DNA of 24,000 bases from an uncultured Haloplasmataceae bacterium (GTDB taxonomy: Bacteria > Bacillota_I > Bacilli_A > Haloplasmatales > Haloplasmataceae). Of the stretch, positions 1 through 24,000 are shown piece by piece; position 1 is the stretch's first letter, and every line of letters begins with the position of its first letter. Under the pieces are notes generated by a model that did not search any database, had not been told where the DNA came from, and worked only from the letters and a program-made list of their open reading frames with translations. Position numbers and translations under genes: made by a program. The DNA lies in the NCBI GenBank assembly GCA_937919135.1, contig CALFRW010000151.1, positions 587 to 24,586 on the forward strand, given 5' to 3'.

Positions 1-1
1 T

Positions 2-949
2 ACGCAAGAAGTTACCATCTTTAATACTGAAGGTAAAATGATAACTGATACAAGAAACCATCTTCGCCTAGCGCTACGTGTAATTGCTAGTAAAGGTGGT
101 ATTATGCAAAGTGCTAATGATTCAATAGGTCGTAATCAAGGTTTAGAGATTTTTGATAATAGTGATTTAGAAACGTTTGCAAAATCAGTTGCAAAAAGTG
201 CTATTACGATGTTAGAAGCTGATGAGATGGAAGGGCAAATGTTACCAGTTGTTATCCATAATGCTTTTGGTGGCGTGATTTTACATGAAGCATGTGGACA
301 TGCACTAGAGGCAACGAGTGTAGCGAAAGGAATATCAGTTTTTAGTGGTAAATTAGGCACAAAAATTGCTAGTGATATTGTAACCGCAGTAGATGACGGT
401 ACACTTCCTAATTATTGGGGTTCCGCTAATATTGATGATGAAGGTACAAAAACACAAAGAAATGTTTTGATTGAAAAGGGAATTTTAAAGAGTTATTTAG
501 TTGATAAACGAAATGCTCGAAAAATGAAATGTGATATAACTGCTTCATCAAGGCGGCAATCATATCGTTTTTCACCTACTTCAAGAATGACTAATACATT
601 TTTCACTAATGGTGATTCAACTTTTGAAGAAATTATTGAAAATACTAAATATGGTTTCTTTGCGAAAAAAATGGGCGGAGGATCAGTAAATACTAGCACT
701 GGTGAATTTAACTTTGCGGTAAATGAAGGTTATATGATTGAAAATGGAAAAATCACAAAACCTGTTCGAGGCGCTACTTTAGTAGGTAATGGGGCAGAAA
801 TCCTTAAAAAGGTCGACATGATAGCTAATAATTTATCTACAGGTCATGGTGTCTGTGGTTCAATTAGTGGTTCAATTCCTACAGATGTTGGTCAACCAAC
901 TATTAGATTAACAGGGATTACAGTAGGAGGAAGAGGAGGTAAGAAATAA
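2..949 (+). CDS. tldD: TldD-family metalloprotease, C-terminal part (5'-truncated by the window edge)
   Basis: The reading frame is open from nt 2 (TQEVTIFNTEGKM...), with no upstream stop inside the window. It carries the HExxxH-type motif ILHEACGHALEA and the Gly-rich C-terminus typical of the TldD/PmbA fold. Its stop overlaps the next gene's ATG (TAATG). Confidence 0.85.
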   Translation, partial: TQEVTIFNTEGKMITDTRNHLRLALRVIASKGGIMQSANDSIGRNQGLEIFDNSDLETFAKSVAKSAITMLEADEMEGQMLPVVIHNAFGGVILHEACGHALEATSVAKGISVFSGKLGTKIASDIVTAVDDGTLPNYWGSANIDDEGTKTQRNVLIEKGILKSYLVDKRNARKMKCDITASSRRQSYRFSPTSRMTNTFFTNGDSTFEEIIENTKYGFFAKKMGGGSVNTSTGEFNFAVNEGYMIENGKITKPVRGATLVGNGAEILKKVDMIANNLSTGHGVCGSISGSIPTDVGQPTIRLTGITVGGRGGKK

Positions 950-2280
950 TGAATTTTGATTTATTAATTGAAAAAGCAAAACAAGCAAATATTACGGAGA
1001 TTGAAATCTATTATCAACATTCTAAAGGTTTAAATATTAGTCTATTTAATGGTCAAGTTGACAAAAATGTCATGCATAATACAACTGGAATTGCGGTAAG
1101 AGGTATGTATAATGGACAGATGGGTTATGTTAGCTCTGAAAATTTAAGTGATGAAAATATCGAACTTATCATCAAGAAGTTAATTGATAATGCAAGTGTT
1201 TTAACTAGTAAAGAAAAGAGTTTTATCTTTTCAGGCTCAGAATCTTATCCAGAAATAAAGCAAACGAAAGCATTATTTTTAGCTATTAGCCCTCAAGAAA
1301 AAATTGATTTATTAAAAAAACTAGAGGCTAAAATAAAAGCAAAAGATCTTAGAATTACCAGTGTAGGTAATTGTATGTATCAAGAAGCAAAAGTGGAGAC
1401 TATTATCCAAAATTCAAAAGGTTTATATTTAGAAAAATCCAATAGTTATTGTTATGTTTATGCATCATGCGTTGCTAAAGATAATAGTGATGTTAAATCG
1501 GGTTTTGATTATTTAGTAGTCAATGATTTTAATGATATTGATATTGACAAATTAGCAACTAGTATAGCTAATAAAGCAGTGGGATTATTAAATGCTTCAC
1601 CTGTATTATCAAAGAAATATCCGCTAATTTTGGAAAATAAAGTTTTTGCTGATATACTCGGAGCTTTTCAACCAATGTTTTCGGGAGAGGCAGTATTAAA
1701 GAAATTAACTTTGTTAAAGGATAAATTAGGTGAACAAATTGTAAGTGATAAGATCACTTTGATTGATGATCCGTTATTTGAGGAGTCATTTCTCCAAAGT
1801 GCATTTGATGATGAAGGTGTAAGTTGTTATCAAAAAGAAATTATTAAGGATGGTAAACTGATCACATTCCTTCATAATTTAAAGACAGCTAATGCGTTAA
1901 ATACTAAGTCTACTGGAAATGGATTTAAAAATGGATTAAATTCTCCGCTTGGGGTTCATAGCTCTAATCTACACATTCAAAAAGGAGATACTAGCTTAGA
2001 TGATATGATAAAATCAATTGATGAAGGTTTATTAATTACTCAAGTAGCTGGCCTTCATTCAGGAGTTAATCCTGTATCAGGTGATTTTAGTTTACAAGCC
2101 ACTGGATATTTAATTGAGGCTAATAAAATTACGCGCCCAGTTTCACTTATTGTTATTGCGGGTAATTTCTTAGAGATGTTAAATAATGTAGAAGAAATTG
2201 GGGATGACTTAACCTTTTCGATCCAACAAATTGGTGCACCTTCAATTAAAATAAAAAGTTTACAAGTTTCAGGCATATAA
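949..2280 (+). CDS. pmbA: PmbA/TldE-family protein (partner of TldD)
   Basis: 443-aa ORF translationally coupled to tldD. It looks paralogous to the TldD/PmbA family (FDDEGV, GLHSGVNPVSGDFS) but lacks the HExxxH motif, as expected for the PmbA/TldE partner. Confidence 0.8.
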   Translation: MNFDLLIEKAKQANITEIEIYYQHSKGLNISLFNGQVDKNVMHNTTGIAVRGMYNGQMGYVSSENLSDENIELIIKKLIDNASVLTSKEKSFIFSGSESYPEIKQTKALFLAISPQEKIDLLKKLEAKIKAKDLRITSVGNCMYQEAKVETIIQNSKGLYLEKSNSYCYVYASCVAKDNSDVKSGFDYLVVNDFNDIDIDKLATSIANKAVGLLNASPVLSKKYPLILENKVFADILGAFQPMFSGEAVLKKLTLLKDKLGEQIVSDKITLIDDPLFEESFLQSAFDDEGVSCYQKEIIKDGKLITFLHNLKTANALNTKSTGNGFKNGLNSPLGVHSSNLHIQKGDTSLDDMIKSIDEGLLITQVAGLHSGVNPVSGDFSLQATGYLIEANKITRPVSLIVIAGNFLEMLNNVEEIGDDLTFSIQQIGAPSIKIKSLQVSGI

Positions 2281-2304
2281 GGTCTTTAGCTGAAACTAAA
2301 AAAA

Positions 2305-2345
2305 AGCCCATGAAAATCACAAGAAATGTGACTCGTGGGCTTTTT
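2305..2345. terminator. Bidirectional intrinsic terminator between pmbA (+) and the small repeat-protein gene (-)
   Basis: Stem AGCCCATGA (2305-2313) pairs with TCGTGGGCT (2333-2341), including one G-U pair. An inner TCAC/GTGA pairing extends it. An A-tract lies upstream and TTTTT downstream. Confidence 0.75.
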
Positions 2346-2361
2346 AACTACTAATTTAACG

Positions 2362-2619
2362 CTAATCCCAATAACGTCTTCTTCCCCATCCAGGTCTGCC
2401 CCATTGCGGACCCCAAGGATATTGTTGCCACCAAGGTCTACCCCAATATTGTTGCTGCCACCAAGGTCTACGTCCGTAAGGACTATAATAAGGCCTTCTA
2501 CCATAAAATGGTCTACCAAAATCAACGTTACCTAATCCAAAACCTAATGCAAAAGGAATAAAACGCTCATCTTCTTGGTTTGGATAATACATAGGATACT
2601 CGTATTCATTATAATACAT
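2362..2619 (-). CDS. Small (85 aa) Trp/Tyr/Gly/Arg/Pro-rich tandem-repeat protein, function unknown (possible spore coat or low-complexity structural protein)
   Basis: ATG is preceded by a strong SD (AAAGGAGAT, 8 nt spacer) and followed by the bidirectional terminator. The (Y/W)GR(R)P unit recurs about 7 times. By my count there are 9 Trp and 13 Tyr. The N-terminus is acidic and the C-terminus basic. Confidence 0.6.
   Translation of the reverse strand: MYYNEYEYPMYYPNQEDERFIPFALGFGLGNVDFGRPFYGRRPYYSPYGRRPWWQQQYWGRPWWQQYPWGPQWGRPGWGRRRYWD
2421..2471. repeat. Tandem coding repeat inside the small repeat-protein gene
   Basis: ATTGTTGCCACCAAGGTCTACC (2421-2442) is repeated as ATTGTTGCTGCCACCAAGGTCTACG (2447-2471). 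This encodes the GRPWWQQ(Q)Y units on the minus strand. Confidence 0.8.
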
Positions 2620-2794
2620 TATTCATATCTCCTTTAATTTATGTTCCATATTAAAATATGATAAACATACAATAATTGATTAGGCAAAAGTATATAATTA
2701 GCTATATTCAGAAAAAAATTAAATTAACTTGTGAAGTTTTTACTAATTTTATCATAAAGTATACAAGAAAACGCTTTCTTTTTTTAGGAATAAG

Positions 2795-2803
2795 TGTTAT
2801 AAT
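2795..2803 (+). promoter_or_regulatory. Extended -10 promoter element (TGtTATAAT) for the bcd-OFOR operon
   Basis: TGTTATAAT lies about 40 nt upstream of the bcd ATG. No convincing -35 was found, and no sigma-54 type -24/-12 element was seen. Confidence 0.4.
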
Positions 2804-2840
2804 ATTTTTGTATTTATAATAATATTTAGGGAGGAATACG

Positions 2841-3902
2841 ATGAAAAAATTCGATTACATGGCCAAATATGGTTATGAGCAACTAATTTATTTTTATGAC
2901 AAAGAAACGGGATTAAAGGGTATTACTGCAATTCACGATACAACTTTAGGTCCTGCTTTAGGTGGAACCCGTTTGTGGAATTATGCAACAGAAGAAGAAG
3001 CAGCAGAAGATGCATTAAGATTAGCTCGTGGTATGACATATAAGAACGCAGCAGCAGGACTTAATATTGGTGGTGGAAAAACGGTTTTAATTGGTGATGC
3101 TACAAAAGTTAAATCAGAAGCTTATTTCCGTGCCTTAGGTCGTTATGTGCAATCATTAAATGGTCGCTATATTACCGCAGAAGATGTTAATACAAGTGTT
3201 GAAGACATGGATTATGTAATGATGGAAACTGATTACGTCGTTGGTTTAAGAAAAACTTCTGGAGATCCATCTCCGTTTACGGCACTTGGTGTTTATGTCG
3301 GTATAAAAGCATCTTGTAAAGAAAAATTTGGTTCTGACTCTGTTAAAGGTTTAACTGTCGCAGTTCAAGGTGTTGGACACGTAGGATATTATGTTGTTAA
3401 GCATTTAGTTGAAGAAGGTGCTAATGTTATTATTAGTGACATTAATCAAGCTAATATTGATAAAGTTACTAGTGATTTTAAAGTTAAAGTTGTTAAAGCT
3501 GATGAGATTTACAGTGTTGATTGTGATGTTTACACCCCTTGTGCTTTAGGTGCAACGATTAATGATGAAACTATTCCTCAATTAAAATGTAAAATTGTCG
3601 CAGGATCAGCTAATAATGTCTTAAAAGAAGCACGTCATGGTGAAATTCTTCAAGAAAAAGGTATTCTTTATGCTCCAGACTATGTAATTAATGCTGGTGG
3701 CGTAATTAACGTTTATCAAGAAATGTTAGGATATGACATTAATGAAGCAACTAATAAAGTAAATAGTATTTACGATAAGTTATTAGAAGTTTATAAGATA
3801 GCTAGAGAAGAGAAGATTTCGACATCTATTGCTGCAGATAGAATGGCAGAAAAACGGATTGCTAAGATGAAAAATGTAAGAAGCAATTATATAAAACGAT
3901 AA
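2841..3902 (+). CDS. bcd: Leucine (Leu/Val/Phe-type) dehydrogenase, Glu/Leu/Phe/Val dehydrogenase family
   Basis: 353 aa with SD GGGAGG upstream. Motifs are typical of leucine dehydrogenases: [30 protein letters not shown] with the catalytic Lys region, and a Rossmann GVGHVG. Confidence 0.85.
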
Positions 3903-3917
3903 AGAAATAGGTTAATA

Positions 3918-4586
3918 ATGGATAATAAAATATACATCATTGTTGGACATTATGGAAGCGGAAAATCAGAGTTTTCCGTAAACTTTGCCAAAAAACTCAA
4001 TACTTTAAACAAATCAGTTTGTTTAGCGGATTTAGATATTGTAAATCCATACTTTAGATCCAGAGAGACAAGACTATCCCTAATTAACTTAGGGATAGAT
4101 GTCATTTCTGATACATTAGATTCTGTCAAAGGCTTAGACATGCCCTATATATCTCCTGCTATTAGAGGGCAAATTGCTTATAATAAGAAGACAATTATCC
4201 TTGATTGTGGAGGAGATAATGTAGGGACTAGGGTTTTAAAACAATTTGATGATTTAATTAAACAACGTGACTATGAAATGTACATGATTATTAATGTTTA
4301 TCGTCCTGAAACAAGTACTGTTGAACAAATTATTGATATGAAAAATAAAATGGAAGCTGAAAGTGGACTATTAATTACTGGTTATATCAATAATAGTAAT
4401 TTTTTACGTCAGACTACAGTTGATGATGTTATGAACGCTGATTCATTAATAAAAGAAGTTAGTAAAATAACTAGTGTACCGATTGTCTATGTATCCGCTT
4501 TAGAATCTATTTTAAACAAATTACCTAATGATATCAGTGGTGAAAAATTCGAGATTAATCTTTCACTTCGAAGTGATTGGTTGTAA
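3918..4586 (+). CDS. P-loop NTPase of the SIMIBI/G3E (UreG/HypB-like) type, function unknown
   Basis: Walker A is GHYGSGKS. The LADLDIVNPYF and ILDCGGDNVG segments parallel UreG's VTNDIYT and ESGGDNL. The NKxD specificity motif is replaced by INNSN. The gene sits inside the operon between bcd and the OFOR genes. Confidence 0.6.
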   Translation: MDNKIYIIVGHYGSGKSEFSVNFAKKLNTLNKSVCLADLDIVNPYFRSRETRLSLINLGIDVISDTLDSVKGLDMPYISPAIRGQIAYNKKTIILDCGGDNVGTRVLKQFDDLIKQRDYEMYMIINVYRPETSTVEQIIDMKNKMEAESGLLITGYINNSNFLRQTTVDDVMNADSLIKEVSKITSVPIVYVSALESILNKLPNDISGEKFEINLSLRSDWL

Positions 4587-4605
4587 ATCAAAGGGAGGTA
4601 AGAAT

Positions 4606-4821
4606 ATGGCAAAAGGCAGAATTATCGTTGATGTTGATAGATGTAAAGGATGCGGTCTATGTATTGAAGCTTGTCCTTACGATTTATTGGAACTATCTAC
4701 AGAAATCGTTAATAAAAAAGGTTATCAACCGATGAGAATTCATACACCAGAAAAATGTATAGGATGTGCAAGCTGTGCACTAATGTGCCCAGATGTCGTC
4801 ATAACTGTCGAGAGATTATAG
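4606..4821 (+). CDS. 2-oxoacid:ferredoxin oxidoreductase delta subunit (2x[4Fe-4S] ferredoxin)
   Basis: Two CxxCxxCxxxCP motifs (CKGCGLCIEACP, CIGCASCALMCP). I prefer the ATG at 4606, which has SD AAGGGAGGT, over the track start at 4528, which would overlap the upstream gene and lacks an SD. Confidence 0.85.
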   Translation: MAKGRIIVDVDRCKGCGLCIEACPYDLLELSTEIVNKKGYQPMRIHTPEKCIGCASCALMCPDVVITVERL

Positions 4822-4840
4822 TTAAGAAAGGAGAGATATC

Positions 4841-5905
4841 ATGGCTAAAGTAATGATGAAAGGGAATGAAGCTATGGCGCTTGCGGCTATCAAAGGCGGA
4901 TGTAAAGCGTTCTTCGGGTATCCAATTACTCCACAAAGTGAACTTCCAGAATATTTAGCAAAACATATGCATAAACATGGAGGAGTATTTCTTCAAGCAG
5001 AATCTGAAATTGCTGCTATCAATATGGTTTATGGAGCAAGTGGTGCAGGCGCAAGAGTAATGACCTCATCATCTTCACCTGGTATTGCATTAAAACAAGA
5101 AGGTATTACATATATGGCAGGAGCACAACTACCTGCAGTTATTATTAATGTTATGAGGGGGGGACCTGGCTTAGGTGGGATCCAACCTTCACAAGCTGAC
5201 TATAAACAAGTAACACGTGGTGGCGGAAATGGTGACTATTATGTTATCGCCTTTGCCCCTGAAGATTTGCAAGAAACGGTAAATATTATTAAAGAAGCTT
5301 TTGATGTTGCTGATCAATACCGTAATCCAGTAATGATTGCTGTTGACGGATTAATTGGACAAATGATGGAACCTGTAGATTTAGATATTGAAGTTCCAAA
5401 AAGAGAATTAGCTGAGAAAACATGGGCTACAATAGGTACTTACGGTAAACGTCCTCCTGTTAATATTAATTCATTGTTTTTAGATCCTCAAGGATTAGAA
5501 AATCATAGCTGGAATTTGGCAAAGAAATATAATACGATAAAAGAAAAAGAGCAACGTTATGAAATGGTAAACATGAAAGATGCAGAATTAGTAATCGTTG
5601 CTTATGGTACAATGTCAAGAATTGTACGTAGTGCGCTTGAAGAGTTAAATAAAGAAGGTATTAAAGTTGGATTATTACGTCCAATCACAATTTGGCCATT
5701 CCCAGAAAAAGCATTTAAAGAAATCCCTGAATCTGTAAAAGGTATTTTGACATGTGAATTGAGTACAGGTCAAATGATTGATGATGTTAAAATCGCAAAT
5801 AATGGTAAATTGCCAGTCGGTTTCTTTGGAAGAACTGGTGGTATGGTACCAGAGCCTGAAGAAATTATTAAAGCAGTAAAAGATATGTTAGGGGGGTTGA
5901 AATAA
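4841..5905 (+). CDS. 2-oxoacid:ferredoxin oxidoreductase alpha subunit (Vor/Kor/Oor type)
   Basis: 354 aa with SD AAGGAGAG upstream. The N-terminus MKGNEAMALAAIKGGCKAFFGYPITPQSE is typical of OFOR alpha subunits. Confidence 0.85.
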   Translation: MAKVMMKGNEAMALAAIKGGCKAFFGYPITPQSELPEYLAKHMHKHGGVFLQAESEIAAINMVYGASGAGARVMTSSSSPGIALKQEGITYMAGAQLPAVIINVMRGGPGLGGIQPSQADYKQVTRGGGNGDYYVIAFAPEDLQETVNIIKEAFDVADQYRNPVMIAVDGLIGQMMEPVDLDIEVPKRELAEKTWATIGTYGKRPPVNINSLFLDPQGLENHSWNLAKKYNTIKEKEQRYEMVNMKDAELVIVAYGTMSRIVRSALEELNKEGIKVGLLRPITIWPFPEKAFKEIPESVKGILTCELSTGQMIDDVKIANNGKLPVGFFGRTGGMVPEPEEIIKAVKDMLGGLK

Positions 5906-6657
5906 TGAGTAAAGTCGTATTTGAAAAAACAAAAGGCCTTACTAATAAGGAGTTTTCATACTGCCCTGGATGTACTCACGGGATTATCCATCGTTTAGTT
6001 GCTGAAGTTCTTGAAGAACTTGATATCTTAGATAGAACGATTGGTATTTCACCTGTTGGATGTTCAGTAACAAATTATGAATTTTTTAATTGTGATATGC
6101 AACAAGCTGCTCATGGTAGAGCACCAGCAGTAGCTACTGGTATAAAACGTGTGAGACCTGATAATATTGTCTTCTCTTATCAGGGCGATGGAGATTTAGC
6201 ATCAATTGGTACAGCTGAAATTGTTCATGCAGCACATCGTTCTGAAAATATTACTGTTATCTTCATTAATAATGGTATATATGGAATGACAGGTGGACAA
6301 ATGGCTCCTACAACATTAGTTGGTCAAAAGACTACAACATCACCATATGGTCGTGATGAGAAACATTGTGGTAAACCAATTAAAATTTCAGAGCTCTTAT
6401 CTGCTGTTCCAGGAGCTACTTTTATTGAGCGCGTATCAGTACATAATCCTGCTCATGTAAGAAAAGCTAAAAAAGCGATTAAAAAAGCATTTGAGGTTCA
6501 AATTGCTGGTAAAGGTTTCTCTTTAGTAGAATTTATCTCAACTTGTCCAGTTAACTGGGGCATGAAACCACAAGATGCATTAAATTGGGCTGAGGAAAAT
6601 ATGATTGCCTATTATCCACTTGGAAACTTTAGAACTCCAGAGGAGGATGATAAATAA
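5905..6657 (+). CDS. 2-oxoacid:ferredoxin oxidoreductase beta subunit (TPP-binding)
   Basis: Carries the CPGC cluster-ligand motif and the TPP-binding GDGD...NNGIYGMTGGQ motif. Its start overlaps the alpha stop (TAATG). Confidence 0.85.
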   Translation: MSKVVFEKTKGLTNKEFSYCPGCTHGIIHRLVAEVLEELDILDRTIGISPVGCSVTNYEFFNCDMQQAAHGRAPAVATGIKRVRPDNIVFSYQGDGDLASIGTAEIVHAAHRSENITVIFINNGIYGMTGGQMAPTTLVGQKTTTSPYGRDEKHCGKPIKISELLSAVPGATFIERVSVHNPAHVRKAKKAIKKAFEVQIAGKGFSLVEFISTCPVNWGMKPQDALNWAEENMIAYYPLGNFRTPEEDDK

Positions 6658-7208
6658 TGATGACTGAGAAAATTATTTGTGCTGGTTTTGGTGGCCAAGG
6701 TGTAATGCTTATGGGACAATTATTAGCTTATGCTGCAAATGATAATAATTTAAATACTTTATGGTATCCATCATATGGACCTGAGACTCGTGGTGGAACC
6801 GCGAATTGTTCAGTTACTATTTCGGAAGCAAAGGTTAATTCACCAGTTATTTCACAAGCTGACTCTGTCTTTATAATGAATAGTCCATCGCTTGACAAAT
6901 TTGAGTCAAAAGTAAAACCTGGTGGGAGAATTCTAATTAATTCTTCTTTAGCAGAGAAAAAGGTTGAACGTGATGACATTAATGCTTATTATATTCCGGT
7001 TAATGATATTGCCTATAAGTTAGGAAATCCTCGTGTAGCTAATATGATTATGATAGGTGCTTATATTCAATTAACGCAATTATTTGAAAAAGAAGAAATC
7101 CTGAAAATTTTAAGAAAATCTTTCGGAGAAGAGAAAGCACATTTAATACCTATCAATGACGAAGCTATTGAAGCTGGTAAAAAATATATCCAAGAAAACT
7201 ATAAATAA
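6657..7208 (+). CDS. 2-oxoacid:ferredoxin oxidoreductase gamma subunit
   Basis: 183 aa. The GFGGQGV motif and PSYGPETRGG are typical of the OFOR gamma domain. The start is coupled to the beta stop; the ATG at 6660 is also possible. Confidence 0.85.
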   Translation: MMTEKIICAGFGGQGVMLMGQLLAYAANDNNLNTLWYPSYGPETRGGTANCSVTISEAKVNSPVISQADSVFIMNSPSLDKFESKVKPGGRILINSSLAEKKVERDDINAYYIPVNDIAYKLGNPRVANMIMIGAYIQLTQLFEKEEILKILRKSFGEEKAHLIPINDEAIEAGKKYIQENYK

Positions 7209-7212
7209 TAAG

Positions 7213-7237
7213 AAAAGGACGTTAAACGTCCTTTTTC
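7213..7237 (+). terminator. Intrinsic terminator ending the bcd-OFOR operon
   Basis: AAAAGGACGT-TAA-ACGTCCTTTT forms a perfect hairpin followed by a T-run. Confidence 0.85.
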
Positions 7238-7296
7238 TTATGACATCTCACGTAGTTAAAACATACTATAATATATAAATACACTAGAGGTGAGAT

Positions 7297-7785
7297 ATGG
7301 AATATCAGTATATGCCCAATTTAGCGATCGCTAGATTACAGGGGAGTCCTAAATATCCAAATTTATATGGAGAGGTTTATTTTGAAGAAGTGCCTGATGG
7401 CGTAATGGTACATACTTACGTTACGGGTTTACCAAACTATCAAGCTGGAGACCCTCCAATTGGTCCACATGGATTTCATCTTCATGAAAATGGTGATTGT
7501 CTAGTAGGAAATGACACAGATCCTTTTCAAAATGCAGGTGGACATTGGAATCCGACTAATGAACCTCATGGAAATCATGCAGGTGATTTTCCGGTCCTGT
7601 TTTCGAATAATGGTATCGCTTATATGTCTTTTTTAACTAATAAATTTACTATTGAGCAGATTATTGGAAAAGCCGTAATAATTCATGAAAATCCTGACGA
7701 TTATCGGACACAGCCAGCTGGTGCTGCTGGTAAAAGAATAGCCTGTGGAGTAATTCAAATTATGAATGACCAAAGGATGTTTTAA
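7297..7785 (+). CDS. sodC: Cu/Zn superoxide dismutase family protein without a signal peptide
   Basis: SD GAGGTGA upstream. Ligand motifs are GFHLHENGDC, GGHWNP, PHGNHAGD, IIHENPDD and C-terminal IACGVI. There is no hydrophobic N-terminal leader or lipobox. Confidence 0.8.
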   Translation: MEYQYMPNLAIARLQGSPKYPNLYGEVYFEEVPDGVMVHTYVTGLPNYQAGDPPIGPHGFHLHENGDCLVGNDTDPFQNAGGHWNPTNEPHGNHAGDFPVLFSNNGIAYMSFLTNKFTIEQIIGKAVIIHENPDDYRTQPAGAAGKRIACGVIQIMNDQRMF

Positions 7786-7787
7786 TA

Positions 7788-8633
7788 CTAGTAGTTAATA
7801 TTTATTACTTTAGGCATTTCAGTTAAAGTAAAATTAGATGAATTAATCCGATAAGTGTTTTTACCATCACCCTCAATTTGTTCTGGATTAGTGAAATGTA
7901 ATTCCACAACTCCTTTGACTTGAACTCCTAATAAACTTGTGATGTTGATATTGATTTTAATCTTTGTGAAGTGATTTAAAGATTCTCTTTGAATAAAACT
8001 ACTTTCCTTTAAAAACACTAAATTAACAATGACATTATTTCTTTTTGTTAACTCATTGTAAAGCAAAAAAACAGTGTTTTGTGTATGGGAAGTTGGTGAA
8101 GTAAAAATATATTTAGTTTGATCACGTTCAAAGGTAATCTTATCAAATGAGATTTTCGACACCATTTTTCCTTCTATAACTCGAAACGGAATTCTTATCG
8201 AAATAAAGTTATATTTATCAGGATTTACGGATACATCTTGCTCAGATACATCATTTTTTAACATATGAAAATTTGTTATGCCTCTTTCAATAAACCTTTT
8301 AATATAACGACTAGATTCATTATAGATAAGCATTCGATCCATAAATTCTATAATCGAATAATTACTGGAGGCAAATTGCAAATCACGAAATAATTCAGCC
8401 CGTTTATTTGTATCATCATTGATTTTACTGACAGTTCGATTATGGTAATAGATTAAAAAGCTAAATGTTGTGCTTGATACAAATGATGCAAAGGCAACTA
8501 ATAATGTCGCTACCCTAATTCCAATGACATTATATTGTTTGTCTAAAGTATCGCCATATATTAATGCAAGAAAAGCTAACATGAATACTAATAGGCTTAA
8601 GGATAGCATTATTGTTAATAATTTGTTTTTCAT
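7788..8633 (-). CDS. Hypothetical membrane protein: two N-terminal TM helices plus a ~210-aa beta-rich domain
   Basis: 281-aa ORF with SD AGGAAGTG upstream of the ATG. The hydrophobic segments are LLTIMLSLSLLVFMLAFLALIY and IRVATLLVAFASFVSSTTFSFLIYY. I recognise no family motif. Confidence 0.55.
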   Translation of the reverse strand: MKNKLLTIMLSLSLLVFMLAFLALIYGDTLDKQYNVIGIRVATLLVAFASFVSSTTFSFLIYYHNRTVSKINDDTNKRAELFRDLQFASSNYSIIEFMDRMLIYNESSRYIKRFIERGITNFHMLKNDVSEQDVSVNPDKYNFISIRIPFRVIEGKMVSKISFDKITFERDQTKYIFTSPTSHTQNTVFLLYNELTKRNNVIVNLVFLKESSFIQRESLNHFTKIKININITSLLGVQVKGVVELHFTNPEQIEGDGKNTYRINSSNFTLTEMPKVININY

Positions 8634-8725
8634 TTAATCACTTCCTAAATATGGTATCTTTATTATAGCTTATCGTCAGTTTTTTTTCTATGTTCGTTAA
8701 TATTTATTGTCTTTTAAGATTTTTA

Positions 8726-8734
8726 TGGTATAAT
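8726..8734 (+). promoter_or_regulatory. Extended -10 promoter (TGgTATAAT) driving the riboswitch leader
   Basis: TGGTATAAT lies about 10 nt upstream of the first conserved riboswitch nucleotides. Confidence 0.5.
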
Positions 8735-8743
8735 CTTAAATAG

Positions 8744-8848
8744 AAATCTCCGAATATTACTTATAGTGGGGGAACCAAATTTGGGGTTAATCTAATTAGA
8801 GGGGAGACTTGAGATCCCTAACCCGTCAGCTAACCTCATAGGAGTACT
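8744..8848 (+). promoter_or_regulatory. c-di-AMP riboswitch aptamer (ydaO/yuaA class)
   Basis: The conserved blocks appear in the correct order: GUGGGGGAACCAA (8766-8778), UUGGGGUUAAUC (8781-8792), AGAGGGGAG, and CCCUAACCCGUCAGCUAACCUCAUAGGAG (8816-8844). The outer helix pairs CUCC (8748-8751) with GGAG (8841-8844). The pseudo-twofold repeat of GGGG..ACC blocks is characteristic of this class. Confidence 0.85.
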
Positions 8849-8851
8849 CAA

Positions 8852-8883
8852 GCGTATAACTAATATATAGTTATGCGTTTTTT
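8852..8883 (+). terminator. Riboswitch expression-platform terminator
   Basis: CGTATAACTA (8853-8862) pairs with TAGTTATGCG (8868-8877) across a 5-nt loop, followed by TTTTTT. It sits immediately 3' of the aptamer and 5' of the antiporter SD. Confidence 0.8.
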
Positions 8884-8919
8884 GATTAGTATAGTAATAT
8901 GAAAGGAGAAGAGAAATAC

Positions 8920-10122
8920 ATGATATTAAAAATTAGTATTGTCTTAATCGTAGGAATTATTTGTGGTAAATTAGCAAATTTAGTTAAATTACCTAATGTA
9001 TCAGGATATTTAATTGCAGGATTATTATTGGGTCCATCATTGATAAACTACATTAGTTCTAAAGATACCCAGTCCTTTGAAATTGTGAATGAATTAGCAT
9101 TATCCTTTATTGCTTTTAGCATTGGAAGTGAATTTGTAATTCATGAAATGGTTAAATATGGGAAGAGGATTTTTGTTATTACTCTAATGGAGGTGGTGGG
9201 AGCTGTTTTAGTAGTTTTTATAGTAATGTATATATTATTCCAACAATCTTTTGCTTTAAGTATCATAATTGCTTCAATGTCTGCAGCAACCGCACCTGCA
9301 GCAACACTTATGGTCATCAAACAATATCGTGCAAATGGACCGCTTACACGAACAATTTTACCTGTTGTTGCCTTAGATGATATATTTGGAATTATGATTT
9401 TTGGTCTAGCGATACCAATAGCAGCAATGTCAATAAGGGGTGTTGAACCATCGTTTATTAATATTGTGATTAACCCTTTAATTGAAATACTTGGCTCTTT
9501 AGTTTTGGGATTTGGATTAGGAGTTATAACCGTACTTATCACAAGAAAAATAAAAACTAATGATGATTTACAAATTACTTCATTAATTGCGATTGGTATT
9601 GGAGTTGGAGTTTCAACATTATTAGGTCTTTCTCCACTATTAACAAATATCATGATCGGATTCGTAATTGTAAATTATTTACCAAGATCTGAAAAAGTAT
9701 TTACCGTAGTTAATCAATTTGTACCCGTATTTTATATCCTCTTTTTTGTCTTAGCAGGAGCCATGTTGGATATAAACATCTTAAAAACCATCGGTTTAAT
9801 CGGAATCGCTTATATTTTTGCTAGAGGTATCGGAAAAATAATTGGGTCATTATTAGGCTGTAAAATAATGAAAGTTGAAAAAAGTGTTTCTAAATATTTA
9901 GGTTTTTGTTTACTTCCACAAGGAGGAGTTTCCATCGGTTTATCTGTAATAGTTAGACAACAAATACCAGAACTTGCAGTGACAATTACCACGATAATCA
10001 TGTGTGGAATATTAGTATATGAAATAGTTGGACCAATTCTTACTAAAATAGCTTTACATAAAGCTGGGGAAGTAAATGGTATGGACGTTAATCAAATAAT
10101 TCTTAAAGGAAGTGAAAGTTAA
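8920..10122 (+). CDS. Cation:proton antiporter, CPA2/Kef-type Na+/H+-exchanger membrane domain only (no RCK domain)
   Basis: Polytopic hydrophobic protein. The N-terminus GKLANLVKLPNVSGYLIAGLLLGPS is typical of the CPA2/KefB/KhtU-like family. I prefer the ATG at 8920 (SD AAAGGAGAAG) over the track start at 8899. Confidence 0.75.
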   Translation: MILKISIVLIVGIICGKLANLVKLPNVSGYLIAGLLLGPSLINYISSKDTQSFEIVNELALSFIAFSIGSEFVIHEMVKYGKRIFVITLMEVVGAVLVVFIVMYILFQQSFALSIIIASMSAATAPAATLMVIKQYRANGPLTRTILPVVALDDIFGIMIFGLAIPIAAMSIRGVEPSFINIVINPLIEILGSLVLGFGLGVITVLITRKIKTNDDLQITSLIAIGIGVGVSTLLGLSPLLTNIMIGFVIVNYLPRSEKVFTVVNQFVPVFYILFFVLAGAMLDINILKTIGLIGIAYIFARGIGKIIGSLLGCKIMKVEKSVSKYLGFCLLPQGGVSIGLSVIVRQQIPELAVTITTIIMCGILVYEIVGPILTKIALHKAGEVNGMDVNQIILKGSES

Positions 10123-10460
10123 TGCAAGTTTTATTTATTATTCTTAATAAGGTAAACTATTTAGATGACATCTTATCAATTTTAGTCAAGTTAAATGTTA
10201 AAGGTGCAACAATCCTTGATAGTCAAGGAATGGCTAGTGCTATTGTAAACAGTGATATAAGATCTATTCCTTTATTTGGTGCATTAAAGGATTTATTAAA
10301 AGAGCATCATCCATATAATAAAACCATTTTTACGGTAATTAAAGATCAAGCGCTTTTATATCAAGTAGTTGAAGAGGTTAAAGCATTACTTAAAAATGAT
10401 AAATTGCCATGTGGTTTTATGTTTACCGTACCTGTAGGTGAGATGTTTCTCCTAAATTAA
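10122..10460 (+). CDS. PII-like (ferredoxin-fold, beta-alpha-beta x2) small protein, possible regulatory partner of the antiporter
   Basis: 112 aa with the start overlapping the antiporter stop (TAATG). The predicted pattern is b1 VLFIILNK, a1 LDDILSILVKL, b2 GATILDSQG, a long loop, b3 KTIFTVIKD, a2 LLYQVVEEVKALL, b4 GFMFTVPVGE. This resembles PII/PstA(DarA)-like proteins. The assignment rests on fold pattern only. Confidence 0.45.
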   Translation: MQVLFIILNKVNYLDDILSILVKLNVKGATILDSQGMASAIVNSDIRSIPLFGALKDLLKEHHPYNKTIFTVIKDQALLYQVVEEVKALLKNDKLPCGFMFTVPVGEMFLLN

Positions 10461-10467
10461 ATTAATA

Positions 10468-10495
10468 AAAGCGGAATGAGTAATCAATCCGCTTT
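10468..10495. terminator. Bidirectional terminator hairpin between the PII-like gene (+) and topB (-)
   Basis: AAAGCGGA (10468-10475) pairs with TCCGCTTT (10488-10495), with A and T runs on both sides. It overlaps the last codons of topB. Confidence 0.6.
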
Positions 10496-12673
10496 ATTTT
10501 TTAATTTTAGTTCTTTTAAGGCATCAGCTAAACTAGAGTTAACCGCCACATCATTTTCTTTATTAATCTTATTTATATACTTAGCAACATCTTTTTTTGA
10601 TAGTTTATTTTTTTCTTTTTTCATCCGCGCATTATAGGTTGCTAACTTTTCTTTATGCCCACATTTACAGATAAAGATTTGGTTTTCAGCCTCACCATAT
10701 AACTCTAAGCGCTTATGACAAACAGGACATCTTGCATTAGTCATTTTGGCAACTGTTTGGCGGTAATTGCAACTACGGTCTTGGCAAGTAAGCATTTTGT
10801 AGTCCTTAGTTTTAACTTCTAAAAGGAATTTCCCACATTTTGGGCATTGTTTAGTAGAAAGATTATCATGCTTAAACAATTTGTCGCTATTTTTAATTTC
10901 TTTAACTACTATTTGTGCGTATTTTTTCATTTCAGTAATATAAGTAGATTCGTTTAACTCACCTTTTGCGATTTGAGAAAGTTTTTGTTCCCATTCAGCA
11001 GTTAACAGCGGTGATTTTAATTCTTCTGGCACTATTTCTAATAATTGTTTTCCTTTACCAGTTATATATATATCCTTACCACGTTTTTCGATTAAAAAGG
11101 TATTAAACAATTTTTCAATTATATCAGCACGTGTAGCTACAGTCCCTAAACCTCCTGTTTCACTAATCGTTTTAAGCAAAGTTTTATCTGAACTATCCAT
11201 ATACTTAACAGGATTTTCCATTACTTGAAGTAGCGTATCTTCGGTAAATGGACGTGGTGGATTTGTTTGTCCTGTCGTAGAAATTATTTTGTCAAGTTTT
11301 AGTTTCTCATTAAGTTTTAATTCTGGCAATATTTGGAGGTTTAGATCCATTTCTTCATCGTGGTAATTATAGATTTCTTTAAAACCTTGATTAATAATTT
11401 TTCTTCCTTGAGCATTAAATTGTTCATCACCAATCGTAAGTGTGACTTTAATTTCATCATATTCAAAAGCAGGATAAAGCACTGCTAAAAATCTTTTGAT
11501 CACTAAATCATAAATTTTAAATTCTCTATCATTTAACTTATTAATATTAAGCTGTTCCTCAGTGGGGATAATTGCATGATGATCCGATACCTTTTTATCA
11601 TCAACAAACGCTTTATTTGCTTTAATTGGAGCTTGTAATATTTGTTCAATTGTTTTGTGATAAGGACTGTTTTTAATTGCTTGTAACCTCTCCTTTAGTG
11701 TTGGAACGATATCAGTAGTTAAATAATTTGAATCGGTTCTAGGATAGGTTAATATTTTATGGTATTCATAAAGGCTTTGCATAATAGCTAAGGTCTCTTT
11801 AGGAGAAAAACCATATATCCTATTTGCATCTCTTTGAAGGAGTGTTAAATTATATAAACAAGGGGCAACTTGAAACTTATGGGTGGTTTTAATTTGAGAA
11901 ATTAAGGCACTTCGGTGATTCAGTTTTGTGATAACCTCGTTGCGATATGTTTCATTAAATGTTTTTCGATCATTTGTCAATTTATCATACCAGGTAAAGA
12001 TAATATTTTTAACGAGCACTTGAATGCCATAAAAAGTTTTTGGTTGAAAATTACGAATTTCTGACTCTCGTTTTGCGATTATCGCGAGGGTAGGTGTTTG
12101 GACTCTACCACACGATAATTGGGCATTATATTTTGTCGTTAAGGCTCTGGTAGCGTTTATTCCAACATACCAATCAGCATATGCCCTTGATTTTGCTGAA
12201 GCATATAAGTTCTCATATAAATGTCCTGCTTTTAAGTTATTAAATCCAGCGGTAATAGCTTTGTCTGTAACAGATGAAATCCATAACCTGTTGATTTTCT
12301 TTCTGATATTAGCTTTTTCAATAATCCAACGTGCAACAAGTTCGCCTTCACGTCCAGCATCTGTTGCGATCACAATTTCATTAACATCATTTCGTGCCAT
12401 TTGTGTTTTCACAATGTTATATTGTTTTCTGGTCTTTGGAATTATAGCTAATTTTAAATCTTGAGGAATAATCGGTAAATCATGTAAATTCCAAGTTTTA
12501 TACTTTGAATTATATCTCTCTGGGTCTGCAAGTGTAACTAGATGGCCTAATGCCCAGGTAATAATATATTTTGAATTTTCAAAAAAGCCATATTCTTTGT
12601 GATGGCATTTTAATACTTTAGCGATATCTTTTGCAACTGATGGTTTTTCAGCTAGTACTAATATTTTACTCAT
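10484..12673 (-). CDS. topB: DNA topoisomerase III
   Basis: 729 aa. Toprim N-terminus LVLAEKPSVAKDIA, active-site LTYPRTDSNYL, and two C-terminal Cys4 zinc ribbons (CPKCGK...CQDRSC and CPVCHK...CKCGH). Confidence 0.9.
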   Translation of the reverse strand: MSKILVLAEKPSVAKDIAKVLKCHHKEYGFFENSKYIITWALGHLVTLADPERYNSKYKTWNLHDLPIIPQDLKLAIIPKTRKQYNIVKTQMARNDVNEIVIATDAGREGELVARWIIEKANIRKKINRLWISSVTDKAITAGFNNLKAGHLYENLYASAKSRAYADWYVGINATRALTTKYNAQLSCGRVQTPTLAIIAKRESEIRNFQPKTFYGIQVLVKNIIFTWYDKLTNDRKTFNETYRNEVITKLNHRSALISQIKTTHKFQVAPCLYNLTLLQRDANRIYGFSPKETLAIMQSLYEYHKILTYPRTDSNYLTTDIVPTLKERLQAIKNSPYHKTIEQILQAPIKANKAFVDDKKVSDHHAIIPTEEQLNINKLNDREFKIYDLVIKRFLAVLYPAFEYDEIKVTLTIGDEQFNAQGRKIINQGFKEIYNYHDEEMDLNLQILPELKLNEKLKLDKIISTTGQTNPPRPFTEDTLLQVMENPVKYMDSSDKTLLKTISETGGLGTVATRADIIEKLFNTFLIEKRGKDIYITGKGKQLLEIVPEELKSPLLTAEWEQKLSQIAKGELNESTYITEMKKYAQIVVKEIKNSDKLFKHDNLSTKQCPKCGKFLLEVKTKDYKMLTCQDRSCNYRQTVAKMTNARCPVCHKRLELYGEAENQIFICKCGHKEKLATYNARMKKEKNKLSKKDVAKYINKINKENDVAVNSSLADALKELKLKNKAD

Positions 12674-12817
12674 CTGTGTTATCCTTTCTATTTATAAAAT
12701 TATGATAACATAAATTTACTTTTTTTCCAAATTACTAATCTTTAGGCGATTATAATAGTTATTAATTTAGGTTATTCATATGATATATTATCTAAAAAAG
12801 AAAATAGGGGGATTAAT

Positions 12818-12916
12818 ATGTCAGGATTTCCTGCTAGTTTTGGAGAATATGGATATGCGATTATCTTAGTATTATTCATTTTGTTAGTAATAATTGGCTG
12901 TGCTTGTTACATATAA
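12818..12916 (+). CDS. YjcZ-family-like tiny sporulation membrane protein (32 aa), absent from the supplied ORF track
   Basis: Encodes MSGFPASFGEYGYAIILVLFILLVIIGCACYI. SD AGGGGG lies 7 nt upstream of the ATG, and a perfect terminator follows immediately. A G/Y-rich head with an ILVLFILLVIIG core and a C/Y tail matches my memory of the Bacillus YjcZ 'tiny TM' family. Confidence 0.7.
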   Translation: MSGFPASFGEYGYAIILVLFILLVIIGCACYI

Positions 12917-12940
12917 TACCACGTAATGTGGTATTTTTAT
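12916..12940 (+). terminator. Intrinsic terminator after the YjcZ-like ORF
   Basis: ATACCAC (12916-12922) pairs with GTGGTAT (12928-12934) across a 5-nt loop, followed by a T-run. Confidence 0.75.
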
Positions 12941-13040
12941 TTAATTTTACTGATATTTTAAGGATTTTTTCAATTAATATTTTAATATCGATAAAGTTTT
13001 GTTATAATATAGTAAAGACTAAAGAAAAGGTTAGGATAAA

Positions 13041-15071
13041 ATGAAGAAAATATCTTATACAGCAATATTTTCATTAATAATACAAACGATAATCACATTT
13101 GGTATAAACTGGATTTATTTTTTTATTTATTATCGTTTAAATAAATATTCATTTTTAGCTTCCAACAGTGAACATGATGAAAATAGTTTTATCGCTTTTT
13201 TTAAAACTAACCGCGATAAATTATCTATTTTTTCGATTGTATTATATTTTATTTTTCTCATCATTTTTTCGTTGTCGATTATGCTGGTTAACGATGTTAA
13301 TTTTTTTATGATATTACATTATCAATTATGGGATTATATTAAAAGTAATCTTTTATACGCAATATTACTAGCAATAATTATTTTCTTTTTATTAACTTAC
13401 GGATATAAAATTCTCATGAAAAATGTATATCATACGATATATAAAAACAACAATCAATATTTTGATAATTATAATGAAACTGACTTAACGATTTTCATTC
13501 TTTTATGCTTTCTCACATTAGGATGGTTTTATATCATTTTCTTATTTGCCTTAGGAATCTATGAATTACATACATTTATGGTAAACAAAATATATAATAA
13601 AACTCCATACCGCTTTAGTATCCTTGGCTTTCTTGCTTTATTTTCGATTGCTTTTTTAAGTTTATTCCTAATTGTTTATACGATAAAATATCATCAATTT
13701 TTAAGTAATGTAACGATTTATTTTATCACAGTTTTTATTCTCAATATCTTTTTAAATTATGGTTTTTATGAATTAAGAATGAATATCTTCTTGAATAAAC
13801 GGTTAGATATTTTAAGCAAAAAAAGTAATTTTAAATTATCAATTGATAAAAAAATGTTTTCATTATGTATTTTAGTTGTTGTTATCGGATTATTATATTC
13901 ACTATTACATGTCTATAATATTAATGATATTCATATAAAGGATTTCGACAATTTAAGTACCGATAATTTAGCTTGCGAAGAAATTACAGATAAAGATTAT
14001 CGTGTGTGTCGAAAGAGCTTAGACGATTTTGATGAATCAAGTAAAATTTATCAAAAATATAATATCTGGCAAAGGCAATATGCCAATTATGCTTTACATC
14101 AAAAATTAATTGTTTCACATGTAAAAGCTGATGAAATTATAAAGAATCCAATCGTAATTAATTACTCTGGAGAGATACTATATACATCAAAAGAAGGGCT
14201 GTTAACACCTAATAGTAAAGAAGCATATTTATATGTTCAAACGTATTATAAAAAAAATGGTAATGATTTTGTACCAGTATTTAATATTATTAAAAACCTG
14301 GAGTTAATTCTTGATTTGAATAATAATTCTTTATATTTATCGATACTAAATAATAACGTTTATAAATATGATTTCTTAGAAGATACATTAAATCAATATA
14401 ATGAACATTATCAAATAATTGATACTTCAAGATTAATCTTAGACGATTTAACTATTTCCTTTAAGTCAAATACCAACAATATTTATGGTTATAATATTAA
14501 AGAAGAGTTAACTTATTTAGATATTAGATCTAAAAATAATATTGGTAATTTATTATTACTTATTAGTTATTTAGATCCTTTTCCAATCGATGAATTATTG
14601 TTTCATTTTAGTCAAACATTTAGTCCACTAACAGAAGAAAAAATTAAATATCTCAGTCCTTACGATCTAAGTGTTTTTAGACTATATCATAATACTAAAC
14701 ATATATCATATTACAATGACCGCCAATATTTATATATGGCTAATTTAAATGAAAGAGAACATATTGTAAATGAAAATTACTTATTTAATGAGAAAAAAGA
14801 AATAGAGTTATGTACAAAAACTAATTGTGACACAGATTTGAAATTTTATAATAATAAAATCGATATCGGATATCTTTCAAATACTTTATACACAGATGAA
14901 TATATTGAAAGAGATGATAATTTTAAAATAAACGATAACAAATACATCACTTTATTAACTGAGGGTAGAAAATATTTTGATGGTAATGCTTATCTTGGTT
15001 TTACGATTAAAACAATAAAGGATTATTTCACAGGTCAATTTATTAGTAGTGAAAGTATTATCATTGATTAG
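13041..15071 (+). CDS. Hypothetical protein: about 7 N-terminal TM helices plus a ~370-aa Asn/Tyr/Ile/Lys-rich C-terminal domain
   Basis: 676-aa uninterrupted ORF, with an extended -10 (TGTTATAAT, 13000-13008) and SD AAAAGGTTAGGA upstream. The hydrophobic segments occupy roughly residues 8-285. No family motif recognised. The gene is much more AT-rich than its neighbours. Confidence 0.55.
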   Translation: MKKISYTAIFSLIIQTIITFGINWIYFFIYYRLNKYSFLASNSEHDENSFIAFFKTNRDKLSIFSIVLYFIFLIIFSLSIMLVNDVNFFMILHYQLWDYIKSNLLYAILLAIIIFFLLTYGYKILMKNVYHTIYKNNNQYFDNYNETDLTIFILLCFLTLGWFYIIFLFALGIYELHTFMVNKIYNKTPYRFSILGFLALFSIAFLSLFLIVYTIKYHQFLSNVTIYFITVFILNIFLNYGFYELRMNIFLNKRLDILSKKSNFKLSIDKKMFSLCILVVVIGLLYSLLHVYNINDIHIKDFDNLSTDNLACEEITDKDYRVCRKSLDDFDESSKIYQKYNIWQRQYANYALHQKLIVSHVKADEIIKNPIVINYSGEILYTSKEGLLTPNSKEAYLYVQTYYKKNGNDFVPVFNIIKNLELILDLNNNSLYLSILNNNVYKYDFLEDTLNQYNEHYQIIDTSRLILDDLTISFKSNTNNIYGYNIKEELTYLDIRSKNNIGNLLLLISYLDPFPIDELLFHFSQTFSPLTEEKIKYLSPYDLSVFRLYHNTKHISYYNDRQYLYMANLNEREHIVNENYLFNEKKEIELCTKTNCDTDLKFYNNKIDIGYLSNTLYTDEYIERDDNFKINDNKYITLLTEGRKYFDGNAYLGFTIKTIKDYFTGQFISSESIIID

Positions 15072-15074
15072 AGA

Positions 15075-15100
15075 AAAAAGACGTGATTTCACGTCTTTTT
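15075..15100. terminator. Bidirectional terminator between the 676-aa gene (+) and yebC (-)
   Basis: AAAAAGACGTGA / TCACGTCTTTTTT form a palindromic hairpin flanked by A and T runs. Confidence 0.8.
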
Positions 15101-15819
15101 TAATGTGTCTCAACATTATGATATATTTCTTGAACATCATCTAACTCATTAAGCATTTCCATTAACCGGTTAAAGTTTTCTTGTTCTTCATCAGATTCAA
15201 GTTTTATGTAACTCATTGGGATCATAGAAATTTCTTCGACATCAATATCAAGGTCGGATTTAGCTTTCTCTAACGCTGATTTAATTTTATATAAATCAGT
15301 TGGTTCTCCATAAATTGTGATTATTTCATCTTCAACCTCGATATCGGCATCAATATCAGCTTCAATTAATGCAACTAGTGTTTCTTCTTCTGTAAGTCCT
15401 GTAAAGGATACAATTGCGTTATTATTATACATAAAAGATACACTACCAGAAACCCCCATTTTGTTTTTGGTTTTTGTGAAGCAATTTCTAACTTCGCTTA
15501 CGGTACGATTTACGTTATCTGTTAAGCAATCAACTATCAGTGTTGAAGCACCAGGGCCAAAACCTTCATATCTAACAGATGTGTATGATTCTGTTACCCC
15601 ACTAGTTGCTTTATCAATTGCTCTTTTAATGATATCAACTGGTACTTGTGCCTTTTTTGCTTTTTCAATGATATGTTTTAAAGTTATGTTCATTTCAGGG
15701 TCAGGAACACCAGATTTCGCTGCGATATAGATTTCTTTACCAAAACGTGAATAGATTTTGGTTTTTTGTGCAGCTGTTTTTGCCATTGCGGCTTTTCTGA
15801 CTTCAAATGCTCTTCCCAT
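15100..15819 (-). CDS. yebC: YebC/PmpR-family protein (transcriptional regulator / translation factor family)
   Basis: MGRAFEVRKAAMAKTAAQKTKIYSRFGKEI is the canonical YebC N-terminus. I prefer the ATG at 15819 (SD GAAAGG) over the TTG at 15828 used in the track. Confidence 0.9.
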   Translation of the reverse strand: MGRAFEVRKAAMAKTAAQKTKIYSRFGKEIYIAAKSGVPDPEMNITLKHIIEKAKKAQVPVDIIKRAIDKATSGVTESYTSVRYEGFGPGASTLIVDCLTDNVNRTVSEVRNCFTKTKNKMGVSGSVSFMYNNNAIVSFTGLTEEETLVALIEADIDADIEVEDEIITIYGEPTDLYKIKSALEKAKSDLDIDVEEISMIPMSYIKLESDEEQENFNRLMEMLNELDDVQEIYHNVETH

Positions 15820-15994
15820 TAAGATCAACCTTTCGTTATTTTACTAATATTATAATTTTAAACCATTTTATCATTTTTCTCAACTTTTTGAACAAAAAAT
15901 GTATGATTTCTGATAAATTAAAACTAAATAAAGATTGTATAATATTAATAAAAGGTGTAAAATTAATTTTGTGTTTTTAAGGATGTGATAAAAT

Positions 15995-17812
15995 ATGAAA
16001 CAAAAAATAATTAATATTGCGGTAATTGCCCATGTGGACGCTGGTAAGTCAACTTTAGTTGACGCATTTCTTTCTCAAAGTGGTGTCTTTAGGGCTAATG
16101 AGGAAGTTCTCGAGCGCGTAATGGATAGTAATGATTTAGAACGTGAACGAGGAATAACTATTTATTCTAAGAATTGTTCAGTTATGTATAAGGATTACAA
16201 AATTAATATTGTCGATACCCCAGGACACGCTGATTTTTCCTCAGAAGTGGAAAGAATAATTAAAACAGTTGACACTGTTATATTATTAGTTGATGCAAGT
16301 GAAGGACCAATGCCACAAACACGTTTTGTTTTAAGCAAAGCGCTTGAATTAGGGCTTAAACCAATTTTATTAATTAACAAAATTGACAAAAGAGATGAAC
16401 GTGCAAATGAAGTTGTCGATATGGTCTTTAACCTCTTTATTGAATTAAATGCTAGCGATGAACAACTAGATTTCCCAATTCTTTATGGGATAGCTCGAGA
16501 TGGAATAGTTAAATCAGATTTAGATGAGGATAGCAATTCGATCGAGCCATTATTTAAAACAATAATTAACCAAGTCGGGCCATATCCTAATTATGATGCT
16601 AAACCATTACAACTTCAAATCTCTTCACTTGGATATGACGATTATATTGGAAGACTCGGTATCGGTAGGATTTATCAAGGTGTGATAAATAATAATCAGA
16701 TCGTTTCAATATGTACTAGTGAAGGAGTAGTAAAGAAAGTAAAAATAGGTCAAGTTTTTACCTATATAGGACTTAAGCGAATAGCCGTAGATAGTGCTAG
16801 TAGTGGTGATATCGTAGTTGTATCAGGAATTAGTGATATTTCGATTGGGGATGTAGTTTGCTTAGAAAATAACCCTTTACCATTAGAAAAAATCCAAATC
16901 GAAGAACCGACAATTTCAATGAATTTTTTAGTGAATAAATCACCATTTTCAGGACTTAGTGGTAAATATTTAACTTCAAGACATCTTAAAGGACGTTTAA
17001 AACGGGAATTAGAAGTTAATGTAGGACTTAAGGTTGAAGATTTAGAGGGTGTAGAAGGCTTTAAAGTATCTGGTAGAGGGGAACTACATTTATCGATTTT
17101 AATCGAGAATATGCGTCGTGAAGGTTATGAATTAGCGGTTTCTAAGCCCGAAGTTATTATGCATAAAGTAAATGATGATATATTAGAGCCGATTGAAGAA
17201 GTAGTCTGTAATGTTCCAGAAGCATATATTGGTGTTGTAATCACAAAATTAAATTTGCGTAAAGGAATTCTTATTAAAATGGATGTAGAAAGTGGTTATG
17301 CCAAAATGGAATATTTAGTTTCAACTCGTGGTTTATTAGGTTACCGGAGTGAGTTTATGAATGATACTCATGGTAAAGGGACATTAATTAGAAGATTTGT
17401 AAAATTTGATAAATATCACGGGGAAATACCGCAAAGAAATAATGGCGTTATGATTTCACAAACAACAGGAGAAGCGATGACATACTCTTTATTTAATTTA
17501 AGTGATAGAGGTCAAATAATAATCACACCAGGAACTAAAGTTTATGAAGGGATGATTATTGGTGTTTGCAGCAAAAACACTGATTTAACTGTTAATCCTT
17601 GTAAAAACAAAAAGCTTACCAATATGCGCTCAGCTAATAGTGACGAGGCAATGCGCTTAAGCAATCCTCAAAAATTTACACTTGAAGAAGCATTAGAATT
17701 TATCAATGACGATGAACTAGTTGAGATTACCCCCGATGATATTAGACTGAGAAAAAAATATTTATCTTTAAATGATAGAAGAAGAAATCGCAAAGAGTTT
17801 GTAATTGAATAG
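15995..17812 (+). CDS. typA: Translational GTPase TypA/BipA
   Basis: 605 aa. G motifs AHVDAGKST, DTPGH and NKID, followed by EF-G-like domains and the BipA-specific C-terminus. Confidence 0.9.
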   Translation: MKQKIINIAVIAHVDAGKSTLVDAFLSQSGVFRANEEVLERVMDSNDLERERGITIYSKNCSVMYKDYKINIVDTPGHADFSSEVERIIKTVDTVILLVDASEGPMPQTRFVLSKALELGLKPILLINKIDKRDERANEVVDMVFNLFIELNASDEQLDFPILYGIARDGIVKSDLDEDSNSIEPLFKTIINQVGPYPNYDAKPLQLQISSLGYDDYIGRLGIGRIYQGVINNNQIVSICTSEGVVKKVKIGQVFTYIGLKRIAVDSASSGDIVVVSGISDISIGDVVCLENNPLPLEKIQIEEPTISMNFLVNKSPFSGLSGKYLTSRHLKGRLKRELEVNVGLKVEDLEGVEGFKVSGRGELHLSILIENMRREGYELAVSKPEVIMHKVNDDILEPIEEVVCNVPEAYIGVVITKLNLRKGILIKMDVESGYAKMEYLVSTRGLLGYRSEFMNDTHGKGTLIRRFVKFDKYHGEIPQRNNGVMISQTTGEAMTYSLFNLSDRGQIIITPGTKVYEGMIIGVCSKNTDLTVNPCKNKKLTNMRSANSDEAMRLSNPQKFTLEEALEFINDDELVEITPDDIRLRKKYLSLNDRRRNRKEFVIE

Positions 17813-17819
17813 TCATACA

Positions 17820-17828
17820 TGGTATAAT
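17820..17828 (+). promoter_or_regulatory. Extended -10 element (TGgTATAAT) upstream of the M3 peptidase gene
   Basis: TGGTATAAT lies 8 nt after the typA stop and about 35 nt before the peptidase ATG. No terminator is visible after typA. Confidence 0.4.
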
Positions 17829-17863
17829 AAATATTGTTAATGTTAAAAAACGGGAGGAAAAGG

Positions 17864-19558
17864 ATGAAGTTTGAAGATTTTAAGTATGTACGTCCGAGTA
17901 TGGATGAAGTAAAAACCAGGTTTGATAAATTATTAAAACAGTTTGAAGCAGCAGATAATTTCACTGAAGTAGACAAAATAATGAGTGATATTATCAAATT
18001 ACGTAATGAATTTGAAACTATGCAAACTTTAGTTAGTATAAGACATTCTATTAATACTGTTGATGAGTTTTATGAAAAAGAAATGGAATTCTTTAACGAA
18101 AACGTTCCTTTATATCAAGAAGAGGTTAGTAAATATTATCAATGTTTACTAAATTCTAAATTCAAAAATGAACTCGAAGAAAAATGGGGAACTCATTTAT
18201 TCAATATTGCAGAATTAGCATTAAAAACATTTTCAAAAGAAATTATTGAAGAGCTTCAAAAAGAAAACAAATTATCCAGCAATTATCAAAAACTAATTGC
18301 ATCAGCTAAAATAATGTTTGAAGGTGAAGAGCGAAATTTATCACAAATGGCACCATTTACCCAATCACTAGACCGCTCGATGCGTAAAAAGGCACAATTA
18401 GCTATTACCGACTTTTTTCTAGAAAATGAAGCCAAATTTGATGAAATATACGATGAACTAGTCCATGTTCGTAATAATATGGCAAAAAAATTAGGCTATG
18501 ATAACTATGTCAAATTAGGGTATGACAGATTATCTCGTACTGATTATGATGTAAATATGGTCGCTAACTATCGGAAACAGGTATTAGAGGATTTAGTACC
18601 TGTAGCACAAAAATTATTAAATCGACAAGCAAAACGCTTGGGAGTGGAAAGCTTAAAGTATTATGATGAAGGATTAAGATTTTTATCAGGAAATGCCAAA
18701 CCTAAAGGCGATGAACCATGGTTAGTTAATAACGCGAAACAAATGTATCATGAATTATCACCTGAAACCGATGAATTTTTTACCCTTATGACAGAGAACA
18801 ATTTAATGGATTTAGTAGCGAAAAAGGGAAAAGCAGGTGGAGGTTATTGTACGTTTATTAATAATTATAAATCACCATTTATCTTTGCTAATTTTAATGG
18901 AACAAGTGGTGATGTTGATGTTTTAACGCATGAAGCAGGTCATGCTTTCCAAGTTTATAATAGTAGAGAATATGAAGTTCCTGAATACACTTGGCCAACT
19001 TATGAGGCTTGTGAAATCCACTCAATGAGTATGGAATTTCTTACTTGGCCGTGGATGAAGCTTTTCTTTCAAGAAGATGAAGCAAAATATAAGTTTGCTC
19101 ATCTAAATGATGCACTACTGTTTATACCATATGGTGTTTTAGTTGATGAATTTCAACATTTTGTATACGAGAACCCTAATGTTTCACCACAAGAAAGAAA
19201 AGCTAAATGGCGTGAAATTGAGAAGAAGTATCTACCACATAAGGATTATGAGGATAATGATTTTTATAATCGGGGTGGTTATTGGTTTAGACAAGGTCAT
19301 ATATTTGGTACACCATTTTATTATATTGATTACACGCTTGCACAGGTCTGTGCTTTTCAATATTGGGTTAAATCTCGTGAAAATCGCGAGCAAGCTTGGG
19401 ACAGTTATCTAAAACTATGTAAATTAGGAGGAACCAAACCTTTCCTAGAATTAGCAAAACTTGCAGGATTACAGAATCCCTTTGAAGATGGTAGTATAAA
19501 ATCAGTTATTGAACCAATTGAGGCATATCTAAATCAAGTAGATGATGCAAAACTCTAA
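17864..19558 (+). CDS. M3-family oligoendopeptidase (PepF-like)
   Basis: HEAGHAF zinc motif (HExxH) with a downstream E (YEACEIHS). I prefer the ATG at 17864, which has SD GGGAGG at 6 nt, over the track start at 17834. Confidence 0.8.
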   Translation: MKFEDFKYVRPSMDEVKTRFDKLLKQFEAADNFTEVDKIMSDIIKLRNEFETMQTLVSIRHSINTVDEFYEKEMEFFNENVPLYQEEVSKYYQCLLNSKFKNELEEKWGTHLFNIAELALKTFSKEIIEELQKENKLSSNYQKLIASAKIMFEGEERNLSQMAPFTQSLDRSMRKKAQLAITDFFLENEAKFDEIYDELVHVRNNMAKKLGYDNYVKLGYDRLSRTDYDVNMVANYRKQVLEDLVPVAQKLLNRQAKRLGVESLKYYDEGLRFLSGNAKPKGDEPWLVNNAKQMYHELSPETDEFFTLMTENNLMDLVAKKGKAGGGYCTFINNYKSPFIFANFNGTSGDVDVLTHEAGHAFQVYNSREYEVPEYTWPTYEACEIHSMSMEFLTWPWMKLFFQEDEAKYKFAHLNDALLFIPYGVLVDEFQHFVYENPNVSPQERKAKWREIEKKYLPHKDYEDNDFYNRGGYWFRQGHIFGTPFYYIDYTLAQVCAFQYWVKSRENREQAWDSYLKLCKLGGTKPFLELAKLAGLQNPFEDGSIKSVIEPIEAYLNQVDDAKL

Positions 19559-19564
19559 GATAAC

Positions 19565-19595
19565 AAAAGGTAACTCATTTGAGTTACCTTTTTTG
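19565..19595 (+). terminator. Intrinsic terminator after the peptidase gene
   Basis: AAAAGGTAACTC-ATTT-GAGTTACCTTTT forms a perfect 12-bp stem followed by a T-run. Confidence 0.85.
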
Positions 19596-19700
19596 AGGAG
19601 TGCAGTGTATTGAGAATCTCAATATATAATATTATAAAATATAATTTTTGCATAGATTTTTATGTAGGATCGGAAAAAATGTATTTTTGTTTATTTTAAT

Positions 19701-19729
19701 TTGACATAATTGCTTCAATATTATAATAT
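19701..19729 (+). promoter_or_regulatory. Sigma-A-type promoter for the GNAT leader
   Basis: Perfect -35 TTGACA (19701-19706). TATAAT/TAATAT-like hexamers lie 15-17 nt downstream (19722-19729). Confidence 0.5.
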
Positions 19730-19734
19730 AATTA

Positions 19735-19905
19735 ATATAAATTAACGTGAAGTAGGTAACTTGAGTAATTTAGTTGAAATTTTTACTGAAAAACATTAAT
19801 AGAACTGGGACTTGTTTAGGATCAATTGGTCATAAACGGTACGAAAGTATCATGTGTAAACGTAAGTACTCTAACTCTATAACAGGGGTTAGAGTATTTT
19901 TATTT
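19735..19905 (+). promoter_or_regulatory. Unclassified ~170-nt 5' leader ending in an intrinsic terminator (candidate riboswitch or attenuator)
   Basis: The terminator pairs AGTACTCTAAC (19865-19875) with GTTAGAGTATT (19888-19898), then TTTTATTTT, ending 3 nt before the SD AGGAGGTGG. Upstream there is a GGUAC-GAAA-GUAUC GNRA hairpin (19838-19851). Confidence 0.5.
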
Positions 19906-19919
19906 TAGGAGGTGGTAAA

Positions 19920-20750
19920 TTGCATGATAAACTTGAAATGATCGGTTCTTCTTTAATACAACATGGGAAATATAATGATCGAATTTATTTACTTGATTTT
20001 AATCCTCTCGATTTAGCTAAATTATTTAATCGTTTTAATGAATTAGTTAAAAAAAATAATTATGCAAAAATTGTTGCTAAAGTACCAGAAAACTACAAAA
20101 ACAATTTTATTAATAAAGGTTATATTGAAGAAGCAAAAATACCTAATTATTATAATGGCGAAGTGGATTTATTTTTCTTAGCAAAATATCATGAGCTAGA
20201 GCGAAAAAAAGAAAAAGAGAAAAATAAAGCTAAGCAGATTATTCAAATCGCGAAGCATAAAAGAAATGAAAATAGTTTTATAATTGATAAAACATTAGCA
20301 TATAAAATACTTGATGAAAAAGATATAGGGAATATGATTGAATTATATAAAAGAGTGTTTAAGACATATCCCTTTCCGATTTTTGAAAGCGATTATCTTA
20401 AACAAACAATGAATGAAAATATTATTTATTTTGGTGTATTTAAGGCAGGGGTTTTAATTGGCATTTCAGCTTGTGAAATAAACTATAATAAATCAGTAGT
20501 TGAAATGACAGATTTTGCGGTATTAAAGAACTATCGTGGGAAGCAGATTTCGCTTTTTTTATTACACAAGATGGAAGCATATATGAGAAAATTACAGATT
20601 AAAAAAGCATATACCATGGCTCGATCACTATCGTATGGAATGAATATTGCTTTTTCTAAAATGGGGTATAATTATTCAGGAACGGTTATTAATAATGCGA
20701 ATATATCTGGTGCAATTGAGAGCCTAAATATTTGGCATAAAGATTTATAG
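19920..20750 (+). CDS. GNAT acetyltransferase with an N-terminal extension, resembling putative beta-lysine N-acetyltransferase (AblB/YodP-like)
   Basis: TTG start 6 nt after GGAGG. The N-terminal IGSSLIQHGKYNDRIYLL resembles my memory of the AblB family. The C-terminal half has a GNAT acetyl-CoA motif (VLKNYRGKQISLFLL). No lysine 2,3-aminomutase gene is adjacent. Confidence 0.55.
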   Translation: MHDKLEMIGSSLIQHGKYNDRIYLLDFNPLDLAKLFNRFNELVKKNNYAKIVAKVPENYKNNFINKGYIEEAKIPNYYNGEVDLFFLAKYHELERKKEKEKNKAKQIIQIAKHKRNENSFIIDKTLAYKILDEKDIGNMIELYKRVFKTYPFPIFESDYLKQTMNENIIYFGVFKAGVLIGISACEINYNKSVVEMTDFAVLKNYRGKQISLFLLHKMEAYMRKLQIKKAYTMARSLSYGMNIAFSKMGYNYSGTVINNANISGAIESLNIWHKDL

Positions 20751-21434
20751 AAAATGAAAAACAAATATATAGACAAGTACAGTGAATAGGACACTTGATA
20801 AGGTACCAATTAAATAATATTCTGAAAATGCAGGTTCATCATTAATTCTTTTATAGCGAGCGATTGACTTAGCTGTAAAAATTAAGCCAATTGAAGTATA
20901 GAGGGTATTAATCAGGCAAATTAAGATTAAAATTCTTTCTAAAACCCCAATTGTTGCACCGGCATTTTTAAATGTTTGATCAATTTCATCCTTATCTTCT
21001 GGTTTAAATTGCTTAAAGAGCATCTTGAATAAGACATTACATGGTAACCCAATAAGTAGTAAACTAAGGACAATTTTAAAAAATGTTTGATTATTAGTGA
21101 TAAAACTATATTCATATGTTAAATACTGATCAACGAATAAAATAATAAAAAATTGAAGTATTTGCTCGCTAATAAACAATAAGTTCTTTTTAGAGGTGCG
21201 AGTGTAAAAATAGTAGTACAACATATGAATGAAATAATGCGAAATACCTAAAATAAGGTAAACTACAAATAATTTTAGATTAAACTGAAAAACAAGTAGT
21301 AGTAATAGTAGGGTTTGATAGACTAAAGAACTATAGAAAATTTGTTTTAATTGAAGGTTTTTATTGTTGAAAATGTAATAATTAGACAGTAAATAAATAA
21401 TTAAAATTAAAATCCCAATTTCCATTATCCTCAT
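20745..21434 (-). CDS. DUF3307 (SatE-like) integral membrane protein
   Basis: 229 aa and polytopic. The NAGATIGVLERILI...AKSIARY...SEYYLIGTLSS block is typical of DUF3307. The start overlaps the satD-like stop (ATGA). Confidence 0.65.
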   Translation of the reverse strand: MRIMEIGILILIIYLLSNYYIFNNKNLQLKQIFYSSLVYQTLLLLLLVFQFNLKLFVVYLILGISHYFIHMLYYYFYTRTSKKNLLFISEQILQFFIILFVDQYLTYEYSFITNNQTFFKIVLSLLLIGLPCNVLFKMLFKQFKPEDKDEIDQTFKNAGATIGVLERILILICLINTLYTSIGLIFTAKSIARYKRINDEPAFSEYYLIGTLSSVLFTVLVYIFVFHFL

Positions 21435-22087
21435 CCTTTATATAAAATTTTCGCAATCGTTTGTTGCGCATAAACTAAATCATAAAATAATGAGAGTTTA
21501 AGTTTTTTGTTTATATTTACAGGGCTTAAACCAATCTCATTTGCTACTTGTTTTTGAATAAAATTATCTGTTAAACCATATTTAAGGATTATATAATCAA
21601 TGACAGCCATTTGGTCTTTTGTCCAGTTATTTTTTATTGAATGACAAAAGCTTAAGTTGATATTTAATAAATCTAAGATATTATCGTCCTTAATTCCAGC
21701 AATTTTAACATTGGAAACAAGTTTTAGTCCCTTACGGTTGTTTTTTAAATCACTAATCATATCTCTGGCGTTCCACCATGCAGGTCCATCAGAACCGATA
21801 GATGCCTTGTTGTTAATATTTGTAATTATTTCTCCAATCCCAATACCGAATCTGATTTTATATGGTCGCATAATTGCTTCAAGTTTATTAATAATTTCGA
21901 ATAAATTACGAGGGGTTTTTAATAATCCTTGAAATTCGTCTCCGAGCGTAATAATAAAATTAGCTGCGATATCATTTTTATAATAAAGATTGATTTCTTC
22001 AAGAAACAACTTTAACTTTTCTTGAGTTTCTAAACGATCATTTATTTTCTTTGAATTAATTATATCACCAATTATGGCGTAATACAT
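21431..22087 (-). CDS. SatD-family protein: cyclase/GGDEF-like N-terminal motifs plus a C-terminal HTH
   Basis: 218 aa. The N-terminus MYYAIIGDIINSKKIND...ITLGDEFQGLL is typical of the SatD family (Streptococcus sat locus). The C-terminal QVANEIGLSPVNINKKLK looks like an HTH. Confidence 0.65.
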   Translation of the reverse strand: MYYAIIGDIINSKKINDRLETQEKLKLFLEEINLYYKNDIAANFIITLGDEFQGLLKTPRNLFEIINKLEAIMRPYKIRFGIGIGEIITNINNKASIGSDGPAWWNARDMISDLKNNRKGLKLVSNVKIAGIKDDNILDLLNINLSFCHSIKNNWTKDQMAVIDYIILKYGLTDNFIQKQVANEIGLSPVNINKKLKLSLFYDLVYAQQTIAKILYKG

Positions 22088-22136
22088 AACTATTCCACCT
22101 TTCTTTTTCGATTATAACACACAAAAATTAACCCTG

Positions 22137-22165
22137 CAAGGTAAATATCTAGAAAATTTACCTTG
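22137..22165. promoter_or_regulatory. Perfect 10-bp inverted repeat (candidate operator) overlapping the satD-like promoter -35
   Basis: CAAGGTAAAT-N9-ATTTACCTTG. On the minus strand the promoter reads TTGCAG-17 nt-TATAAT with a TG extension (plus-strand 22111-22140), so the left arm overlaps the -35. Confidence 0.5.
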
Positions 22166-22250
22166 TAGAGGTAATTTATTTATTTTTAACTTAATCAAGT
22201 TAATCACAATATTATTCTTCTAGATATTATGAAAAAAGTTAATCAGTACC

Positions 22251-22279
22251 TTGCTAGGCAATATACCTTGTGATATAAT
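22251..22279 (+). promoter_or_regulatory. padR operon promoter (TTGCTA-17 nt-TGaTATAAT)
   Basis: -35 TTGCTA (22251-22256) and extended -10 TGATATAAT (22271-22279). Two direct TACCTTG copies (22247-22253 and 22264-22270) overlap the -35 and the spacer. Confidence 0.6.
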
Positions 22280-22296
22280 AATCCAAGGAGGTATAC

Positions 22297-22644
22297 ATGA
22301 ATATACAATTTAAAAAAGGTGTCCTAGAGTTATGCGTGCTTTCGATTCTAGAGCAAAAAAATTGTTATGGATATGAGTTGGTTAATAAAATTTCTCATAG
22401 TATTTCGGTTAGCGAAGGAACCATCTATCCACTACTATCTAGATTGAAGAAAGAAGGTTATGTAACAACGTATTTAAAGGAATCGCAAGAAGGACCGATG
22501 CGAAAGTATTATAAATTAACAAATACCGGTCAAGATGTTTTGGCTAAATTAAAACGAGAGTGGTATAGCTTTATCAAAGCGGTGAATCATATTTTGAAGG
22601 GAAGTGATATTGGTGAACAAGGCGCAATATATACAACTATTTAA
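22297..22644 (+). CDS. PadR-family transcriptional regulator
   Basis: The wHTH signature [10 protein letters not shown]...[18 protein letters not shown]...[10 protein letters not shown] is canonical PadR. SD AAGGAGG upstream. Confidence 0.9.
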
Positions 22645-23188
22645 AGAACAATTAAAAGGATTGCCAGAACGCGATCTCGAAGAATTAATTTATGATTATG
22701 AGGAACATTTTACGATTGGATTAAGTGAAGGTCGAAGTGAAGCCGAAATAGCAGATTCATTAGGTAATCCTAAAACTTTAGCTAAAGAGATGAAAGCAAA
22801 TTATCGTATTAGTATAGTAGAGGAAACTTTTACTTTTAATAATTTTTACCGCGCATTATTTGCGACGATTGGCTTAGGTTTCCTAAATTTACTCTTTATA
22901 TTAGGACCTTTTATCGGAATTGCAGTTTCATTATTTGCGATATTTGTGTCGGGAATTGCGATTATTGGCAGTGGACTCTTTGTCATTATAGCGTCCTTTT
23001 TGCCTATGCTATTTCATAATGTACCCGATCCATTATTAGCAATTTTCGTTGGATTAGCACTCGGATCGTTAGGTGGATTATGGACGATAGCTTCGTGGTA
23101 TTTAAATAAGTATTTTTATCTTATAACGATAAAGTATCTAAAATTTAATGTTAAGATTATTTCGAATAGGAGAATGAATAATGACTAA
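22604..23188 (+). CDS. DUF1700 (HAAS-type, PadR-associated) membrane protein
   Basis: The N-terminal [46 protein letters not shown] is typical of DUF1700, followed by TM helices. The start is uncertain: GTG 22604, TTG 22610 or GTG 22613 (SD GAAGGGA). The gene overlaps the padR 3' end. Confidence 0.75.
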
Positions 23189-23999
23189 AAAAATAGTTAT
23201 TGGTTTAATATGTCTTTTTGTTGTTTCGTTAATTGGTGCGGGTATTGTTTATGCAACTAATGAAGATGCTGATTTATTTCAAACAATTACGGTTAATAAA
23301 GAAAAGAGTTATTCAATTGAAAATGTAAATAAAATTAAAATTGGGACAGCAAGTGCCGATTTAAAAATCCATTTAGTTGATGGTGATGAAGTATCTTTAA
23401 AATATCATGGTAAGATAAATTGTTTATTATGTAATATTAACAATAAACTTGAAACAAATAAAAAAGGTGATACAATAACATTTGAGCCTTCAAGTAGTAA
23501 TATTGGACTTGTGGTTTATTCTAATTTAATCATGGACTTATATTTACCTAAAGAATATCAAGAAAGTATTATTATCGATGTCATGTCATCTGATATATAC
23601 TTAGAAAATTTAAGTTTAAAAAAGCTTTCTATTGAAACCGTTTCCGGGGATATCGAGCTTAAAGATATTATTACTAAGGAAGAATTAAGCTTAAATACAG
23701 TGTCTGGAGATATTGAACTGGAAAAAATTAGCGCAAATATCGTTTTTGATACAACATCAGGTAATGTTGAAGCATGGGAAATTGCGGGTAACTTCATTGG
23801 TGAAACAGTATCAGGAGATGTCGAAGTAAGTATTATTAATGATAATTTTATCACTGATATTGCGACTGTATCTGGTGATGTAATCGTCGCTTTAAAAGAA
23901 AATGTCGATTTTGATTTTACCATTAATACAGTATCAGGAGATATTGAGATAAAATATCGCTATTTAGTTAATAAATATAATGATGATGATAAAGTAGCG
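23181..23999 (+). CDS. DUF4097 (LiaG/YvlB-like putative beta-helix 'adhesin' domain) protein with an N-terminal TM anchor; 3'-truncated by the window edge
   Basis: Not in the ORF track because no stop is reached. ATG at 23181 (SD AGGAGA) overlaps the DUF1700 stop. My hand translation is open to the window end. The TM is IVIGLICLFVVSLIGAGIV, followed by periodic TVSGDIE/VSGDVE repeats about every 20 aa. Confidence 0.75.
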   Translation, partial: MTKKIVIGLICLFVVSLIGAGIVYATNEDADLFQTITVNKEKSYSIENVNKIKIGTASADLKIHLVDGDEVSLKYHGKINCLLCNINNKLETNKKGDTITFEPSSSNIGLVVYSNLIMDLYLPKEYQESIIIDVMSSDIYLENLSLKKLSIETVSGDIELKDIITKEELSLNTVSGDIELEKISANIVFDTTSGNVEAWEIAGNFIGETVSGDVEVSIINDNFITDIATVSGDVIVALKENVDFDFTINTVSGDIEIKYRYLVNKYNDDDKVA

Positions 24000-24000
24000 G

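Follow-up and report, generated by a model that had tools for sequence, protein, structure and literature searches.

Previous work established that the kimA (ydaO) and ktrAB (yuaA) leaders of B. subtilis (PMC10636490) and the kdpFABC leader of B. thuringiensis (PMC6488665) were terminating OFF switches responding to c-di-AMP. The operon described here was located within a 24 kb stretch of DNA (the window) and resembled these systems in carrying an RF00379 aptamer in its 5' leader, with the full model, all helices and the pseudoknot matched. It also shared with them an intrinsic terminator, here as the putative expression platform, and the ligand was expected to cause termination (PMC6488665, PMC10636490). 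However, kimA, ktrAB and kdpFABC are K+ uptake targets, whereas the window encoded a NapA-like antiporter and a PII-like protein. Moreover, the terminator in the window followed immediately after the 3' strand of the pseudoknot, with no clear antiterminator, unlike in the three known leaders.

Two further riboswitch systems came close to this locus. White et al. (2022, PMC9337991) described a c-di-AMP riboswitch of Dehalobacter sp. CF that forms a logic gate in tandem with one for Na+; its aptamer is likewise set apart from the terminator, and it behaved as an OFF switch in vitro in a salt and osmotic-stress setting. The riboswitch in the window was single rather than tandem, its target was a transporter and not an osmolyte-synthesis enzyme, and its alternative pairing, only 7 bp long, was weak and showed no conservation. 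The second system is the Na+-I (DUF1646) riboswitch upstream of 'kefB'/napA-like genes, for example in C. acetobutylicum, which is also of the terminator type; NapA-like 'kefB' genes have been described as riboswitch targets for Na+ export (PMC9337991). There, a NapA-like CPA2 antiporter of Clostridia is under a riboswitch for the ionic or osmotic state, as in the window, although this comparison is one of NapA-likeness. The Na+-I system differs in its aptamer and ligand and has the opposite polarity, since Na+ switches it ON.

Control of CPA2 proteins by c-di-AMP is also known at the protein level, namely in KhtTU and CpaA (B. subtilis, S. aureus) and in CpeAB of Streptomyces (PMC10636490). 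KhtT and CpeA are small cytoplasmic partners encoded in the same operon, and the PII-like protein was their counterpart here. In contrast to these systems, c-di-AMP would act on the RNA in the window, probably as a negative signal, neither protein had an RCK_C domain, the partner had a predicted PII fold, and the motifs of the antiporter pointed to Na+ rather than K+. Finally, AmtB-GlnK and SbtA-SbtB are tightly linked pairs of a gene for a transporter and one for a PII-fold protein of ~110 aa, as in the window, but those transporters belong to other families than CPA2.

The c-di-AMP aptamer and its pseudoknot

Only one Rfam 15 match was found by cmscan in the window. It was RF00379, the c-di-AMP riboswitch, which with 85.7 bits (E 5.6e-19) was far above the gathering score of 38 and covered model positions 1-134 of 134 in an alignment that was not truncated. 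The ydaO-class aptamer that the first-pass annotation had recognised by eye was thus borne out by the covariance model it had named as a check. The parts of this leader were as follows.

8738..8859, + strand: c-di-AMP riboswitch aptamer (RF00379); cmscan match, helices kept in orthologous leaders
8748..8852, + strand: functional core of the aptamer, from the 5' strand of P1 through the 3' strand of the pseudoknot
8748..8751, + strand: 5' strand of P1, CUCC, pairing with GGAG 8841-8844 in the structure line of the RF00379 alignment
8808..8813, + strand: 5' strand of the pseudoknot, CUUGAG, in the loop of hairpin 8801-8819 (ortholog comparison)
8841..8844, + strand: 3' strand of P1, GGAG, pairing with CUCC 8748-8751 in the RF00379 alignment
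8847..8852, + strand: 3' strand of the pseudoknot, CUCAAG, directly adjoining the 5' arm of the terminator (ortholog comparison)

The sequence blocks on which the annotation had relied, GUGGGGGAACCAA (8766-8778), UUGGGGUUAAUC (8781-8792), AGAGGGGAG (8798-8806) and CCCUAACCCGUCAGCUAACCUCAUAGGAG (8816-8844), were all present at these positions, and the closing helix it had drawn between CUCC and GGAG was P1. All core blocks of the RF00379 class (CCGAAU, GGGGGA-CC, GGGGUGAAUC and ACCCGUCAGCUAACC) were found in the window. The single deviation from the core was UUAAUC instead of the class UGAAUC at 8787-8792, and it was common to ~10 close relatives.

The structure was evaluated on 46 orthologous leaders, the window included, as a projection of the window's own Rfam alignment. 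In this projection, 95.6% of the cells were paired (98.9% for helix 1, P1), and two-sided changes were observed in 12 aptamer pairs. These pairing and covariation values were reached by none of 500 shuffles, and controls with a slid structure were 38-55% paired. The nested helices of the pseudo-two-fold c-di-AMP riboswitch fold were maintained in these leaders, with covariation. By its sequence, 8748-8852 is a bona fide c-di-AMP (ydaO-class) aptamer with predicted ligand binding. It is an ordinary member of the known class and adds nothing new to it.

CUUGAG and CUCAAG had been correctly located in the first-pass annotation, where they were offered as a possible alternative structure. This part did not stand. 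The two strands formed the 6-bp pseudoknot of the class, which joined a hairpin loop to the 3' tail just past P1. It was kept in all 45 orthologous leaders, and its five core pairs were retained in 45-46 of 46. The orthologs paired CUUGG with CCAAG, and the fifth pair was A-U in the window and G-C in the other 45 leaders, a compensatory change. The same topology is seen in the crystallised ydaO RNA, where the loop CUCCUUC pairs with the tail GAAGGAG (PMC5393176), and White et al. place an 'aptamer pseudoknot' beside the right shoulder of P1 (PMC9337991). The supposed alternative helix was therefore a structural misreading. An antiterminator role for CUUGAG/CUCAAG was ruled out as well, since this helix was the aptamer's own pseudoknot.

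The two-gene operon and the substrate of its antiporter

A two-gene mRNA, with the riboswitch at its 5' end, encodes an antiporter and a PII-like protein.

8707..8734, + strand: sigma-70-like promoter site with 10/12 consensus matches and TG present
8920..10122, + strand: CPA2-like cation/proton antiporter of 400 aa (PF00999), a NapA relative
10122..10460, + strand: PII-like protein of 112 aa whose start overlaps the antiporter stop; supported by homologs and fold

The promoter-like site consisted of a -35 element TTGTCT (8707-8712), a 16-nt spacer and an extended -10 element TG-n-TATAAT (8726-8734). The implied transcription start was at ~8740-8743, about 6 nt 5' of P1. This site was a consensus match only, and such sites were as many in the region as expected from shuffles. 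Together with the leader position and the terminator, it counted among the features of this leader that were present and conserved. The antiporter started at the ATG at 8920, preceded at 8904-8908 by the ribosome-binding site AGGAG, while the mechanical ORF ran from 8899; ortholog alignments started at residues 1-3 of the 8920-start protein. The start of the PII-like gene overlapped the antiporter stop codon (TAATG).

Residues 7-367 of the antiporter matched the Pfam family Na_H_Exchanger (PF00999, E 6.9e-33), and the closest solved relative was the Na+/H+ antiporter NapA (4bwz, E 2.9e-10). The earlier assignment of a CPA2-type cation:proton antiporter agreed with both matches. No other solved relative reached E < 1e-3, and KefC was unmatched at this threshold. 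The NCBIfam model of the CPA2 subfamily, TIGR00932, scored 57.1 bits, which was below its cutoff of 238.3, and the protein was therefore filed as 'CPA2-like, NapA-like', outside the curated subfamily.

Its motifs were close to those of NapA. Namely, the DD at 153-154 in TM5 aligned with the IDD of NapA (D156/D157), and K306 in TM10 aligned with the GK of NapA (K305). The DD motif was present in 65/68 antiporter orthologs and the lysine in 71/71. Kef-type K+/H+ exchangers carry a QD motif (PMC11150392; PMC6181914); in the antiporter and its orthologs, this motif of the K+-selective Kef-like clade was absent, with DD in its place. The TM4 motif, ATAP, was neither that of NapA (ATSV) nor that of Kef (LSST). 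Additionally, no RCK/KTN domain (TrkA_N, TrkA_C) was detected by Pfam in the antiporter or in its 112-aa partner. Ion specificity is not reliably readable from sequence; judging by its motifs, the antiporter most likely carries Na+ (or Li+) out of the cell and H+ in.

This assignment bears on a paradox raised in the first-pass annotation, which regarded an OFF switch on this gene as opposite in logic to the activation of K+ export by c-di-AMP, and proposed either a different ion direction or substrate or an unusual switch polarity as the way out. The "opposite logic" rested on the assumption of a K+ exporter similar to KhtTU or CpaA. For an antiporter without RCK domain and with the NapA-type DD and lysine instead of QD, a different substrate was the favoured reading, and the unusual polarity was not favoured. 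Thus, the motifs together with the missing RCK domain probably removed the paradox, which seemed to originate from treating a NapA-like, RCK-less antiporter as a K+ exporter. If Na+ (or Li+) is extruded in exchange for H+, expression at low c-di-AMP would agree with how this messenger usually works in osmotic stress.

It was unlikely, but deserved consideration, that the riboswitch is real and the antiporter nevertheless handles K+, either as a K+/H+ exchanger or as a GerN-like Na+/H+-K+ exchanger. CPA2 proteins with the DD motif do include GerN-type Na+/H+-K+ antiporters, and the residues of ATAP are small, a feature loosely tied to K+ selectivity by Masrati et al. (PMC6181914). Moreover, most c-di-AMP riboswitch targets of known function concern K+ (PMC10636490). 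On the other hand, QD and Ser/Thr at position 4 of the CPA motif, the marks of the K+-selective Kef-like clade, were both missing, as was the RCK domain, and it was NapA and not KefC that matched at E < 1e-3. If the antiporter did move K+, repression by c-di-AMP at the RNA level would contrast with the protein-level activation of KhtTU and CpaA. Such a case would indicate a genuinely different regulatory logic, for example K+ retention or uptake, or a need for the antiporter only at low K+.

Transcription termination and the polarity of the switch

Two elements of the putative expression platform were considered in the window.

8853..8883, + strand: intrinsic terminator, a hairpin followed by six U, supported by the scan, folding and orthologs
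8839..8862, + strand: weak candidate antiterminator from folding, in the window only and not conserved

The first-pass annotation had placed a terminator directly after the aptamer, and this was confirmed. The core stem had 10 bp (8853-8862 with 8868-8877), a loop at 8863-8867 and a U-run at 8878-8883. It could optionally be extended by pairing A8850, A8851 and G8852 with U8878-8880, and the terminator scan reported 13 pairs, a loop of 5 and a T-run. The hairpin had a folding energy of -13.5 kcal/mol (z = -3.8), and 1/200 shuffles was equally good. Only two terminator-like sites were found in 8500-10700, this one among them. A hairpin right after the pseudoknot was present in 45/45 orthologous leaders, and 39/45 passed the strict scan for a hairpin plus U-run; of the remainder, L010, L046 and L075 had an interrupted U-run, and in L032, L047 and L078 the detection of ORF starts had truncated the scanned leader.

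No convincing, conserved antiterminator was found in the window or in the 45 orthologous leaders. The candidate in the window paired UAG 8839-8841 and GUAC 8844-8847 with GUAU 8854-8857 and CUA 8860-8862. It was built partly at the expense of P1, of the aptamer's long helix and of the pseudoknot, and covered most of the 5' arm of the terminator. Its energy was -4.8 kcal/mol (z = -1.86 relative to shuffled arms), compared with -13.5 for the terminator, and over the 46 leaders this hairpin was not conserved (mean z +0.09). When the 3' part of the aptamer through the 5' arm of the terminator was folded, the only outliers were the window (z -1.86) and one ortholog, L006 (z -1.83). In the window, no duplex of the aptamer with the 5' arm was more stable than -3.3 kcal/mol, and RNAduplex found no complementarity of the aptamer to the 5' or 3' arm above that of shuffled arms in the 46 leaders (mean z +0.3 to +0.9). 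In some lineages only, CGUCAGCU partially matched UGACG and UCAUA partially matched UAUGA, and RNAalifold gave no alternative consensus helix for alignments ended before the 3' arm. Thermodynamic folding predicted the terminator in every case. Since minimum-free-energy folding of the leader did not recover the pseudoknotted aptamer, it was uninformative with respect to switching.

From the validated members of the class, we infer that the riboswitch is most likely a transcriptional OFF switch triggered by c-di-AMP. White et al. described an OFF layout in which the aptamer is apart from the terminator core, with <5% read-through in the presence of ligand in vitro (PMC9337991), and the window had the same layout. 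As in their Dehalobacter example, the local hairpin in the window set nucleotides of P1 and the pseudoknot against the terminator's left shoulder (PMC9337991). At high c-di-AMP, two ligand molecules would lock P1 (8748-8751/8841-8844) and the pseudoknot (8808-8813/8847-8852), leaving 8853-8877 free to fold as the terminator, and RNA polymerase would halt at the U-run 8878-8883. At low c-di-AMP, as under K+ shortage or hyperosmotic/salt stress, P1 and the pseudoknot would have loose 3' strands, which could disturb the adjacent terminator arm, possibly via the hairpin 8839-8847/8854-8862, allowing read-through into the operon. We had good, although not full, confidence in the explanation as a whole, that is, a c-di-AMP aptamer working as an OFF switch on a two-gene mRNA for a NapA-like antiporter and a PII-like protein. 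A leader family in which the terminator is joined to the pseudoknot and no antiterminator can be recognised may be considered a compact test case, which could show how c-di-AMP riboswitches pass ligand binding to termination.

An ON switch was improbable. Here, the ligand-stabilised pseudoknot would withhold AAG 8850-8852 (CCAAG in orthologs) and weaken the base of the terminator, and high c-di-AMP would induce the antiporter, matching the logic that c-di-AMP promotes cation export. The 3' strand of the pseudoknot and the extended terminator stem did have three nucleotides in common, although in the window these gave only A-U, A-U and G-U pairs. In orthologs, the shared G formed a G-C pair beside the U-run, but its loss would leave just a one-nucleotide spacer. 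It also spoke for an ON switch that an OFF switch would need an antiterminator and no conserved one was found; however, ligand binding led to termination in all tested class members cited (PMC9337991, PMC6488665, PMC10636490). Because the core stem of the window (8853-8862/8868-8877) was untouched by the pseudoknot and still adjoined six U when the latter was formed, a switch through this overlap was judged unlikely.

Least probable of all was a constitutive attenuator that has kept the aptamer fold but lost switching, with the operon controlled elsewhere: the terminator formed in every thermodynamic model, an antiterminator signal was missing and a conserved block of the window had a G-to-U change, but the RF00379 score was far above threshold, and the joint conservation of aptamer, pseudoknot and terminator in 45 divergent genomes, with compensatory changes, was hard to explain without selection for a ligand-dependent function.

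The conserved arrangement and the PII-like partner

The presence of the riboswitch before the antiporter/PII-like pair was the less ordinary feature of this locus and a lead worth following. The two genes were adjacent in 72/78 informative loci. Where enough upstream DNA was available, the riboswitch preceded the pair in 45/64 loci, each time with the hairpin, and was missing from the other 19/64. Riboswitch and gene pair were conserved together across Clostridia, Bacilli-like and Acholeplasmatales genomes, in dozens of Firmicutes, and this arrangement connects probable Na+/H+ exchange with signalling by c-di-AMP. Cultured carriers include Anaerocolumna aminovalerica DSM 1283 and a Lacrimispora sp. 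A stand-alone PII-like gene followed directly 3' of the riboswitch in one genome. Weaker riboswitch matches (E <= 0.1) 5' of stand-alone or inverted PII-like genes were absent from seven further loci (L050, L054, L056, L064, L070, L071 and L083).

The 112-aa protein had 367 homologs, many of them with the Pfam domain P-II (PF00543); its own score for this domain, 18.8 bits, fell short of the cutoff of 25. The AlphaFold2 model (pLDDT 82) had the element order E-H-E-[loop]-E-H-E, a ferredoxin-like fold of two beta-alpha-beta units with a T-loop, and its top PDB matches were PII/GlnK, PotN, SbtB and CPII (probability 1.00, TM 0.6-0.78). The canonical B-loop GDGKIF aligned with G-V-G-L-M-F, and the window had CGFMF. 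Given the score below cutoff and the non-canonical B-loop, the protein was classified as PII-like and not as a canonical GlnB or GlnK. Although SbtB and GlnK were among the structural matches of the model, the family differed from PII proteins of the GlnK/SbtB type in having G-x-G-(F/L)-M-F for GDGKIF and a long, highly conserved T-loop region (ATILDSQGM...PLFG...PYNKTIFTV).

Gene linkage and the fold suggested that the PII-like protein is a probable regulatory partner of the antiporter. A more specific proposal is that it is a cytoplasmic regulator dedicated to the NapA-like antiporter, in analogy to GlnK-AmtB, SbtB-SbtA and KhtT-KhtU, that it belongs to a new PII-like subfamily, and that it is maybe a sensor of adenine nucleotides, conceivably c-di-AMP, which would make the locus an undescribed riboswitch-controlled module. 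DarA binds c-di-AMP. SbtB also binds it, according to one report (PMC8654305). The linkage in 72/78 loci, the stop/start overlap, the conserved T-loop-like segment and the riboswitch before a lone PII-like gene were all consistent with this proposal, which we put forward as tentative, somewhat short of an even chance. No description of a PII-like/CPA2 pairing was found in the limited literature collection searched. If the proposal is true, Na+/H+ exchange would be under two-tier control, by RNA and by protein, and an uncharacterised PII-like family is nominated here as a transporter regulator. The PII-like gene had gone unmentioned in the first-pass annotation, and it was the most conserved partner of the leader.

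The aptamer and its pseudoknot

When all 24 kb of the window were searched with cmscan, Rfam 15 yielded a single match: positions 8738-8859 of the forward strand matched RF00379, the model of the c-di-AMP riboswitch (ydaO/yuaA leader). The score was 85.7 bits (gathering score, 38; E 5.6e-19), and model positions 1-134 of 134 were covered. The first-pass annotation had called a ydaO-class c-di-AMP riboswitch from conserved sequence blocks, every one of which was found where it had been placed, and had proposed an Rfam covariance-model search; the significant full-length match bore out this call. The CUCC/GGAG closing helix that it described corresponded to P1 in the RF00379 alignment, which also placed the long helix and the small hairpins of the aptamer. 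The RNA showed every testable hallmark of RF00379 membership and is an ordinary further representative of the family. A promoter-like site implied an RNA start about 6 nt 5' of P1.

Features of the leader (window positions)
TTGTCT at 8707, 16 nt, TG-n-TATAAT ending 8734, + strand: promoter-like site, consensus match only
8748-8751 (CUCC) with 8841-8844 (GGAG), + strand: P1, from the RF00379 alignment
8766-8771 (GUGGGG) with 8834-8839 (CCUCAU), + strand: long helix, from the RF00379 alignment
8808-8813 (CUUGAG), + strand: pseudoknot 5' strand, in the loop of hairpin GGGA...UCCC
8847-8852 (CUCAAG), + strand: pseudoknot 3' strand, in the 3' tail two nucleotides past P1
8839-8841 (UAG) and 8844-8847 (GUAC) with 8854-8857 (GUAU) and 8860-8862 (CUA), + strand: local hairpin, candidate antiterminator, from folding
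8853-8862 with 8868-8877, then U8878-8883, + strand: terminator-like hairpin with a 10-bp stem, from the terminator scan and folding

The pairing of CUUGAG with CUCAAG had been put forward as a possible alternative structure. We rejected this candidate, since the pairing matched the pseudoknot of the crystallised ydaO RNA and was kept in orthologs. Namely, in the ydaO RNA a loop CUCCUUC is complementary to a tail GAAGGAG in the same arrangement as in the window (PMC5393176), and White et al. described "the aptamer pseudoknot" as adjoining P1 at its right shoulder (PMC9337991). Across 45 orthologous leaders, CUUGG paired with CCAAG. Among all 46 leaders, the fifth pair was A-U in the window alone and G-C elsewhere, with both sides changed, and a sixth pair, G-C, was added in the window. 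With the pseudoknot included, the full structure was 95.6% paired in A2, the alignment of these 46 sequences, and 12 pairs had changed on both sides; none of 500 shuffles reached the observed values, and sliding the partners as a control lowered pairing to 38-55%. Because of the ydaO RNA arrangement, the ortholog pairing and the structure kept in A2, the helix belongs to the ligand-bound fold and is no competitor to it.

Inside a highly conserved aptamer block, the window (8787-8792) and about ten of its closest relatives (L005-L010, L018, L040; L-numbers denote fetched loci of other genomes encoding PII-like relatives) had UUAAUC instead of the UGAAUC seen in the class consensus and in the other orthologs.

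Terminator and switch polarity

The strong terminator reported directly after the aptamer was recovered, with a folding energy of -13.5 kcal/mol (z = -3.8). A hairpin with the consensus CCAAGCGUAUGAC...AUGCGCUUUUUU lay immediately 3' of the pseudoknot in 45/45 orthologous leaders, so that the expression platform is conserved. A strict hairpin-plus-U-run scan was passed by 39 of these 45; the hairpin was present with an interrupted U-run in L010, L046 and L075, and in L032, L047 and L078 the scan was shortened by ORF-start detection, the hairpin being visible in the alignment.

The switch polarity was most likely OFF, because validated members of the class terminate with ligand and because of the layout of aptamer and terminator. 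Termination upon c-di-AMP binding was reported for kimA and ktrAB (PMC10636490) and for kdp (PMC6488665), and read-through of the Dehalobacter riboswitch was <5% with ligand (PMC9337991). White et al. argued that an aptamer separate from the terminator implies an OFF switch (PMC9337991), and the window had this layout. The pseudoknot and the terminator overlapped only at A8850, A8851 and G8852, an optional A-U, A-U, G-U stem extension, and despite this overlap the 10-bp core stem still lay directly 5' of six U.

An antiterminator, as an OFF switch requires, was not found by duplex, arm-complementarity and RNAalifold searches of the window and the 45 orthologous leaders. The best duplex of the window terminator 5' arm with the aptamer reached just -3.3 kcal/mol, complementarity of either arm to the aptamer was not above shuffles across the 46 leaders (mean z +0.3 to +0.9), and RNAalifold on truncated leader alignments gave no alternative. 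The sole candidate in the window was the local hairpin at 8839-8862, which was weak (-4.8 kcal/mol, z -1.86) and lacked conservation over the leader set (mean z +0.09). Like the Dehalobacter design (PMC9337991), it sets P1, long-helix and pseudoknot nucleotides against the terminator's left-hand shoulder. Since the searches were negative and this hairpin was weak and unconserved, the coupling of ligand binding to termination is a step that we only infer. This unusually compact platform without an evident antiterminator was one of two main points of interest, the other being the riboswitch-linked antiporter/PII-like module.

The antiporter and the logic of its control

Genes of the transcription unit (window positions)
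8920-10122, + strand: antiporter ORF, start most probably ATG 8920 behind AGGAG 8904-8908; ortholog alignments begin at residues 1-3
10122-10460, + strand: PII-like gene, 112 aa, starting at the final base of the antiporter stop codon (TAATG)

The cation:proton antiporter expected downstream of the riboswitch was confirmed as a membrane protein of 400 aa, with residues 7-367 matching Pfam Na_H_Exchanger (E 6.9e-33). Thermus NapA (4bwz, E 2.9e-10) was its only match at E < 1e-3 among all PDB sequences. A Pfam search found no RCK/TrkA domain, and NCBIfam gave sub-threshold matches only (CPA2 subfamily, 57 bits vs 238; MagA). L-D-D-I-F aligned to I-D-D-V-L of NapA (D156/D157) and G-K-I-I-G to G-K-V-L-G (K305); among orthologs, the DD motif was kept in 65/68 and the lysine in 71/71. 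Thus the sequence is best summarised as that of an RCK-less CPA2-type antiporter resembling NapA. D at motif position 6 with K at position 8 was associated with electrogenic NhaA/NapA-type transport (Masrati et al., PMC6181914), and QD in K+/H+ exchangers replaces the ND/DD of Na+/H+ exchangers (PMC11150392). Judged by these motifs, the protein more likely exchanges Na+(Li+) for H+. Masrati et al. also associated Ser or Thr at motif position 4 with K+ selectivity (PMC6181914), and the TM4 motif here was A-T-A-P. A K+-related activity, e.g., GerN-like Na+/H+-K+ exchange, is a less likely reading.

This assignment bears on the "opposite logic" that the first-pass annotation saw in an OFF switch on an antiporter. 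Levels of c-di-AMP rise when K+ is plentiful, shutting off K+ and osmolyte uptake and stimulating the K+ exporters CpaA and KhtTU via RCK_C domains (PMC10636490). The paradox stands only if the antiporter is a K+ exporter of the CpaA/KhtTU kind; with an RCK-less protein carrying a NapA-type motif, it is probably an artefact of that assumption. With Na+ as the substrate, low c-di-AMP (salt or hyperosmotic stress, K+ hunger) would de-repress a Na+ extruder, which would fit the ordinary logic of the riboswitch class. In Clostridia, Na+-sensing riboswitches are known to control NapA-like genes that carry the annotation kefB, and on osmotic-stress genes c-di-AMP and Na+ riboswitches sometimes work as a tandem (PMC9337991).

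The PII-like partner and its conservation

The 112-aa protein had 367 database relatives, many with a precomputed Pfam P-II match and some of them called "nitrogen regulatory protein PII"; its own PF00543 score was 18.8 bits, under the cutoff of 25. An AlphaFold2 model (72 homologs, pLDDT 82, pTM 0.72) had a repeated beta-alpha-beta order (x2), and its best PDB matches in Foldseek were canonical PII/GlnK, PotN, SbtB and CPII (probability 1.00, TM 0.6-0.78), by which the protein is predicted to be PII-like. Its B-loop was non-canonical (G-V-G-L-M-F for GDGKIF), and its T-loop region was long and unusually conserved (ATILDSQGM...PLFG...PYNKTIFTV). Because a topoisomerase gene on the opposite strand (10484-12673, -) converges on the pair, the transcription unit is made up of the antiporter and PII-like genes. 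Between the PII-like and topoisomerase genes, at 10470-10499, a hairpin AGCGGA ... UCCGCU with UUAUUUU after it was spotted by eye, its 12-nt loop having kept it off the terminator scan list; this is probably a terminator, either shared or bidirectional.

Scanning one genome per GTDB species, we found the PII-like relative encoded in 318 genomes and fetched the best 80 loci, which came from Clostridia, Tissierellia, Bacilli-like and Acholeplasmatales genomes, mostly metagenome-assembled. Among these best 80, an antiporter homolog (43-67% identity) adjoined the PII-like gene in 72/78 informative loci (70 upstream, 2 downstream). RF00379 scored above gathering 63-283 nt 5' of the antiporter start in 45/64 loci with enough upstream DNA; in the other 19/64, no riboswitch or other Rfam match was found upstream of the pair. 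Mean antiporter identity was 51% in these 19 loci vs 58%, a tendency towards divergence. The riboswitch-less pairs were mostly from Tissierellaceae (L026-L029, L034, L035, L038, L043-L045, L049, L057, L060, L065, L076, L079-L082).

The c-di-AMP riboswitch targets listed in reviews are K+ transporters, amino-acid transporters, osmolyte systems and cell-wall enzymes, and no description of an antiporter/PII-like partnership was found in the literature searched. The riboswitch itself is ordinary; less to be expected is the PII-like partner, which is conserved and has its start overlapping the antiporter stop. The pairing is reminiscent of AmtB-GlnK and SbtA-SbtB and, on the functional side, of KhtT-KhtU.

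In Acetivibrio straminisolvens JCM 21531 (L055), a degenerate RF00379 match (2785-2916, 63.7 bits) lay directly 5' of a stand-alone PII-like gene (2990-3342) with no antiporter nearby. That gene apparently lacked a normal start codon, with ATT at the expected ATG, which may be a draft-sequence error. The related Acetivibrio loci L054 and L056 had no riboswitch even at E <= 0.1. In the two loci of inverted order, where the PII-like gene precedes the antiporter, a long palindromic hairpin that looked perfect stood just 5' of the PII-like gene (L064 2799-2863, L071 2813-2879) and gave sub-threshold matches to microRNA models on both strands.

Elsewhere in the window, a 281-aa ORF with a hydrophobic N-terminus (7788-8633, -) was divergent from the riboswitch promoter region; this ORF and those at 13041-15071 (+, 676 aa) and 17834-19558 (+, 574 aa) had no Pfam match. 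Adjacent SatD-family and DUF3307 genes (20745-22087, -) formed a small two-gene unit with no relation to the riboswitch finding. A contig of GCA_036844665.1, whose genome was assembled from a fermentation metagenome, was identical to the window.
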